Below are positions 1-60,741 of a DNA stretch of 60,741 bases, piece after piece. Source of the DNA: a virus (taxonomy: Duplodnaviria; Caudoviricetes); IMG/VR virus record IMGVR_UViG_3300035156_000099, positions 1 through 60,741 of that record. One strand, written 5' to 3'. How positions within the stretch are numbered: position 1 is the first letter of the stretch; each line of letters starts with the position of its first letter. The notes beneath the pieces are model-generated. The model saw only the letters and a list, made by a program, of their open reading frames with translations, was not told the DNA's origin and did not search any database. The translations under genes and the position numbers were made by a program.

Positions 1-330
1 ACCTTCAACCCCATCAACCTTCATAAACGCATCAAATGACATAAAAGCTCCCTGCTTTTCAAAACGTCAGACGTGAAACCTTACCTTCGATATTGCTCGT
101 CTGCCAGCGTCCAGACTGTCCTTAGCCCACGAATCAGAAGGCTCCCACAGGTCGCCCTAAAATATAAACATTCCTGGGGCCAGCGCCGGCGTCGAGGTAT
201 ATCCGCCACTAAGCCATGGCCGAGTTTTTGTCGAGAGCGAGTCAAACCACACACTGCTCAGCAGTGACGCAGAAACAGCCTGAGGATGATAACTATCGCC
301 ATGCTCCCGCTATTCCAAACGCCAGAAACG

Positions 331-364
331 AAAAAGCCCCAGAAGCAAAACTTCTGGGGCTTTT
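331..364 (-). terminator. Host intrinsic terminator originally downstream of the tRNA
   Basis: AAAAAGCCCCAGAAG-CAAAA-CTTCTGGGGCTTTT hairpin. Confidence 0.85.
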
Positions 365-370
365 CAAATA

Positions 371-434
371 ATGGCGGAGAGATAGGGATTTGAACCCTAG
401 GTACTGTCGCCAGTACAACGGATTTCGAATCCGT
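371..434. repeat. att site (left); displaced 3' part of tRNA-Ser
   Basis: ATGGCGGAGAGATAGGG...TTCGAATCCGT, identical to 60676-60739. Confidence 0.97.
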
Positions 435-527
435 TTTTTCTCTCAATAGACATTGGGGCGATATCGCTAATACCCTTTGAGGGCCTCATTTTAAACGTGT
501 TTTTGGACATCACCTTTCCACATGATT

Positions 528-557
528 TGGGGGAATCATTCCCCCACTTTTCCCCCT
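528..557. promoter_or_regulatory. Putative integrase arm-type binding sites (left)
   Basis: TTCCCCCA (539) and TTCCCCCT (550) with 11-bp period, plus an inverted copy at 528; same motif near the right att. Confidence 0.65.
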
Positions 558-582
558 GCCTCCTACGGCGTCCTGCCGACGA

Positions 583-891
583 TCACAAAACCCTTACCAG
601 CTTACTGCCGTCGAAATACTGGGTCCCGGCCTCACGATCACATTCAGGCCGCACAAACAGCCCCAGCCGATAGCCCTCCTCCAACTCCAGCAATCCCCAC
701 TCCATTGCGGCATCACTGATCTCAAGCATGTCGGATAGCTCGCCGGCATCGACCTGGTACCGCTGATACGCGAGGTTCGCCAGCGCACGCAGTTTGGCGC
801 ACTGACCCTCAGGACTGGTAACCAGCTCGAATCGGTCCTCGACTGCCACCTTCCATTCAGCCAGCGGATCGGAGACGTGCTTGTCACTCAA
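583..891 (-). CDS. Prophage hypothetical protein
   Basis: 102-aa ORF overlapping the upstream gene; downstream of a LexA box. Confidence 0.7.
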   Translation of the reverse strand: MSDKHVSDPLAEWKVAVEDRFELVTSPEGQCAKLRALANLAYQRYQVDAGELSDMLEISDAAMEWGLLELEEGYRLGLFVRPECDREAGTQYFDGSKLVRVL

Positions 892-1180
892 AGCGGCACC
901 ACCACGATTGGAAGTAGAACGCCTCGCCCACCTGCTCGATGCCTGTGACGTTCATGCCCTGAGTGCCCATGCTCGTTACGCTGGCATCCAGCAGCCTTGG
1001 CAAAGCATCCGGCGCGTGACCGACGCTGTTCAAAATGAAAGCCTCCCGCGTGATCCGGCCAAGCGCGGAGCACTGCGATTCGACGATCTGCACGTCTCCC
1101 CTGAGCGGCGGGATCTTGCTGAGCTGTTCTTTCGGCACGGCGACGCCCATCTGGCGGCGCGGAGTGATGAGGACGTACAT
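884..1180 (-). CDS. Prophage hypothetical protein, probably SOS-regulated
   Basis: 98-aa ORF ending QSWWC; LexA box 21 bp upstream. Confidence 0.75.
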   Translation of the reverse strand: MYVLITPRRQMGVAVPKEQLSKIPPLRGDVQIVESQCSALGRITREAFILNSVGHAPDALPRLLDASVTSMGTQGMNVTGIEQVGEAFYFQSWWCRFE

Positions 1181-1201
1181 GGGATGATTCGCTTGCGGTA
1201 G

Positions 1202-1217
1202 CTGTATATGCGTACAG
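1202..1217. promoter_or_regulatory. LexA (SOS) box
   Basis: CTGTATATGCGTACAG matches CTGT-N8-ACAG; lies between divergent genes. Confidence 0.85.
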
Positions 1218-1276
1218 TTAACTAAGCGGCACGGTTGTGGTCAACACTGTATAAGCCGATTTGCGACAGGTGACCT

Positions 1277-1995
1277 ATGTGCGGACGCTACTCAATCTAC
1301 GAGCCGATGGACCATTACCTCAAGGAGCTCGCGCCAGAGCAGTTGGTCATCAACGGGTGCGATCTCTGGCCGATCGAGCGCTACAACGTCGCGCCGACGA
1401 CTCGCGTCGAGATCATCCGGCCGTCCTCGGCCGGCCGGATGATCTCGACAAGGTGCGGTGGGGATGGTCACCGTTCTGGGCGAAAGGTGAAGGGAAGCGC
1501 CCCGCTCCGATCAACGCCAGGGTCGAGACGGTGCTCACCGGGAAGTACTTCAAGCAGCTATGGCCGCAGGGTAGAGCGCTGGCGCCGGCGAACGGGTGGT
1601 TTGAATGGGTGAAGGATCCGGACGACCCGAAGAAAAAGCAGCCCTATTTCATCAGGCTGAAGGAAGAAGGCCCGATGTTCTTCGCCGCGCTCGCGGAAGT
1701 GCATCAGGGGCTTGAGCCCGACCCGCAGGACGGCTTCGTGATCATCACCGCCGACAGCGATCAGGGAATGGTCGACATCCACGACCGCCGCCCAGTGGTG
1801 CTAAGCCCCGAGCAAGCCCGGGAATGGGTCGATCCGGAGACGACGCCGGAACGCGCCGCCGAGATTGCCAAAGAGTGCTGCTGGCCCACCGAGGAATTTA
1901 CGTGGTTTGAGGTGAGCAAGGACGTCGGCAATGTGCGGAATCAGGGCGCGCATCTGATCACGCCCCTCTACGACACGCCCGAGGACAAGACCTGA
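1277..1995 (+). pseudogene. SOS response-associated peptidase (SRAP/YedK/HMCES family), frameshifted near 1432-1449
   Basis: MCGRY N-terminus and RYNVAP are in one frame; RWGW, INARVET, GWFEW and IHDRRP are in another. Confidence 0.88.
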
Positions 1996-2586
1996 TTATT
2001 TGTCGGGCTTTGTCACAGTGCCGGGCGCGACAGCGAAGTCCGTGATCGTCGCATTCTGCTTCTGCGATTCTTTCGTCATGCCGAACCAGAAGCCCATAAC
2101 CTGCTTGAGTTCGCCAAACCACAGACCGATGACCGTGCCTACGGTGAGGCTGGCAGTTGGGTCAGTCAGGATCTCCTTGTTCCAGCCCATGAAGACCGCG
2201 CCAATGATCAGCAACGTGCCGAGCAGAATGACGAGCGTGACCGTGGGCCGGATGAAGTCTCGCGGTTGTTGTGCCGCCAGCTTTCGCGCGCTGTCCCGGT
2301 CGGCTGCCTCGGCGGCGTACTGGGCGGCTTCGGCCTGAAGGCGGTTGTTCTCTGCGGTCACTGCAAGCTGCTGCAGCTGGACCTTGGCGTTCACCTGCAG
2401 CTCCTGAATCTTCACCAGGGCGTCAGGGTTGCCGGCCAGCGCGGCATTCACCGATTCAGGATCAGCCTGCACATTCAGGGCGCTGGCCACTAGAGCGCCT
2501 ACCGCCGCGCCAGCCGGGCCGCCGAGTAGCGTGCCTACCATTGGCGCTGCCCTACCAACCAAATTGCCTACGTCTGACCAGTTCAT
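1996..2586 (-). CDS. Holin-like membrane protein associated with the endolysin
   Basis: MNWSDVG..GGPAGAAVG N-terminus, coiled coil, two C-terminal TM segments ending FWFG; ATGA overlap with the endolysin. Confidence 0.65.
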   Translation of the reverse strand: MNWSDVGNLVGRAAPMVGTLLGGPAGAAVGALVASALNVQADPESVNAALAGNPDALVKIQELQVNAKVQLQQLAVTAENNRLQAEAAQYAAEAADRDSARKLAAQQPRDFIRPTVTLVILLGTLLIIGAVFMGWNKEILTDPTASLTVGTVIGLWFGELKQVMGFWFGMTKESQKQNATITDFAVAPGTVTKPDK

Positions 2587-3101
2587 GCGTCCACCGCTCC
2601 GCATTGAAGGTTGCCGGCCACCCGGTTCATCCAGCCTTTGCCGTATGTGGCGAAGGTGGACAGTTTGGTCACGAACAGGATGCGCTCGGCATTCAGTCGC
2701 ATGATCACGTCAGTCACGGACATAGCGTTCACCGCTGCAATCGACATGGGGCCAATCTGTCCGTCATCAGCGACGCCGGCCGCACGTTGAAGCATGCGTA
2801 CCGCGTTACCGTTGCCGTTGTTCATCGCAATGTCGAAAAGCTGATACGCGATGGCTGGCGCGTATTGGTCGCCCTTCGCCCGGTCCCAGAAGTCGCGCTT
2901 GTAGATGGCCTTCGCCTGATCGACCGTCAGGTTCTTGATGTCGAGGTCGGGATAGGACATCGCCGAGATGCCGAACTTCGTCCCGCGCAGCTCGCCCTGA
3001 TTGATGATGCCGGTGGTCCAGTTGCCGCGGTCCTGCGGGTCAGCGCCGAAGCCGCCCTCATGACCGATTACCCGTTCAAACGCCAGATCGAATCCGGTCA
3101 T
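2583..3101 (-). CDS. Endolysin, glycoside hydrolase family 108 with peptidoglycan-binding domain
   Basis: HEGG..DPQDRG..TKFGIS, DGQIGP, GWMNRV motifs. Confidence 0.92.
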   Translation of the reverse strand: MTGFDLAFERVIGHEGGFGADPQDRGNWTTGIINQGELRGTKFGISAMSYPDLDIKNLTVDQAKAIYKRDFWDRAKGDQYAPAIAYQLFDIAMNNGNGNAVRMLQRAAGVADDGQIGPMSIAAVNAMSVTDVIMRLNAERILFVTKLSTFATYGKGWMNRVAGNLQCGAVDA

Positions 3102-3170
3102 GATTTATCTCCAGACAAAAAGAAGCCCGCTCGTAAGCAGGCTCTGTGACTGGTTGCTGGCGTCCAGCGG

Positions 3171-3623
3171 TTAAACGGTTTCGGAAGGCTCTTCAGACTC
3201 ACCGTCCGTCGTGAGCGATGCGTTCGGGATCAGCGCTTTGAGGCGGGTGATCTCGGCGTTGGCGGCGGCGAGGTCCTGCGTGACAGTCTGGATCTGCGCC
3301 TGTGCTTTGCTGAGATCGCCGGTCAGTGCGCCGGACTTGCTCTGCTCGGCAGACAGCGCGGCAGAGAGCACCTGGTTCTGGATGATGTTCTGGGCGTTAA
3401 CCGTGCCAAGCACGTCGGCCAGCTTGGTGCCGGACTCGGTGTCCAGTGTTGCCAGCTGCTCGGGCGTCTCGATGGTGCTGCTGAGCAACTTACCATCTTT
3501 CAGCAGCTGCGTGATCTTCGTCTGGCTCGCGCCGATCAGTTTCCCCTTGTTTGGGTCTACCTCACCAAACCGCAACAGCACTTCGTAGAGGAAGGTTTGC
3601 TCTTCGTAAACTGGAATAGCCAT
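3171..3623 (-). CDS. Coiled-coil protein downstream of the tail fibre (possible chaperone)
   Basis: 150-aa ORF, position, heptad C-terminus. Confidence 0.6.
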   Translation of the reverse strand: MAIPVYEEQTFLYEVLLRFGEVDPNKGKLIGASQTKITQLLKDGKLLSSTIETPEQLATLDTESGTKLADVLGTVNAQNIIQNQVLSAALSAEQSKSGALTGDLSKAQAQIQTVTQDLAAANAEITRLKALIPNASLTTDGESEEPSETV

Positions 3624-3626
3624 GGA

Positions 3627-5270
3627 TTAGCTCACTGTCGTGGTGGTGTTGAGGATTTGCCAGACTGTCCCATTTGAGCGGCAACGCTTTGAACCGCCGG
3701 TGGCATTGGTCACATCGATCTCGTAGCCGGTGTAGGTGGCGGCCGATGGGAGCGTGGTCAGTGTGTATTGGCCGATAAGCACAGGCCCGCTGAAGTTGCC
3801 CAACACCCCGTTTATGCCAGCAAATCTGGCTGCCTGAGTCCCAACGTTTCTGACGTTATTTCCCGGCGGAACAATGTCGGCCGATATCGTCAGGATGTCG
3901 TTTGTAAGATCCAGCTTTATCGGTTGAAAGTTGGGAGCGAGTCCTCCGAACCCTGAAACCCTTTTCTGGAACTGCAACGTGTTGTCATCCAGCACCACGT
4001 AGAGACTATAGGACCCGCCTACCTCGTCCAGCCAGAATCCTGGCGCCGTGGATTGAAAGCCAGTGTATTGACCGGTAAAGACCTTGATGTTGGCGATGGA
4101 CTCATTTCCCGTGAGCCCTACCTTAGTGTTGATCGCCGTCTGCTGCGCCGTGCTTACAGGCTTGTTCACATCCGACGTGTTGTCGACGTTGCCGAGGCCG
4201 ACGTCAGCCTTCGCCAAAACAACATCGCCCGTGCGAGTCGCGACAGAGGTAACGGCGTTCACCTGTGCGCCAGTCTGCACCCCTGCCAGCTTTGTTTTCT
4301 CGGTTGTGGTGTAGTCCTCAGTCGAGAGCTGCTTACCGGTGACCTTGTCGACCTTCGTGCCCTGGAGTTTGCCCAGCGCAGTCAGGATCGTGTCCGCAGC
4401 GGTTACTGCGCCGACGGACGAGGCAAAGCCAGCCAGCGCGGTACCGAGCACACGCACAGCGGTGAAGTAGAGGTTCGTCGTGCCTTCAGGAACGTTGTCG
4501 GTCGTGCCGGGCGAGGCCACCAGCTGAATATAGGTGCTCCCCGACCAGCGATATTCGCGGTTAGTGTCCAGCGCGATGTAGATCTTGCCGGTTTCGCCTG
4601 TCGCAGGGAAAGCCGCAAGGTTCGCGAACTCGAGTACATCGTCGACGTAGCTCGGCAGGTAGGCGGAAGCAATCTTGCTGTCTGAGCCGAGGGGCGCGAC
4701 GCCGTTGGCAGCACCGACGGAACTGGTCTGGACCTTGTCGGTGTTGGCGGCCTTGGCCCGGGCGTCCGTGTAGTAGAGGTTTGTGGTGCCTTCGGGCAGG
4801 CCGTCGGTGCTGGTCGGTCCAGATCCGCTTTCAATAACGGCGCGACCGCTCTTCCGCTGGTACCAGACACATTTCCAAATGTTGGTGTCGTCTACGTTTC
4901 GAAACTTCGCTGTATCGCCAGGCTGCGTAACGATGTCTGCGCCGCCAGGAAGAATGATCCGAGAGGTGTTTGCCAGCACCACTGAGCTGTTGAACTCGAC
5001 CTCACGCGTGTTGCCCTGCGTCCCGTTACCGAGAAAAGTAAGCTGTCCGCTGCCATCAATGAAAACGGTATTCGCGGCTGCGCTATCTATCGTCACCGTC
5101 TGGGCGCCAGACGCGCCGATAGTCATGCTTACTGGTACAGCTTCATTGATCGGTCCGGTCATCTTGACCGAGCCGTCTTTCTTAAAATCTCCTGCACCGG
5201 CCAAGGTGTCGCCCGCCGGCAACTGGACGTTCTGGCCTCCTACACGAACCAGCGGCCTGCGGGCGGCCAT
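3627..5270 (-). CDS. Tail fibre / receptor-binding protein
   Basis: Thr/Gly-rich modular protein with repeated PEGTTNLY(Y/F)T, GVAPLG, and VGLGNVDNTSD.NKPVS motifs. Confidence 0.85.
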   Translation of the reverse strand: MAARRPLVRVGGQNVQLPAGDTLAGAGDFKKDGSVKMTGPINEAVPVSMTIGASGAQTVTIDSAAANTVFIDGSGQLTFLGNGTQGNTREVEFNSSVVLANTSRIILPGGADIVTQPGDTAKFRNVDDTNIWKCVWYQRKSGRAVIESGSGPTSTDGLPEGTTNLYYTDARAKAANTDKVQTSSVGAANGVAPLGSDSKIASAYLPSYVDDVLEFANLAAFPATGETGKIYIALDTNREYRWSGSTYIQLVASPGTTDNVPEGTTNLYFTAVRVLGTALAGFASSVGAVTAADTILTALGKLQGTKVDKVTGKQLSTEDYTTTEKTKLAGVQTGAQVNAVTSVATRTGDVVLAKADVGLGNVDNTSDVNKPVSTAQQTAINTKVGLTGNESIANIKVFTGQYTGFQSTAPGFWLDEVGGSYSLYVVLDDNTLQFQKRVSGFGGLAPNFQPIKLDLTNDILTISADIVPPGNNVRNVGTQAARFAGINGVLGNFSGPVLIGQYTLTTLPSAATYTGYEIDVTNATGGSKRCRSNGTVWQILNTTTTVS

Positions 5271-5785
5271 CAGAGCACCACGTAATCGTAGTCGTCGGTA
5301 TCCAACTCAGTCGCACTCAGAGCCACGCCGATTTTCTGGTCGATGCTGCCCGCTGTTGCGGTGGTCGAGTCCAGTGCGGGTGTAATCACGCCGCCGGCGG
5401 TGCCGAGGTAATACGTCGAACCGATGGTCAGGCCGGTGAGCTGACTGTTCACACCGTCGAGGTCGTAAGCGGCACCGGTAGCGGCCGATGCTACGGCGGC
5501 CAACACGTAGCCGTGGGCAGGTCGGCCGTTGGAGTTGTCGGCCAGTCGCATGTTCAGCGCCCCGGCGTTCAGGTAGAAGTTGACGAGCTTGCCGGCAGCA
5601 ATGGCCTCACTGGCGGGCATGGATCGGCTGGCAGGCCCGGCGCCGGCGTTGTAAAGCGTCGGATCAAACTTGCCGTCTGCACCAAGCGCGGGAATCTTGC
5701 CTGCATCCGCTGCACCTGCCGAAGAGACGATAGGCGTGTACTGCTGGTTCTGGCCGTTTACCCGGCGAAGGACTTTGTCTACCAC
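5270..5785 (-). CDS. Virion structural protein (fibre/decoration-like)
   Basis: LTIGSTYYLG and IGVALSATEL motifs; resembles 5795-6265. Confidence 0.7.
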   Translation of the reverse strand: MVDKVLRRVNGQNQQYTPIVSSAGAADAGKIPALGADGKFDPTLYNAGAGPASRSMPASEAIAAGKLVNFYLNAGALNMRLADNSNGRPAHGYVLAAVASAATGAAYDLDGVNSQLTGLTIGSTYYLGTAGGVITPALDSTTATAGSIDQKIGVALSATELDTDDYDYVVL

Positions 5786-5794
5786 GTGAATCTC

Positions 5795-6265
5795 CTACGC
5801 CAGAAGAACTGGCTCATTGAGGTCGATATAAAGGCGGGTCGCGCTGGTCGCGAAGCCGATGATGAAGTCCCAACCAGAGGTTGGCGGGGTTTGAGTGAGG
5901 GTTCCGTTCGGTCCGCACCAGACATGACCCTCAGCCCACGACCACGCCGCGTCATCCACGAAACCTTGCGTCTGGATGGTGATGTCGGTGCCGATGGATG
6001 CGGAGGTAAGCGCGAGACCAAGTGCTTGATACACAGCCTCGGTCGTCGGGTTGACTGGATGAACAAGCTGCTGGCTTTCGAAGACGATGCGCAGAGCACT
6101 GATCGTCTCGCCGGCGGTACGAACAATGGTCTGCACGCCACCGCCCGAGTCAGTGCCCGGACGACCAGGTGCGCCACGCTGACCGACCATGATCGTGAAG
6201 GCGCCGCCGTACTCGCGCCGGACAAGGCAGTCCGCTTCGCCCTGCACCACGAATGCGGAGTTCAC
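5795..6265 (-). CDS. Virion structural protein (fibre/decoration-like)
   Basis: AGETISALR, GTLTQTPP and IGFATSATRL motifs. Confidence 0.7.
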   Translation of the reverse strand: MNSAFVVQGEADCLVRREYGGAFTIMVGQRGAPGRPGTDSGGGVQTIVRTAGETISALRIVFESQQLVHPVNPTTEAVYQALGLALTSASIGTDITIQTQGFVDDAAWSWAEGHVWCGPNGTLTQTPPTSGWDFIIGFATSATRLYIDLNEPVLLA

Positions 6266-6867
6266 CGGGTGACCTCTTCGCCGATCTTGACCTTGCTGAT
6301 CGCCGTTACCGGATAGACGTCACCGCTCGGAGTGATGAGCTCCAAGTCATAGACGCCGCGCGCCCAGGTGATGGCCGCCGTTGTGGAAGGCGAAAGACGT
6401 ACGACCAGCGCCGCAAGGCTGATATCGATGTCGATTTCGCCGTCCGGAACGGTCAAGGGATCGGAGGTGAGGGTAAGCAGGATGGAGCCGCCAATGCGGT
6501 CCCGGATCTGCATTCGGGCCGAGCAACCGGTGAGATCGAACGGGCGGTGGAAGATGACCGAACCACTGGGCACGAATGGGCGCCAGTTATCTGCGCGCAC
6601 CGAGTTCAGCTCGATCGTGTCGCCGCTCACAGCGGTGGAGATGAGGTAATCGCCTTCAGCTGTGTTCAGCTCTTCAGGCTGGCGAACGCTTTCAATGCTG
6701 ATCGGCCAGCCGTCAGGGATACCGTGGCTTGCAACAGTGAGACGGACAGGCGCAACGCTGGGCAGGCCAGAGATTGGCAGGTAGACCCGCTCAGGCTCGG
6801 CGTACCGATACATGAACTCGAAGGTCTTGCCTCGCGTGATTGTGATGTCGACGACGGGGGCGCCCAT
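6262..6867 (-). CDS. Virion structural protein (fibre-attachment/BppU-like)
   Basis: DLTGCSARMQIR and GVYDLEL motifs; first gene after a boxed promoter. Confidence 0.7.
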   Translation of the reverse strand: MGAPVVDITITRGKTFEFMYRYAEPERVYLPISGLPSVAPVRLTVASHGIPDGWPISIESVRQPEELNTAEGDYLISTAVSGDTIELNSVRADNWRPFVPSGSVIFHRPFDLTGCSARMQIRDRIGGSILLTLTSDPLTVPDGEIDIDISLAALVVRLSPSTTAAITWARGVYDLELITPSGDVYPVTAISKVKIGEEVTR

Positions 6868-6946
6868 GGAAATCTCCTGAGATTTCCGGTGAGCGTATGT
6901 GACTGGATTGGGAGGGGAAGTGCCCTATAGCCGCTATGCCAGGCTA

Positions 6947-7231
6947 TCAATCACAAGACATGCGACTGTTGTTGTAGCCGTAGGCCTGGCAGTCGAAATG
7001 CGTCTTCGGGGGCGGCTGATACTGAGGAGCCTGCCTGATAATCACAACCGGTGGCGGCTGTTCGATTCCTGCGGCGATTCTGGCCTGACGTTCCGCGCGG
7101 GCGCGATCTACAGCTTCGCGGCGCTGCTTCTCGATACCCATTGAGCTGGTGCTGTCGGGAATGATTGTCAGCGTGCCGGCAGTGGCAGTGGCGCTCGCCA
7201 GCGCAAGGCAGATAAGAAGGATGTATTTCAC
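6947..7231 (-). CDS. Small exported protein (moron)
   Basis: GTG start, signal peptide KYILLICLALASATATAG, two C-terminal Cys. Confidence 0.6.
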   Translation of the reverse strand: MKYILLICLALASATATAGTLTIIPDSTSSMGIEKQRREAVDRARAERQARIAAGIEQPPPVVIIRQAPQYQPPPKTHFDCQAYGYNNSRMSCD

Positions 7232-7482
7232 GACCTGATCCTTGTCGATGGTGGGCGGCACAGTACGGATGCCAGTTATCACCACTATCGGCACGACGGT
7301 TTGGTTCTGAAGCCTGAAGCCTGAAGCCCAGTTATCACGTTTATCATGACAACTGGGCAACTGTGGTGATAATCACCATGGTTCAGCATTTGGATTGAGT
7401 AGCGAGGTTCCGTCCCAGGCGGCGACGGAACCTGCCAACACGCTCAGCGGGTTAGGAGTGTTATGACTGGGCGTAAAACCCG

Positions 7483-7941
7483 CTAGCAATACCCATCAGC
7501 TTTTCTAGCCTCGACGATCTGACGAACCTGATCCTGAGTAAAGACTAATGCCTCCTGATAACCGCTAGATGCAGTTCGTGCTCGCTTTGGCTTGAAGCCA
7601 AGCTTCAGCACATATCGTCTCGCAGCGCTTCTGTCCATCTTCAGCATTTCAGCAAGCTGCTTTAGCGATGTCATCCCTTTGGTCGGGGAGCTGATTGCGA
7701 CCGGCGTGCTCGATTCTGCTGGCTTTTGATTCAGATGGACGGTGGACAGGAATGAGGTTGCGCCTGATAGCCATGCAACAAACATCGCATCGGTAACCTC
7801 CCTACCCAGTCCATCCTCCCAGATGCTGTAATAAAAGGTCAGCTCCTGAATTAGCAGGCCGTGAGGCGGCGTACAGATGCAGTGTCCAGCCAGGACGCCC
7901 TCGTAGTGGATCTTCTTAAATTCCTCTGCCGACAAGCTCAT
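7483..7941 (-). CDS. Hypothetical protein with C-terminal HTH
   Basis: SLKQLAEMLKMDRSAARRYV; coupled to ant by an ATGA overlap. Confidence 0.7.
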   Translation of the reverse strand: MSLSAEEFKKIHYEGVLAGHCICTPPHGLLIQELTFYYSIWEDGLGREVTDAMFVAWLSGATSFLSTVHLNQKPAESSTPVAISSPTKGMTSLKQLAEMLKMDRSAARRYVLKLGFKPKRARTASSGYQEALVFTQDQVRQIVEARKADGYC

Positions 7942-8873
7942 GCCGCACCCCCAGTCTCGACCACATATCGCTGAGGATCTTTCATGACCCGACTTAGGCC
8001 TTCTACAAAGCTATCGATTCCCCGCACCTTGTTGCGGAAGGTCCGAATCTCGTACAGCGCCCCGTCAACTTCGTAGCCTGCCCTTTTTAATTCAAACAGG
8101 ATGTTCTCGCAAAGTGACTGCTGATCATGACGAAGGTCACCCAATGCCACGTCAAGCCATGCGCTGTCCGAGTCCCGAACCGTCAGCATTCCAGTGCGTC
8201 TGGAAGCCAGAACCCCAATAGGGTAGTGGATGTTAAGACGCTGCAGCGTTGGCTCGGCATCCATAACTACCCTCGCGGTCGGTATGGAGGTATCCAGCGG
8301 CCGACACATCATGAATGCGCAAACTGCCGGATATTGACTGTCAGGGATGTCCTTGTAGGTGCCGACCTGAAAGCGATCTTTTATCCCGCGCCACACCGCC
8401 GAGTATTTTTTCCGATCCATTCCGGCAAGCTCGGCGACGCGGTTTTGGATGTGCCGTTGGTGTGCAGGCGAAAGAGGTTCGGGTTTGTGCTCGATGGCAA
8501 GAACAGGCGTCTTCCCGAAGTAGCTGTCCTCCAGCCTTTCGAACACTTCCCATGCCTGCTCCGTGTCAAGCATCTTGGCGTGACGGGCAGCGCCGCGCTC
8601 AGTCCACAGGATGATTTGGCGGGTGTTTTTTGGTATTTCAACTACATGTCTTTGAGACGTGTAGTCCTTAAGAGCCTTTAATTCCGCGCCTTCCAGCTTG
8701 AAGTAGTGCTTTCCGTCAATGAAGCGATCCCGGTTTCGGCTCAGGTTTTTCGTGATGTAAGCGTCTTCTGTACCGTACAGTTTTGCCAGCAAAGCGGTCG
8801 TCACAACGGGGCGACCGGCGTGCGTGATTGCCGGAAGGTTGTCAGGGGTCACAGCTGTGTTAGTATTTTGCAT
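7938..8873 (-). CDS. ant: Antirepressor (ORF6N domain with C-terminal antirepressor-type domain)
   Basis: VVTTALLAKLYG..RNRDRF..GKHYFKL..LWTERGAARHAKMLDT; follows arc. Confidence 0.85.
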   Translation of the reverse strand: MQNTNTAVTPDNLPAITHAGRPVVTTALLAKLYGTEDAYITKNLSRNRDRFIDGKHYFKLEGAELKALKDYTSQRHVVEIPKNTRQIILWTERGAARHAKMLDTEQAWEVFERLEDSYFGKTPVLAIEHKPEPLSPAHQRHIQNRVAELAGMDRKKYSAVWRGIKDRFQVGTYKDIPDSQYPAVCAFMMCRPLDTSIPTARVVMDAEPTLQRLNIHYPIGVLASRRTGMLTVRDSDSAWLDVALGDLRHDQQSLCENILFELKRAGYEVDGALYEIRTFRNKVRGIDSFVEGLSRVMKDPQRYVVETGGAA

Positions 8874-8945
8874 GACGTTTGATTCCTGTGAAGTTTCTAC
8901 GTTGCCCGAAGCCTCAGTGTTCCCGCACTGGGGCTTCTTCATTTT
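8873..8945 (+). ncRNA. Putative Sar-like antisense RNA over the ant RBS
   Basis: Extended -10 TGTTAGTAT (8858-8866) and terminator-like hairpin GAAGCCTCAGTG-TTCCCG-CACTGGGGCTTC; same layout as P22 immI. Confidence 0.5.
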
Positions 8946-9115
8946 CAGGCTGATGCCTGACCTTCTCTCGACTTTCGCCATTTCAGACCCTCCTCAATCA
9001 GCAATCCAAGCTCTGCGTTCAAGCTGCGACGGTTCTTTCTTGCTTCATACTCGGCCTCGCCCTTAACAGCAGGCAGCAGGCTGAGCGGGTATCTTGCTTT
9101 GGCTGCGTCTTTCAT
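8945..9115 (-). CDS. arc: Arc-like ribbon-helix-helix repressor
   Basis: YPLSL..ARKNRRSLNAEL; GGAGG RBS. Confidence 0.85.
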   Translation of the reverse strand: MKDAAKARYPLSLLPAVKGEAEYEARKNRRSLNAELGLLIEEGLKWRKSREGQASA

Positions 9116-9249
9116 TTGAACCTCCTTTCCCATCACTTGACATCATTAGGCATCACTTCCTGATGTGCTGTCAACATCATTTCCCATCATCTGTTGCGAT
9201 AAATATATTTCGCAGACATCATGCGCGGACAACTGAAATTGGAATCACC

Positions 9250-9687
9250 ATGCACCATCCGAAAGGCTTCCCATCCAGGCTCGCGCGCCTTAGGGCGAAT
9301 GCTGGAATGACTCAAAAGGATCTTGCAACAGCATCAGGCATCAGCGTTCCGCAGATTGGGCGCTACGAGACCGGGCTATCCATGCCTCGCATGACCGCCT
9401 TGGTGAAGCTTGCGCACGCACTAAATGTTCGGGTTGAGGATTTGCAGGGGTCAGAGTCCGAGCCTGAAGCTGTTTCAATGTTTATTGATGAGGGGGATGG
9501 CACCGTTGTGCCTATCGCCGTGAGCAAGCGCGTTGTTGATCACCTGCAGAGCGAGGCCGACACCCACCACGTCAGTCTTAATGCGATGTTCATCGCCACG
9601 CTTGATGTGGCGCGAGCCGCAATGGATGGTGAGAATTTACCCCTGAGCGAAGCGATACGGAATGCGGTGACATTTTTAGGCGAATAG
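9250..9687 (+). CDS. XRE-family HTH regulator divergent from arc (Mnt position)
   Basis: RLARLRANAGMTQKDLATASGIS..IGRYETG. Confidence 0.85.
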   Translation: MHHPKGFPSRLARLRANAGMTQKDLATASGISVPQIGRYETGLSMPRMTALVKLAHALNVRVEDLQGSESEPEAVSMFIDEGDGTVVPIAVSKRVVDHLQSEADTHHVSLNAMFIATLDVARAAMDGENLPLSEAIRNAVTFLGE

Positions 9688-9695
9688 GATGGCTC

Positions 9696-10031
9696 TTGAT
9701 GAAATGGATTTACGCCGCAGCTCTTTTTCTTCTGGCTACGCAGCCAGCAAGTGCGGGCTTTATGGACGCCAAGGAGCTATCAGACCTATACGAATTGCAA
9801 GGCACTCCTGACAACAGAAGCCCTGTATACCCGAAGCTTTATGGGTACGTGATCGGCGTACATGATCTTGGCGAATCAATACTGTGGTGCGCTCCCGATG
9901 GCACGCGGGTAGCTCAGGTCTTGAAGGTGGTGCAGAACCATATTTCTGCCCATCCAGAGTCGTGGAACAATTCAGCCGCGGAGGAGATTTCAAAAGCCCT
10001 CAAGGCGGCTTGGCCCTGCCCTGCAAAATGA
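9696..10031 (+). CDS. Rap1a/Tai-like periplasmic immunity-family protein
   Basis: Signal peptide; GYVIGVHD..WCAP..VV.NHI.AHPE..AA...KAL..AWPC pattern. Confidence 0.75.
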   Translation: MMKWIYAAALFLLATQPASAGFMDAKELSDLYELQGTPDNRSPVYPKLYGYVIGVHDLGESILWCAPDGTRVAQVLKVVQNHISAHPESWNNSAAEEISKALKAAWPCPAK

Positions 10032-10096
10032 TCAATGCCCAGAACGAGCAAAGCCTTCGATGATCCAGACGAGGGCGGCGCCAGCCAGTCTGGCTT

Positions 10097-10540
10097 TCAC
10101 CCATCAAAGTTAAACCTGTCTTCTGGGTGCCACTCATGCTCAAGCGCCGAAAGTTTCGGCTCGTACTCATCAAGGAAGTGATCGAATAGCTGCTGGTTTA
10201 GAATCGCTGCGGAGGACGATTCGAAGGTCTCTCCGTAGCCCCATTCGCGAGGGTCGTGTTTACCCTTCACGCGGCGAAGAGCGCGCTGCTTTTGGCGTAC
10301 GTTTTCTACAAGGTAGGCCATAAATTGCTTGTGCGCGTAGAGGCTATACAGTTCTTGCATCCCTTCCGGCTTTCGGCTTAGAGCGCGAAATGAGCAGCCA
10401 GCATTCCTGCGCGCGTAGATGATTTCCTCGAAGGCACGCATGCGCGCCTCTGCCGCCACGCTATAGGATTGCCAGAGCGTCAGAAGAGCCTTATCTAATT
10501 CCTTCTGGGCTTTCCAGCTTCGATAGGTCTTAATAAGCAT
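10097..10540 (-). CDS. Hypothetical moron protein
   Basis: 147-aa ORF starting immediately after the upstream stop. Confidence 0.65.
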   Translation of the reverse strand: MLIKTYRSWKAQKELDKALLTLWQSYSVAAEARMRAFEEIIYARRNAGCSFRALSRKPEGMQELYSLYAHKQFMAYLVENVRQKQRALRRVKGKHDPREWGYGETFESSSAAILNQQLFDHFLDEYEPKLSALEHEWHPEDRFNFDG

Positions 10541-10762
10541 TTATCGGTCCGCGCTCGCAAAGCCTTCGATCAGCCACACGCAGATAGCGCCTATTAAGTA
10601 GAGGACAATCACAGGAACCAAGCAAAGCTGGAGGAATTCCTTCCAAAATCGAGGGTCCCCCCATCCGGAAATTATCCCGAAGAGAAGCCATGCGATGGAC
10701 AGCACAAACCAAATACGTCGGAAGCCTTGCCGATAAGCGAACCTGATTCTGACCTTTTGCAT
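10541..10762 (-). CDS. Small two-TM membrane protein
   Basis: GFRRIWFVLS..LYLIGAICVWLIEGF. Confidence 0.75.
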   Translation of the reverse strand: MQKVRIRFAYRQGFRRIWFVLSIAWLLFGIISGWGDPRFWKEFLQLCLVPVIVLYLIGAICVWLIEGFASADR

Positions 10763-10796
10763 GGTGCCCCCATTGCGTGAGGCACCATAATAGTGG

Positions 10797-13220
10797 TTAT
10801 GGATTAACGACGGTAGCGGGCAATTCGACTGGAGCCTGCTTCTGTGCGGGCTCGGTCAAATATACCAAGGGGCCAACTGTAGCGATCCTGGCCCGTGCCG
10901 AGCTATCTAGAGCCTGCTCCCACTTGCGATAGGCCTGGGTGCGAACAAGCTGCTTTTCGCGCGCCAGCACATTGGCCTTGAGCTGGCCGCCCGAAGCAGC
11001 ATAGGACTTGAGCATATTTCCGAGCTGCGGTGATGCGAGCAGATCCGCTGCCTTCTGATGAATTGGAATGGCGTTTTTCTTCATCCCGGCCACTACCGCT
11101 ATGGTTGCCCCGAGCCCTGGAAAACCTGCGGCCGTGCCGAGTCCTTCAGCAACCAGCGCAGGTTTTGCAATACCCCAAATCCGACTGATGGTACCGCCCT
11201 CGCCTAGGTAATCATCAAGAGAGCCGATAGAGACGCCAGTTCTACGCGTCTGCTTGGATGCTTCGCTGATCCCCTTAGCCACCTCGGCAATATCGTCTAG
11301 GCGCTTAACTGCATCTTCAGGCAGATACTTAAACAAGCGGTCGCGCGCGGCGCCTTGTCGGGATATATCGCCGTACCACTTTGAAAATCCAGTCGCTGAA
11401 AGCTCTCGTTGCCCTGTGCCGGCTGTGAATGCATCGTTCAAGGCCGTGACAACCGCCGAGGCCCGCGACTCTTCGGGAATGTGTTTGATGATGGTGTCGA
11501 AGTTCTTGAAGTTACCCTTGCTGAGTTGCTTAACCGATGCGCCAAAGCTGCTCGCAATAGATCCAGACAAATCGGTTCCAAGTACAGACTGCAGGCTGTC
11601 CTCTAGCGTTTTTCGTTGCGAGACGACGGACTTGGCACCCTTGTAAATAGCACCTAGCTCAGGGCTTACGGAGTTGACTAGCGCCTCCTGATCCCTAGTC
11701 AGGGTGCCGTACAGCGCATCAAGCTGTCCTTGCTGCATATCCTTGAATGGCCCACTGCGGCTGTAGCCCTGCCCGACCTGTTTTCTCACCAGATCGAGCG
11801 CCGCCCATGTCGGGTTGGTAGTGACTGTTTGAATGGTGCCAGGAATCAGCGGGTTTGGCTCGGTGCGAACCTTTGGCGAAAGAATACTCAGCGCTTTGCG
11901 CTCATCCGCATTCAGCAGCGGCGCGCCGCCAAGGTCCGCAATTTTGCCTTGAATGTAGCCAATGGTGTTGTCTGCAGGAGCCTGCGTGGCGCGGGGTATC
12001 TGCTTTCCAATGTAGCTGTAAAGGTCGTCCGCCTGGCCCTTCAAGGCATCAATTGTCTGGGTAGCGCTGGTCTTGAAGGCATCGCTATAGCCGGCCTTGT
12101 CAGTGCTTCCCCCAAACTGGGCGATGAAATCGTCAGCCTTTTGTGAAAGTTCGCCCAAGTTTTTTGCACGCTGTGCGGCAATGTCATTGCCGGGCAGAGC
12201 CGCAAGCGCGCCTTCGATATCGCGGAACGTTTGGTTTCCTGATATCTCAGCCGGGGTAAGCCCATTGATGCCAAGGCGCTGAGCAGCATCAATAGTTTTC
12301 TGCTGAGGCTGGATTGTTGCCGCGAGATCAGCCAAGGTCTGGTCAGTCGCTTTACCAGTCGCCAGGGATGCGTCAACAACCGACTTGGCTGTGCCCCGCA
12401 AGTCCGCGGCGGCAACATCGTCAGCTAGTGGTGCCGCATCGGGCGCAGCTTTCTGTGCAGTACCAGCAGCATCTACCGTAAAGTCGCTGGGGGTTGGTGA
12501 GGGCTCTGGACCATCAATAGCGCGCTGCGCACCCTCAGACGGAAGAAGCCTGCTTGGAACGACCTTTCTAGCCGCCCCCGAAAGCGCGGAGATTGCGGCA
12601 GGCGCAGCGCCACCAATAACGCCCCCTATCAATGCGCCTTCACCGGCGCCGGGAAGTCGGTCAACGACATCGCCTTCGGCGGACCCAAACCCATATGCGC
12701 CGCCCTGTGCAGCACCTATCGCAGCGCTCTTGGCAGATGTAGCAGCAAGGGAAGTCTTAGCTCCAGCACCGAGGAGAGAAGCGCCGCCGCTAAACAACGC
12801 GGGAGCAACAGCACCGACCACTCCACCAATTCCTGCCGCTATTGGGTTCTGCTCCTGACCGGTCTTGAGCTGAGCGCGCTGATTGGCTACGTTTTCATCG
12901 TAACGCTGGCTCCATGTATCTGCCGAAGAGCCATTCTCAGGTATTGAGATTAATGGCTGAACGGCAGCATCAAGCCCGGCGATGATTTCATCCTGCAGGC
13001 CGAGTGTAATGCCATCACCAACGCCACGAATTGCAGCAGTGCCTGCCCCTACGCTGCCCTTGGTGTCGCTGAACACCCCCGTGCCAGCAGGCTGGGCGGC
13101 CGGATCTGTAGCGATCGGTTTCGCTTTCACCGCTGATATTGAGTCCCAGTCTTCAGCGGGTGCTTTGGCCTGGGCCTGCGGCAGAGGTTTAACGGCTGAA
13201 ATTGAATCCCAATCGTCCAT
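10797..13220 (-). CDS. Large internal virion / DNA ejection protein
   Basis: 807 aa, Ala/Gly-rich, DWDSISAVK repeats, DGITLGLQDEI motif; podovirus ejection-gene position. Confidence 0.7.
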   Translation of the reverse strand: MDDWDSISAVKPLPQAQAKAPAEDWDSISAVKAKPIATDPAAQPAGTGVFSDTKGSVGAGTAAIRGVGDGITLGLQDEIIAGLDAAVQPLISIPENGSSADTWSQRYDENVANQRAQLKTGQEQNPIAAGIGGVVGAVAPALFSGGASLLGAGAKTSLAATSAKSAAIGAAQGGAYGFGSAEGDVVDRLPGAGEGALIGGVIGGAAPAAISALSGAARKVVPSRLLPSEGAQRAIDGPEPSPTPSDFTVDAAGTAQKAAPDAAPLADDVAAADLRGTAKSVVDASLATGKATDQTLADLAATIQPQQKTIDAAQRLGINGLTPAEISGNQTFRDIEGALAALPGNDIAAQRAKNLGELSQKADDFIAQFGGSTDKAGYSDAFKTSATQTIDALKGQADDLYSYIGKQIPRATQAPADNTIGYIQGKIADLGGAPLLNADERKALSILSPKVRTEPNPLIPGTIQTVTTNPTWAALDLVRKQVGQGYSRSGPFKDMQQGQLDALYGTLTRDQEALVNSVSPELGAIYKGAKSVVSQRKTLEDSLQSVLGTDLSGSIASSFGASVKQLSKGNFKNFDTIIKHIPEESRASAVVTALNDAFTAGTGQRELSATGFSKWYGDISRQGAARDRLFKYLPEDAVKRLDDIAEVAKGISEASKQTRRTGVSIGSLDDYLGEGGTISRIWGIAKPALVAEGLGTAAGFPGLGATIAVVAGMKKNAIPIHQKAADLLASPQLGNMLKSYAASGGQLKANVLAREKQLVRTQAYRKWEQALDSSARARIATVGPLVYLTEPAQKQAPVELPATVVNP

Positions 13221-15040
13221 TAGTGTTTAACCCTCAGCACGCCGTTCGAGTCGGTGAATTCAGCGCCAGACGGAAGCGCCTGAGCTTCTGCAAAGCTGTA
13301 GCGTTTCGGCGCCGCGCTTTGTCCGGCCTTTTCCGCCGTACCGCTGTTAACCTGGCCCGCTATGCCGGATACGTTGCCTAGCCCGTCCTTGATCGCCTGA
13401 AGTGCTCTAGTCCGGGCCACTGCCTTTTGCTTAAGCACGTCGTCGCCATCTCCTGGTTGAGGCAAATATGTGCGGCCGTATTCGGCGATTTCAGGATCTG
13501 TCAGTGCGGCGCCTGAATCCTTCCGCAGGATGGCATTGATAAACTCGCGGCCAGACTGCTCAGCTTTCTGTCGCTCATTGGAAACGAGGGAGTTGACGAC
13601 CCCAGAGTTTCCAATTCCTGGCAAAGAGCGCAGAGTGGTGTCGATTCCAGCCCTGATTGCGCCACGCTCACCGGTAGCGGCATTCGTGAGTGCGGCGCCG
13701 TTAGATGCCAGCTCTGCATTCGCAGCATTACCTCGCTCGAAGTAGTTGAAGTCCTTCGACTGTCCCTCTGTAAGCTTTGGTCCAGCAGACGAATTTGCTT
13801 CGCTACGTAGCTTTGCGGCTTCCGCTTGGGACTTTTCGCCGGATGCCTGAGTCTCCGTGATCTTTGCCTGAGTAAGCTGTTTCGCCAGCGCTCCAGCGCC
13901 AGTCGGGTCGGCGAGGGTTTGATAGCGTTGCTTCTCTTCCGGAGTGGCATTCGGCGCAGTGGCGGCCGTGAACGCGTCTTCCAGACGATTCGCACGCTGT
14001 GTTTGAGCGTCCGCAGCTTGCCCGACCCGCAGGTTATTGAGGTTGCCCTGCGCGCTAGCCACTGCATCCCCGAGACCTTGCGTCGTATTGGCGCGCTCTT
14101 GGTCATCCTTCACTTCGCGCACAGTTACTGGTCGCGTTCCGTCATGCACGACGGTGAAATTCTTATCGCGTATTTGCGCAGCTTGTGCCGCCTTTAGTTG
14201 ATCCTGCGCCTTATATCCGTCTCTCAGGTCATTGGCGCGCTGGAATCGGGTTAGTGCTAGTTGTGAATCGCCCGGCGCGCCTACTGTTAGGCCGCCACCA
14301 ATTCCATCACCTAGATTCGATGCCGAGCCTAGCGCAGCAAACTGCGGCCCACTTGAGGGTGCCGAGGTGCGCCATGCGTCTGCCAAATTACCAGACACTG
14401 GCGTCTGACTGACCGGTGCTTGCCCTGCTGCGTTCGCCAGATCAGCGGGAGCGTTTGAGAACTCAGTAACCCCATTGGCCCCAACCCGGCCCGCGATTGC
14501 ATTGTTGCCCGTGCCGCTTCCGACTGCGCGATAAGCCGTATCAAGCGTTTGAGGGGCAGGTGCCACCGGAGCGCTGGCCGGTAATTCCGGCACAGGGTTG
14601 TAGTTAATCGAATTAGCCCCGGCAGTGACTGGATTAATGGGCTGCTGCACCCCGGGCGCAGAAACCGTCGTCGACTGCTTCAAGCCATCCGAAAGACTTG
14701 CCATCGTCTGGCTGTTCGTCGGGTAGCTAGGAGACGTCGCCGTGGGAGTTACGCCCACCGTTAGTGCAGACCCAAGCGAAGCAGGCTGCGGCGGCTGAGC
14801 AAGCTGAGCAGGGTTTTTGAAGATGTCCCCGAGATGCTGCGGATCAGGATTCATATCTGCGGGCATCGCCGTTGAGGCGGCAGCGCTAGCCCCTGCGGCC
14901 AGCCCGGCAACCTTGGGAAGCTGATCTGATGCGCGAGCAATAGGTCCGCCCGCCAAGGACTGAACGCCATTCTTTGCGGCGCGCTGGGCGTTGGTCATGT
15001 ACGCTTGCGACAGGTCGCCGATCAAGTCGCCGTATGCCAT
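13220..15040 (-). CDS. Internal virion / DNA ejection protein
   Basis: KLTEGQSK and FINAILRKDSGAAL..E...Y...YLPQPGD motifs. Confidence 0.7.
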   Translation of the reverse strand: MAYGDLIGDLSQAYMTNAQRAAKNGVQSLAGGPIARASDQLPKVAGLAAGASAAASTAMPADMNPDPQHLGDIFKNPAQLAQPPQPASLGSALTVGVTPTATSPSYPTNSQTMASLSDGLKQSTTVSAPGVQQPINPVTAGANSINYNPVPELPASAPVAPAPQTLDTAYRAVGSGTGNNAIAGRVGANGVTEFSNAPADLANAAGQAPVSQTPVSGNLADAWRTSAPSSGPQFAALGSASNLGDGIGGGLTVGAPGDSQLALTRFQRANDLRDGYKAQDQLKAAQAAQIRDKNFTVVHDGTRPVTVREVKDDQERANTTQGLGDAVASAQGNLNNLRVGQAADAQTQRANRLEDAFTAATAPNATPEEKQRYQTLADPTGAGALAKQLTQAKITETQASGEKSQAEAAKLRSEANSSAGPKLTEGQSKDFNYFERGNAANAELASNGAALTNAATGERGAIRAGIDTTLRSLPGIGNSGVVNSLVSNERQKAEQSGREFINAILRKDSGAALTDPEIAEYGRTYLPQPGDGDDVLKQKAVARTRALQAIKDGLGNVSGIAGQVNSGTAEKAGQSAAPKRYSFAEAQALPSGAEFTDSNGVLRVKH

Positions 15041-15106
15041 TGGTATTGCTCCCGCTGGATTTCTGATGCCCCAACGCTATGTGACCAAAATCGGCAGTCA
15101 ACCGCG

Positions 15107-16135
15107 TTATGCGGTCTCGTAAGCCATCACGATGTCCTTCCAGAAACCGGTCGTCACCGGTGGAGTGCCGCCCGGTCCGAGTGTTGGCTGGACGCCGCAT
15201 GCTCGAGCGTCACCGAACCCCAGCCACTGGTTGTAACCGTTGGAGTTCTGCCATACCACTTGGCCGGTAGTGAGGTTCAGCGCGAGCAGCATTCCCCGCG
15301 CAGCGCCGGAGGTGAGCAGTGCAATCTCATCTGTCAGCAGACCCTCGACATAGACATAGCTCGTGTCCGCCGCATAATCAGCTACCGGATCCAGAGAAAC
15401 TTGCCTTGCCGAAGCGATTCCGAGCGTGGCAACCCCAATGGCGGTATCGCTGGTCTTGATGACAAAGCCCTGACCGTCACTGGTGAAACCGATCCCCGAC
15501 CTGAAATCTCCAGCCACTGCGCCGGAGGTTGGGCCTATCTGACCGATGAGGTCGCCGGTCGCGTAGTTCCACTGCCTCACGCCATAGGCGCTGTTCAACC
15601 ATGTGAGGGCGTATGCGCTCTGCGTGTCGGCTATCGCTGGACCCTGCTCGGCCGTATTGCCGATAGAGGCGCCAATCTGCCCGGTCCCAAGGTTGATGCG
15701 CACGTAACTCGTTGCCCCTGTATCGGGGATTCGTTGGAGTGCGATCGCCTTTTCAGGAACTTGCCCTGGGTAGATGCTCAGCGCCGCCGGCGCGGTATTG
15801 ATCGTGATTGCGGATGTGTAAGGCGCGGCGATCTTCAGATACTGCTGGTAGCCGCCGAGGTAGAACGTCCCGTTGCCATCGAAGCCATGGCCCGCCGCTG
15901 AAAAGCCGGAAGCTGCGATCTGAGTGGCTGCTCCGGTTTGCAGATCCCAGAACCACACATAGCCTTGCCCGTATGCGGTGACAGCGACCACAAGGCCGTC
16001 AAAGCTCATGTCAAAGTAGGCGCTTCCAGAAACCGTGCTCGGCAGCGATTTCGAGTAAAGCAGCGCGCCTGTCGCACCATCGAAAACGTTGATTACGTCG
16101 CCTGGATTGGCGAGGCTCGCGAATCGTTTTGCCAT
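15107..16135 (-). CDS. Virion protein, predicted beta-rich/propeller
   Basis: Repeating FDGATG, WDLQTG, NLGTG, NYATG and NLTTG blades. Confidence 0.6.
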   Translation of the reverse strand: MAKRFASLANPGDVINVFDGATGALLYSKSLPSTVSGSAYFDMSFDGLVVAVTAYGQGYVWFWDLQTGAATQIAASGFSAAGHGFDGNGTFYLGGYQQYLKIAAPYTSAITINTAPAALSIYPGQVPEKAIALQRIPDTGATSYVRINLGTGQIGASIGNTAEQGPAIADTQSAYALTWLNSAYGVRQWNYATGDLIGQIGPTSGAVAGDFRSGIGFTSDGQGFVIKTSDTAIGVATLGIASARQVSLDPVADYAADTSYVYVEGLLTDEIALLTSGAARGMLLALNLTTGQVVWQNSNGYNQWLGFGDARACGVQPTLGPGGTPPVTTGFWKDIVMAYETA

Positions 16136-16136
16136 G

Positions 16137-18335
16137 TCAGATCCTCACCACAGGCTCGGTTCGAGCTTGTGCAATGTTGCCGCAATGAATGGTTCCGGCC
16201 GGTGAGCCGTAGTTGAGCATCTGAGTCCACGTCGCGCCGGAGTCGTAACTGATCCACGTGATGCCTTGTTTGATGTCCTGACCGTCGAACTCTTCCAGAT
16301 TCAGGCCCGGCTGGCCGTATCCTTTGGAAGCGATCAATGTCGCAGGATGCCCGACCGTCTTGGGATTCGTCGCGTCATACCCGTCACTTTCAGGACGAAC
16401 AACCTCTATCCGGCCCAGCTTGGCAGACGAGGCGAAAACCGGAACCAGGTGCGCCACCGGGATGTAGTTGTAGGCTTGGCTCGCCGAGTAGGGAGATTCT
16501 GCTCCGAAGCCGTTCGAGACCACCTCAGGATCAATCACGCCCTGAACGGCCACTTCATCTGTAACCGTGCTGTAAGTGGCTACCGCGATATTGCCGCCCG
16601 GAGCCCAGAAGAAGTTGTCTGCCGGCCGCTCGGACAACTCGCTGGATACGTAGAACACGTATTTATTGTTCCCCAAAAACGTCACATGGTCATACGGCGC
16701 CGGCAGCGTGATCCACTCGCCCTGCTGCGCCGGCTGGCCGTCAGGAAGGTCAACCACACCATAATTGACGATTGCCTGCTCGCCGGTGGCGCAGGCGGTA
16801 CACATTGCGAAGCCGGGCACCCCGTCGTAACCGATCCGCACGCTGTCGCGGGAGGCGACAAACACCCTCAGCCGTGGCATTTCTCCCGGCTGGAATGCAG
16901 AGAACACTGGAAAAACGGCCACTGTTCCGTCGGTGTCGGAGCCGATGGTAAATCGGCCTTCGTCCGCATCGCCGATATCGAACGCGATGCTCCCACCATA
17001 GTAAGGCGCGGAAGATTGGCCGGGATGGAACACGCCGCGCTCAAGCTCTGTTTCGATCAGGTTTTGCCTGCGAATCACTCCGCCATCGAGCCAGGTGATA
17101 TCCAGAAACAGGCGGCCATCGAACTCCTTGGCGGTATTGCCGGTGCCGAGGAATCCATCGGGTGTCTTGTCGACGAAGGTGCTGCTAACCATGATGGACG
17201 TCCGCGTGCCGTCTTCGCTGAGGACGGTCGACATCGGCGCGCGGTAGGTAAGATTGTTCAGGTACCACTTCCCGGTGGCTCCCAGAGCGCTCCGGTCACG
17301 CAGAAGTGGCGTTCGGTCATCAGTTTGAGCAAATGACCTGTAGCTGTTCACGATGCGCGCTTGGTCGCCAAGGACTTCAATGTCAGCGGCCCATAGGCCT
17401 TTGGCACCTCCTGGCACGCCGCCGATGCCACCGGAGAGAGGCGAATCGGTGCTGGTCTCGACCCAGACCCCCGCGCCATCTTCATCTGGTCGGGCAGGTG
17501 TGTCGTACCAGTAATACGGGCCTGCCTCCTCATACACGACGTTCGCCGCAACGGTAATGCGGTACCCGTACACGCCGTCGTCAGAGGTGAATGCTTCCGG
17601 TCGCCCGGTTGCCAGCCAAGGGTATTGCGCTCCTTCCCAGTTCAGCTCGAAGCCTGCGGACGGGGCGTCCTGCAGACGTGTTATTGCCTTGGCTCCCACG
17701 GCGGCGAGAACCGCCTCGCCAATGTCGAGCGTCCACCCCGCGGCGGCAGAGCTTGGCGATTCCGGGACTGCAGCTCCATCCTCGAAGCGCACCGCGCTTG
17801 GTGCGGCGACGATCAATCGCCAGATGAAAGAAGAGTCAGTTCCGGCGTACGCCATGGGCCAGCGGACCGTAGAGGTATCGACGGCTGAATAAGCGTGGAG
17901 CGCGCCAACCCCGTTGAACGGCTGCGCAAGGCCCCAGTACCGAGTTGCGGCGTATTGGGTGCCTGAAACACCGAGGCCGATCTCTGCGTAGGAACCGGCA
18001 GTCACCAGTGGTGATGTTTGCGGAGCGGGGATTTCTGTCAGCGTTCCGGCGAGATAGGTGTCCCGGCCACCATCGAGCGTCTGGACGTAGTACCGGCTGT
18101 GGCTGTACTGACCGTTATTGATGTGTCGGCCGATCAGGCAAAGCCAAGCGGGAAGATCGATCACGACTGCGGACAGTACGTCGCCTGACTGCCTGGCAAT
18201 CAAAAGATAGCCTTCAAGGATACGTCGCATACTGCCCGCACCCGCGCCCCGCTGGCTCACCTTCTGAGCCATCTTCATGACCGGCCGGAGCAGCCATGCC
18301 CCGGATGCGCAGGCTGCCCTCTTCACGACGGCCAT
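16137..18335 (-). CDS. Large tail-associated protein
   Basis: 732 aa in the structural operon; Asp-box SYDSGATW. Confidence 0.65.
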   Translation of the reverse strand: MAVVKRAACASGAWLLRPVMKMAQKVSQRGAGAGSMRRILEGYLLIARQSGDVLSAVVIDLPAWLCLIGRHINNGQYSHSRYYVQTLDGGRDTYLAGTLTEIPAPQTSPLVTAGSYAEIGLGVSGTQYAATRYWGLAQPFNGVGALHAYSAVDTSTVRWPMAYAGTDSSFIWRLIVAAPSAVRFEDGAAVPESPSSAAAGWTLDIGEAVLAAVGAKAITRLQDAPSAGFELNWEGAQYPWLATGRPEAFTSDDGVYGYRITVAANVVYEEAGPYYWYDTPARPDEDGAGVWVETSTDSPLSGGIGGVPGGAKGLWAADIEVLGDQARIVNSYRSFAQTDDRTPLLRDRSALGATGKWYLNNLTYRAPMSTVLSEDGTRTSIMVSSTFVDKTPDGFLGTGNTAKEFDGRLFLDITWLDGGVIRRQNLIETELERGVFHPGQSSAPYYGGSIAFDIGDADEGRFTIGSDTDGTVAVFPVFSAFQPGEMPRLRVFVASRDSVRIGYDGVPGFAMCTACATGEQAIVNYGVVDLPDGQPAQQGEWITLPAPYDHVTFLGNNKYVFYVSSELSERPADNFFWAPGGNIAVATYSTVTDEVAVQGVIDPEVVSNGFGAESPYSASQAYNYIPVAHLVPVFASSAKLGRIEVVRPESDGYDATNPKTVGHPATLIASKGYGQPGLNLEEFDGQDIKQGITWISYDSGATWTQMLNYGSPAGTIHCGNIAQARTEPVVRI

Positions 18336-19285
18336 TAAGTCTGCGCCGCGCCGGACGAAATGTGTGCGTCGAGGGTCCCGATAGCGCTCGCCGCATTACC
18401 GGCGATACGGCCAAACGCTTGTGAGGCGCCTGCGTGGGATCTGCCAGTTGAGTCCGAGGCATAGTTCTGGATTCTATGCTCGTCGATCTGCCCATCAATA
18501 CCCGCTTTCGTTTCAGCCGCTCGCAGCTTGAGCTGTTCAAGGCTGACCTCGACCCCGTAGTAGCTCGACAGCGCGTTGTAGAACGATTGATAGGCCGAGG
18601 CCTTGATCTGCGCCGACTGCGAGTCGAGCTGGTAGAGACTGGTGTACGCCCGAAAAAGGTCTGCAGCCGTGTTGAGAATGCCCAACTTCAACTGCGTCGA
18701 AAGCTGCACCGCCTGTTGCAAGATCTGGGTTTTGATATCGGCATCCTTGATCGCCTGATCGCGGCTGACGTCGAGCACCAGGTCTGTCGCGCGCCGCTCG
18801 GACTGCGCGAGTTGATCAATCAGTGCGCCAGGCGGCAGCGAGAAGCCGCGGGCAGAAAAGGTCGACGAAAGAGTGGCGCGCTCCGAACGGACTGTTCGGC
18901 CGGCGCGATCTCGCGATTGCTGCCAGACCATTTCAAAGACGGTGCCCGGAACTCCGAAGGGTTTGACGCCACTGATTACTTCAACCAGATATTCCTCGGG
19001 AAGGCTCTTGAAGCCGCCATTGATCGATGGGAAGTAAGTCGCCAACCACTGTTCAACCTCGCCGTTCACGCTGTCGATGTTCGATGCCGCGTTATCGGTC
19101 CCCCCGAACAGGTCGCTGAACTTAGGCGGCGCTTGCAACGCGATATTCCCGACGGAGTATGCGAATTGGGTTTCTTTAAGTGTCGGCTTCGAGACGATAT
19201 TGATCCGTCCAGCACTGCCGGATGCGTAGCTCATTGCCGTCTGTGCGAGGGCGAAAAGTTGCTGGTTTGTGCTGTCGATGCTCAT
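18335..19285 (-). CDS. Virion structural protein
   Basis: ARGFSLPPGAL motif; coupled to neighbouring genes. Confidence 0.7.
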   Translation of the reverse strand: MSIDSTNQQLFALAQTAMSYASGSAGRINIVSKPTLKETQFAYSVGNIALQAPPKFSDLFGGTDNAASNIDSVNGEVEQWLATYFPSINGGFKSLPEEYLVEVISGVKPFGVPGTVFEMVWQQSRDRAGRTVRSERATLSSTFSARGFSLPPGALIDQLAQSERRATDLVLDVSRDQAIKDADIKTQILQQAVQLSTQLKLGILNTAADLFRAYTSLYQLDSQSAQIKASAYQSFYNALSSYYGVEVSLEQLKLRAAETKAGIDGQIDEHRIQNYASDSTGRSHAGASQAFGRIAGNAASAIGTLDAHISSGAAQT

Positions 19286-20997
19286 CGCTTCGTTCTCCGG
19301 GCGCCGGTGGCCGCTACCCATTCAATGTTGTCGATCTCGGCGTAGGACGCGCCCTCGCCCTCCAGCCTGAGCTGCCAATACCGCGACGAAGCACCCTTGG
19401 CAGGCTCGATACGCGCCTCAGAGCTGTCGCGCTGGATCAGGCGGTAGCTTTGTTCGCGACCGAAATCGTCTTTCAGTCGAGCGTAAACCCGGCCGTCAGT
19501 TGAAATTCCGAGAAAAATGTTCTCAAGTCGCTTTGTGCGCGCGGTGCCCTGATCATCGGCCGCGAAGTCGATCAGGTAGGATAGGAGCTCGCCGTTATCC
19601 GTCTCCCCGCCGATTTTGTAGAGGCCGTCAGCTCGAGTAGCCCAAAGGTCGGTTCCGACTCGGCAGAAGCTGGAAAATCCAAATCCGCTGTACCGTGTGA
19701 CGGCGCCGGTGGCGATGTTCGTGGCGTACTGCAGCGCCTCGTTGCGAGCTCTGGACGAGTAATCGCTCAGCGAGAGACCACTGCGCAGAATGGTCTCGAT
19801 CACCATGGTGGCGCTGGCATTGGTGGGCAGGGCCAGCGCTTCGAAGAGCTTGGCGTCAATGCCGATGAACAGATCTATCACCGATCCGACCGTCAGTGAT
19901 TCGCTGATGGTTGCGAACACGATCGGTGAGAAGTCGACGTCGGACTGAGGAATAAGCCCCTCGGTGATGAGTACTTCAAGAAATTCGGTGGTGTCGTAGG
20001 CGGTGACTTCTGGGTCGTCAATGACAAAGCGGACGCCTGACACGAACTCTTCCGAGATGTTGAAGCCAGGAGAGACGTCAGCCGCGGTGACACCCAAGTC
20101 GTGGGCAAGGCCGCGATCGATCGAGGCCATAGCCAGATCGAAGACCGTGACCACGCCGTCCAGTCCAATCACTGGCGGGACGCCCACACCCGCATCCCTG
20201 CCGGCGGCGAAACCGAGCATCAGCAGTGATTCTCTGGAGGCCGGAGCTTCGTTGCCGAGACTTAACGGCGCACTCGATGCGCCAGCGAACACTTGGGACA
20301 CGACCGGATTGTCGACGTAGTCCCCGGCAGCATAAAGCGCCGCGGTGATCGACTTAACGCCAGTCGAGCGCGTTCCGCTCCGGTATGACTCACCAGCAAC
20401 AATGGCGCTCACGACCCCGCCGATGCGCCGAATGGTAGCGGCCGGCTGCTCCTGCGAAGTATTGGAGAACGCGAACCGCTCAACGCCCAACTCGTAGAAC
20501 CTGATCTCGCTGCCGGCCGAATAGAGCCCATGCTCAATGGCGGTGAAGTCGCCGATTGTTGCACTGTCCGGGGCAAGACCACAGATCACAGCCCCACTTG
20601 GGACTTCAGGGAAGGTGATGTTCAGATCGAAGTCGCCTGACAGCGTGTCATTGCTGCGTGCGCCGGAGTTCCAGCCGACTTGGCTGTCGGTGTTTGATGC
20701 GGCTTCCCGCCCAGCATTCCCGGCCTGCGCGGCATAGCAGGCTGTCACCGGCACATTGTGCACGAGGGTCGGCACGAGAACGTCGTCGGTGATCTTGTTG
20801 CCCTTGGCGTCGAGGTGGTACTCGATGATGATCGCGTAGCCGGGCGCAGCTTGGATACCGACGTTCTTGAGCGAGGTCACCTTGACGTATTTAATCGCGT
20901 CACCGGTTGTGGTTACGCAATAAGCCGGGCGCGGCGCCACTGCTGGCACTGCGGCCACATAGTTGGATCGAGACCGCTTGGTGAGACGGTTGGACAT
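19282..20997 (-). CDS. Tail structural protein
   Basis: 571 aa; SPRY-like WNSGARS segment; C-terminal SRYWQLRLEG. Confidence 0.7.
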   Translation of the reverse strand: MSNRLTKRSRSNYVAAVPAVAPRPAYCVTTTGDAIKYVKVTSLKNVGIQAAPGYAIIIEYHLDAKGNKITDDVLVPTLVHNVPVTACYAAQAGNAGREAASNTDSQVGWNSGARSNDTLSGDFDLNITFPEVPSGAVICGLAPDSATIGDFTAIEHGLYSAGSEIRFYELGVERFAFSNTSQEQPAATIRRIGGVVSAIVAGESYRSGTRSTGVKSITAALYAAGDYVDNPVVSQVFAGASSAPLSLGNEAPASRESLLMLGFAAGRDAGVGVPPVIGLDGVVTVFDLAMASIDRGLAHDLGVTAADVSPGFNISEEFVSGVRFVIDDPEVTAYDTTEFLEVLITEGLIPQSDVDFSPIVFATISESLTVGSVIDLFIGIDAKLFEALALPTNASATMVIETILRSGLSLSDYSSRARNEALQYATNIATGAVTRYSGFGFSSFCRVGTDLWATRADGLYKIGGETDNGELLSYLIDFAADDQGTARTKRLENIFLGISTDGRVYARLKDDFGREQSYRLIQRDSSEARIEPAKGASSRYWQLRLEGEGASYAEIDNIEWVAATGARRTKR

Positions 20998-21011
20998 AGC
21001 GGTCTTCCCGA

Positions 21012-21452
21012 TTAACCAGCAGCGATGGTGGCGGTGAAGTAGGTCAGCTTGCGCTCGTCGCCAGAGGTCCAGGTCGTGTTACTGACTACCATGTCCGCAT
21101 CCTGGATGCCTACCGTACCTTGCAGCCTTACGAGCGCGACGCTGTCGGAACCTGCGTCGGACGTTTGCTGCATGCGGAAGAAAGAAGGCGTGCCTGATGC
21201 TGCGATAACACCCTGCCAGACCTCGGCCTGGTTTTTCTGTAGCGTGCCATCTGCCGCCGAGGCATCGAAGCTCAAGCCACCGCCTGCGCCGTTCAGCGAA
21301 TAGGTCAGCAACAACACGGACCCGCCAGGAATCCCCGCGTCAGCCGTGGCGGGCGCCGTGCCGGAGTAAATCTTGATGACCGAGCCTGTGAGCGCCGCCT
21401 TGAATGAGCCGGTGGCGAGCATGTAATTACGAAGTCCAGTGCTGCGCTTCAT
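21012..21452 (-). CDS. Tail structural protein
   Basis: IKIYSGTAPATAD..GTPSFFR..RLQGTVG. Confidence 0.7.
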   Translation of the reverse strand: MKRSTGLRNYMLATGSFKAALTGSVIKIYSGTAPATADAGIPGGSVLLLTYSLNGAGGGLSFDASAADGTLQKNQAEVWQGVIAASGTPSFFRMQQTSDAGSDSVALVRLQGTVGIQDADMVVSNTTWTSGDERKLTYFTATIAAG

Positions 21453-21811
21453 CAGGCGGCTCCTCCAATGGTGATGTCGCCGGCGGCGATGGTGAATGTC
21501 CCGCTGCTGACCTGTACCGGTGCCAGTAGAGGCTGGCGGGTGGATGCCGAACCACCGCTTGCTGCCGACCAAATCGAGATGTGTGTCAGCGTCACAGTCG
21601 AACTGATGTTGAAATTCAGCGCCGCGACCAGAGCGGCGGTACCGGTGGTGGTGTTGACGGTGAATGTCGCGGCCTGGCGGGTATAGCCGCTTGTCGTCAG
21701 CTCGTTTGCCGATCCGGAGTCACCCGGGTTGCCGGTATGCAAGGCGACGTAGACCGTGCCCGAATACAGGCTTGGCAGGATGGAATTACGCGCAGACAAG
21801 GTCAGGCTCAT
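21452..21811 (-). CDS. Tail structural protein
   Basis: YVALHTGNPG..E...GYTRQA..THISIWSAASGG. Confidence 0.7.
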   Translation of the reverse strand: MSLTLSARNSILPSLYSGTVYVALHTGNPGDSGSANELTTSGYTRQAATFTVNTTTGTAALVAALNFNISSTVTLTHISIWSAASGGSASTRQPLLAPVQVSSGTFTIAAGDITIGGAA

Positions 21812-21813
21812 GA

Positions 21814-22329
21814 TCAGGCCGCCGAAAGCAGGGAGATGGAAATGCCCAGCCGGAAGGTAGATCCCGCCGGCACGTCGTAAGGCGAACCGAATCGCGAGAT
21901 GGACAGCAGAATGCCGGCGTTGCTGCCCTTGCCTGAGTTGGAGGCCAGGAACCCGCTGTACAGGCGAACCGCGGAGGTAAAGGTGAACTCGGCCTTCGCG
22001 TCGAGGTTGCCGATATTCGCGACACCGTCGTAGCTGTTCGACCACGCCGGCCGGGTGGCTTGCGAGTAGGCAGTTGACTCACCTACCCCAGCAGGCAGAT
22101 CGGCCGCAGTGGTCGCGCTGGTGGGCACGTAGTTGGCCGCACCCACGCCCACGTACCAGCTGGAATTGAGCGTGCCGGTCCCTCGGATCAGGCCGACGAT
22201 GTGGTCGATGCCCGACTGAGGAATGATGTTCCGGTCCGTGTGGGAGAAGATCACCTCGCCCTCTGGCGAAACGACCTCACCGGTGAAGACAAAGCCGAAC
22301 TTTGCCAGGCCTTCTGGAATGTTGGTCAT
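21814..22329 (-). CDS. Tail structural protein
   Basis: NIIPQSG, WYVGVG, YSQATRPAW. Confidence 0.7.
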   Translation of the reverse strand: MTNIPEGLAKFGFVFTGEVVSPEGEVIFSHTDRNIIPQSGIDHIVGLIRGTGTLNSSWYVGVGAANYVPTSATTAADLPAGVGESTAYSQATRPAWSNSYDGVANIGNLDAKAEFTFTSAVRLYSGFLASNSGKGSNAGILLSISRFGSPYDVPAGSTFRLGISISLLSAA

Positions 22330-23522
22330 GGGGTGACGATCTCCGCTTCGTAATAGTCGCTGGCAGCCAGTGGGTTAGGGCCTTGCTGTCCGCGCATGCT
22401 GGTGACAACCATCTGATTGCCGTTGTGATCGATGACGCCCGAGGCGCCTGATTGCGCCATCTCTGGCACGAAGTTGTTCTGGCTCAGCAGCGTCACGCTG
22501 CCGTCGAGCGCACCCACGGCGAGGCCGTACTGGGTCATCCAGGTGGCGCGGCCGTCAGGGAGAATCGAACCGGTGCCGGGCACTGCGCCGAACTCAAGCT
22601 TCTTGCCCTGAACGACGTCGCCACTCTCTGGCGATTGCAGGAAATAGGTCTTGTCCGCACACACAAACACGCCGCCGTCGACCTGCAGCACGACGCTGAT
22701 GTCGGACGGGTACTGGAAGAAGTTATTGGACTGGTCGATCAGGTGCGGGCTCATGGCTAGCGTGTGCCAGAGCGTTTTTCCGTCGGCGATCAGAAGCACC
22801 GAGCCCAGGGAGGCGATCTGATCCCCGCCGCCCGGGGCGCGAAGATTCAAGTTTTCACATCGCGCGGTATCGTCACGCACCATCGTCACGACATAGGGGT
22901 CCACGCCTTCGTATTGCAGATAAAGGGTCTCTGCGTTCGGCGGGCTGACGTACAGGCGAGCTGTATAGCCTGCGGGCAGCGCTGGGACATAGAGAGCGAA
23001 TCCCGCCCCGTCGCTCACACTGATATGGACCGGATTGACGGTGGCGCCCTCTTCGCCTTGAGCATTCATCAGCGTCATTGCCACCTGGTAAGTCCCGGTC
23101 AGAAGTGAGCCGGCAGTCAGATTCGGAAGAGGTTGATCAACAACGGTCGGCACTCCCCACTGACGGAGCGTCGATCCATCGAACCGAAAGCTTTCGTTGG
23201 CCGTGCAGAAGAAGAGCTCTTGGTTGAGCACTGCGCCCACGAGACGACCGCCATCGGCTATCTGCGCCAGGGTGTGGGCGGTGTTGCTCTGGCTATCGAA
23301 GCAGATAAGGGCCGGGCCGTCAGCGAAGATGATGCTGTTGCCCACCGAGAGTGCGCCGCGTGCGTTAGCTGCTGGTGCGCGAAGGTCGTAGCCCGCACGC
23401 AAGCCCAGCTCGCCACCCACCAGTGGATCAAGGTTGACCAGGTCGCGAACGAAGCCGTCAGGAACTGATTTGGCATTCGCCCGGTTATTGATGCCGCCAA
23501 CCCATGCGCTGTTGCTCGCCAT
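22326..23522 (-). CDS. Tail tube/nozzle-like protein
   Basis: GGINN..VRDLVNLD..LRAGY N-terminus; follows the head-tail adaptor. Confidence 0.65.
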   Translation of the reverse strand: MASNSAWVGGINNRANAKSVPDGFVRDLVNLDPLVGGELGLRAGYDLRAPAANARGALSVGNSIIFADGPALICFDSQSNTAHTLAQIADGGRLVGAVLNQELFFCTANESFRFDGSTLRQWGVPTVVDQPLPNLTAGSLLTGTYQVAMTLMNAQGEEGATVNPVHISVSDGAGFALYVPALPAGYTARLYVSPPNAETLYLQYEGVDPYVVTMVRDDTARCENLNLRAPGGGDQIASLGSVLLIADGKTLWHTLAMSPHLIDQSNNFFQYPSDISVVLQVDGGVFVCADKTYFLQSPESGDVVQGKKLEFGAVPGTGSILPDGRATWMTQYGLAVGALDGSVTLLSQNNFVPEMAQSGASGVIDHNGNQMVVTSMRGQQGPNPLAASDYYEAEIVTP

Positions 23523-24172
23523 TACCAGTGGCTCCGGATACGGCGGCTGCAATCACCGCGACGGAGTATCCCGGCTTCCCGGGCGTCCTGACACTTGGTC
23601 AGGAACTCGGCATAGCGGTTATTGGATTTGGACTTGTCGAAGGTCTCGGCGTCGCTGACGTTGTAGGCGCGATACGCCATGTACAGCAGCAGGTGACGAC
23701 GATCAGAGGGCAGCATGTCGGGGATTCGGTCGCACCTGTCCAGGTCCCGCACAGGACGGCGGATCACCTGAAGGCGGATCTCGCCGGCAGCAGTTGGCTT
23801 TGGGTACAGCTTCAGGATGCCGACGCCGTTGAACTGGAAGTGCGAACCGCACCCACCATAGGCAAGCCAGTAGTGCCCGCGATAATCACCGCTGCATCGC
23901 TCAAGGCGGCAGGATGGGCTGCCTTCCAGCCAAGCGGCCGCCACATCAAGGATGCAGGGATCAAGCTCAAACCGGTTCTCGCCGGCGCTGTAAGGAATCA
24001 GGGTAACGTCGCTGTCATCGTCATAGATGCTTTGCGACTGCTCGGCGAACTCCGTCAAACCCTCATTCACCCAGCGAACGAGCTGGTTATCGCTCCAGAA
24101 GTACGGGGCGACGGTGTCCTTCTCGTCTTCACGGAAGGCTTTGATGAGGGCTTCGACGGTTTCGTAGGCCAT
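23522..24172 (-). CDS. Head-tail adaptor
   Basis: FWSDNQLVRWVNEG, LYPKP, LLLYMAYRAY. Confidence 0.75.
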   Translation of the reverse strand: MAYETVEALIKAFREDEKDTVAPYFWSDNQLVRWVNEGLTEFAEQSQSIYDDDSDVTLIPYSAGENRFELDPCILDVAAAWLEGSPSCRLERCSGDYRGHYWLAYGGCGSHFQFNGVGILKLYPKPTAAGEIRLQVIRRPVRDLDRCDRIPDMLPSDRRHLLLYMAYRAYNVSDAETFDKSKSNNRYAEFLTKCQDAREAGILRRGDCSRRIRSHW

Positions 24173-24175
24173 GGG

Positions 24176-24571
24176 TTAGGCCAGCGAGTCTTGGAAGTGG
24201 TCCCATGCATCGTTTGCCTGGGCGCGGGTCACGTTGAAGCCTGCCTGCGCCTTCAAGGCCTTGAGGGTTGGCTTGCCGGTGTTGTCCAGGTCGTCAGCTT
24301 CGTCGCGCTCGATGATGGCTTCGATGGCCTTGATGATCAGTGCACCGTTTTCGGAGCCCGACTGATCGTCGTTTTCGTCTTCTTCGTACTCGGCGCCCAG
24401 GTAGATGCAGCCGGCCTTCAGAGCATGCTTGTGAAACTTGCTCGGGATCACGCTTCCCTGCAGCTCGTCGGAAGGATCGGTCTTGTAGACGCGGATGCTG
24501 TGGCCGGACGGCAGGAAAACTGGAAATGATTCTTCGCCCTTCGGCGGGAGGATACGCAGTGGTTCAGCCAT
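24176..24571 (-). CDS. Phage hypothetical protein (head region)
   Basis: GKPTLKALKAQAGFNVTRAQ..AW small helical C-terminal domain. Confidence 0.7.
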   Translation of the reverse strand: MAEPLRILPPKGEESFPVFLPSGHSIRVYKTDPSDELQGSVIPSKFHKHALKAGCIYLGAEYEEDENDDQSGSENGALIIKAIEAIIERDEADDLDNTGKPTLKALKAQAGFNVTRAQANDAWDHFQDSLA

Positions 24572-24625
24572 GGTTATTGCCCCTTCACATGTTGAATTGC
24601 CCCGGACGGACCGGGGCGGTTGGTA

Positions 24626-25018
24626 TTACTCGGAGATCTCGTCGCCTTTACGGTCCACGACGTACTCGATGTACACGCGGGCTGCACCGGCAGTAGCTGC
24701 GGCACCGGTCTGAGCGAACGTCACCGTTACCGGGCCTTGGCCCGGGGTGATGTAGCCAGTCGGGGTAAGTTGCTTGATACCGGTGGTCTTCAGGTCGATG
24801 CCGGTGCCATACCGAGCTGGAGTGGCAGCGTCACCGACGTTCAGGGTCGCAGTGGTCGCCGAGTTGTAAGCGGTGGTCACCACGACAAACGCGCGGATGA
24901 CCATCGAGCCCTCAGGAAGCACGACCACGTTCTGCGTCGCGACAGTGGCGAAGTCAGTGGAGAGCATTTCGTTGTAGCCAATGACTGGCCACTGGTGGTC
25001 GTAATGGAAGTAGTTCAT
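24626..25018 (-). CDS. Capsid decoration/minor head protein
   Basis: LPEGSMV..VTTAYN..TLNVGD..AGAARVYIEY; directly after the capsid gene. Confidence 0.7.
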   Translation of the reverse strand: MNYFHYDHQWPVIGYNEMLSTDFATVATQNVVVLPEGSMVIRAFVVVTTAYNSATTATLNVGDAATPARYGTGIDLKTTGIKQLTPTGYITPGQGPVTVTFAQTGAAATAGAARVYIEYVVDRKGDEISE

Positions 25019-25027
25019 GAGGCCTCC

Positions 25028-26146
25028 TTAAGCGCCCGAGTTCGGCAGATAGTGGTCGACAGCTACCACGCCGAAGTCTTGAACCGACTTGTCGTAGATG
25101 CTGTAGAACTGCGGTTTTTTGAAGCCGATGAAACGGTCGAGGGAGACGCCCATTTGGGTGTCATAGTTGAACAACTTCTCAACCCAGCCCGCGCCGCCCT
25201 GATCGATGTCAGCGAAGCCAAGAGCCTGCGAACCCAGCAGCAGGGTGCGAGTGCCGTTGATGTTGCCGCCCGCGCCCCACTTCTGGCCCGCAGGTGCGCC
25301 CAAGGTGGTGTAGACCTTGTTCGACTCATGGATGATTGCGCCGTCAACCGTGATGGTTGCGCCGGTGAACCATGGGTTGTTGTCGCCGCGAACGCCTGCG
25401 TTGGTGATACCGTTCTGCCACAGCGGGTCCATTTTCAGGGCCGCCAGGGTGCCGGGCTGAACCAGCAGGACGAAATACTCTTTGCCGCCGGAGATCACCG
25501 GACGAATGTGGTGCGACTTCGCATAAGCGATGAGGTCCACGATCATCTTGTATTTCGGGATACCGGTAGCGGCGATCGCGGCGGTGCTACCGGCGATCAG
25601 ATTAGAGCCGTCCCAGGTCAGATACCGTTTCGATGAGGGGGCACTCACGTCAGCGGCAAAAGCCAGGCCTGGGAAGGCGGAACCGACACGTGCCGAGCCG
25701 TCGGTGTTGAAGTTATAGGCGATGCCCGACAGAGTCAGGATTGCCAGTTCGTCAACACGCTGGGCCAGCCAGTTGGAAAGACGGCCGCGAGCCATGCGGC
25801 GGAAGTCGATAACGGACTTCTGCTCGGCCAGCTTGCCCTTGCTGCGCACCGCGTTGGAGATCAGATCAATCTGGATCTCCTGGAAGTACGCCTGCATTTC
25901 TTCTTCGTTGCCTTCACGCCAGTTGTCACCGGTGACGCCATCGCCGACGAGGTCAGCGACCAGGTTCATGATGACCTGGGTGCCCTTCTCGGTTTTGGTC
26001 AGCTCAGTGATGTGCTGGACGATTGCGGATTCGCCGTCGCCGAGGAATTTGTTCAGGAACATGTCGTCCCGAGCGGATTCCCAGGTCTTTTTGGACCAGT
26101 AGACTTTTTGCTGCGGCTGCAGGGCCGCAAAGTTGGTAGTTGCCAT
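25028..26146 (-). CDS. Major capsid protein (N4-gp56-like)
   Basis: 372 aa; ELTKTEKG, EGNEE, LLLGSQAL, DFGVVAVD. Confidence 0.9.
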   Translation of the reverse strand: MATTNFAALQPQQKVYWSKKTWESARDDMFLNKFLGDGESAIVQHITELTKTEKGTQVIMNLVADLVGDGVTGDNWREGNEEEMQAYFQEIQIDLISNAVRSKGKLAEQKSVIDFRRMARGRLSNWLAQRVDELAILTLSGIAYNFNTDGSARVGSAFPGLAFAADVSAPSSKRYLTWDGSNLIAGSTAAIAATGIPKYKMIVDLIAYAKSHHIRPVISGGKEYFVLLVQPGTLAALKMDPLWQNGITNAGVRGDNNPWFTGATITVDGAIIHESNKVYTTLGAPAGQKWGAGGNINGTRTLLLGSQALGFADIDQGGAGWVEKLFNYDTQMGVSLDRFIGFKKPQFYSIYDKSVQDFGVVAVDHYLPNSGA

Positions 26147-26382
26147 GAGGGCAGTTCCTATGAAGGTGGCTTTGTGGTTCTGGGTATGTCGCCACCCTCG
26201 CGAGGACAGGTTTGTGCGCTCCTGATGCGCTTGAAACGGTCAGCTTTACGCCCTGCTGGCGAGAGACACCGTGACTCGGTGAGCGAGCTACTCGGGCGTG
26301 TCATCCACTGCGAAAGCTGGATGACGTCCTTGTCCCGATGGCGTAGCAGTTACGAACTTATGTGACTGGATTGGCCCGTCAA

Positions 26383-27342
26383 CTACACGACATCACCGGC
26401 CAGTGCGGCCTCGTCTTCGGCGGATAGGCTTTTCAGCTCTTTCCCGGTCATCTTCGACACGTCCAGGCTTGAAGCCCGTGCACCGACACCTGCTGGCTTG
26501 CCCGGCACCTTGGCGGCACGGTCCAAACCTTTCTGCAGGTCTGGCTTGACCGGTGCCGGAACTGCTGGTGCAGCTTCGGACTTGGTTGTGGCATACCGAG
26601 GGCCGATCTTCGCGGCGGCAAGCTCCAGCGCTTCGGCCGGGGTCTTGCCCTTGGCGACAAAGTGCTGATGCCAGACCAGCGTCTCGTCGATTGCGTCCTG
26701 ATTCTTGTCGTCGCTGTCGACGCTGAGGAATGGGAACGCGGCGTAGGCCTTGTTCAGCGCGAGCTCGAACTCAAGCTTGGTGCGTTTGGCGTCGTCAGTG
26801 GCCTTGTTCGCCTGGTACCGACGATCTGCAACCTGTTCTGCCTCGGCGATGGCGGACCTACGCTCTTCGGCACGGATCTCGGCACGGATCTGCTTGGCCT
26901 TAGTGGTATCGCCATCCATGGATGCGGCAAGATAGCGATCCTCGGCTTCATCGAAGTCGTAATCGGCCGGAGCGTCTTCCTTCTTGGGTGCCGCCGCAGG
27001 CGCGGTCCCTTTGGCGCGCGCCAGTTCCTCTTCCAGTTCCAGTACCCGTGCCCGGTGCGCTTTGGCCTCGTCGTTCTTCTCCTGGAATCGCGAGTGCGGC
27101 ACCATCTTCGACTTGTTGTCTTCTCCAGCGATGGCGGCCAGCGTGTCGGCGTCGTATTCCGGCTTGTCGTTCGCCGCGTCAACGTCAGCGCCTGCATCGG
27201 TAAGCGCAGCCTTCGAGGCGGCAGGCACATCGCCCTTGGTGTCGTCCGGTGGCGTGTAATCCTCGCCACTCAGCGCGGCCTCTTCTGCCAGGCGTGCGTC
27301 GATGGCTTCCTGCGATTCTTGTACTGCTTCAGCTTTGCTCAT
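26383..27342 (-). CDS. Scaffolding protein
   Basis: Acidic, Ala-rich; MVPHSRFQE motif; between portal and capsid. Confidence 0.8.
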   Translation of the reverse strand: MSKAEAVQESQEAIDARLAEEAALSGEDYTPPDDTKGDVPAASKAALTDAGADVDAANDKPEYDADTLAAIAGEDNKSKMVPHSRFQEKNDEAKAHRARVLELEEELARAKGTAPAAAPKKEDAPADYDFDEAEDRYLAASMDGDTTKAKQIRAEIRAEERRSAIAEAEQVADRRYQANKATDDAKRTKLEFELALNKAYAAFPFLSVDSDDKNQDAIDETLVWHQHFVAKGKTPAEALELAAAKIGPRYATTKSEAAPAVPAPVKPDLQKGLDRAAKVPGKPAGVGARASSLDVSKMTGKELKSLSAEDEAALAGDVV

Positions 27343-27365
27343 GATTTGCCCCTGAGTGCTCGTGA

Positions 27366-27530
27366 TTACTTGGCGATCTTCTGCAGTTCGGCCATTTTTT
27401 CTTTGGCCAATGCCTGCGCGGCTTTCAGTCGTTTCGGGTCTTTCTGAATATCGGCGGCCTCGGCCAGCGAACGAAGGTCCTGCTCAACCTTCCATTTCAT
27501 GTCATCTGCGACCATGTCGGACTTGCTCAT
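27366..27530 (-). CDS. Small hypothetical protein (54 aa, below the ORF-track cutoff)
   Basis: MSKSDMVADDMKWKVEQDLRSLAEAADIQKDPKRLKAAQ...; ATGA overlap with the portal stop. Confidence 0.75.
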   Translation of the reverse strand: MSKSDMVADDMKWKVEQDLRSLAEAADIQKDPKRLKAAQALAKEKMAELQKIAK

Positions 27531-29713
27531 GCGGGTACTCCTTCGATGCGCTGGGTTTCGATACCGGTGTCCATACCTACAGCAGGACTTGCCGGTGTGA
27601 GCGGGTTGGTGTTCTTCGGTAGGTCAGGTGCAGCCAGAACGGTGCCGGTGTACTCGGGCACGATTGGCGCGGCGTTGTGGTCGACGTAGCCCGCAGACAG
27701 GAGCAGCGCGTCGGCAAGGTTCGCTGTTGCCGGCGTCTGGGCGATGGTCGCGGCGGTCTGAATGGCGCTGAATTGAGCCGTGACGGATTTGGCAACGGTG
27801 TCTGCGCGGGTGTCGTCCGCTTGAGCCTTGAGTAAGTCCAGGCTGGCGGCCGACTTCGCGGCATCGGCCTGCGAGCGAGTGGTTTCTGCCTGAGTCTTCT
27901 GCGCCTGAGCCGCCAAAAGGTCTGCCTTCGCCTGCAAGGTCGGATCCACTGGTGCGGCCGGCTGTTGCGACATCGCGTCGACGATTTCCTGCTTATTCGC
28001 CAGATTCGAGTAACCAATGATGAACGGCCACGGGATGTTGGCACCCTTCTCGTTAAGCTCGATCGCTTGCAGGAACTGACTGTTCTCGAAGGTGATCTGC
28101 GCCGGCGCCTCAGTGATGACCACGTCGTATTCGCCGATGGTCAAATCGTTGAGGATGCGTGCGTCAGCCTGCGGCCAGTTGAGCGGGATCTCGGTGGTTG
28201 ACTCTTTTCCCGACGGATCAGATTCGGTTATACGCATGATCCGTGGCTGGTCGTAATACATCTGGACCAGTTCCAGTATCCGCGTGGCGACCATCGAGCG
28301 AGTCCGGCCAAGGTTGTCCAACGGCACGGCCAACTGTTGCTGTGCAGCGAACTGGCGGGTCTGGATGGCAATGCCCGAGACTTCGTTGCTCTGTGCTCCC
28401 GACATCGCCTGATTGACACCGGTGGCCGTTTCCAGCAGCGCCGAGGCACGGTCGATGATGCGATCGAAGCCGGTAGGCACTTGGTTGGGCTGAATCTTCT
28501 GAGGTCGGTCCTCAGTCGGGGTCTTGGACTTGATCACCAGGTGCAGACCCGTTTCAGCCCCTCGGTCGGCCAATTCACCGTCGGCCATGTTGGTGAGCGT
28601 ACCGGCAACGGTGATCCAGCCACTGTTCGCCGTGGTGTTGATGATGTGCAGGAACTGGCTCATCGACTTATTCAGGAGCTGCTGCGGCCCGATCGCGTCA
28701 TCGACAAGGCCGCGAGTCTTGCCGCGGCGGAACGTCGGGAAGAACGGAACGACCGTGAAGTGATTGAACGGGGACCAGTCGTCGTGCAGGACCTTGTCCT
28801 TTGTGGTGATCAACCAGCGCACACGGCGGACCTTGCGCTTCTGGCGAATCCCACCGGCGGCAATCATCTCGTCAACGGCATTGGGGTTGATGTCTTCAAC
28901 CAGCCGGATATCGCCGGTCGCGCTGATCACGACATCTGCCGTATCCATCTGCCAGAACTGGCGATCGATGATGCGATAGCGCTTGGTGGACTTGTCGTCC
29001 TCGTCCTCACCGTAGAACTCGGGGAAGAACGCATCGGCGTCGCCGAACTTGGCGCGCTCTACGTCATCAGCCACAGGCAGGAAGGTGTCGCCTGAATAGT
29101 CCTCGTCATCCAGAGCCTTCAGGGCTTTGGTGCCCATCAGCATTTCGATCTCGACCTGAGTCAGCATTCGGGTGATGGTCACGTCGGCCCAATCATCCGG
29201 GTCGTAGCTGTTCGCGTCCGGGTCAGGGATCACGTCCATCGGATCAAGGATGTCGATCTTGATCTCGCCGAGGATTGTGTCGGCGTAACTCATGCGGATG
29301 TCGAAATAGCCGCGCTGCTGGATCACGCCGTCGCTGAAAACCTGCGTCTCTTTGAAGTGCAGCTCGTTGTTGTCGGCGATCTGCATGGCGAGCTTGGAAA
29401 GCGTGCTCGCGGTCTCGGCATCTGCTGCACCGGCGCGAGGACGGAACCCAATGTCCATGCGATTGCCAATCTGATACCCGACTGCAGCGTTGATCTTGTT
29501 CTTGATCTGGTTGAACTCGAGCGCAGGGCGCCCGGCATCAGCCAGGATTTGCCGGTCGATGTCCTTCCACTGGCAGCCCCCGCCCAGGTAGTAGTTCTCG
29601 CACTCGCGCGCCTTCTCGACGTAATCGCGGTGACCACGGTTCAGGCCGTACTCGTAGCGGGACCAGTTGTCCGTCGCTTTTTGGTTGTCGGAGGCTTCAG
29701 CCATATCAGGCAC
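27527..29713 (-). CDS. Portal protein (P22-like)
   Basis: GRPALEFN, RGLVDDAIGPQ..N, SGIAIQ, DLTIGEYDVVI. Confidence 0.92.
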   Translation of the reverse strand: MPDMAEASDNQKATDNWSRYEYGLNRGHRDYVEKARECENYYLGGGCQWKDIDRQILADAGRPALEFNQIKNKINAAVGYQIGNRMDIGFRPRAGAADAETASTLSKLAMQIADNNELHFKETQVFSDGVIQQRGYFDIRMSYADTILGEIKIDILDPMDVIPDPDANSYDPDDWADVTITRMLTQVEIEMLMGTKALKALDDEDYSGDTFLPVADDVERAKFGDADAFFPEFYGEDEDDKSTKRYRIIDRQFWQMDTADVVISATGDIRLVEDINPNAVDEMIAAGGIRQKRKVRRVRWLITTKDKVLHDDWSPFNHFTVVPFFPTFRRGKTRGLVDDAIGPQQLLNKSMSQFLHIINTTANSGWITVAGTLTNMADGELADRGAETGLHLVIKSKTPTEDRPQKIQPNQVPTGFDRIIDRASALLETATGVNQAMSGAQSNEVSGIAIQTRQFAAQQQLAVPLDNLGRTRSMVATRILELVQMYYDQPRIMRITESDPSGKESTTEIPLNWPQADARILNDLTIGEYDVVITEAPAQITFENSQFLQAIELNEKGANIPWPFIIGYSNLANKQEIVDAMSQQPAAPVDPTLQAKADLLAAQAQKTQAETTRSQADAAKSAASLDLLKAQADDTRADTVAKSVTAQFSAIQTAATIAQTPATANLADALLLSAGYVDHNAAPIVPEYTGTVLAAPDLPKNTNPLTPASPAVGMDTGIETQRIEGVPA

Positions 29714-31244
29714 TCATCGCAGATTTACGAGCGTTCCGGCGCATTAGCTGAGCCTTCCAGTCTTCGGTGAATTGGTCGTCAGCGGAAACAGGCTCGGCGA
29801 ATGTCAGAGCCAGTGCGTCGCCGTCGTCTGGGGAGCGGCCGATGATCTTCTTGGCCTCTTCCTTCGGAAGGAGCTTGAGTTGCCCGTTGCTGGTGTACTT
29901 GTCCTTGGCAGCGGACGTCAGGTCGCCGTGCAGCTGGTCGTCGTCTGGGATCGATGGGGTGATGTCGTCGTGAATCCACTCAGCCATCTCGCCCCACATC
30001 TCACAGCGCTTGTTGGCGTATTTGCGGGAGTCGGTGGCGGATGAGCCGAAGTTCACGGCAGTGACGCGATCACCGAAGCCCAATTCGACAAGGCGGTCGT
30101 AAATGCCAGCACCCAGCCCGCCGATGTCGATGAACATCATGCGGATGGTCGTATCGTCCATGAGCATGCGCGCGGCCTGGCCGGCTACAGCCATGGTGTC
30201 GGGTACGTTGTTGCGCTCGATACCCCATGCCGCCCTGCCCTGACGATGGATGAACGTCGAGGTGTCGCCACCGCGTGCCGGGTCGAGGCCGACGACGTGG
30301 GCACCAATGCGCTTGGTGTGCTTGATCAGCTTCTTGCGCGCCAGCGAGACCTTGACGGTCTTGATCAGCGGCTTGTGGCCGACCTTCTGGAAGGCCAGAT
30401 CGGGCGTGGCCGGGTATTCCTGATTGAACCAGTCCTCATCGCCAGCAAAGTCGGTGTCGATCTTTGCGCGGCGCCAGGCCATCTGCTCTTCATCGAGGTC
30501 GTAAGCCTCCATGTATTCGTAATCGTCTTCGCTCATCTCGAACGCTTTCGGGACGGCGCGGCGGTAGCCCTTCTCGATAAACCACGGGATGAACACGGCC
30601 ATGTAGTCGGATTTGCCCGAGACGGCCATGACCCACATCTGGTGGAACAGGTTGCCCATGCCGTTAGCGGTGGACTCGATGACGACTTCGCTGCCCTCAA
30701 TGAGGGGCACGGTCTGCCCGAGACCGGCCATGATTTTCTGCGCGTTCGGCCAGAAGGCCATTTCGGACCCATGAAGGTATTGGATGGTGTCGGACCGGCC
30801 TGCGCCTGGGCTTCCTGCGGTGGCTACCTTGTACCCGCTGCGCAACTTGGCGAATGACAGCTCGGTACCGGAGTTTGCCTTGGTGGTCGGGCGTAAGGTG
30901 CTGTCGCTGAGCTCGAAAAACGTCTTCGCCATGCCGAACAGGTTCTGCGTGGCTGCGTCCAGGTGAGTCAGGATCATCGTGCGCTTGCCGAAGCCCATGC
31001 TTGTGCGCTTGTAGAAACGGGCGGCTGTGTAGGTGCTGATGCCCTGCTGACGCCCCTTCAAAGTAATCGCGCGAACCCAGCCCTTCTCTGCCGCCTGCTG
31101 CTCAAGGCGCCCATGCAACGCCCGCTGCGCGTCGTTCCACACGAACGGCAGGATTTCTCCCTCCTTCGTGCGGATCTTCAGATTGCGCGCGCAGTAAAGC
31201 TCATCGTCGGTGATGAGCTGGGTGAGCATGGCGTCTGCGGACAT
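29706..31244 (-). CDS. terL: Terminase large subunit
   Basis: LKGRQQGIST (Walker A), LHGSE, IESTANG, GLDPARGG.D, SPDDGDAL. Confidence 0.96.
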   Translation of the reverse strand: MSADAMLTQLITDDELYCARNLKIRTKEGEILPFVWNDAQRALHGRLEQQAAEKGWVRAITLKGRQQGISTYTAARFYKRTSMGFGKRTMILTHLDAATQNLFGMAKTFFELSDSTLRPTTKANSGTELSFAKLRSGYKVATAGSPGAGRSDTIQYLHGSEMAFWPNAQKIMAGLGQTVPLIEGSEVVIESTANGMGNLFHQMWVMAVSGKSDYMAVFIPWFIEKGYRRAVPKAFEMSEDDYEYMEAYDLDEEQMAWRRAKIDTDFAGDEDWFNQEYPATPDLAFQKVGHKPLIKTVKVSLARKKLIKHTKRIGAHVVGLDPARGGDTSTFIHRQGRAAWGIERNNVPDTMAVAGQAARMLMDDTTIRMMFIDIGGLGAGIYDRLVELGFGDRVTAVNFGSSATDSRKYANKRCEMWGEMAEWIHDDITPSIPDDDQLHGDLTSAAKDKYTSNGQLKLLPKEEAKKIIGRSPDDGDALALTFAEPVSADDQFTEDWKAQLMRRNARKSAMSA

Positions 31245-31247
31245 GGG

Positions 31248-31478
31248 TTAAACGAACGGATCGGCAGGTTTGGCGATAGACCGAACGAACCACATGAAGC
31301 CTTGCTGCAGGTTCGTCTTTGCCAGAGAAAGCAAGCGAGGATCTACACCTTCAATCTCGCCAATCTGCTTGAACAGTTCGCCGGCGTCCGCCTCAAGCGC
31401 CTTGATGGAATTCATCCCGTCAATTTCCGACTGGCTGAGGTCGCGGTAACCGCTGATCTTCTTGTGCTGATTGTCCAT
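31248..31478 (-). CDS. acb2: Anti-CBASS cyclic-nucleotide sponge, Acb2 family
   Basis: MDNQHKKISGYRDLSQSEID.MN.IK and AKTNLQQGFM..VRSIAKP match the recalled Pseudomonas phage Acb2 termini. Confidence 0.88.
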   Translation of the reverse strand: MDNQHKKISGYRDLSQSEIDGMNSIKALEADAGELFKQIGEIEGVDPRLLSLAKTNLQQGFMWFVRSIAKPADPFV

Positions 31479-31593
31479 GCCCTGCCCCTATCTCGATTAT
31501 CGAAATGACGGGTCCGAGGCTATGTGACTGGAATTTCAGTGCAACAGGTGTGACAAAGCCCGCAGCGTGGCGGGCTTCGGCATTGCATAAGGA

Positions 31594-31887
31594 TCAAATT
31601 TCGAGGCGGGCGATAACCGACTCCAGCGTTTCTGCTGCTGAGTACAGCAGGTCAGCCAAAGAATCAATCTGGCGAGCCAGAGGAGCGCCACATTTCACTT
31701 CTTTGAGACCGGTTCCACCAGCAGGCGCCTGCTCCCTGGACACGGAAGCCAGACGGTCATTAAGCTGGGAAATGAGCATACATAGCGATTCTGCACAGCT
31801 CTCCGCTCGATGGAGGCGGCTGAATACTTCAGGCAGATCTGAAGTGCCTGCTGGAGTGGAGTTGATGCCAATTGGTTGTGCGCTCAT
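31594..31887 (-). CDS. Hypothetical coiled-coil protein
   Basis: 97-aa ORF with RBS, a boxed promoter upstream and a terminator downstream. Confidence 0.6.
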   Translation of the reverse strand: MSAQPIGINSTPAGTSDLPEVFSRLHRAESCAESLCMLISQLNDRLASVSREQAPAGGTGLKEVKCGAPLARQIDSLADLLYSAAETLESVIARLEI

Positions 31888-32001
31888 GTCATGCCCCTGA
31901 TGTGATTGTCGAATGACGTGCTCAGGGTCTGTGACTAGAGCGGGACAGCAAGCACAAAAAACCCCGATCAAAGCCGGTTTTTCGTCAGGAAATTATTGTT
32001 G

Positions 32002-32325
32002 CTACACGAGCTCAACGAGATTTAGATTTATTCTCTCTCCGGCCTTGAATGGCTTGGCATGGCCGCACGCTTCAACCGCCACCACCTTGTACTTAGCTCC
32101 AGAGATGCTGACAAATTTAAGATGATTGAAGTCATCGCACTCAACCGGATTTTCAGTCGCTATGACCAGCCCCCTCCCGGGGATGTTGAATCGGGACAGC
32201 TCGGGAACGTCATAGGCTTCATTGGGTGCTGATGCGCCGTGCACAGGATAGACCCTACCATCGATCTCTTTAACCAATTGGCCTACGCGAATAGAAGCGC
32301 CTGCCACTAATGTCGAATTATTCAT
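32002..32325 (-). CDS. Hypothetical moron protein
   Basis: 107-aa ORF, GAGGT RBS, structured leader. Confidence 0.6.
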   Translation of the reverse strand: MNNSTLVAGASIRVGQLVKEIDGRVYPVHGASAPNEAYDVPELSRFNIPGRGLVIATENPVECDDFNHLKFVSISGAKYKVVAVEACGHAKPFKAGERINLNLVELV

Positions 32326-32357
32326 ATCAACTACCTCTAGCCGATGACCTCAGTTGG

Positions 32358-32407
32358 ATGCGGCAGGTGATGAGGTAATCACCGTTCGGGAGCTACCCTA
32401 GCCGCAT
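32358..32407 (-). ncRNA. Three-way-junction leader RNA (C4/IsrK-like antisense or attenuator)
   Basis: ATGCGGC/GCCGCAT encloses GGG-TAGCT-CCC and GGTGAT-TACCTC-ATCACC; extended -10 TGATAGAAT upstream. Confidence 0.6.
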
Positions 32408-32493
32408 TGGGATTCTATCAGTGATGCGTTGTAGGCGATCTGGAAATTATCGTGCGCGCCACGATTTGCCTTGGTGGCGTTTCGTGGCGCTGG

Positions 32494-32691
32494 TTAAATC
32501 TCAATGCCAAGAATTCGCGTAGCGACGATCAGGCCAAGCAGCAGCGTGATTATGGAAGTCACAGATGCGGCGAACGATATGCCTGCGATCGCAACGAGCT
32601 TTCTCATGCCAGTGGGCGTGCTGGGCAGGCAGAAAAAGAAGAACACAAGGTTCAGCGCCCACATGATGGCGAACGCTATGCAAGGCCTCAT
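32494..32691 (-). CDS. Small two-TM membrane protein
   Basis: MRPCIAFAIMWALNLVFFFF...; GGAGG RBS. Confidence 0.6.
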   Translation of the reverse strand: MRPCIAFAIMWALNLVFFFFCLPSTPTGMRKLVAIAGISFAASVTSIITLLLGLIVATRILGIEI

Positions 32692-32743
32692 ACCTTCGCC
32701 TCCATCAGCCGCGCCAGGCGGTCTTCGTAGGATTCTTCGCCTG

Positions 32744-33265
32744 TCACGCAACTTCCCCCTTGAGCAGTCGAGCAAGACGCTCCTCGTAAGGCTCCTCGCC
32801 GCCCTCATCGCCAATGTTGAATGCCTGGCGCTGGGCCTTGATGATCTTGAGCTGAGCGTCCAGGCCAGTGTTCACCGACCGGGCGTATTCACCGTGGGTG
32901 TCTTCGTTAACGCCCAATACGCTCAGGCCAGACTCCAGAGTGTCCACCAGTCTCTGCCAACGGGACAGGGCAGCAATGTGGGTGAAGACCAAGTTCGATG
33001 CGTCAGTGGCCTTCTCTTCAATGATCTCGTCATCTTCGCGCACCGATAGATGCGCAGTGCGCGAACTCATGCGCGATATTTTGGCGCGGGTTGCCGCAGC
33101 TACTTGATTTGTAAGGTCCCTAGACCATTCTGCAACCTTCGCGCGGCTGCGCAATGTGCTCTCGCTGATACCGTGCTTCTCGCCCACTCTACGGACTGAC
33201 AGTTGCCCGGCCCGGTAGTCCTCTTCGATAGCCGACCAGTTTGGTTCCGACTTAGAAGAGGACAT
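32744..33265 (-). CDS. terS: Terminase small subunit
   Basis: PNWSAIEEDYRAG.LSVR...HGISESTLRSRAK..EWSRDL HTH; RQAFNI. Confidence 0.85.
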   Translation of the reverse strand: MSSSKSEPNWSAIEEDYRAGQLSVRRVGEKHGISESTLRSRAKVAEWSRDLTNQVAAATRAKISRMSSRTAHLSVREDDEIIEEKATDASNLVFTHIAALSRWQRLVDTLESGLSVLGVNEDTHGEYARSVNTGLDAQLKIIKAQRQAFNIGDEGGEEPYEERLARLLKGEVA

Positions 33266-33869
33266 GTTGCATCACCTCCCTGGGAAGGAATGCGCTTTCG
33301 AGAACGCCCATCAAATGATCCATGGTTGCTTTACGGAAAGCTCTCTCAGCACCGAATGGAATAGGAATAACACCCGCATGCTCGCATGCATCAATAATCA
33401 ACTGATCGTCCTCTACAGTGCCGCAAGAGGAAAATACCAAAGCTTTACGCAGGCATGAGATTCCAGGGTTGTTCATCCCGATCTGCATCGCGTAGCCGAT
33501 GACTTGCCCTATCCCAGCTAGCAGAGATTGAACGCCGTATGATCCATCCTTCAGCTCCACGACCGTTGCGGAGCCGTCATCGTGGTAGAGCATGAAGTCA
33601 GCCCTCCCGCGTCGAACAGGGAACTCTGCCTCCCAGCTCAAGATCGGGGGAACGGTGTTATCGAAGGCTCGCTCGTGCGCTTTCTCTGCGACCAGAAGAA
33701 GAGTTAAGGCTCCCGAAAGGTATGCCTCGCCCTTCTTATCAAGATAGTTATAAAGGACGCGTGGCAGACCAGCGCTATGACAAAGGAATTTGAAATCCTC
33801 CCACGACTTTGGAGTAAGGCATTCCCTTGATGCTGAGTACCTTTCGTTCTTCCAAATGCCTGTAATCAT
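33252..33869 (-). CDS. PD-(D/E)XK nuclease-like protein
   Basis: E..GRADF..VVELK..GQVIGY motif arrangement. Confidence 0.7.
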   Translation of the reverse strand: MITGIWKNERYSASRECLTPKSWEDFKFLCHSAGLPRVLYNYLDKKGEAYLSGALTLLLVAEKAHERAFDNTVPPILSWEAEFPVRRGRADFMLYHDDGSATVVELKDGSYGVQSLLAGIGQVIGYAMQIGMNNPGISCLRKALVFSSCGTVEDDQLIIDACEHAGVIPIPFGAERAFRKATMDHLMGVLESAFLPREVMQHVLF

Positions 33870-34306
33870 TTCGTGGCACCCTCGCCAAGCATCAGCACAT
33901 GAACCTCACCACCTGTGTAGATGTCGCGCTTCATTGCAGCCCTGACTGCTTCCTCGGCGGTTGCACCCATATCCATGGCAGCGAGGGCGAAGGGTGAGCC
34001 ACTGCCAATTGCGTCTGCATTGGCGTGGTCTAGGGGCTGGCGCCATACACCGGTCTTGTCACAATGACCTACGAGGAGCAGATTGCCCCCGTCCACGACG
34101 AACCCTGACGACTCCACAGGATCCTTCGATGGAGTTCCGAAGTAGGCAGCGATCAAGGCCTTCTCATCGCACACGGCACCAGACAGCAGGAACATGACCC
34201 CGTTGACGATCTCGCATTTGGAGCAGCTGTCAGAAACGATTGAGCCGTTGCGGGTCTGACGCGAGTCATAGGCGATCACGCCGTCTTTGTAGGCGATGGT
34301 TGTCAT
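33866..34306 (-). CDS. HslV/proteasome-beta-like Ntn peptidase
   Basis: MTTIAY..AYDS, AIGSGSPFALAAMD.G, D.YTGG. Confidence 0.85.
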   Translation of the reverse strand: MTTIAYKDGVIAYDSRQTRNGSIVSDSCSKCEIVNGVMFLLSGAVCDEKALIAAYFGTPSKDPVESSGFVVDGGNLLLVGHCDKTGVWRQPLDHANADAIGSGSPFALAAMDMGATAEEAVRAAMKRDIYTGGEVHVLMLGEGATK

Positions 34307-34488
34307 GCTGCAGATGCCCCGAGTTTAGATTCAGAGCGCAACACCATTGAGTTATCCTGGAAGGTTGGCTCGCCGAACACGTCGCCTATATTGGCCTTGA
34401 TCATCTTCCATTGCTGATCACTGGGTGGCTGGTTGCCAAGGGCATCCGTGACACCCTTGAGCCAGAAAGTAAATTGCTCTTCGGTCAT
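34303..34488 (-). CDS. Small phage protein
   Basis: MTEEQFTFWLKG..PSDQQW..IK. Confidence 0.7.
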   Translation of the reverse strand: MTEEQFTFWLKGVTDALGNQPPSDQQWKMIKANIGDVFGEPTFQDNSMVLRSESKLGASAA

Positions 34489-34513
34489 TGCGCACTGCTC
34501 CCGTGCTGTTAGA

Positions 34514-34840
34514 TCAATTCTGCTTGTCGGTCGGCATCTGGATACAGTGCTCGCAGTTCATCTTGCGGCAGAGCCAGCGTTTGACCTGCGGCCACCAGGT
34601 GACCATGAAGATGTGCCTCATACCTGCGAATGCCAGTGATGCATGAAAGGTGACTCCGGCGACTGTGGGGGTGATATAGGCGGTTTCTGCGCGGGTGACG
34701 ATGGCGTAGCCTGATATCGCGATGGTTGCGTAGATCAGTTTCCCTATGACACCGTCTCGCACCTTGCGGCTGAATACGGACCAGATAGCCCATACCGCGA
34801 TCAGGGCGATGAACGTTGTGCTGAGATCTTGTGTGTTCAC
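34514..34840 (-). CDS. Holin-like membrane protein
   Basis: Three TM segments, KVRDGVIGKL. Confidence 0.65.
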   Translation of the reverse strand: MNTQDLSTTFIALIAVWAIWSVFSRKVRDGVIGKLIYATIAISGYAIVTRAETAYITPTVAGVTFHASLAFAGMRHIFMVTWWPQVKRWLCRKMNCEHCIQMPTDKQN

Positions 34841-35163
34841 GGTTTGTCTCCTCCGAATCTAGAGCGGATTAGCGCCCAGAGATCGGCCGCCTTGATGGCT
34901 CTGTAGACAGCAATCATCAGAGATCCGCCAAATGCGCCGAGGAGAAATCCGACGCCCGCCACATTTCCCGCGTCGGTGATACTCAGGTGCTCACACACCA
35001 TGCCGGTGAGGTAAAACGCACATGCCACGCCGCTCAGTAGGAACACGGCCCAGCCCTTCCAATTCTCCAGATCGCCCTTGTGCCACCAACTCGCGATGAT
35101 CGACCCGATGATGCCGGCGATCAGGACGTCGACCTTCTCAACCACGCGGGACAAGTACTCCAT
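34837..35163 (-). CDS. Holin
   Basis: Three TM segments, GFLLGAFGGSL; first gene of the late operon. Confidence 0.75.
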   Translation of the reverse strand: MEYLSRVVEKVDVLIAGIIGSIIASWWHKGDLENWKGWAVFLLSGVACAFYLTGMVCEHLSITDAGNVAGVGFLLGAFGGSLMIAVYRAIKAADLWALIRSRFGGDKP

Positions 35164-35236
35164 TCCTCACCTCCGCGGTGGTACTGCTGATTTCGTTTGT
35201 CATGTCCGGCCCTTGGGCTGATTGCTTCTTGCCATC

Positions 35237-35264
35237 AGGCTATGTGACTGGATTCATTGGGCAA
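35237..35264 (-). promoter_or_regulatory. Putative late promoter TTGCCC-16-TAGCCT with CCAGTCACA box
   Basis: Same architecture at 31517, 26355, 15074 and 6892, with variants at 3139 and 31924. Confidence 0.7.
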
Positions 35265-35324
35265 GGCTTGCACCGCTACCGTCAGTCACATGGACTGGAT
35301 GCTCAATCCATAGGGGCACTTCAC

Positions 35325-35591
35325 ATGACTGAAAAACACTTCATCGGCTCGACTCCAGACTCCACGTACATGGCGATCACTGAGGTGATGGGCCTTACTG
35401 CTGACGCCCAGGATCAGGGTGACTTCGACGCGCTGCTGGTTATCGGCCTGTCTGGCTCCGGTGAAACCGCGGTGCTGGGCGGCGATCTCGACTCCGAGAA
35501 GATCACCCGTATCCAGGCGCTGCTGGACGAACTGAAGTGGCGCGCCGCCGAGAAAGGCGACGGCGACACCGTTCTGCGAGTCTTCCGTTAA
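35325..35591 (+). CDS. Hypothetical protein transcribed against the operon
   Basis: 88 aa, AGGGG RBS, boxed promoter at 35268-35296. Confidence 0.65.
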   Translation: MTEKHFIGSTPDSTYMAITEVMGLTADAQDQGDFDALLVIGLSGSGETAVLGGDLDSEKITRIQALLDELKWRAAEKGDGDTVLRVFR

Positions 35592-35863
35592 CCGTGCATC
35601 TTCCAGCCTGACATGAAGGTGCTGCGCCTCAACTCTGGGGCCAGCGCCTCGGTCCAGTTATCCCCTCGCAGTCGCCGCATCTTCACCGTCTGCCATTTCA
35701 AACCTCTCCGGACTGCCCACTCCATCGCTGGCATGGTCAGGCCGTCCAGCGTCACCAGCGTGGCCCCTGCGCAGATGGTGCTGCGTATCGGCCGTCGCGG
35801 GATCTGGATAACCAGAGCCGTGAAGTCGAGGATGAGTTGCTGCGGCGACTGCTGGATCATCAC
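35588..35863 (-). CDS. Putative DNA-binding protein in the Q position
   Basis: LDGLTMPAMEWAVRRGLKWQTVKMR..GDNWTEAL HTH-like; GGAGG RBS. Confidence 0.6.
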   Translation of the reverse strand: MMIQQSPQQLILDFTALVIQIPRRPIRSTICAGATLVTLDGLTMPAMEWAVRRGLKWQTVKMRRLRGDNWTEALAPELRRSTFMSGWKMHG

Positions 35864-35898
35864 TACCTCCTGACGCTAATCGACTGGCACGATTTCAC

Positions 35899-36138
35899 TT
35901 AGAGCCCCCCAAGCAATCCCGCTGCATGGAGAATGCGGTTCTGCTCATAGGCATGAAGCTCTGGAAGGTTCTCGGGGTCTTCGGCGATCGGGAAGCTCAC
36001 CGTCAGACACGGGTGGTCGATGCCGTTGGTCTTGAGGATTCGCTGCATCGCTTCACAGGCCCCGGTCATCTGCACCATCCGTTGCGAGAGCTGCTGGACG
36101 GATCGCTTGAGCTTCTGGATTTGCTGATCGTCAGTCAT
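35899..36138 (-). CDS. Hypothetical protein
   Basis: MTDDQQIQKLKRS..., coupled ORF. Confidence 0.6.
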   Translation of the reverse strand: MTDDQQIQKLKRSVQQLSQRMVQMTGACEAMQRILKTNGIDHPCLTVSFPIAEDPENLPELHAYEQNRILHAAGLLGGL

Positions 36139-36305
36139 GACTGCAGGCCCCGATCGCGTGACTCGGTGATCAGTGGCGCCTGGCCATCCTCCAGATTCCA
36201 CGCCTCGGTGTGCGGGCAGCTGGTGCACATCCGTACGAACTGGCTGGCGAGACTGGACATCGGCGCGCCACAGACTGGACAGGGTTTTCCTTTCGCCGAA
36301 TCCAT
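36135..36305 (-). CDS. Small Zn-ribbon protein (56 aa)
   Basis: MDSAKGKPCPVCGAPM..MCTSC; coupled at both ends. Confidence 0.6.
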   Translation of the reverse strand: MDSAKGKPCPVCGAPMSSLASQFVRMCTSCPHTEAWNLEDGQAPLITESRDRGLQS

Positions 36306-36526
36306 CACACCACCGCCTTGGCTGGGATTCCCGCACTGCTAAGCCAGTCCAGTTCGTAGTCAGCGATGGCCTGGGTGTATTCGCTGCAGTCGGCCAACAT
36401 GGTTGCGACGATTGGCTCAGGCGTGAACGTGCCGATCAGCATCAACGTGCCCCGGCATCGAACGATCATCCCCGGCAGCAATTCTTTCGGCGCGCCCTGG
36501 GTCCACTTCAAATTCAGAATCGTCAT
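36305..36526 (-). CDS. Hypothetical protein
   Basis: MTILNLKWTQGAP..., coupled ORF. Confidence 0.55.
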   Translation of the reverse strand: MTILNLKWTQGAPKELLPGMIVRCRGTLMLIGTFTPEPIVATMLADCSEYTQAIADYELDWLSSAGIPAKAVV

Positions 36527-36587
36527 GCCTGCGCCCTCTTTAGTTCTCTGGTCAGTTCCCGGTAATGCGCGGTCAGGTTTAATCCGC

Positions 36588-37121
36588 TCATAATGTGCAG
36601 CCCTCGTGCAGTAGCCGCTTTGCTTGAACATAAGCCGCGTAGGCTTCGTCTTCGCTGTAGAAGTAACCAAGGCCTTTTTGCTTGCCATCAACCGTAATTG
36701 CTGACCTCCAAGGCTTTTTGTATCCAGCCTTGTTGGCGTAAACGCCGAGGAACCGACTTGACGCTTTGCTCCTCTGAGGGATCCGGATGTTTTGCTGGTT
36801 GGTCCTGCGTGATGCATCACGAAGATTTGCAAAGCGATCGTTAGTGGCGTCGCCATCGATATGATCTATTTCGAAAACTGGCCAGCTGCCGGTCATCCAC
36901 AGCCACGCAAGCCTGTAGGCGAGATAGGTACGAGTCTCGATCCGAATTACTGTGCGTCCATCTTTTCGGGCGGTACCGGCCAGTTCGCCCTTTCGATGCA
37001 TCACAGCCGATCCATGGAATCCCGAACGGGCTTCCGCCTTCCAAAGGAAATTCCCCGTCTCAGGGTCGTAATCCACCAGCTCGCGCAACCTTTCTGCCGT
37101 CAAACGGTGAGGGATACTCAT
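36588..37121 (-). CDS. HNH-AP2 homing endonuclease
   Basis: YDPETG, RLAW, IDHIDG..NDR..NLR, LGYF..EAY.AY. Confidence 0.92.
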   Translation of the reverse strand: MSIPHRLTAERLRELVDYDPETGNFLWKAEARSGFHGSAVMHRKGELAGTARKDGRTVIRIETRTYLAYRLAWLWMTGSWPVFEIDHIDGDATNDRFANLRDASRRTNQQNIRIPQRSKASSRFLGVYANKAGYKKPWRSAITVDGKQKGLGYFYSEDEAYAAYVQAKRLLHEGCTL

Positions 37122-37786
37122 GCTGCCTCCTCACGCTTAAGCTGTATGGTCTTCGCCCTGAACTCGACCGTTATCGCCTTCAGCTCGTCTATGGTGTGCT
37201 TGCGCGGCTCATGGTCTGATTCCAGCGCCTCGACTGCTGCCAAGCCGATACGCTCGACCAGACCTGACCGGAAACCCTGCGAAACCGACTCGCCCTTACG
37301 CGCGTACTTGGATGAGCCCGCATTACAGGCTTTGCACTGGAGCCAAATATTTTCAGGAACCATCCGAAGTTCTGGCCGGGCTCCCTTGCCGAGAAAATGG
37401 CCCGCATCAAAAGCCCCGCCGGTCTTCCAGCCCTGAGCGGCTTGGATCTCGGCCTGGCTCTTTCCGCAACTGATGCACCCACTGCCGATCGACAGTTCGT
37501 AGGTGCGCCGGTAATCGCGGACGGCCTTCTCTGCTTCCTTCACGAATTCCGAACGCGTCTTCAGCTTCTCCTTGCGGACCTTGATGTCACGGCGCTCGAC
37601 CTGGGCCAGCGACTTGCGGGCCTTGTCCTGATTCGCTGGCGCCATTACCAGCGCACAGGCCGGGCTGCAAACCTTCTGCCCGAGGCGCTGAGGCGTGAAC
37701 TCGCTCCCACAGGATGGGTTAGCGCAGGCCTTGGTTTTGCGCTTTGGCGGGCATTTTTGCGGGCGTTCCGCTCCCACGGCGTTCAC
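37118..37786 (-). CDS. ninG: NinG/Rap recombination endonuclease
   Basis: QKVCSPACA, CISCG, DAGHF, NIWLQC..CN. Confidence 0.9.
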   Translation of the reverse strand: MNAVGAERPQKCPPKRKTKACANPSCGSEFTPQRLGQKVCSPACALVMAPANQDKARKSLAQVERRDIKVRKEKLKTRSEFVKEAEKAVRDYRRTYELSIGSGCISCGKSQAEIQAAQGWKTGGAFDAGHFLGKGARPELRMVPENIWLQCKACNAGSSKYARKGESVSQGFRSGLVERIGLAAVEALESDHEPRKHTIDELKAITVEFRAKTIQLKREEAA

Positions 37787-37876
37787 AGCCCACCCCCGAA
37801 CCGGAACGAGTCCGGGTTGGAGTGGTAGCCGTGCTCGAGCAGGAGGGCGATGGCCCGAATGAGGCCCTTTGCGGAA

Positions 37877-38278
37877 TTAATCATACTGGCCGCCCCATAG
37901 GTCAGCCTGGGACCACTTCACGCCCTGCTCCGCCCCGAAGGCATGCATCACTTCGAAAAGGTCGCTGAACCACTTCTGCGACTGCTTGCGGGTGGAGATA
38001 CCCAGCACGACGAAACCACCGTCGAGCCCAGGCACTGCGCGCTGCTTTTCGACCGAGGCGCTGAAGATGTGCTTCCAGTCCTCGTCCGAGAGCTTCTTGC
38101 CGTACCACTCGACCTGCTGGGATACGTCGCGGAGCATTGCCCACATCTTGCGATTGCTGACGTCCGGGCGCTTTTCATCCTTGATCACCACGAGCTTCGG
38201 CTTCGTCAGATCTGTCGCGTGTAGGTAGCCCATGATCCGTGCGATGTCGCCGGTGGACTTGAGTGCGAACTCGGTCAT
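37877..38278 (-). CDS. ninB: NinB/Orf recombination protein
   Basis: NRKMWAML.DVS.QVEW.G, DWKHIF, VPGLDGGFVVLG.ST. Confidence 0.92.
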   Translation of the reverse strand: MTEFALKSTGDIARIMGYLHATDLTKPKLVVIKDEKRPDVSNRKMWAMLRDVSQQVEWYGKKLSDEDWKHIFSASVEKQRAVPGLDGGFVVLGISTRKQSQKWFSDLFEVMHAFGAEQGVKWSQADLWGGQYD

Positions 38279-38360
38279 CGCGCACCCCCAAACCAGTACG
38301 TCTCACGGCCGTCGGTGTGGACCAACTTGTTCTTCAGCAGGGTTTTGAGTTGGGACCAGG

Positions 38361-39296
38361 TCATGGGCGACCTCCGGTACCGCAAGCGCTCAGCTCAGTG
38401 AATACCCGGGTGTAGAGGCGCTGGCCGACCTTCTCGCAAAGCCCCGCGTTGACGCAGGCCCGTGGATGACTGGCCTTAAGCCGATTGATCGCATCACCGC
38501 TGACGATCACGCGCCGCCCGGTGACGTCATCTGCTATCGCGCCGCCCGGGATGTGGCCGGCATGCTGTGGAGTGCTTGCGGCTCTCAGCGCCTTGATCTC
38601 ATCCGCCTGCGCCTGATTGTGCGACGTCAGATCGTCGCAGCGCTTTCGGAGGATGTCGGCAACGTGCATGCCCAGTTCGTGAGTTGCGGCGTTCGGGCGA
38701 ACCCAATCCGTCTTGTCGCTGAACTCCTTGTAGGCGGTCTCGAAGCGCTGGAGGCGTTCGTTTTCCTTGCGCAGCGCTTCGATCTTCTGAGTCTGCGCAC
38801 TCAGGGCTTGCTCAGGAACCAACGCGTAATCCGCGTATTCTCCGCCCAGCTTGGACAGCAACAGTTCAGCCTCGCCGTGGTAGTGATGACGCTCGTTCTG
38901 GTCCTCGTCCTGGTCGTGCTCGCTATCGACGAATAGCTTGAGCAGTGCGCACACGGCTTCTTTCTCGGCCTTGAGTCGGTCGCGCTGTTCCGCAAATTCA
39001 GAATAGTTGCGAATGTGTGCGGCTATATGGCCTGCGATTTCTGTCCTAGAACGCTCAATCTCCGCGATCAGCTCCAGCACTGCCGCAGGGTTGGCGGCGG
39101 CGATGTACTTGGCGTTTGCCTCAAACATGGCCGCGTACTCAGGGTTGTGCTTCTTGCTGGCCGAATGCGCTGCCCCAATGGCCTGGTTCCCGCAACCGAT
39201 ATGCCAGAAACGCCCGTCAGGCCTTTCGCCACAAGTCCACTCGCCCTGCGTGGCTGCCTCAGCCAGCGCCTTCAACTTCTGAATATCGATGCTCAT
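38361..39296 (-). CDS. Ead/Ea22-like protein
   Basis: IQKLKALAEAATQGEW..ANAKYIAAANPAAVLELIAEIE. Confidence 0.85.
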   Translation of the reverse strand: MSIDIQKLKALAEAATQGEWTCGERPDGRFWHIGCGNQAIGAAHSASKKHNPEYAAMFEANAKYIAAANPAAVLELIAEIERSRTEIAGHIAAHIRNYSEFAEQRDRLKAEKEAVCALLKLFVDSEHDQDEDQNERHHYHGEAELLLSKLGGEYADYALVPEQALSAQTQKIEALRKENERLQRFETAYKEFSDKTDWVRPNAATHELGMHVADILRKRCDDLTSHNQAQADEIKALRAASTPQHAGHIPGGAIADDVTGRRVIVSGDAINRLKASHPRACVNAGLCEKVGQRLYTRVFTELSACGTGGRP

Positions 39297-39577
39297 GCCT
39301 TCACCTCAATACCCGCAGCGCTCAGCGCCTCATGTACGTCTGCCGCCTTGTAGAACGGGACGGTCATGCGGTAGTCGCCAGATGGGAGGGGCTTGGGGAG
39401 GTTGACCGCCAGCGCAGCGCGGGAGGCCTGCCATGCGTCCCAGCAGTGCTGGACGGTGAAGCCAGTGTATTCGCCCTCGGTCACGCCGTGCAGCGGATTG
39501 AAACGGTCCAGCGACTGGTTGGGCCAGTTGGAGACGACCCACGCTTCGAACTCTTCCCGCATTTTGTCTGTGTTCAT
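39293..39577 (-). CDS. Phage protein (REEFEAW..WQASRA family)
   Basis: Motifs shared with 40449-40883 and 58398-58727. Confidence 0.8.
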   Translation of the reverse strand: MNTDKMREEFEAWVVSNWPNQSLDRFNPLHGVTEGEYTGFTVQHCWDAWQASRAALAVNLPKPLPSGDYRMTVPFYKAADVHEALSAAGIEVKA

Positions 39578-39689
39578 TTGAAAGGAGTCTCCTGCGGCAA
39601 CGGCTTCACCACCGTCTCAACTCTGTGCCCGGTGCCGACTGCGGCTACCAGGGTGATGGCTGCTATGCAGATCCAGATTCGGGAGGTGG

Positions 39690-39917
39690 TCATGAGGTCA
39701 CCCGGCAGTCGTTGCAGCCTGGGCGGCAAATGAATTCAGGCATCGGGTCGCCCTCGAATCGCTCAACACGCTCAACGGTGTCACCGCGCTTGATGTAGCC
39801 GGCCACGGTCTTGGCCGTGTCTTTGGCATACAGCGGCTCATCCCAGCACGAGGCAGAGACCTTTCCGCAGGTACGCCGGGCGAGGTACATGAACCCCATT
39901 GATTTCCGGTCGCTCAT
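39690..39917 (-). CDS. Hypothetical Cys-rich protein
   Basis: Coupled ORF in the nin region. Confidence 0.6.
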   Translation of the reverse strand: MSDRKSMGFMYLARRTCGKVSASCWDEPLYAKDTAKTVAGYIKRGDTVERVERFEGDPMPEFICRPGCNDCRVTS

Positions 39918-40231
39918 ACGTGCCTCCGATCGTGGAAGTTGCCGCCACGGCGCTTGAACGGCGAACTGACTTGGGCCTGAGCTGCATTACCCGCATCGCG
40001 CAGGCTCACCTCGGCGTTGTCGGCATAGCCCTTCCACACGACTTCGTCGCCAGCCTTACCGGACAGAACGAGCAGAACCGCTGTTGGCTCGCTCTTCACG
40101 TCGTCGGCTTGAATCCAGTCGGCGCAGGTGCGCAAGTAATCGGCAATCACGTTGCGCCTAGCCTGCTCCGAAGCGACACGGCGGTTGTGCGCAGTCCGGG
40201 ACGCGGGGAATTGATGGATGTCTGCACTCAT
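39914..40231 (-). CDS. Hypothetical protein
   Basis: Coupled ORF. Confidence 0.65.
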   Translation of the reverse strand: MSADIHQFPASRTAHNRRVASEQARRNVIADYLRTCADWIQADDVKSEPTAVLLVLSGKAGDEVVWKGYADNAEVSLRDAGNAAQAQVSSPFKRRGGNFHDRRHV

Positions 40232-40452
40232 GGCTTAACCCTCTTGGTAACGGTGACATCCCACATTTCACCGCCGCCGCCGATCTCAAACTCGCCGTCA
40301 TGGTGCTCGCCCTTGTCGATCAGAGCCTTCATGAAGTCGCTGGTTACATCCTGCCGCGATCCTTCGGTGATCTCGGTGCGCTTGGCATTTTCATAACCGG
40401 CGATAATCCGGCCGTCGATCGCTGTAACAGCCAGCCTGATCTTTTTGCTCAT
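40228..40452 (-). CDS. Hypothetical protein
   Basis: GRIIAG..RQDVTSD; coupled ORF. Confidence 0.7.
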   Translation of the reverse strand: MSKKIRLAVTAIDGRIIAGYENAKRTEITEGSRQDVTSDFMKALIDKGEHHDGEFEIGGGGEMWDVTVTKRVKP

Positions 40453-40883
40453 GACTTCACCTCTTCGGTGCTAAGAGCAAGGCCGCCGCAGATATCCACG
40501 ATCATCATCGACATGTTAGCCACGTCAGCTGCGTACTCGTTGATGCTGGCTGCGTCACTACCGTGAACCGCTTTATGAAGCTTCCCGGTGTGGTAGTAGA
40601 TTTCCAGCAGGCAATCCCCCGGAGTCATTTTTAGCCAGCCCGGTCGATCACCCTTATAGGAGTTTGCTGCCAGCTCCCTTTTCATAATTTCCAGGAATGG
40701 ATTGAGCACTTCGTCATATTTGCTAGGGCTTGCGCGAGATGCCTGCCATGCTTCCCAAGCGGCCTGCGTCTGGACATGCTCGTAATAGCAACCGGAAAGC
40801 CGTCCCATCGGAAGTTTTTCCCCGTCGTCTTCATAGACTTCATGGGCGTGAGCCCACGCTTCAAACTCTTCACGAATACCCAT
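40449..40883 (-). CDS. REEFEAW-family protein fused to a MazG-like helical domain
   Basis: C-terminal EYAADVANMSMMI. Confidence 0.65.
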   Translation of the reverse strand: MGIREEFEAWAHAHEVYEDDGEKLPMGRLSGCYYEHVQTQAAWEAWQASRASPSKYDEVLNPFLEIMKRELAANSYKGDRPGWLKMTPGDCLLEIYYHTGKLHKAVHGSDAASINEYAADVANMSMMIVDICGGLALSTEEVKS

Positions 40884-41074
40884 CACACGCACCCCCAAAC
40901 CAGATTCACATTCACACTGCCGCTACCTACCTCAGCCCGCCTAATCACCCCGTCCTGACGCACAAGGCGCGCATCTGCCCCCTTGGTCAGCCTTACGATG
41001 TCTCGGTTGATCTCGACGACCTGGAAGCCTTCGGACTTGAGGGTGTTGACGGTTTGTTTTTGGATGGGGGTCAT
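40883..41074 (-). CDS. Hypothetical protein
   Basis: Coupled ORF after the replication genes. Confidence 0.65.
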   Translation of the reverse strand: MTPIQKQTVNTLKSEGFQVVEINRDIVRLTKGADARLVRQDGVIRRAEVGSGSVNVNLVWGCV

Positions 41075-41856
41075 TGGGCTGCCCTCTTCGACTGCAATTC
41101 TTCGGCTTGGCGGTTGAGCAGCGCCCGGCGATCAGCCAGGTCATTCGCCGCCGCGATCTTCATTTCGAGACGGCGCTCTTCGGTAGCAGCGCGCATTTCG
41201 GCCATGTCGTCTTTGATCTTCTGGAGCTTCTTGCGGACGTCGACGCTGGGGCGGGCCACGGTGCCGGTGATCAGCCCGGCAATTGCCCGGCCGTCTTCGG
41301 TGATAGGCGCGATGCGCAGGTCAGCGAGGTACTTGGCACCGGACTCGTGAGTGATCAGTTGGGAGCGGACTGCACCCTCGATCGCAATCACCCGGCGCGC
41401 CTGGTCGTAGCCCAGCGAAACCTCCCACGTCAGCGGTGTGGCTTCGGATCGCGCAGATGCCACCAGACGCTCGTAGGCGCTGATGAACGCCATCCGCGCA
41501 CCTACCTTGTCGCCGACTTCCAGAACGGGCCCAGATGCTGCCATGGCCTGTCTGATTTCAGGTGTCAGTAGCACGGTCTCGTACTCATCGCTTGCGGCGA
41601 GCGCGATGGACCAGGCCTCATCCTTTCCCGGCCGGCCATCCGCTGCCTGAATCCGCTGAAGGACTGCGCCCAGAGTGAAGCGGCCGGTCAGTTCGCGGCG
41701 GCAGCCACGGAGTGCGATGGCGATTGCCTCGACTGTAAATTCAGCCAAGTCCTCGGCCATCATCTGCGCTGCGTTGGGGCTGATGGTCTGGCCCAATACC
41801 TCAGCCGTACCGCAAATTGCCATCGCGAGTTCTGCTTGCTCATCGAATGAAAGCAT
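41071..41856 (-). CDS. Replication accessory protein (P-position, putative helicase loader)
   Basis: DGRPGKDEAW, GARMAFISAYERL; follows the initiator. Confidence 0.7.
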   Translation of the reverse strand: MLSFDEQAELAMAICGTAEVLGQTISPNAAQMMAEDLAEFTVEAIAIALRGCRRELTGRFTLGAVLQRIQAADGRPGKDEAWSIALAASDEYETVLLTPEIRQAMAASGPVLEVGDKVGARMAFISAYERLVASARSEATPLTWEVSLGYDQARRVIAIEGAVRSQLITHESGAKYLADLRIAPITEDGRAIAGLITGTVARPSVDVRKKLQKIKDDMAEMRAATEERRLEMKIAAANDLADRRALLNRQAEELQSKRAAQ

Positions 41857-42754
41857 TGCCCTTCCCTCCACCGTTGCGAATGGCGGACGCGGCTTGATGG
41901 GCTGCGCTGATGTTGGCCTGCGTGTTTTCCATCTGGCGGGCAGTCACGGCGTTGACCTGGCGGCCTGTTACCCATTGCGTGCGGATGCCCTCGGCTCTGG
42001 CAACCAGCAAGCCGAACTCATGCGAGGCGCGGATGAAGAACGAATCGTTGATGGTCACGTAGAACATCGCGACCTGGGGGGCCTCATCAGCCCCGAGGCG
42101 TTGAACGAGCTGGGCAACCTGAGTGTTCACCTTGGCGTTGCGCACAGGCTCGACGCCGTACCGTTCCAGATAGGCGATGGTGTAGGCGTCCCAAGTGGCT
42201 GCGTTGGCGATCTGGCCTTCGGTCTTTTGCTTTGGCCGTGGCTTCAGCACCTGGACGTTCGACGGCGCCGGAGCGACAGCGCTCGGCAAGGGTTCTTGTT
42301 CCGGGATCAGAACATCAGGAATCAGTGAATCAGGAATCAGAAGATCAGAATCAGAAGAGAGGGAATCAGCCCGAGTCGTACCGATTAATTCGGAACGAGT
42401 ACCGAGAAAATCGGAAGTGATACAACCATCTGATACAGAAGGAATTTCTGAATCCTTCTCATTCTTGTGCGGGTTTTGGTGCTTGGTGAAGTTCACGACC
42501 TCGATGTACGACTTGCCTGTCGCCGTGTAGCGAACGATGAAGCCTTTGTGCGCCAACCAGTGCAGCATCGAGTCAACGTCAGCTTCGCGATAGGGGAAGA
42601 TTTCCGCCTTGATGCGCAGAGGACGATCTTCGAGGCGACCTTCTTTGTCGGCCAGCAACCAGAGCCCTTGGAATAGCAACGTGCACAGTGGGTGGCCGAC
42701 GCCGAGGATCTCGTTGGTGAAGAGAGCTGGTTTTATGTTGCGTGCGCGGGCCAT
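41840..42754 (-). CDS. Replication initiator protein
   Basis: MARARNIKP, GLWLLADKEGRL, NFTKHQ; internal iteron-like repeats. Confidence 0.88.
   Translation of the reverse strand: MARARNIKPALFTNEILGVGHPLCTLLFQGLWLLADKEGRLEDRPLRIKAEIFPYREADVDSMLHWLAHKGFIVRYTATGKSYIEVVNFTKHQNPHKNEKDSEIPSVSDGCITSDFLGTRSELIGTTRADSLSSDSDLLIPDSLIPDVLIPEQEPLPSAVAPAPSNVQVLKPRPKQKTEGQIANAATWDAYTIAYLERYGVEPVRNAKVNTQVAQLVQRLGADEAPQVAMFYVTINDSFFIRASHEFGLLVARAEGIRTQWVTGRQVNAVTARQMENTQANISAAHQAASAIRNGGGKGNAFIR
42300..42370. repeat. Tandem (G/A)ATCAG repeats, putative origin iterons
   Basis: About eight ATCAG units at 6-9 bp spacing inside the initiator gene. Confidence 0.6.
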
Positions 42755-43446
42755 TACTTCACCCCGTATGTTTGAGCAAACTGGCTGATGGCACCACCTA
42801 CATCCTCGAACCACTCGCCATGGCGGCGCATAGAGGAAAAGCGGCAATGAAGTTCTTGCTCGACGTCATCAGGAATGACGGCAAGCGTTGAAAGGATCGC
42901 CCCTGCGCCCGTCTGCAGGGCCTTAATTCGCCCCTTAACGTCAGTGGTTCGGCCGATCTTGATGTGGCCGGTCAGCGGGTGCTGGACGATATATGTGCTG
43001 GTAGAAGTGCGCTGACGATCAATAACGCTCTTGTTAGCGAGCATGTAGAACGGAATCAGGGTGGCCTCGGCATAGAACAAGGCGCTCAGATGGTGCTTAA
43101 TCGCCGTTGATATCTCCGGGTATTTGTCAAAGGCAGGAGCAATCACCTGGAGGTAATTACGGCCCGACTCAATGTCATCCAAAGCAGCCCGCGCAGCCGG
43201 AGCCAGCATGTGGTCCAGCGCACTAAGATCTATCGCGCCAACTTTCTCGCTGGCGAGCGCCAAGACCCTGAAGCCCCATTGGTAAGCCACGCTTAGCGGA
43301 GCCGTCCCTGCCGTGAGGGTTTCGTATACATCGACGATCTCATCGACTGACATAGTGCGCGCCACGTTTTCACTGATCTCGTTTCGTGGCGCGAGATGTC
43401 GGGTATTGCCATGTTCATGAATTTGCATATATGATCCGTCCATCAA
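42754..43446 (-). CDS. T5orf172/GIY-YIG-like domain protein
   Basis: YIVQ..HIKIGRT..RIKALQTG..EQELH.RF..GEWF. Confidence 0.8.
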   Translation of the reverse strand: MMDGSYMQIHEHGNTRHLAPRNEISENVARTMSVDEIVDVYETLTAGTAPLSVAYQWGFRVLALASEKVGAIDLSALDHMLAPAARAALDDIESGRNYLQVIAPAFDKYPEISTAIKHHLSALFYAEATLIPFYMLANKSVIDRQRTSTSTYIVQHPLTGHIKIGRTTDVKGRIKALQTGAGAILSTLAVIPDDVEQELHCRFSSMRRHGEWFEDVGGAISQFAQTYGVK

Positions 43447-43523
43447 GTTGTGTGTTCAAAAGGCCGGGTCACTACCCCGGCTTTTTTTCGTCTCGGATTT
43501 GGCAGAGGCCCTCTGGATTACCC

Positions 43524-43730
43524 TTAAGAGTCCCTGCCTGAGGCCCTCATTTGGGTCACCAGTTGAAGGACCGGCGCCTTCTTCTTCCCAACCTCAGAAA
43601 GCGCCCCGTTTGCTATGGACGCCTCCATCATTGCGTTGATGGCCTGGCTGAAACTCCAGCCGTTTCGGCTCATCAACCCCTTCACCTGTTCCCGCGTCTG
43701 CGGCGGCAGCTTTTCAAGTTCAACGGTCAT
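43524..43730 (-). CDS. Hypothetical protein
   Basis: 68-aa ORF with GGAGG RBS. Confidence 0.65.
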   Translation of the reverse strand: MTVELEKLPPQTREQVKGLMSRNGWSFSQAINAMMEASIANGALSEVGKKKAPVLQLVTQMRASGRDS

Positions 43731-43749
43731 TTGGCCCTCCAAAGGGGCT

Positions 43750-43950
43750 TCAGCCCGCGATATCTTCTTGCTTGTCCTGCATCAGCTCCTGGATCACGCC
43801 GTTTGCCACGGCCCATTCGATGATTTCGTAGAGATAGGTCGCGTGCTGCATGCGGGTTTTGGTTGCGGCTTTACGCAAGATCCGATCAAGCACTGGTTCG
43901 AAACGAACCTTTACCGGGATGGCGCGCTTCTGATTGGGGTCCATGTACAT
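43750..43950 (-). CDS. RHH-like regulator (CII position)
   Basis: VKVRF..ATYLYEIIEW; follows cro. Confidence 0.7.
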   Translation of the reverse strand: MYMDPNQKRAIPVKVRFEPVLDRILRKAATKTRMQHATYLYEIIEWAVANGVIQELMQDKQEDIAG

Positions 43951-43980
43951 GCTTCGTTTTCCTCTGGCTGATGAATGGGT

Positions 43981-44190
43981 TTAAGCGGCGGATTTCTTGA
44001 GCGTCTGAACTGGGTCGTCTTCGCGCTTAGCGATAAGCGCCCCGCTCGACTCCTTCTCCAGAACGCATTGCATCGGGTAGGAGAAACCGCCGGTTGCTCG
44101 GCACTGAGATACGCGGCTGCCGGTCACGCCAAGGGCGTCGCCGATAGCGCGGCCAGTGCCAAAATGTTTCAGTGCTTCGTCGTAGGTCAT
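43981..44190 (-). CDS. cro: Cro repressor
   Basis: MTYDEALKHFG..IGDALGVT..RVSQ..S.GAL. Confidence 0.88.
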   Translation of the reverse strand: MTYDEALKHFGTGRAIGDALGVTGSRVSQCRATGGFSYPMQCVLEKESSGALIAKREDDPVQTLKKSAA

Positions 44191-44214
44191 GGGTTGTCTC
44201 CAGTGTCTTCGCCG

Positions 44215-44277
44215 AGTTTAGAGTTCTTAACAGCACAAGGCAAGTTATCTAAACAATGAATTGTTTAGAATCCTAAA
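44215..44277. promoter_or_regulatory. OR operators with PR and PRM
   Basis: Three TTWAG-N4-CTWAA-like sites (44217, 44240, 44264); PR TTGCCT-17-TAAACT on minus; PRM -10 TAGAAT 44266-44271. Confidence 0.75.
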
Positions 44278-44278
44278 T

Positions 44279-45106
44279 ATGGAATTCAAAGACCGTGTTA
44301 CCGCGCGCATGAAGGCTCTCAACCTCAACGCGACCGACATCAGCAAAATGACTGGCGTGTCTAAAGCGACGGTCAGTTTTTGGGTGAGCGGCACCAATGG
44401 GGCGAAGGGGAAGAACTTGCTGGCCTTAGCCAAGGCCCTGGATTGCTCGCCCGACTGGTTGTCTGATGGGGTTGGAGGCGTTGAGTCGAATCAGGTAGAC
44501 CATTCGAAGCCCGGAATGTCGACGGCAGATCTGGTCGCGCAGATGCTTTCTTCCAAGGCCGGCAAGAACCTTTCCGACAAAGCTCGCGAGACAATGCTTG
44601 CGGCGGCCGCCGAAGCGGACAGCTCCGTGGACACGGGCCAGCCCTATCAAGCCGCAAATTTTGCAGCGCTACGCCCCACCAATGAAGAAATCGTTATTCG
44701 CCAGTACGACATCCGCGCAGCGATGGGTCATGGCCAGGTGCCGCCTGACTACACCGAGGTGGTACGCAATCTCGTTGTGAGGGAAGAGATTCTGCGCGAG
44801 AAAGGCGTGACCTATACCTCGAAGACATCCTTGGCCATGATCAGTGGGTGGGGCCAGAGCATGGAAGGGACCATCAACGATAAAGACTTGGTGATCGTCG
44901 ACAAGGGCGTGCAGGACTTCATCGGTGATGGGATTTACGTGCTGACCTGGCACCAGGAGCTGTATATCAAGCGCGTGATGCGTCTGGACGAGGAGAATTA
45001 CCGGCTGATCTCAGACAATCAGCATTACGAGAACCAGACGGCGCGGATCGACGACGTAACGATTCATGCGAAGGTCCTGTTGGTATGGAACGCGCGCAAG
45101 ACTTAA
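44279..45106 (+). CDS. cI: CI repressor (HTH + S24 autopeptidase)
   Basis: N-terminal HTH, AAMG cleavage region, GQSMEG, YIKR. Confidence 0.95.
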   Translation: MEFKDRVTARMKALNLNATDISKMTGVSKATVSFWVSGTNGAKGKNLLALAKALDCSPDWLSDGVGGVESNQVDHSKPGMSTADLVAQMLSSKAGKNLSDKARETMLAAAAEADSSVDTGQPYQAANFAALRPTNEEIVIRQYDIRAAMGHGQVPPDYTEVVRNLVVREEILREKGVTYTSKTSLAMISGWGQSMEGTINDKDLVIVDKGVQDFIGDGIYVLTWHQELYIKRVMRLDEENYRLISDNQHYENQTARIDDVTIHAKVLLVWNARKT

Positions 45107-45121
45107 GCCTCGCTCTCACCG

Positions 45122-45149
45122 AAAGCCCGCCTCCTGTGCGGGCTTTTTT
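45122..45149. terminator. Bidirectional terminator
   Basis: AAAGCCCGC-CTCCTGT-GCGGGCTTTTTT between convergent genes. Confidence 0.85.
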
Positions 45150-45156
45150 GTGCTTA

Positions 45157-45477
45157 TTAGAAAGGCACGGCCTCCTCCACTGCGTCAAACTCTTCGCGCA
45201 CCTGGGCTCGGGGGTCATCCTCTGATGGGGCCTCCCACTTCAGCGTTACGGAGCAGTCTTCATCGTTGAAGGTCATCTCGATCCCATCTACTTCCGCGAT
45301 CGCGCCCATCACCTCGTCCCACTCCCTTTCGCCGTCAGTCTCCAGCTTGTGGATCGTCACCCACATCTGATCCTGAGCGCGCGGGCTATTGATCATGTTC
45401 GCCACCCTGAGGTTCAGGCGCTCTAGACCAGACATAGGCTTGCTTTCTTGAGGCTTTTTCTTCTCTGGGCGGGCCAT
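45157..45477 (-). CDS. DUF1654-like protein, SOS-regulated
   Basis: ERLNLRVANMINSPRAQ..W.TI..WDEVM; LexA box upstream. Confidence 0.8.
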   Translation of the reverse strand: MARPEKKKPQESKPMSGLERLNLRVANMINSPRAQDQMWVTIHKLETDGEREWDEVMGAIAEVDGIEMTFNDEDCSVTLKWEAPSEDDPRAQVREEFDAVEEAVPF

Positions 45478-45494
45478 CCACTTCTCCTTGGTTA

Positions 45495-45510
45495 CTGTAT
45501 GTATGTACAG
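45495..45510. promoter_or_regulatory. LexA (SOS) box
   Basis: CTGTATGTATGTACAG. Confidence 0.85.
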
Positions 45511-45591
45511 GTTTGTGGCGAGCTTAGCTGAACCTTTCTCGAACCGTAAGTCTTGACGGCTTGATCTGGGGGGCGTATTTGGCCGCACCGC

Positions 45592-45644
45592 TTGTTAAGT
45601 TTTCTAAAATAAGTGTTGACGAGCTTTGTTAAGTTTTCTAAATT
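45592..45644 (+). promoter_or_regulatory. OL operators and PL
   Basis: Exact 17-bp repeat TTGTTAAGTTTTCTAAA (45592, 45626); TTGACG-17-TAAATT. Confidence 0.85.
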
Positions 45645-45693
45645 AGGCCCATCGAAACGAATCAGCCCCTACCAAGGGCCTCACGGATCGACT

Positions 45694-45705
45694 CGCTCTT
45701 TCACA
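45694..45705 (+). promoter_or_regulatory. boxA-like antitermination element
   Basis: CGCTCTTTCACA about 45 nt after PL. Confidence 0.7.
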
Positions 45706-45965
45706 ATCTGGGAACCTCGCGACCGACTACCCCTTAACAGGTAAGCGCGAGCAACAAATAGTCGATCCCATGCCAGCTCTGGAACTGGCCGTGCTCACCA
45801 GATGTGAGTGCGCGAAACCACGCAAGCCAGCCAGCGAAGAACACCGAGTACGAAATGTGTGACGCAGGCCAAGAGAGGACTCAGGCGATGAGCGTGGTGG
45901 AGAAATAGATTTCACTGGCTGGCCTTGGCAACAGGGCCAGACGGGAAATCAACCGGAGCACGAAC

Positions 45966-46229
45966 ATGAGAATCAACGTGTACAGCCAGGAGCTCACCAG
46001 TGAAGTGGTTGAGATCCAAAAGGAATCAAACACCGGCCTCACCTACAGCGCAGTGCAGATGATCCTGCACAGCAGTGAGCGCCTTCATCACCCGCCAGAA
46101 GACGATGACCGCAGTGCCGTGACGTTCTGGCTGCCCAAATCGAAAGCCCGACGTGAAGAGTTGGCCGGCACGTTCGAATACATGGCGCAACTTGTGCGAA
46201 ACGCGCCGTCCGAAACTGGTCTCGATTGA
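45966..46229 (+). CDS. First PL gene, hypothetical
   Basis: 87 aa, GGAG RBS. Confidence 0.75.
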   Translation: MRINVYSQELTSEVVEIQKESNTGLTYSAVQMILHSSERLHHPPEDDDRSAVTFWLPKSKARREELAGTFEYMAQLVRNAPSETGLD

Positions 46230-46376
46230 GTAACTGACCATGCCAACCATCCCCCTACCCCCACAAGCATGGGGCTACTGACAGCAATCATTTCGCTGTA
46301 CGCCCTCGGGTTTGGGCTGATGGCGGTGTGGTCTTGATGCAATACTGCTCACATCGAAAACAGATTGGAGGTCCCA

Positions 46377-46646
46377 ATGGAAGCCAGCGAGTTTATGGAG
46401 CGGTTTCTTGCCACGGCGTGCACGTTCGGCGAGTGGAAAATCGTGAGGATTGCAGAAGAGCATCGCGGTGCCGAAGTGGTGCCCGGCTTCTGCTGGAAGG
46501 AGATCAGCGTCTCAGCGGATGACCCAGAACTGAGGTCTGGCTGGCTCTATTTTGCGATGGGAGGCGGCAAGTACTTGTTTGTCGAGTACATCGACATTTA
46601 CAGCGAAAGGCGACAGTGCTACGTGTCAGAAATGAAGCCCGATTGA
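46377..46646 (+). CDS. Hypothetical protein
   Basis: GGAGG RBS; followed by a terminator at 46635-46659. Confidence 0.6.
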   Translation: MEASEFMERFLATACTFGEWKIVRIAEEHRGAEVVPGFCWKEISVSADDPELRSGWLYFAMGGGKYLFVEYIDIYSERRQCYVSEMKPD

Positions 46647-46690
46647 ATCGGGCTTTTTTGTGCCTGAGGCATTCGCAAGAGTGCCCATCA

Positions 46691-46791
46691 GCTCTGCAAT
46701 CTCGCCGGAACGTGAATACCGGTTACCCGCCAGCCTGTCACGAGGCATTGAATACGGCGGGCTGAGGGTTCGCCCTCGGAGATTGCAGAGC
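46691..46791 (+). ncRNA. Four-way-junction structured RNA element
   Basis: 13-bp stem GCTCTGCAATCTC/GAGATTGCAGAGC enclosing three hairpins, one with a TTCG tetraloop. Confidence 0.6.
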
Positions 46792-46794
46792 GAT

Positions 46795-46991
46795 GCAGAT
46801 GAATGCCCGGGCTGACGGGCAAGTGGAAGACCTGAGGGATCGCGGGAATCGTGGCCGGTAAAGTGAGTAAGCGCCCAGATGGCCACGGCGAGTCCAGGAA
46901 TAAGCGGCTGAAACCTTCGCCCCGGTGAAACTCCGGTGTCACTAAGGCCGCTAATAGTCGTGCGGGATATCAGTACCCGTCATCTGCACCA
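46795..46991 (+). ncRNA. tRNA-like ncRNA with enlarged central domain and ACCA end
   Basis: 7-bp acceptor stem, D-like arm, 5-bp T-like arm, ACCA. Confidence 0.62.
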
Positions 46992-47014
46992 CCCATTCGA
47001 AAAGATAAGAAGCC

Positions 47015-47395
47015 ATGAAAACCAGAGTAAGCAGGAAATGTGAGCTCTGCGATTCGGGGTTCTCACCTTTGATCGCAGAGATTAATCGAGGCAAGGGCAG
47101 GTTTTGCTCCGCCCTTTGTGCAAATAGGGCGAGGGCATTAGCTAAAGCCGCGCCTATGGCGCACAGAAGGACGCCAGAGTTTAGAAGGACTGACGCTTAT
47201 GCCATCAGACAGCGAGATGTTCATCATCAGGTTGAATATGCACTTCAAAAAGGAACTCTTACAAAAAGATCCTGCGAGGTGTGCGGGGCAGAAAAAGTGG
47301 ATGGTCACCACGACGACTACAGCAAGCCGCTAGATGTCCGCTGGCTTTGCAGGCGACATCACCTTGAGCATCACCGCAAGAGTGATAAGTCATAG
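47015..47395 (+). CDS. HNH endonuclease-like protein with N-terminal Zn finger
   Basis: CELC..FCSALC; CEVCG..HHDDYSKPLDVRWLCRRHH. Confidence 0.85.
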   Translation: MKTRVSRKCELCDSGFSPLIAEINRGKGRFCSALCANRARALAKAAPMAHRRTPEFRRTDAYAIRQRDVHHQVEYALQKGTLTKRSCEVCGAEKVDGHHDDYSKPLDVRWLCRRHHLEHHRKSDKS

Positions 47396-47465
47396 CTCCG
47401 GTCATCTGCACCCCATTCAACAGGTAGCCACTGCCTTCCCAGTGAGCGAGCAATAGGAGATACAC

Positions 47466-47753
47466 ATGAACGATCACGAGAGTGCATATGCGTCGGCAAG
47501 GTTTGTGGAGATCGTCAGTCAGGTTGCCGAGGATATTCGGGTTTCCCACACCCGTCCTTCTGTCGTATTCCGCCCAGTCTTGAGCATCGACGGGAATCAG
47601 TACTGCGCATTGTTCGGCGCTGACCTGCAAATCGGTGTGGCTGGCTTTGGCGATACGCCAGAAAAGGCCATGCAGGACTTTGACCGCAACTGGTTCACGC
47701 CGCTCCGCAACTCGCCATCAGGTATCAATCTGGCCGAGAAAGCCATCGCGTAA
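47466..47753 (+). CDS. Hypothetical protein
   Basis: DGNQYCALFG.DLQ.GVAGFGDTP..A..DF. Confidence 0.8.
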   Translation: MNDHESAYASARFVEIVSQVAEDIRVSHTRPSVVFRPVLSIDGNQYCALFGADLQIGVAGFGDTPEKAMQDFDRNWFTPLRNSPSGINLAEKAIA

Positions 47754-47874
47754 CACCCCGCCTACACCCTCCCGAACACACCCACATGCAACCTCTCCGC
47801 TGCCACTCGGGCCCTTTGCGTTCTTGAGGCTGCAGCTGAGTGTGTTTGGTTAATCAGCGCCCACGGAGGCTGCC

Positions 47875-48132
47875 ATGAATGTCACGCCTGAACCGGCAAC
47901 CGTCTTCCGTGGCGGTGGGCGCCGGTGGTTCACGCTGCGCGCGGCATGCCGGGCTGAAGCTCGGGAGCTGCTGAAAAAGCATTGTGATTGCGATTACTGC
48001 GATCACGAAGGCTGGGGCCGTGAGCATTTGCCCTGTCGTCTTCACGACTCAGACCGCTATCCACGAATCATCAAGCGCCTCACCGACGGCTATGTGCGCC
48101 GTTACCGGGCACAGCAGAGGATTGAACAATGA
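47875..48132 (+). CDS. Hypothetical protein
   Basis: GGAGG RBS, RRWFTLRAA. Confidence 0.7.
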   Translation: MNVTPEPATVFRGGGRRWFTLRAACRAEARELLKKHCDCDYCDHEGWGREHLPCRLHDSDRYPRIIKRLTDGYVRRYRAQQRIEQ

Positions 48133-48542
48133 ATGCCTTAGCCAAAGCGCAGTTCGAGTATGACAACCGCCTCCCGGTGGAACTCTGCTCGATCGCGGAA
48201 CGGGTTTGGATCGACGACGCGGCAGAGCAGCTGTTGCTCGGTGCCGACGTCAAGTTCAAGCGCTCCCTCCACTCTCCCCAGGGCGTGACCTACGAACAGT
48301 TCGCCGCTGCGGTGGATGAGTTTGTGATGGGCCAGCTCTCGGCCGCAGGCATCAGCAACTCAGTGCTGGGCCGACTGGTGCTGGCCGCCAAGCGCCGCGC
48401 ATCGTCAGACGCCTGCACTGCGGCCGCCGAGGCCCTGAACAGTCCCAACCCTGACGAGGCGTTACGCCAGATCGCGATCACGCTGCTGACGCCGCTGGCG
48501 AAAGATGCGCTGATTGCTCAAGCCGAGGATGAGCATCTATGA
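48129..48542 (+). CDS. Hypothetical protein
   Basis: Coupled ORF, AQFEYDNRLP. Confidence 0.7.
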   Translation: MNALAKAQFEYDNRLPVELCSIAERVWIDDAAEQLLLGADVKFKRSLHSPQGVTYEQFAAAVDEFVMGQLSAAGISNSVLGRLVLAAKRRASSDACTAAAEALNSPNPDEALRQIAITLLTPLAKDALIAQAEDEHL

Positions 48543-49153
48543 GGGTCAAGCGTACGCTTGTTTATGGAGTTGGTGTCAATGACGCCGATTACTGCGTCCA
48601 TGCCACCGAAAGGGTTAATGGCAGGCGAGTAACAAAGTTGACATGCCCTTTCTATGCAAAGTGGGTCAGCATGCTCGCTCGCTGTTATTCGGATCAGTTC
48701 AAGAGGAAACGCCCGACCTACAACGGATGCAGCGTCGCTGATGAGTGGCATGTATTTAGTCGCTTTAAATCCTGGATGGAAACCCAGGACTGGTGCGGAA
48801 AGGATTTAGATAAAGATCTGATCATTCGTGGGAATAAGGTTTACCAGCCTGATAGGTGCCTTTTCCTCAGTAGGCAGATAAATAGCTTTCTAGTTGAATG
48901 CGGAGCAGCAAGAGGCGATTGGCCGGTCGGAGTAAATTTTGACAAAAGTAAAAATAAGTTCCTGAGCCGATGCAATGATGTTCTAGCTAAGAAGCTTAAG
49001 TACCTTGGTTACTTTGACAGCCCAGATGAAGCGCATCAGTCGTGGCTTTCATTCAAACAAAAGCAGGCATCTATCTTAGCCTCCAATCAGGAGGATCCTC
49101 AGGTTGCCAAATACTTAGTAGCTTATTACGCATCCTATGGGAGCGAGCAATGA
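48539..49153 (+). CDS. HNH-like homing endonuclease with AP2-like C-terminus
   Basis: VYGVGVND, W.SML.RCY, EW..FS.F..W, LDKD, YLGYF; AT-rich. Confidence 0.85.
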   Translation: MRVKRTLVYGVGVNDADYCVHATERVNGRRVTKLTCPFYAKWVSMLARCYSDQFKRKRPTYNGCSVADEWHVFSRFKSWMETQDWCGKDLDKDLIIRGNKVYQPDRCLFLSRQINSFLVECGAARGDWPVGVNFDKSKNKFLSRCNDVLAKKLKYLGYFDSPDEAHQSWLSFKQKQASILASNQEDPQVAKYLVAYYASYGSEQ

Positions 49154-49344
49154 GCCCTCACATCCTCGCAGACGAATACCTGGAGACGTTCGAGTCTTCA
49201 GCCTGCCCAGCGATGTACGAAGTAATCGTGCTGCGCAACTTCACCCGCCTGATGGATGAAGGTCAGATCACCACCGAAGAATTCACCCACTACTGCAAAC
49301 GACTTTATGCCGCGCTTGAGCGCAGGCAAGGGAGAGCGGCATGA
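49150..49344 (+). CDS. Hypothetical protein
   Basis: MSPHIL..ITTEEFTHYC; coupled. Confidence 0.7.
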   Translation: MSPHILADEYLETFESSACPAMYEVIVLRNFTRLMDEGQITTEEFTHYCKRLYAALERRQGRAA

Positions 49345-49523
49345 ACGCCATGTACCAGATCGGAATCACCGTCCAGCGCCCGGCTCAGCCTGCGAAGGTT
49401 GTCCGCATCAGCCCGCCACGTCTGGACCAGATGCGTACGGATGCAGCAATCGCAGCCGCCCTCGCCCAGCGCGACAAGCTCTGGTCTGAGGCCGTTCGGG
49501 TTGCTGGCGGGAGTGTGGAGTGA
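49341..49523 (+). CDS. Hypothetical protein
   Basis: Coupled ORF. Confidence 0.6.
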   Translation: MNAMYQIGITVQRPAQPAKVVRISPPRLDQMRTDAAIAAALAQRDKLWSEAVRVAGGSVE

Positions 49524-49741
49524 TGACCCCTCTCTATCCCTCCCTGATCGACGAACAGATAGCCGATCTGCCAGAGCATATGGCAGTCCCCGAGGATCGG
49601 GTTCTGATGGTGTTCAAGGGCCTGACCATGCTGGACGCCATGCGCGAGGCCGAGCGGGCGCATATCTCCAACCCTGAAGCGTGGAGCCGGCGGGCTTGCC
49701 TGTGTGGTGAGTGGACGCTGAGTTACGAGGTACGGGCATGA
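49520..49741 (+). CDS. Hypothetical protein
   Basis: Coupled ORF. Confidence 0.65.
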   Translation: MMTPLYPSLIDEQIADLPEHMAVPEDRVLMVFKGLTMLDAMREAERAHISNPEAWSRRACLCGEWTLSYEVRA

Positions 49742-49986
49742 CTGGATGGATCAAATGCGGCGATCTTCTTCCCGCAGAAAGAAAGATCGTCTACATCGCC
49801 TACCGGCCTGAAGACCCAGCAACCGCCACCGCCTACCGCTACAACGGGCAATGGGTAGCGGCGGCTATTTTCTACAACCTGACGCACTCGCCAGGGCCGT
49901 TTGAGTTCAGGCAAAAGATCATTACCGATGAGGTCATGTCATGGCATGAGCTTCCCGATCTCGATAGTCAAGAAATAGAGGAATGA
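49738..49986 (+). CDS. DUF551-like protein
   Basis: WIKCGDLLP..VMSWHELP. Confidence 0.75.
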   Translation: MTGWIKCGDLLPAERKIVYIAYRPEDPATATAYRYNGQWVAAAIFYNLTHSPGPFEFRQKIITDEVMSWHELPDLDSQEIEE

Positions 49987-50136
49987 CCGCCACCCAGCGC
50001 CGCCGCCGATACGTTTTCTGGCGTGCGTGCCGCGCTGGAAGCGTTCGTCGCCGGCGGTATGACCGAAGACTGTGCGAAGCAGGCCGTGACCCTGATCGCT
50101 CAACGGAAGATCCCCAACATCACCATCCAGTACTGA
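49983..50136 (+). pseudogene. Deletion junction fusing two gene fragments
   Basis: MTATQRRRRYVFWR start joined out of frame to RAALEAFVAGGMTEDCAKQAVTLIAQRKIPNITIQY*. Confidence 0.65.
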
Positions 50137-50143
50137 GGTCGCC

Positions 50144-50923
50144 ATGTCTCAAGAAATAATCATGCCCGATTATCGCCGTCAGGTCGCAACACCCATCACC
50201 ACCGACAACAGCATCATGGCGGTGATCAGCCGAGCCGCCGCCGACCCAACCTGCGATATCGAGAAGCTAGAGAGGCTCTTGGCAATGCATGAACGCATGC
50301 AGGCCAAGCAAGCCGAGCAGCAGTTTTCCGAGGCGCTCTCTGCCATGCAGGAAGAGATGCCAGTGATCGGTGAGCGTGGCGGCATCAAGGACAAGAACGG
50401 CCGCATCCAGAGCACCTATGCGCTTTGGGAAGACATCAACGAGATGATCAAGCCAGTTCTGGCTCGCCACGGCTTCGCGCTTACCTTCCGGATTCCGAGC
50501 AATGACCGAGGCATTCAGGTTGAGGGCGTGCTCAGTCACCGCGCAGGTCACCGTGAAACGACTTCGATTCTCCTGCCAGTTGATACCAGCGGCAGCAAGA
50601 ACGGCGTTCAGGCGGTTGCCTCAAGCGTCAGCTACGGCAAGCGCTACACCGCAGGTGCCCTTCTGAACTTCACCACGACCGGCGAAGACGACGATGGGAA
50701 CGGCCCAGCTGTTACGCCGCGCGTGACCTCGGTGCAAGCGGCACAGCTTGCCGTGCTGCTGGAAAAATGCAGCGACAAGGCCAAGGAAGCGTTCGCCAAA
50801 ATGCACGGAACACCGGCATCGGTCGAGAAGGCTCTTTTCGACCAGGTGCTGGGGGCTCTCGCGAAATCGGCTGAGAAGAACGCCAAGTCGGCGGCCGGAG
50901 AAGAAAATGCAAATAGTCAGTGA
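50144..50923 (+). CDS. erf: ERF-family single-strand annealing protein
   Basis: YALWEDI..IKP.L..HGF, SKNGVQAVASSVSYGKRY, EDDDG. Confidence 0.92.
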   Translation: MSQEIIMPDYRRQVATPITTDNSIMAVISRAAADPTCDIEKLERLLAMHERMQAKQAEQQFSEALSAMQEEMPVIGERGGIKDKNGRIQSTYALWEDINEMIKPVLARHGFALTFRIPSNDRGIQVEGVLSHRAGHRETTSILLPVDTSGSKNGVQAVASSVSYGKRYTAGALLNFTTTGEDDDGNGPAVTPRVTSVQAAQLAVLLEKCSDKAKEAFAKMHGTPASVEKALFDQVLGALAKSAEKNAKSAAGEENANSQ

Positions 50924-51524
50924 TTTGAAGCAGGGAACGCCGGAGTGGCTGCAGATCAGGCTTGGCATCGCGACCTGCTCTGAACTTGAGTGCCTGCTCG
51001 TGAATGGCAAAGGCGAGGCAGGCTTCGGAGCGGGCGCGTTTACTTACATGGATACGCTCATTGGTGAGCGCATCACCGGCGAGGCAGCGGACCCGTTCGG
51101 TGGTAATCGACACACCGAGCGCGGCCATGAGCTTGAGGGGGTCGCCCGCCAACTCTACGAGCAGCGCTTCGATGTCTCTACCACCGAGTGCGGAATCATC
51201 CTCAACCACGGAGCAGGTTACTCGCCCGACTCCTTGGTGGGCACGGACGGACTCACCGAAATAAAGACCAAGCTGCCGAAGTTTCAGGTCGGTGTGATCC
51301 TCGCTGATGAGGTTCCGAAAGAGCACATCCCTCAGTGCCAGGGCGGTCTATGGGTCTCCGAGCGTGAATGGATCGACTTTGTCAGCTACTGGCCCGGCAT
51401 GCCGCTGTTCGTCAAGCGCATGTATCGCGACGAGGTCCTGATTCGCAAGATCAGCGAACGCGTCAAAACCTTCTACGAAATCCTCGACGAGCGCATGAAT
51501 AAAGTGCTCGGCCTCGCCGCTTGA
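50907..51524 (+). CDS. YqaJ/lambda-exonuclease family protein
   Basis: QGTPEWL..RLG, RGHELE, SPDSL, EIK, QCQGGLWV. Confidence 0.93.
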   Translation: MQIVSDLKQGTPEWLQIRLGIATCSELECLLVNGKGEAGFGAGAFTYMDTLIGERITGEAADPFGGNRHTERGHELEGVARQLYEQRFDVSTTECGIILNHGAGYSPDSLVGTDGLTEIKTKLPKFQVGVILADEVPKEHIPQCQGGLWVSEREWIDFVSYWPGMPLFVKRMYRDEVLIRKISERVKTFYEILDERMNKVLGLAA

Positions 51525-51537
51525 CCTGGAGCAATTA

Positions 51538-52026
51538 ATGCCAACCCTTACTGATGTCGGCCGCCTTGGCCGTGATGCTGAAATTCGATACACCCCTGGC
51601 GGAGATGCCGTCTGCAACCTGGCACTGGCCTGCGAGTACGGCCGCAAAGGCCCCGACGGCAAGAAGCCAACCCAGTGGGTAGATGCAACGCTGTGGGGGA
51701 AGCAGGCAGAGGCCCTCGGGCCGTACCTGCTGAAAGGCCAGCAGCTCTACTTCACGATCGATGATGCCCACGTCGAAACCTTCCCGAAGAGCGACGGCAC
51801 TCAGGGCATCAAGCTGACTGGCCGGGTGATGGTGATCAAGTTTGCCGGTTCGCCTCCGCAACAAGACCAGCAGGCGCCAAAGCAACAGGCTCAGCGACCA
51901 TCTGGGCAGCAACCGCAGCAGAGTCGCCCTACGCCACAACCAAGCCAGCAAGGCGCGCCTCGCGACTTCGATAGCTTCGACGACGACATTCCGTTCTTTC
52001 CTGTGCACCACCTCGCAGGGGCATAG
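51538..52026 (+). CDS. ssb: Single-stranded DNA-binding protein
   Basis: GRLGRDAEIRYTP, FDDDIPF. Confidence 0.95.
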   Translation: MPTLTDVGRLGRDAEIRYTPGGDAVCNLALACEYGRKGPDGKKPTQWVDATLWGKQAEALGPYLLKGQQLYFTIDDAHVETFPKSDGTQGIKLTGRVMVIKFAGSPPQQDQQAPKQQAQRPSGQQPQQSRPTPQPSQQGAPRDFDSFDDDIPFFPVHHLAGA

Positions 52027-52028
52027 CC

Positions 52029-52715
52029 ATGCATATCAGCCTTGAGTTGAGCAGCATCCAGCACAACAGCATCCAGTCTGCCGAGATCGCCGCGGCAGTT
52101 GCCGAGTACGAGCGCCGCGGCGGCGTAATCCACAAGCTGAGCACCACTCAACGGGTCGAGCTGCCTTTCAATAGCGAGACGATTGCCTACGGCTACAAGA
52201 CGGCCGGCCAGAGTGAACGCAAAGCCCAGGAGGCTCTGGCGCTGGAGCGGCGCACCGTCGAACAGCTCAGGACACTTGCCAGCCTTGGCCTGAAGGGGGC
52301 GGCGGCGCAGATCGGCGTCAGCGCGGCACGGCTCGGGCACCTTGCCAAGGAATACGGAGTCACCTTTCCCTCGAAGATCCGTCCGGCCTCAGCACTGGCA
52401 CTGAAGCGTGAAGCTGAGGCCCTGCTGGTGCCTGACATCACGCGGCGATTTGCCGAAGGCGCCAGTCAACAGTCTGTGCTGCGAGAGTTCGGCCTGACGC
52501 GCGAACGGCTTCTGAGCATGGCGAAGCATCACTGCTTTGACCTGCCCGGCGCGGTCGATGAAGCTGCTGACCGCAAGCTGATTGAGCGCATCAAGGCATT
52601 CAGTGAGCTGGGCGTTCCGCGAACCACCTGCGCCAAGTGCATGGGGATCAGCCAGAAAAAACTCTGGCGAATCATCGACACCTACTCAGTCCACTACCCG
52701 TTGAAACCTCATTGA
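52029..52715 (+). CDS. Hypothetical protein with HTH-like repeats
   Basis: AVAEYERRGGVI; CAKCMGISQKKLWRI. Confidence 0.7.
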   Translation: MHISLELSSIQHNSIQSAEIAAAVAEYERRGGVIHKLSTTQRVELPFNSETIAYGYKTAGQSERKAQEALALERRTVEQLRTLASLGLKGAAAQIGVSAARLGHLAKEYGVTFPSKIRPASALALKREAEALLVPDITRRFAEGASQQSVLREFGLTRERLLSMAKHHCFDLPGAVDEAADRKLIERIKAFSELGVPRTTCAKCMGISQKKLWRIIDTYSVHYPLKPH

Positions 52716-52781
52716 AACGAAACGCGCCCCAGCGGCGAAAGAGAGCGGCGCAACACCACCTGCCTGCGAGCGGTATCGAAA

Positions 52782-53069
52782 ATGACCTGCAGCATTATCC
52801 ATACGATCGGCCCAAATGGCGGCCACACACTCCCGAAAGGCACTCGTCCATCAAAGCCAGTGCGCTGGGAGGTCAGTCTCTGGTTCCTGATGCCTGACGG
52901 CGAGAAGGTGATTCGCAGCATGGCGGTACCGAGCGCACTGATGTTCGACCTGGTGCCGCTGGTGAACGAGCAGGTCGACGCAATGATTGCCGAAATGGGC
53001 AACGAGATACGCGGCGCTGGCTGGACGGCACATGGCCGGGGCGCGGCGAAGAAGCGGAGGAAACATTGA
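52782..53069 (+). CDS. Hypothetical protein
   Basis: Coupled ORF. Confidence 0.6.
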   Translation: MTCSIIHTIGPNGGHTLPKGTRPSKPVRWEVSLWFLMPDGEKVIRSMAVPSALMFDLVPLVNEQVDAMIAEMGNEIRGAGWTAHGRGAAKKRRKH

Positions 53070-53401
53070 TGGCAATGGACACAAAGGAACGGTCAGCCGT
53101 TACGAAGAAGAACCGGGCAGCACGCGGCGAAGAGGAGTTGAGGCTGTGGTGCATGCAGGGCACCCGCGACATCATCGCGGACCTGATGGAATGGTCCAGT
53201 GATACGGAGCAGGCATCGGCCATCACCAGTGCCTTGATGTACGTTCCCTCTCTAGGGCCTGAAACGGTCCGCGAAGCTTTGAAGATGCGCCACGATTTGA
53301 AGATAAAGGAATCGTGGCGCGAGGCATTCATTAATGAGTCCAGGCGAGAGCTACTGCGAAACCCGGGCGACGAGATCATCAGCCCGGTTATGCAGACGTA
53401 A
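53066..53401 (+). CDS. Hypothetical protein
   Basis: GEEELRL..GTR..LMEW. Confidence 0.7.
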   Translation: MMAMDTKERSAVTKKNRAARGEEELRLWCMQGTRDIIADLMEWSSDTEQASAITSALMYVPSLGPETVREALKMRHDLKIKESWREAFINESRRELLRNPGDEIISPVMQT

Positions 53402-53432
53402 CACACCGGCGTGGATGTCATTCACGCGTAAC

Positions 53433-53636
53433 TTACTGGATCACCGGTAGCGCATCAGCCGCCACCTCGATCGCCAAAATCGCCTGAGCCACATCCTCTG
53501 CTTCGTATAGCCGCTGGTCCAGCAACGACTCCATCGCCAGTTCCGTTAGCTCGTCGATGTCCACGCAGCACTCCTGCGCGGCAGCCAGCACCGCCCTCAG
53601 CGCCATCCGCAAAACCTTTTCTCTGTCTTCGCTCAT
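53433..53636 (-). CDS. Small acidic moron protein, antisense to the operon
   Basis: MSEDREKVLRMALRAVL...; AGGGA RBS. Confidence 0.65.
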   Translation of the reverse strand: MSEDREKVLRMALRAVLAAAQECCVDIDELTELAMESLLDQRLYEAEDVAQAILAIEVAADALPVIQ

Positions 53637-53709
53637 GACCGTATCCCTTCCTGTGGAGCGGTAAGCGTAGGCCATTTCCTTTGAATCACGCCACTGGCGA
53701 GGATCAGCA

Positions 53710-55419
53710 ATGCAGATCGACTACGGATCAGTCTGTTCCGGCATCGAGGCCGCGACAGCTGCCTGGCATCCGCTGGGCATGACACCGGCCTGGTTCGCCG
53801 AGATCGAGCCCTTCCCATCAGCGGTGCTGACTCACCATTACCCGCAGATTCAGAACCACGGCGACATGACTAAGCTCGCCGCCCTGGTCCTTGCCGGCAA
53901 GATCAAGGCGCCGGCGGTTCTCGTCGGCGGCACACCCTGCCAAGCGTTCAGCGTCGCCGGTATGCGGCAAGGTATGTTGGACCCGCGCGGCGCCCTCACC
54001 ATCAAATATGTGGAGCTCGCAGATGCAGTTGACCATGTTCGAACAGCCCGCGGCGATGACGAGTGTGTCGTCGTCTGGGAGAACGTCCCCGGAGTCCTTT
54101 CCGATAAGCAAAACGCCTTCGGCTGCTTTCTTGGTGCGCTTGCTGGGGAAGACTGCGAACTGCAGCCTTCAGGGAAGCGCTGGACAGACGCTGGTTGTGT
54201 GTATGGACCCAAAAGAACAATCGCGTGGCGGATCCTGGACGCCCAATATTTCGGCCTGGCCCAACGACGGCGCCGTGTGTTCGTTGTCGCAAGTGCTCGA
54301 AGAGGGTTCGATCCCATCGAGGTACTTTTTGAGCGCGAAGGCGTGCGCCGGGATACTGCGCCGCGCCGCGGTGAGGGGCAAGACGTTACCGGAACAGCTC
54401 CATTCGGCCCTGCGCTGCAGTGCGGATGCGGACACGTGTTCCCCGAAGAGCTTGGCCACTACGGCTGCATGAACTGCGAGGGTGAGGAAGGTCCGGGGGT
54501 GACCATGTTCGGCGGCATCCCCGCCTTTGGCGGGCACAACTTGGGCGGATCGGTCGAAAGATCAGCAACGCTTACCGCGAAAGACACCCGCCTTGATATG
54601 GAGAGCGAGACGTTCTTTGTCGCGCCGACACTCACAGGCGGCGGGCGTCAGTCTGGCGGCTACTCGCTGGATGACATACCGATCACAGCGCCGGCCCTTC
54701 GAGCCCAAAGCCAGAGCAGCCACAGGGCTGACTCTGAGGCGTTCATCGTCAGCGGAACACTTCAGGCAAATGGGAAAGCGGCCGGCAGCGCAACTCAACA
54801 GGACGCCGAGTCGGGCCTTCTGGTCGTACACGGTACCCAAGACCCGGATGTCCAGCGCGGGATAGCTCATCCGCTTGGCCGCAACCAGGACCAAGAGAAC
54901 GCCATCCTCGCCTTTAGCTGCAAAGATCATGGCGCCGACGCCGGATCGCTATCGCCCACCCTCCGCGCCATGAATCACAGCGGCAGTCACGCAAACGCCG
55001 GCGGCCAGGTCGCCGTTTGCATCACCGGTGACATCACCCACACGCTGAAGGCGGAAGGGTTCGACGGGAGCGAGGATAGAACCGGGCGCGGGCAGCCTAT
55101 TGTCGCGGCCTTCGCCGAGAACTCGAGGGCAGAACTCCGGTACGAAGACGGCGACGGCGGCATAACCGGCTCGCTCAGTGGCGGGGGCGGCAAGGCTGGA
55201 CAGGGAATGCCGGCCGCACAAGTCGGCGCATCGGTCCGACGCCTCACCCCCGTGGAGTGCGAGCGTCTTCAGGGCTTCCCTGACGGCTACACGCTGATCC
55301 CTTGGCGCGGAAAGCGTGCCACCGACTGCCCAGACGGCCCGCGCTACAAGGCCATCGGTAACAGCAAGGCCGTCCCGGTCGTGCGCTGGATTGGCCTGCG
55401 AATCCTCGAACAAATCTGA
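53710..55419 (+). CDS. DNA cytosine-C5 methyltransferase
   Basis: SVCSGI, GGTPCQ, ENV, QRRRR, RRLTPVECERLQGF, GNS. Confidence 0.96.
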   Translation: MQIDYGSVCSGIEAATAAWHPLGMTPAWFAEIEPFPSAVLTHHYPQIQNHGDMTKLAALVLAGKIKAPAVLVGGTPCQAFSVAGMRQGMLDPRGALTIKYVELADAVDHVRTARGDDECVVVWENVPGVLSDKQNAFGCFLGALAGEDCELQPSGKRWTDAGCVYGPKRTIAWRILDAQYFGLAQRRRRVFVVASARRGFDPIEVLFEREGVRRDTAPRRGEGQDVTGTAPFGPALQCGCGHVFPEELGHYGCMNCEGEEGPGVTMFGGIPAFGGHNLGGSVERSATLTAKDTRLDMESETFFVAPTLTGGGRQSGGYSLDDIPITAPALRAQSQSSHRADSEAFIVSGTLQANGKAAGSATQQDAESGLLVVHGTQDPDVQRGIAHPLGRNQDQENAILAFSCKDHGADAGSLSPTLRAMNHSGSHANAGGQVAVCITGDITHTLKAEGFDGSEDRTGRGQPIVAAFAENSRAELRYEDGDGGITGSLSGGGGKAGQGMPAAQVGASVRRLTPVECERLQGFPDGYTLIPWRGKRATDCPDGPRYKAIGNSKAVPVVRWIGLRILEQI

Positions 55420-55431
55420 CAGGACATCCCC

Positions 55432-55749
55432 ATGCAACGCATCTACCTCAGCGGGCCCATGACGGGCCTGCCCGATTACAACTACCCGGCATTCAATGCA
55501 GAGGCCGCACGCCTCCGCGCACTCGGCTACACCGTCGAGAATCCCGCCGAGAACCCGCTACCCGCCGACGCGCCCTGGCACATGTGCATGCGTGACGCGA
55601 TTCGCCAGATGCTCACATGTGACACCGTGGCCTTTCTGCCTGGCTGGCAGGTCTCGCGCGGCGCCAACGTAGAAATCGAACTGGCCGGCCATTTGAAAAT
55701 GGCTGTCATTCAAGCAAGCGGCATCGTTTCGCCGCAGGAGGGGTTATGA
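55432..55749 (+). CDS. DUF4406 (nucleoside deoxyribosyltransferase-like) protein
   Basis: IYLSGPMTG..N..AF, NPA, LPGW..S.GA..E. Confidence 0.88.
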   Translation: MQRIYLSGPMTGLPDYNYPAFNAEAARLRALGYTVENPAENPLPADAPWHMCMRDAIRQMLTCDTVAFLPGWQVSRGANVEIELAGHLKMAVIQASGIVSPQEGL

Positions 55750-56291
55750 ACTTGAGCATCAAACGATACTCCGCAGCGGAGGTTCCGGAAGCTGGCCGGC
55801 CGGGATTCTGGGTGCATGCGGGGGACTTCAACCAGGCGCTGGAGCTGGCAGCCAATCGAGAGGCCGCCCTACAGCAGCGCTTGAATGCTGCTGACCAGCG
55901 GGTTGACGATCTGCAATCCGGGCTGACCAAGGCGCGGGACATGGTCCGCTGGTTCTACACTCACGCCAACGTCCATCAAGTCGGTACCGCGATGATGGAT
56001 GCGGCAAGGGAATTCCTCGCCGTCCCTGCCGATGATGTCCGCGCAGTGGCGGAGGAGCCGGTGGCGTGGATCAAGCCTAATGTCTCAGAAACTTTGAGAA
56101 AGGATGAGTGCTGCTATGCATTCGGCAGCAATTCGCCTAAGGGTAATCTAATACCGCTATACCGCCACCCGCAGCGCCCGGTCGTGTTGCCGGAGCGCAT
56201 ACAGTGGTTTGACGACAACAGTGAGCAGCGCAAAGCAGAAATAGACGGCTACAACGCCTGCCTCGACGACATCGCCCGCCTCAACAAGTAA
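55746..56291 (+). CDS. Mosaic phage protein
   Basis: ALQQRLNAADQ, EPVAW, PLY, GYNACLD. Confidence 0.75.
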   Translation: MNLSIKRYSAAEVPEAGRPGFWVHAGDFNQALELAANREAALQQRLNAADQRVDDLQSGLTKARDMVRWFYTHANVHQVGTAMMDAAREFLAVPADDVRAVAEEPVAWIKPNVSETLRKDECCYAFGSNSPKGNLIPLYRHPQRPVVLPERIQWFDDNSEQRKAEIDGYNACLDDIARLNK

Positions 56292-56355
56292 CCCGCCGCC
56301 CGTTCGGCCCCACCCTATCCCTATTGCCTGCTGCGTATGCGGCGAGGAATTCTGC

Positions 56356-56553
56356 ATGTCGAAAAAAGAGGAAGTGCTCACCGTCCACGAGTGGGATGCG
56401 ATCGTCAGGGGTCGCGCGGTACCGGCCGATCTGTTCGTTGGCGAGTCGGTCGACCATTACGTGCACCGTAAGTTCGGCAAGCTGCTCGATCAGCGCGACA
56501 AGCTGCAGCGCAACCTGGACGAATGCAATGCGGCGCTGGAGGGGATGATATGA
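56356..56553 (+). CDS. Hypothetical protein
   Basis: GAGG RBS. Confidence 0.6.
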   Translation: MSKKEEVLTVHEWDAIVRGRAVPADLFVGESVDHYVHRKFGKLLDQRDKLQRNLDECNAALEGMI

Positions 56554-56689
56554 CGCACCTCGTTTTCTTCCCGGCCCAGTACGGCACCCCTGACCGCTGG
56601 ATGCCCTGCACTGTCGATGCCTTCGGCGTCTGGCGCTGCAATGGGATGTACATGCCGGCGCCAGCCGCAGATCGGATTAAGGAGGCCGC

Positions 56690-56887
56690 ATGAGACTCAT
56701 CTACTGGCTCAACCGACGGTTACCGTTTGGCTTCCTGCCGATCGCGCGCATCACCATTGGGCGCGAGTCAGCAACCTTGCGCAAAGACGGTTGGGTGATC
56801 ATCAGCGACGGCAAGAGCACCGACGCACTGCCCATAAACTTCTGCGCCCCTTCGATCATCGAAGCATTCAACGCCGAATTCGCTTAA
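56690..56887 (+). CDS. Hypothetical protein
   Basis: AAGGAGG RBS. Confidence 0.6.
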   Translation: MRLIYWLNRRLPFGFLPIARITIGRESATLRKDGWVIISDGKSTDALPINFCAPSIIEAFNAEFA

Positions 56888-56941
56888 CCCCTTCCCCATC
56901 TATCCACATGCCTGCCGGTGTACGGCGGGCGGAGCTTTGTC

Positions 56942-57439
56942 ATGACCAATGCTGCAACGATTCTCGACCCCTGCTGCGGAAGCCGGATGTTCTGGTTCGA
57001 CAAGCAGGATCAGCGCGCACTGTTTGGCGATATCCGCGATGAGGAGCATGTGCTGTGTGATGGTCGTGTGCTGAAGGTCGAACCCAACGTGATCATGGAC
57101 TTCCGCACGCTTCCATTCGAAGACGGCTCTTTCAAGCTGGTGGTTTTCGATCCGCCGCACCTGAAGCACGCCGGGGTTGATAGTTGGCTACGTGCGAAAT
57201 ACGGCGTGCTGACGAATGACTGGCGCGACGACATCAGGAAGGGATTTGCCGAATGCTTTCGGGTGCTGGCCAACGAGGGGGTTTTGATCTTCAAGTGGGC
57301 AGAAGACCAGATCAAGGTCAGCGAGCTGCTGGTCCTTACCGATCAGAAACCACTGTTCGGCCACAAATCCGGGAAGCGGGAGAAGACGCACTGGATCACT
57401 TTCATGAAACACAGCTCTCAATCACTCAACCCCGCATAG
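56942..57439 (+). CDS. SAM-dependent (N6A/N4C-type) methyltransferase
   Basis: ILDPCCGSRMFW, VVFDPPH, FRVL. Confidence 0.9.
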   Translation: MTNAATILDPCCGSRMFWFDKQDQRALFGDIRDEEHVLCDGRVLKVEPNVIMDFRTLPFEDGSFKLVVFDPPHLKHAGVDSWLRAKYGVLTNDWRDDIRKGFAECFRVLANEGVLIFKWAEDQIKVSELLVLTDQKPLFGHKSGKREKTHWITFMKHSSQSLNPA

Positions 57440-57461
57440 ACCCCGGACGGAGGTAGCCAAA

Positions 57462-58382
57462 ATGAACGACAAGATAGATTTATGGACTCAGGAAGGCTTT
57501 GAAGACTCAGTAGCTCGCGCGCTGTTAACTTGTTTTGAGTCTAAGATAAAGAAATCGAAAGGAGCAGGACCCAACACTTTAAATAGTGAAAGGATGCAAG
57601 TGATCAGAAATGCTGGCATATATATACCTGGCAATGACCGTCTTGTGATAGCACCTGAAAGTGGCGTGGAAGGAAGCTGGGAATTTGACACTGGAAATGA
57701 TCCGCTTCCTTTATCTGGATGTATCGGAATGCCAATAAATAGAATCTCATCTAAAAATGAGTATGGCGGATTTTTCCAAACTATTTACTTCCAAAGACGA
57801 CAAGAGCTGGCTAAGAATTGGTATCGCCAATCCGGCGGACAAATATATGAAATGCTACACGCCTTTTCTGAAAATGAGTACATAACCGGGGAGCGCTCCT
57901 TTTTTACCGTAAACTCGTCAGGAAAGGTATCTGCCTGCCGACTTATGGTGCCTGATAGAAATAATTCGATGTTTGGCCAAAAGACAGAAATGCTTTTCGA
58001 GCCATCTAAAACTCTCAAACAGCAGGAGGCATTCGCCTCTGTAGCGCTTCAGTTTCACGCTGATAGCAGATATTGCTGGCAGATAGAGGCCAGAGAACAT
58101 AAACAATATGCTCGGCTAGGATGTATTGATGAACAGGTAAAGTCATTGCTCTATGCCCGAAGCCTTCCGATGACAGATACAGGTCGGAAGCGTCCTATTC
58201 TTCACCTTGTCGAGGCTCACAAACGTCGACTCAGAAATGGTACCGATATCGACATATCAAAGTCTTTGCGTGGAATAGACGTTATAGAAATGGGCGGAAC
58301 TCAGTTTGTGGTTAATCCACCAAAAGTAGTAGCGCCAGAGCTGAGCAAGCCTAGTAGAAAGCGTTTTTTTCCTACCGAATAA
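57462..58382 (+). CDS. AT-rich hypothetical protein
   Basis: 306 aa, GGAGG RBS, C-terminal HLVEAHKRR..LRG. Confidence 0.75.
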   Translation: MNDKIDLWTQEGFEDSVARALLTCFESKIKKSKGAGPNTLNSERMQVIRNAGIYIPGNDRLVIAPESGVEGSWEFDTGNDPLPLSGCIGMPINRISSKNEYGGFFQTIYFQRRQELAKNWYRQSGGQIYEMLHAFSENEYITGERSFFTVNSSGKVSACRLMVPDRNNSMFGQKTEMLFEPSKTLKQQEAFASVALQFHADSRYCWQIEAREHKQYARLGCIDEQVKSLLYARSLPMTDTGRKRPILHLVEAHKRRLRNGTDIDISKSLRGIDVIEMGGTQFVVNPPKVVAPELSKPSRKRFFPTE

Positions 58383-58397
58383 TGCGGAGTACTTATC

Positions 58398-58727
58398 GTG
58401 GATGTACGGCGACAGATTAATAATTTGATGAATATTCGAGAAGAGTTCGAAACAGCATGTAATAAGCATGCGGTCGATGCTGGCTTTCCAGAGTGCGAGT
58501 ATGGATTCGAGCGCAGCAGCGAGGACGGCAACTGCTATTCAGATTCGCACACGCAGGCTGCTTGGTGGGCATGGCAGACATCGCGCGCAGCGATAATAAT
58601 TGAGCTTCCGGACTGTCAAGACGCCAAGCCCTACGCCTGCTACGAGGGCGGCTGGAATGATATGCGGGATGAGGCTGTAGATGCGATTCAGTTGGCTGGC
58701 TGCCAGGTTGGGAGGATTGAGCCGTGA
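58398..58727 (+). CDS. Phage protein (REEFE..WQTSRA family)
   Basis: Paralog of 39293-39577. Confidence 0.7.
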   Translation: MDVRRQINNLMNIREEFETACNKHAVDAGFPECEYGFERSSEDGNCYSDSHTQAAWWAWQTSRAAIIIELPDCQDAKPYACYEGGWNDMRDEAVDAIQLAGCQVGRIEP

Positions 58728-59332
58728 CGGACATTCAGAAGCTGAAAGCGCTGGCGGAGGAAGTTAGGGATACAGGGGATATGTGCGCGTTAATAGAATT
58801 TGCCAAAGCGACCAATCCGTCTGTAGTGCTTGAGCTGATAGGGCGCATATCCAAGCTGGAGTATTCACAGCAGGCCCTTACTGAGCAGTGCGAACAGCTA
58901 ATAGCGGTAAATTTCGACTATCAGTTGAATGCCCAAGCTGCCGATGAAGAAATAGCTCGGCTCGGGGCGGAAAACGCCGACTACAAAGCTGGGCAGCAAA
59001 GGTACGAAGACATCAGCGAGGCGCAGCGCAAACGAATATGGCGACTAGAGGATCGCCTTTCCAGGCGCGATGTCTGGAGCAATCCAAGGGTCGCCCCCGT
59101 TAAGCCTATTCTGTCCGAACCACATCCTCTAGAGCTGACGATGGGGCCTGGAGCAAGATCAGGATCGATTCAATGCTCTCGAAATCAATGTGATGGATGC
59201 CAAGCCGGTATCCCAGTTGTTAGAGGCATGCATCGCATGAGTGCTATAGGACGCTATCCAGACTTGATGGCGTGCACTGCGCGGCTCTATAAACCAGAGA
59301 CCGATCAAAAGCCCGGCGGAGTAGAGACATGA
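58724..59332 (+). CDS. Ead/Ea22-like protein
   Basis: DIQKLKALAE..NPSVVLELI; C-terminal NQCDGC. Confidence 0.75.
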   Translation: MTDIQKLKALAEEVRDTGDMCALIEFAKATNPSVVLELIGRISKLEYSQQALTEQCEQLIAVNFDYQLNAQAADEEIARLGAENADYKAGQQRYEDISEAQRKRIWRLEDRLSRRDVWSNPRVAPVKPILSEPHPLELTMGPGARSGSIQCSRNQCDGCQAGIPVVRGMHRMSAIGRYPDLMACTARLYKPETDQKPGGVET

Positions 59333-59580
59333 CCGAAGAAAGTGAAGTTCTGCACGTCGAAGGGCTGGCCAAGATGCTGGGCCGTACCGATGCGTCAATC
59401 AGGGAGGGGATTCGCCGGGGCGTGACATGGATACCCAAGGGTTTCAAGATGGGTGTCAGGCACTGCTGGCTGAAGGAAGATGTCCGGGAGTTTCTGCGCT
59501 CGTGCCGAGATGGCGAGAACAAGGCTCCGAAGGTAGGCAGGAAGCGGCAGGCGCCGCCACCTCTGAGGGGTGTGGCTTGA
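59329..59580 (+). CDS. xis: Excisionase / recombination directionality factor
   Basis: Winged-HTH pattern LAKMLGRT..IR..WLKEDV; convergent with int. Confidence 0.75.
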   Translation: MTEESEVLHVEGLAKMLGRTDASIREGIRRGVTWIPKGFKMGVRHCWLKEDVREFLRSCRDGENKAPKVGRKRQAPPPLRGVA

Positions 59581-59588
59581 GGATGGGA

Positions 59589-60566
59589 TTATCCCAGCTT
59601 CTCGGCCAGATCGTTCGGGCACAGATGGGTATACCGCTTGAGCATTGCCAAGGTCTTATGGCCGGTGATGCTCGCCACTTCCATAATGCTGAGACCGCGC
59701 TCGAACAGGCGGCTGGTAGCTTCGTGACGCATATCGTGAAGGCGAAGGTCTTTTATCTTCGCCGCCTCACATGCAAGAGCAAAATAGTTGCTGACGCTGT
59801 CCAATTTCAGATGAAAGTATCTGCCGCCGTCAATTGGCGTCGGCAATCCCTCCAAGAGCTCCACCGCCCGCGTTGAAAGCGGAACGGATCGGCGCTCGCC
59901 GTTCTTCGTGTCTTCGAGGAATGCAACTCTTCCCCTGACCTGATCTTTCCGCAGCATCACCAGTTCCGACCGACGCATAGCTGTTTCGACAGCAAGTTCG
60001 ATGATGATCGGCAATTCGGCATTTATTGCGCCCGCGCTTTTGAGGAGGTCCTTCAGCTCTTTTGTGCTTGGGCGCCGCTCACGCTGCTTGCTGCCCTTTG
60101 GCATTCGAATGCCGGTGCATGGGTTTTTCAGGCCTTCGATTCCCCAGTCCTTCGAAGCTACCGTATAAAGGTGGCTAATCAGCGCCAAATTTAGTCTGAC
60201 TGTGGCTGTCGACTTTCCTGCTTTGATCTCAGCATCGCGGTAAGCGGCCATGTCGCTTGATCGGATTGACGCCAGCGACCTGCGGGCATATTCCGAAGCC
60301 TGCCACTTCTTGGCTCTGACCTTCTCCTGCGCTGACCCCTTCTTCGAATCGCTCACCTTAGCCACATACCGATCTAGGGCATCGGTGAGTGTTGTGCTTT
60401 CCGCCTTGCGGGTGTCAACAAATCGCGAGCGTGACATATCGCCCTCGATCTCGGCTGCCCATCGCTGAGCTTCCGCCTTTGTGTCGAAGGTAGATGAAAG
60501 AGTCGGATATCCCTTGCGTCGGATCTGGGCTCGCCAGGCGTCGCCGCGTTTTTCGTAGTAGGCCAT
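59589..60566 (-). CDS. int: Tyrosine integrase
   Basis: TAMRRSEL, TKNG, HDMRH, TGH, RY catalytic set; adjacent to att. Confidence 0.97.
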   Translation of the reverse strand: MAYYEKRGDAWRAQIRRKGYPTLSSTFDTKAEAQRWAAEIEGDMSRSRFVDTRKAESTTLTDALDRYVAKVSDSKKGSAQEKVRAKKWQASEYARRSLASIRSSDMAAYRDAEIKAGKSTATVRLNLALISHLYTVASKDWGIEGLKNPCTGIRMPKGSKQRERRPSTKELKDLLKSAGAINAELPIIIELAVETAMRRSELVMLRKDQVRGRVAFLEDTKNGERRSVPLSTRAVELLEGLPTPIDGGRYFHLKLDSVSNYFALACEAAKIKDLRLHDMRHEATSRLFERGLSIMEVASITGHKTLAMLKRYTHLCPNDLAEKLG

Positions 60567-60587
60567 TAACCGATCATAACGCGTGCT

Positions 60588-60629
60588 TGGGGGAGTGGCA
60601 CGGAGACCCGTTCCCCCATATTTCCCCCA
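60588..60629. promoter_or_regulatory. Putative integrase arm-type binding sites (right)
   Basis: TTCCCCCA at 60611 and 60622 (11-bp period), inverted-like copy at 60588. Confidence 0.65.
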
Positions 60630-60634
60630 AATAC

Positions 60635-60671
60635 AAAAAAGCCCCGAGGCGGTTAAGCGCTCGGGGCCTTT
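60635..60671 (-). terminator. Phage-supplied terminator downstream of the reconstituted tRNA
   Basis: GCCCCGAG...CTCGGGGC hairpin with a U-tract on the minus strand. Confidence 0.8.
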
Positions 60672-60675
60672 GGAT

Positions 60676-60739
60676 ATGGCGGAGAGATAGGGATTTGAAC
60701 CCTAGGTACTGTCGCCAGTACAACGGATTTCGAATCCGT
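60676..60739. repeat. att site (right)
   Basis: 64-bp exact direct repeat of 371-434. Confidence 0.97.
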
Positions 60740-60741
60740 CC
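60677..60741 (-). tRNA. tRNA-Ser(CGA), 3' portion; the 5' end lies beyond the window
   Basis: Reverse complement shows anticodon arm ACGGA-TTCGAAA-TCCGT, long variable arm GTACTG-GCGA-CAGTAC, T arm TAGGG-TTCAAAT-CCCTA, and a GCCA end. Confidence 0.92.

What the first reader, a model, noticed from the sequence alone, without database searches (positions are those of the whole stretch)
46795..46991. A 197-nt tRNA-shaped phage ncRNA with a CCA end, a complementary D/T-loop pair and a 140-nt domain in place of the anticodon arm
Seen: GCAGATG (46795-801) pairs with CATCTGC (46981-987), a 7-bp acceptor-like stem followed by ACCA (46988-991). A 5-bp T-like stem, GCGGG/CCCGT, abuts it, giving the 7+5 tRNA geometry, but its loop is 9 nt (ATATCAGTA) rather than TTCRA. 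A D-like arm, TGCCCG-GGCTGA-CGGGCA, follows the 5' strand. Its loop GCTGA can pair with TCAGT in the T-like loop (one G-U pair). Between the arms are two long helices (CCTG..CGTGGCC/GGCCACG..CAGG and AGCGGC..CCGG/CCGG..GCCGCT). No convincing ORF covers the region. Inference: an RNase P-processed, possibly aminoacylated tRNA mimic, organised like the tmRNA tRNA-like domain and made early from PL. It could be a decoy for anticodon nucleases or tRNA-sensing defence, or a scaffold/guide for the adjacent HNH. This is my best candidate for an undescribed system.
Basis: partly seen in the sequence, partly recalled or inferred. Interest (0 to 1): 0.85.

Follow-up and report, generated by a model that had tools for sequence, protein, structure and literature searches.

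The report
Structured early-leader RNA of lambdoid phages
This is a real, conserved, folded non-coding RNA in the early-left operon of Pseudomonas and enterobacterial lambda-like phages, lying where phage lambda has its RNase III-cut N leader; it is tRNA-shaped but is not a chargeable tRNA mimic.

Summary
Alone the fold is unremarkable (z -1.48). Across 47 non-redundant relatives it is strongly supported: 94.6% of cells paired, 26 of 51 pairs changed on both sides, 0 of 500 shuffles as good. G-U pairs put it on the + strand.

ARAGORN and Rfam 15 find nothing.

The ACCA tail is not conserved: NCCA follows the 7th closing pair in 4 of 77 modules. The closing helix is 6-19 bp. The HNH gene has no homologue in 55 related loci.

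A conserved frame surrounds interchangeable cores: closing helix, AA spacer, hairpin with a GGCUGA loop, hairpin with a UCAGC loop.

In enterobacterial relatives the module lies between the nutL boxA and an N-like antiterminator gene. Some closing strands match the flanks of lambda's N-leader stem.

It also occurs beside tRNA genes. In one locus it appears to have its own promoter and terminator.

Best reading: a self-contained leader RNA module cut by host RNases. Its function is unproven.

The parts
45592..45644 (+). Context: PL-like promoter (TTGACG, 17-nt spacer, TAAATT) overlapped by two copies of a 17-nt operator-like repeat, TTGTTAAGTTTTCTAAA. It lies downstream of the cI-like gene (44261-45106) and reads towards the RNA.
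   Evidence: Promoter scan. Sequence. cI-like and cro-like assignments.
45695..45706 (+). Context: boxA-like motif GCTCTTTCACAA, about 45 nt downstream of the promoter. A possible nutL. This is a weak lead only.
   Evidence: It is the only match in the window, but 0.41 matches are expected by chance and 33 of 100 shuffles have at least one. Lambda's boxA, CGCTCTTA, is seen.
46635..46659 (+). Terminator-like hairpin (AAGCCCGAT-TGA-ATCGGGCTT plus a T run) ending the upstream ORF 46365-46646. It lies immediately before the structured region.
   Evidence: Sequence. My own hairpin scan. It is the target of the weak Rfam terminator-type hits. The tool scan did not list it.
46665..46687 (+). 5' hairpin (GGCA-TTCGCAAGAG-TGCC core) that precedes domain 1. 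The same hairpin is seen in L037.
   Evidence: Fold. Upstream sequences.
46686..46794 (+). Domain 1. A cloverleaf with a 13-17 bp closing helix (GCTCTGCAATCTC with GAGATTGCAGAGC) and three hairpins, one being GAGGG-TTCG-CCCTC. It is an independent module: it occurs without domain 2 in L052-L055.
   Evidence: Fold. Ten copies are aligned by eye. Changes on both sides appear in the closing helix (L046), in hairpin 2 (GCCT/AGGC to GCCC/GGGC) and in hairpin 3 (GAGGG/CCCTC to GAGGT/ACCTC). No statistical test was run on domain 1.
46794..46988 (+). Domain 2, the reported finding. Closing helix 46795-46801 with 46981-46987 (T46794-A46988 optional), then the AA spacer 46802-46803.
   Evidence: 6 of the 8 closing pairs change on both sides. 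The covariance model R1 finds a single copy in the window, 46785-47000, E = 9e-67.
46804..46821 (+). D-like hairpin: 6-bp stem and loop GGCTGA (46810-46815).
   Evidence: 3 of 6 pairs change on both sides, for example CG in 26 sequences and GC in 19 at one pair. The loop is nearly invariant.
46837..46895 (+). Helix P3: outer part 46837-46843 with 46888-46895, inner part 46850-46856 with 46881-46887, and a conserved apical loop containing GAGTAAGC.
   Evidence: Outer part: 4 of 7 pairs change on both sides and 99.4% of cells pair. Inner part: 75% of cells pair, because the alignment register slips in the enterobacterial rows.
46903..46952 (+). Helix P4 (46903-46909 with 46946-46952), enclosing the invariant hairpin P4a (46919-46939, loop TGAAACT).
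   Evidence: P4: 6 of 7 pairs change on both sides. P4a: 6 of 6 pairs never vary. A 26-nt core pattern with one free position is shared by 84 viral contigs.
46962..46980 (+). T-like hairpin GCGGG-ATATCAGTA-CCCGT. It abuts the 3' closing strand with no spacer. Loop bases TCAGT are complementary to GCTGA of the D-like loop.
   Evidence: 3 of 5 stem pairs change on both sides, and the closing pair is G-U in 13 of 47. For the loop-loop helix, 4 of 5 pairs show no informative change (3 invariant, 1 with a single unpaired cell). The fifth is GC 41, GU 4, AU 1, broken 1.

Best explanation
The element is one self-contained module of a multi-module structured RNA, 46662-46988 on the + strand. It is transcribed as part of the early-left (PL-type) operon of a lambdoid Pseudomonas phage.

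It belongs to a family built on a conserved frame:
- a closing helix that brings the 5' and 3' ends together;
- an AA spacer;
- a hairpin with a GGCUGA loop;
- a hairpin with a UCAGC loop that stacks directly on the closing helix.

Inside the frame sit interchangeable cores. This window has the long, sequence-conserved core.

Shown:
- The fold, the strand and the modularity.
- In enterobacterial phages the module lies between the nutL boxA and the ribosome-binding site of an N-like antiterminator gene.
- In some of those phages its closing strands and flanks are the same as those of lambda's N-leader stem.

Inferred: host RNases cut at the closing helix, as is reported for lambda's N leader. 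I expect RNase III where the helix is 15-19 bp. Where it is 7-10 bp and stacked on the 5-6 bp T-like stem, RNase P or another endonuclease may cut.

Such cutting would release the module as a discrete RNA of about 200 nt. It would also uncouple what is upstream (the nut complex, a terminator) from the downstream message.

In this window the module is 1.1 kb from the promoter, just after a terminator, and just before an inserted HNH gene. Here, therefore, it probably acts as a portable processing or insulating module, or as an excised stable RNA. It probably does not control N translation here.
For: Structure:
- RNAalifold predicts 38 pairs, 22 of them with changes on both sides.
- My structure of 51 pairs scores 94.6% paired. 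26 pairs change on both sides. 0 of 500 shuffles match, and slid controls pair 24-41%.

Strand:
- G-U is the commonest pair at two positions, 39 of 47 and 47 of 47 sequences.
- The + strand folds better than the - strand.

Position in Pseudomonas phages, by tblastn against 55 loci:
- a cI homologue lies 1.7-4.5 kb upstream in 8 loci;
- a DUF1654/phrog_2707 ORF lies about 1 kb upstream in 12 loci (opposite strand in 10, same strand in 2);
- a phrog_4801 ORF lies 0.3-1.9 kb downstream in 27 loci.

Position in enterobacterial phages:
- L066 has a promoter with operators, then a PL start and boxA that are 94-96% identical to lambda-like phages annotated 'Nut boxA'.
- After the module comes an ORF matching phrog_271, 'N-like' (E = 7e-4).
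- IME10 has the same layout, and its ORF matches phrog_271 at E = 1e-36.
- At least 7 loci have an arginine-rich ORF starting 17-22 nt after the approximate module end used in the script.

Link to lambda:
- L075, L080 and L083 close with CTTTGGGGTGTGGTG and CACCACACCACCAAAG. Lambda has CTTTGGGGTGTGTG and CACACACCACCAAAG around its leader domain.
- Passages in PMC5725501 say that nutL lies about 200 bp upstream of N. They say that binding of N and Nus factors there represses N translation. They also say that the intervening leader is highly structured.
- PMC9032294 lists lambda N mRNA among the targets that RNase III regulates positively.

Modularity:
- At least five core types share one frame: the long type, and the Aurca01, L044, IME10 and EhrS_59 types.
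- Modules occur in tandem in L009, L060, L040 and L057.
Against: - No RNA ends were mapped. The only expression data are four short metatranscriptome contigs, which cannot show ends and could derive from DNA.
- RNase III or RNase P cleavage is inferred by analogy only. The 7-8 bp closing helix in this window is too short for a classical RNase III site.
- Lambda's own leader is not a member of this RNA family: model R1 finds no hit in it at E up to 1. The homology therefore covers position and flanks, not the core.
- In the window the boxA-like motif is not statistically significant, and no N-like gene was recognised.
- The core is very conserved. A 26-nt pattern with one free position is shared by 84 viral contigs from hosts as far apart as Pseudomonas and Enterobacteriaceae. 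That is more than a mere processing site needs and points to a specific binding partner.
- Three other contexts fit a free-standing RNA gene better than a leader element. One is the L042 copy, which looks stand-alone. Another is the copies beside tRNA genes. The third is the terminators 25-230 nt downstream.
Confidence: 0.45

Rival explanations
1. It is a trans-acting stable early RNA. The module is an RNA gene in its own right, released from the early transcript or made from its own promoter. It binds a host factor conserved from Pseudomonas to Enterobacteriaceae. Candidates are an enzyme that processes or senses tRNA, a tRNA-targeting defence nuclease, or the transcription or translation machinery. 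The leader position would only be a convenient, very early expression site.
For: - L042 has a promoter-like site with an extended -10 at 6980-7007. The module follows at 7012-7208 and a terminator hairpin at 7219-7249.
- In L044 the module lies 177 nt after tRNA-Thr and tRNA-Asn on the same strand, with a terminator about 80 nt after it. In L050 a tRNA-Phe gene lies 53 nt after the module.
- In L075, L080 and L083 a terminator lies 25 nt after the module.
- The core is almost invariant while the flanking genes vary.
- The AA spacer and the direct stacking of the T-like stem on the closing helix resemble tRNA geometry.
Against: - No partner is known, and no expression data show a discrete RNA.
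- The promoter in L042 is only a consensus match. The scan expects 1.2 such sites in that stretch.
- Most copies have no recognisable promoter of their own. The window has none between the terminator and the module.
- The interchangeable cores argue against one fixed partner for the whole family.
Confidence: 0.28
2. It is a ligand- or factor-sensing leader (a riboswitch-like element) or a self-cleaving ribozyme. It would set early gene expression, and so the lysis-lysogeny choice, according to host physiology. That would replace the RNase III input of lambda.
For: - The core is ornate, with many invariant unpaired positions: 72 invariant positions in the alignment and an invariant hairpin P4a.
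- In N-encoding phages it lies directly upstream of the N ribosome-binding site.
- Terminators often follow it.
Against: - No known riboswitch or ribozyme family matches.
- No alternative expression-platform pairing was demonstrated.
- The same core occurs with unrelated downstream genes and in contexts that look stand-alone.
Confidence: 0.1
3. It is a put-like cis-acting antiterminator RNA. It would bind the RNA polymerase that made it and carry it through downstream terminators, as in phage HK022.
For: - It lies in the early leader, with terminators nearby both upstream and downstream.
- The start of the abstract of PMC9378689 describes put RNA acting alone on the polymerase. I saw only the search listing.
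Against: - There is only one copy in the window and none on the PR side. From recall, HK022 has put sites in both early operons.
- Relatives carry both a boxA and an N-like protein, so they already have a protein-based system.
- At about 200 nt it is much larger than put, and the stand-alone and tRNA-linked copies do not fit.
Confidence: 0.07
4. It is a genuine tRNA or tmRNA mimic: processed by RNase P to a 3' CCA end and aminoacylated.
For: - ACCA follows the 7-bp closing stem in the window.
- The geometry is 7 + 5 bp with a 2-nt spacer.
- Some upstream modules in relatives carry near-canonical tRNA D and T arms, as in domain 1 of L061.
- tRNA genes lie beside the module in 2 loci.
Against: - NCCA follows the 7th closing pair in 4 of 77 modules. 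The closing helix is 6-19 bp.
- There is no ARAGORN or Rfam hit for tRNA or tmRNA, even at E up to 10.
- The T-like loop is 7-12 nt and not of the canonical form.
- There is no anticodon arm, and no tag reading frame was sought or seen.
Confidence: 0.04
5. It is a DNA-level element rather than an RNA: a conserved linker for recombination between phage modules, or a single-strand initiation signal.
For: - Homology stops sharply at the module's 3' edge, where the flanks become mosaic.
- The junction words GCATCGG and CCGATGC recur at module borders.
Against: - Changes on both sides preserve pairing, not sequence.
- Frequent G-U pairs would be A-C mismatches on the other strand.
- The cores are swapped while the stems are kept.
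Confidence: 0.06

Closest known systems
Lambda N-leader structured domain, the RNase III-sensitive region between nutL and N
   Same: - It has the same place in the genome map in enterobacterial relatives: PL, then boxA/boxB, then a small hairpin, then a closed structured domain, then ACCAAAG, then the ribosome-binding site, then N.
- The closing strands and flanks are nearly identical in L075, L080 and L083.
- In both, a closing helix brings nutL close to the ribosome-binding site.
   Different: - Lambda's interior is a different RNA. It has no GGCUGA or UCAGC hairpins, and model R1 finds no hit in it at E up to 1.
- In this window the module is 1.1 kb from the promoter and precedes an HNH gene, not N.
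- Its closing helix is only 7-8 bp.
- RNase III cleavage of lambda's leader is known to me only from titles and passages citing Kameyama 1991 and Wilson 1997 and 2002. The originals were not held.
tRNA, and tRNA-like RNase P substrates of phages (P1 c4 and P4 CI RNAs; stable RNAs in the T4 tRNA cluster). The phage examples are recalled, not checked.
   Same: - A closing helix stacked on a 5-6 bp hairpin, a 2-nt spacer before the first hairpin, and two hairpin loops that could touch.
- Occasional linkage to tRNA genes.
   Different: - No tRNA or C4 model in Rfam matches.
- The closing helix varies in length, the T loop is not canonical, and CCA is not conserved.
- A core of 30-140 nt replaces the anticodon arm.
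DicF, an sRNA processed out of the early-left type dicB operon of a lambdoid prophage
   Same: [quoted passage not shown] I saw this only as a reference title in PMC12197685.
   Different: DicF is a short base-pairing sRNA (53 nt by recall) and is unrelated in sequence. No Rfam DicF hit was found here.
Bacterial Y RNA-like YrlA RNAs (tRNA mimics on a long stem)
   Same: A modular RNA with a long closing stem and a tRNA-like domain. Examples here are domain 1 of L061, L009 and L060, with 19-bp closing helices. For PMC4201824 I saw only the search listing and the start of the abstract.
   Different: - No Rfam hit.
- No Ro/Rsr gene was looked for.
- By recall, the entering stem of YrlA corresponds to the anticodon stem, not the acceptor stem.
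phi29 packaging RNA, and the multimer-forming ornate phage RNAs ROOL and GOLLD (recalled)
   Same: A closing helix plus two loops that are complementary to each other. Such loops could pair between molecules or between tandem modules rather than within one module.
   Different: There is no sequence or Rfam relation. The genomic place is different (early leader, not the packaging region). Multimerisation is pure conjecture here.

Membership tests
tRNA | Recognised by tRNA detectors | tested here: not met
   ARAGORN finds 0 genes in the window. The Rfam tRNA model gives no hit at gathering score or at E up to 10 on 46600-47100. In 9 related loci only true tRNA genes elsewhere were found.
tRNA | 7-bp acceptor stem stacked on a 5-bp T stem, with a 2-nt link to the D arm | tested here: inconclusive
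   Met in the window. In 77 modules the spacer is AA in 75. The 2-nt length and the absence of a 3' spacer were required by the detector. The closing helix is 6-19 bp, and exactly 7 bp in 39.
tRNA | Canonical 7-nt T loop, anticodon arm, and an encoded or conserved 3' CCA | tested here: not met
   The T-like loop is 9 nt here and 7-12 nt elsewhere. A domain of 30-140 nt replaces the anticodon arm. NCCA follows the 7th pair in 4 of 77 modules. The canonical loop form is recalled, not taken from a call.
tmRNA | tRNA-like domain plus a tag reading frame, detectable by ARAGORN or Rfam | tested here: not met
   ARAGORN reports no tmRNA. No Rfam tmRNA hit. I did not search for a tag frame separately.
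Lambda-type N leader (structured domain between nutL and N) | Lies on the PL transcript between boxA/boxB and the start of an N-like gene | tested here: inconclusive
   Met in relatives: L066 and IME10, and at least 7 loci with an arginine-rich ORF 17-22 nt after the module. In the window only partly met. It is on the PL-side strand but 1.1 kb from a non-significant boxA-like motif, and it is followed by an HNH gene.
Lambda-type N leader (structured domain between nutL and N) | Sequence or structure homology with lambda's leader domain | tested here: not met
   The flanks and closing strands are shared with L075, L080 and L083. The interior is not: R1 finds no hit in the lambda locus L107 at E up to 1.
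Lambda-type N leader (structured domain between nutL and N) | Cleaved by RNase III, with an effect on N translation | not testable with these tools
   Needs RNA end mapping in rnc+ and rnc- hosts, and reporter fusions.
HK022 put RNA | Copies in both early operons; acts without an N protein | tested here: not met
   R1 finds a single copy in the window. Relatives encode N-like proteins. The two-copy rule is recalled.
Any Rfam 15 family | Match at the gathering score | tested here: not met
   0 matches in the window. Only terminator-type noise at E up to 10. Nothing on the modules of 9 related loci at E up to 1.
RNase P RNA (mimic of its conserved regions) | Local sequence likeness beyond chance | tested here: not met
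   I made local alignments of three module types against rnpB of a Pseudomonas and of the Dryocola genome. Scores were 16-24 against shuffle means of 17-19. Between 9 and 265 of 300 shuffles scored at least as high.

The most novel reading that the evidence does not exclude
A widespread, so far unnamed class of phage RNA. It is a tRNA-shaped frame: a closing helix, an AA spacer, and two hairpins with complementary loops. The frame carries interchangeable ornate cores. It would be made as the very first transcript from PL and excised by host RNases in the way rRNA and tRNA precursors are. The upstream boxA-Nus complex would act as a folding chaperone, as has been proposed for rRNA operons. The released RNA would act in trans on a host component conserved from Pseudomonas to Enterobacteriaceae, for example as a decoy or inhibitor of a tRNA-directed defence or processing enzyme. 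The diversity of cores would reflect an arms race.
Probability: 0.22. Interest if true: 0.85.

Novelty: new variant of a known kind. Interest (0 to 1): 0.6.

Why it matters
The leader between nutL and N is one of the most studied regulatory stretches in molecular biology, yet only lambda's own version has been examined.

This work shows that many lambda-like phages carry a different RNA in that place. It is far more conserved than lambda's, it is tRNA-shaped, and no Rfam model or genome annotation recognises it. These phages include:
- phages of the Pseudomonas fluorescens group and of Erwinia;
- related frame modules in phages of Klebsiella and Edwardsiella;
- prophages in 154 of 5426 complete E. 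coli genomes, which carry a related frame with another core.

Prevalence among species genomes:
- 21 of 401 sampled Pseudomonas genomes have a match, 15 of them over 130 nt or more.
- 13 of 401 Enterobacteriaceae genomes have a match, 2 of them long.

If the RNA is excised, it is a candidate first-wave phage RNA with a host target. If it acts in cis, it is a new input into the N-dependent lysis-lysogeny switch.

Either way it gives a defined, testable RNA family, with a covariance model and cultured phages (IME10, Gally, Erwinia vB_EhrS_59, Pseudomonas Aurca01) in which to test it.

Tried and rejected
- tRNA or tmRNA: ARAGORN found none in the window, and none overlapping a module in 55 loci.
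- Rfam: nothing at gathering score or at permissive E-values.
- HNH partnership: tblastn of the 47015-47395 product found 0 hits in 55 loci. The HNH gene is an insertion specific to this window.
- Opposite strand: it folds worse and would turn the frequent G-U pairs into A-C mismatches.
- Coding: three overlapping ORFs match no PHROG or Pfam family. Cores of different lengths, and 1-nt deletions in some copies, are incompatible with a conserved frame.
- Second copy in the window, as put would have: R1 finds only 46785-47000. The other hit has E = 4.7.
- RNase P RNA mimicry, an idea from recalled motif likeness: local alignment scores were within the shuffles.
- Loop-loop pairing: it cannot be settled. 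4 of the 5 pairs show no informative change, and the fifth gives one A-U change (L085) against one A-C mismatch (L093). A 5-bp Watson-Crick helix within one module also looks sterically strained to me, because the two hairpin bases are only 2 nt apart. That is inference, not a computation.
- Expression: the look-up of sequencing runs gave only runs holding small shares, 0.05-0.11. Read laying on four RNA-library runs from four studies laid one short contig each, of 158-274 nt. These covered 46764, 46791, 46795 or 46827 through 46963 and then diverged towards the commoner T-arm variant. Contigs show neither ends nor strand, and DNA carry-over is possible.
- boxA in the window: one match against 0.41 expected by chance, so not significant.
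- Terminator census: this was my own crude script. It missed known cases (L042, L067) and gave wrong distances for two loci with short flanks (L072, L103). Its counts (31 of 89 downstream, 8 of 92 upstream) are rough.
- Literature: six searches found no description of this RNA. This covers only the open-access library. Supplements were closed and may hold relevant sRNA lists.
- Not used: complex prediction, structure prediction, the search for homologous proteins, the search of protein representatives, the protein-atlas search.
Full report
WHAT IS THERE

The window is a complete 60.7-kb virus record.
- Structural genes lie on the - strand up to about 43 kb.
- A cro-like gene (43981-44190, -) and a cI-like gene (44261-45106, +) follow.
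- Next is a DUF1654 gene on the - strand (45157-45588).
- Next is a promoter-like site, TTGACG-17-TAAATT at 45616-45644. It is overlapped by two copies of a 17-nt operator-like repeat.
- From there a + strand operon of small genes runs rightward.

The finding lies in a 368-nt gap, 46647-47014. The gap is bounded by the terminator-like hairpin of ORF 46365-46646 and by a 126-aa HNH endonuclease gene (47015-47395; phrog_2340).

THE OBSERVATION

The minimum-energy fold reproduces the whole layout.

Alone this is weak: z = -1.48, and 13 of 200 shuffles fold as well.

The region is larger than reported. 46662-46991 folds into three parts with z = -4.04, and 0 of 100 shuffles fold as well:
- a 5' hairpin;
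- a cloverleaf 'domain 1' (46686-46794) with a 13-17 bp closing helix;
- the reported 'domain 2' (46794-46988).

RELATIVES

- An exact 30-mer of the 5' end occurs in 30 viral contigs.
- A pattern with the D-stem bases left free occurs in 49.
- A 26-nt core pattern with one free position occurs in 84.
- A genome scan found 10 contigs: 9 from Pseudomonas (baetica, trivialis, antarctica, poae, iridis, parakoreensis and others) and one from Dryocola clanedunensis, an enterobacterium.
- By BLAST, 21 of 401 sampled Pseudomonas species genomes have a match, 15 of them over 130 nt or more.
- 13 of 401 Enterobacteriaceae genomes have a match. 2 are long. The other 11 match only the frame ends.
- Among cultured phages, Aurca01 carries domain 1 plus a short-core version of domain 2, in an unannotated 925-nt gap.

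COVARIATION

From 91 module windows (83 unique) I kept 47 at under 97.5% likeness and aligned them (A1).

RNAalifold predicts 38 pairs, and 22 of them have changes on both sides.

For my structure of 51 pairs:
- 94.6% of cells pair, against 83.3% in shuffles.
- 26 pairs change on both sides, against a shuffle mean of 18.5.
- 239 cells change on both sides, against 63.
- 0 of 500 shuffles reach any measure. Slid controls pair 24-41%.

Pairs with changes on both sides, by helix:

| Helix | Pairs changed on both sides |
|---|---|
| Closing helix | 6 of 8 |
| D-like stem | 3 of 6 |
| P3, outer part | 4 of 7 |
| P4 | 6 of 7 |
| T-like stem | 3 of 5 |
| P4a | 0 of 6 (invariant) |

The inner part of P3 pairs in only 75% of cells, because the alignment register slips in the enterobacterial rows.

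G-U is the commonest pair at two positions (39 of 47 and 47 of 47). The RNA is therefore read from the + strand.

This is a real structured RNA.

WHAT IS NOT CONSERVED

Homology stops right after the 3' closing strand, and the tails differ.

A stricter detector found 77 modules in 75 of 108 sources:
- NCCA follows the 7th closing pair in 4 of them.
- The closing helix is 6, 7, 8, 9, 10 or 19 bp long, in 1, 39, 13, 14, 8 and 2 modules respectively.
- In the window T46794-A46988 can add an 8th pair.
- The spacer is AA in 75 of 77. The detector itself required a 2-nt 5' spacer and no 3' spacer.

The HNH product has no homologue in 55 related loci.

MODULARITY

One frame surrounds at least five different cores. 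The frame is the closing helix, the AA spacer, the hairpin with a GGCUGA loop and the hairpin with a UCAGC loop. The cores are:
- the long conserved one, as here;
- the Aurca01 type (135 nt in all);
- the L044 type (106 nt);
- the IME10 type (146 nt);
- the Erwinia vB_EhrS_59 type (111 nt).

The covariance model R1 recognises these frame-only relatives at E from 1e-16 to 7e-5.

Modules also stand in tandem:
- L009 and L060 have a 19-bp-stem module before the long one.
- L040 has two modules.
- L057 has one before the long module.

Many Pseudomonas loci carry a 45-nt linker hairpin between modules, which the window lacks.

Domain 1 of the window type occurs without domain 2 in L052-L055.

Some upstream modules, such as the one in L061, carry near-canonical tRNA D and T arms. 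Neither ARAGORN nor the Rfam tRNA model accepts them.

WHERE IT LIES

In Pseudomonas phages the place is conserved. By tblastn against 55 loci:
- a cI homologue lies 1.7-4.5 kb upstream in 8 loci;
- the DUF1654 ORF lies about 1 kb upstream in 12 (opposite strand in 10, same strand in 2);
- a phrog_4801 ORF lies 0.3-1.9 kb downstream in 27.

The enterobacterial copies are the informative ones. The Dryocola locus reads as follows:
- operator-like repeats and a TTGCTA-17-TATTAT promoter (my reading of the sequence);
- a transcript start and a boxA that are 94-96% identical to lambda-like phages, where this stretch is annotated 'putative Nut boxA site';
- two small hairpins;
- the module;
- about 28 nt later, an ORF with an arginine-rich N terminus that matches phrog_271, 'anti-termination protein N-like' (E = 7e-4).

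Phage IME10 has the same order. Its ORF is N, by phrog_271 at E = 1e-36 and by tblastn to annotated N genes.

At least 7 loci have such an ORF 17-22 nt after the approximate module end used in the script. Part of that output was cut.

THE LINK TO LAMBDA

I fetched lambda's leader.
- Between boxB and the N ribosome-binding site, lambda has a domain closed by CTTTGGGGTGTGTG and CACACACCACCAAAG.
- L075, L080 and L083 close the present module with CTTTGGGGTGTGGTG and CACCACACCACCAAAG.
- The Pseudomonas long-stem modules begin with GGGGTGTGATCTG.

The family therefore occupies the same slot as lambda's N-leader domain, with homologous flanks. Lambda's interior is different, and R1 does not match it.

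What is known about that slot comes from citing papers.
- Passages in PMC5725501 say that nutL is about 200 bp upstream of N. They say that N and Nus factors bound there repress N translation. [quoted passage not shown]
- PMC9032294 lists lambda N mRNA among the messages that RNase III regulates positively.
- The original papers were not held.

OTHER CONTEXTS

- In L042 a promoter-like site with an extended -10 ends 5 nt before the module. A terminator hairpin starts 11 nt after it.
- In L044 the module follows tRNA-Thr and tRNA-Asn by 177 nt and precedes a terminator.
- In L050 it precedes tRNA-Phe by 53 nt.
- In L075, L080 and L083 a terminator lies 25 nt downstream.
- By my crude scan, at least 31 of 89 loci have a terminator-like hairpin within 300 nt downstream.

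These contexts favour a portable unit, perhaps a released RNA.

HOW IT MOST LIKELY WORKS

Shown:
- a + strand RNA module with its ends clamped together;
- its place in the early-left transcript;
- its homology of position with lambda's RNase III-sensitive leader.

Inferred: host RNases cut at the closing helix.
- RNase III is plausible for the 15-19 bp helices of the enterobacterial and long-stem Pseudomonas copies.
- RNase P or another enzyme is plausible for the 7-10 bp helices stacked on the T-like stem.
- Cutting would release the module and separate upstream from downstream RNA.

I give 0.45 to this processed-leader-module reading. The rivals get:

| Rival reading | Confidence |
|---|---|
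| The released RNA has its own trans function | 0.28 |
| Sensor or ribozyme | 0.10 |
| put-like antiterminator | 0.07 |
| DNA-level element | 0.06 |
| Charged tRNA mimic | 0.04 |

The loop-loop pairing is conserved, but covariation does not demonstrate it.

NOVELTY

- No Rfam 15 family matches.
- No RNA feature is annotated at the matching places in the cultured phages.
- None is annotated among the listed rows for the 154 of 5426 complete E. coli genomes that carry the IME10-type module.
- The long core is nearly absent from E. coli: 1 partial hit in 5426 genomes.
- Six literature searches found no description.

I rate it a new variant of a known kind: a structured early-leader or N-leader RNA with tRNA-like processing features. 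Its function is open.

LIMITS

- No RNA ends or expression levels are available.
- Only four short metatranscriptome contigs touch the module.

Noticed in passing
window 47015-47395 and 48539-49153: There are two free-standing HNH endonuclease genes in the early-left operon (phrog_2340, and phrog_953 at E = 3e-79). The first starts 26 nt after the RNA module and has no homologue in 55 related loci. It looks like a recent insertion at the module's 3' border.
   Followed up: partly
window 45592-45706: PL-like promoter with two 17-nt operator-like repeats, and a boxA-like GCTCTTTCACAA about 45 nt downstream. No boxB or N-like gene was recognised in the window. The boxA match alone is not significant (0.41 expected by chance).
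   Followed up: partly
L067:9811-9816; L001:3586-3594; L061 (downstream of the module): Minimal ORFs with a good ribosome-binding site follow the modules in several Pseudomonas loci: ATG-TAA, and ATG-AAG-TAA. In L067 a terminator-like hairpin comes next. They may be start-stop regulatory elements.
   Followed up: no
Many Pseudomonas loci, 15-140 nt downstream of the module (for example L012, L014, L059, L063): A further conserved stretch of about 60 nt is open in all three frames in my ORF list. It contains nested inverted repeats (ATGCACTC...GAGTGCAT around CTCCGC...GCGGAG). It is probably another structured RNA module of the same leader.
   Followed up: no
L003-L051, between domain 1 and domain 2: A 45-nt linker hairpin (GATGCGG...CCTGCATC, enclosing GCGG-CCTATAA-CCGC). 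Its inner stem changes on both sides in the Aurca01 type (CCAGC/GCTGG). Its 5' strand overlaps the 3' closing strand of domain 1, so the two pairings exclude each other. It is absent from the window.
   Followed up: partly
L061, L015, L017 (upstream module): A module with a long closing helix holds a near-canonical tRNA D arm and a T-like arm around an insert of about 50 nt. ARAGORN does not call it in any of the three, and the Rfam tRNA model does not call it in L061 or L017 (L015 was not scanned). This suggests that some modules derive from tRNA genes.
   Followed up: partly
L042:6980-7249: A copy of the long module appears to be a stand-alone gene: a promoter-like site with an extended -10, a 197-nt module, and a terminator. 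Its sequence variants and its 3' flank are the closest to the window's copy.
   Followed up: partly
window 46635-46669 and L042:7219-7262: The terminator upstream of the window's structured region and the terminator downstream of the L042 module end in the same words, GGGCTTTTTTGTGCCTG. This could be chance, or a trace of how the module was moved.
   Followed up: no
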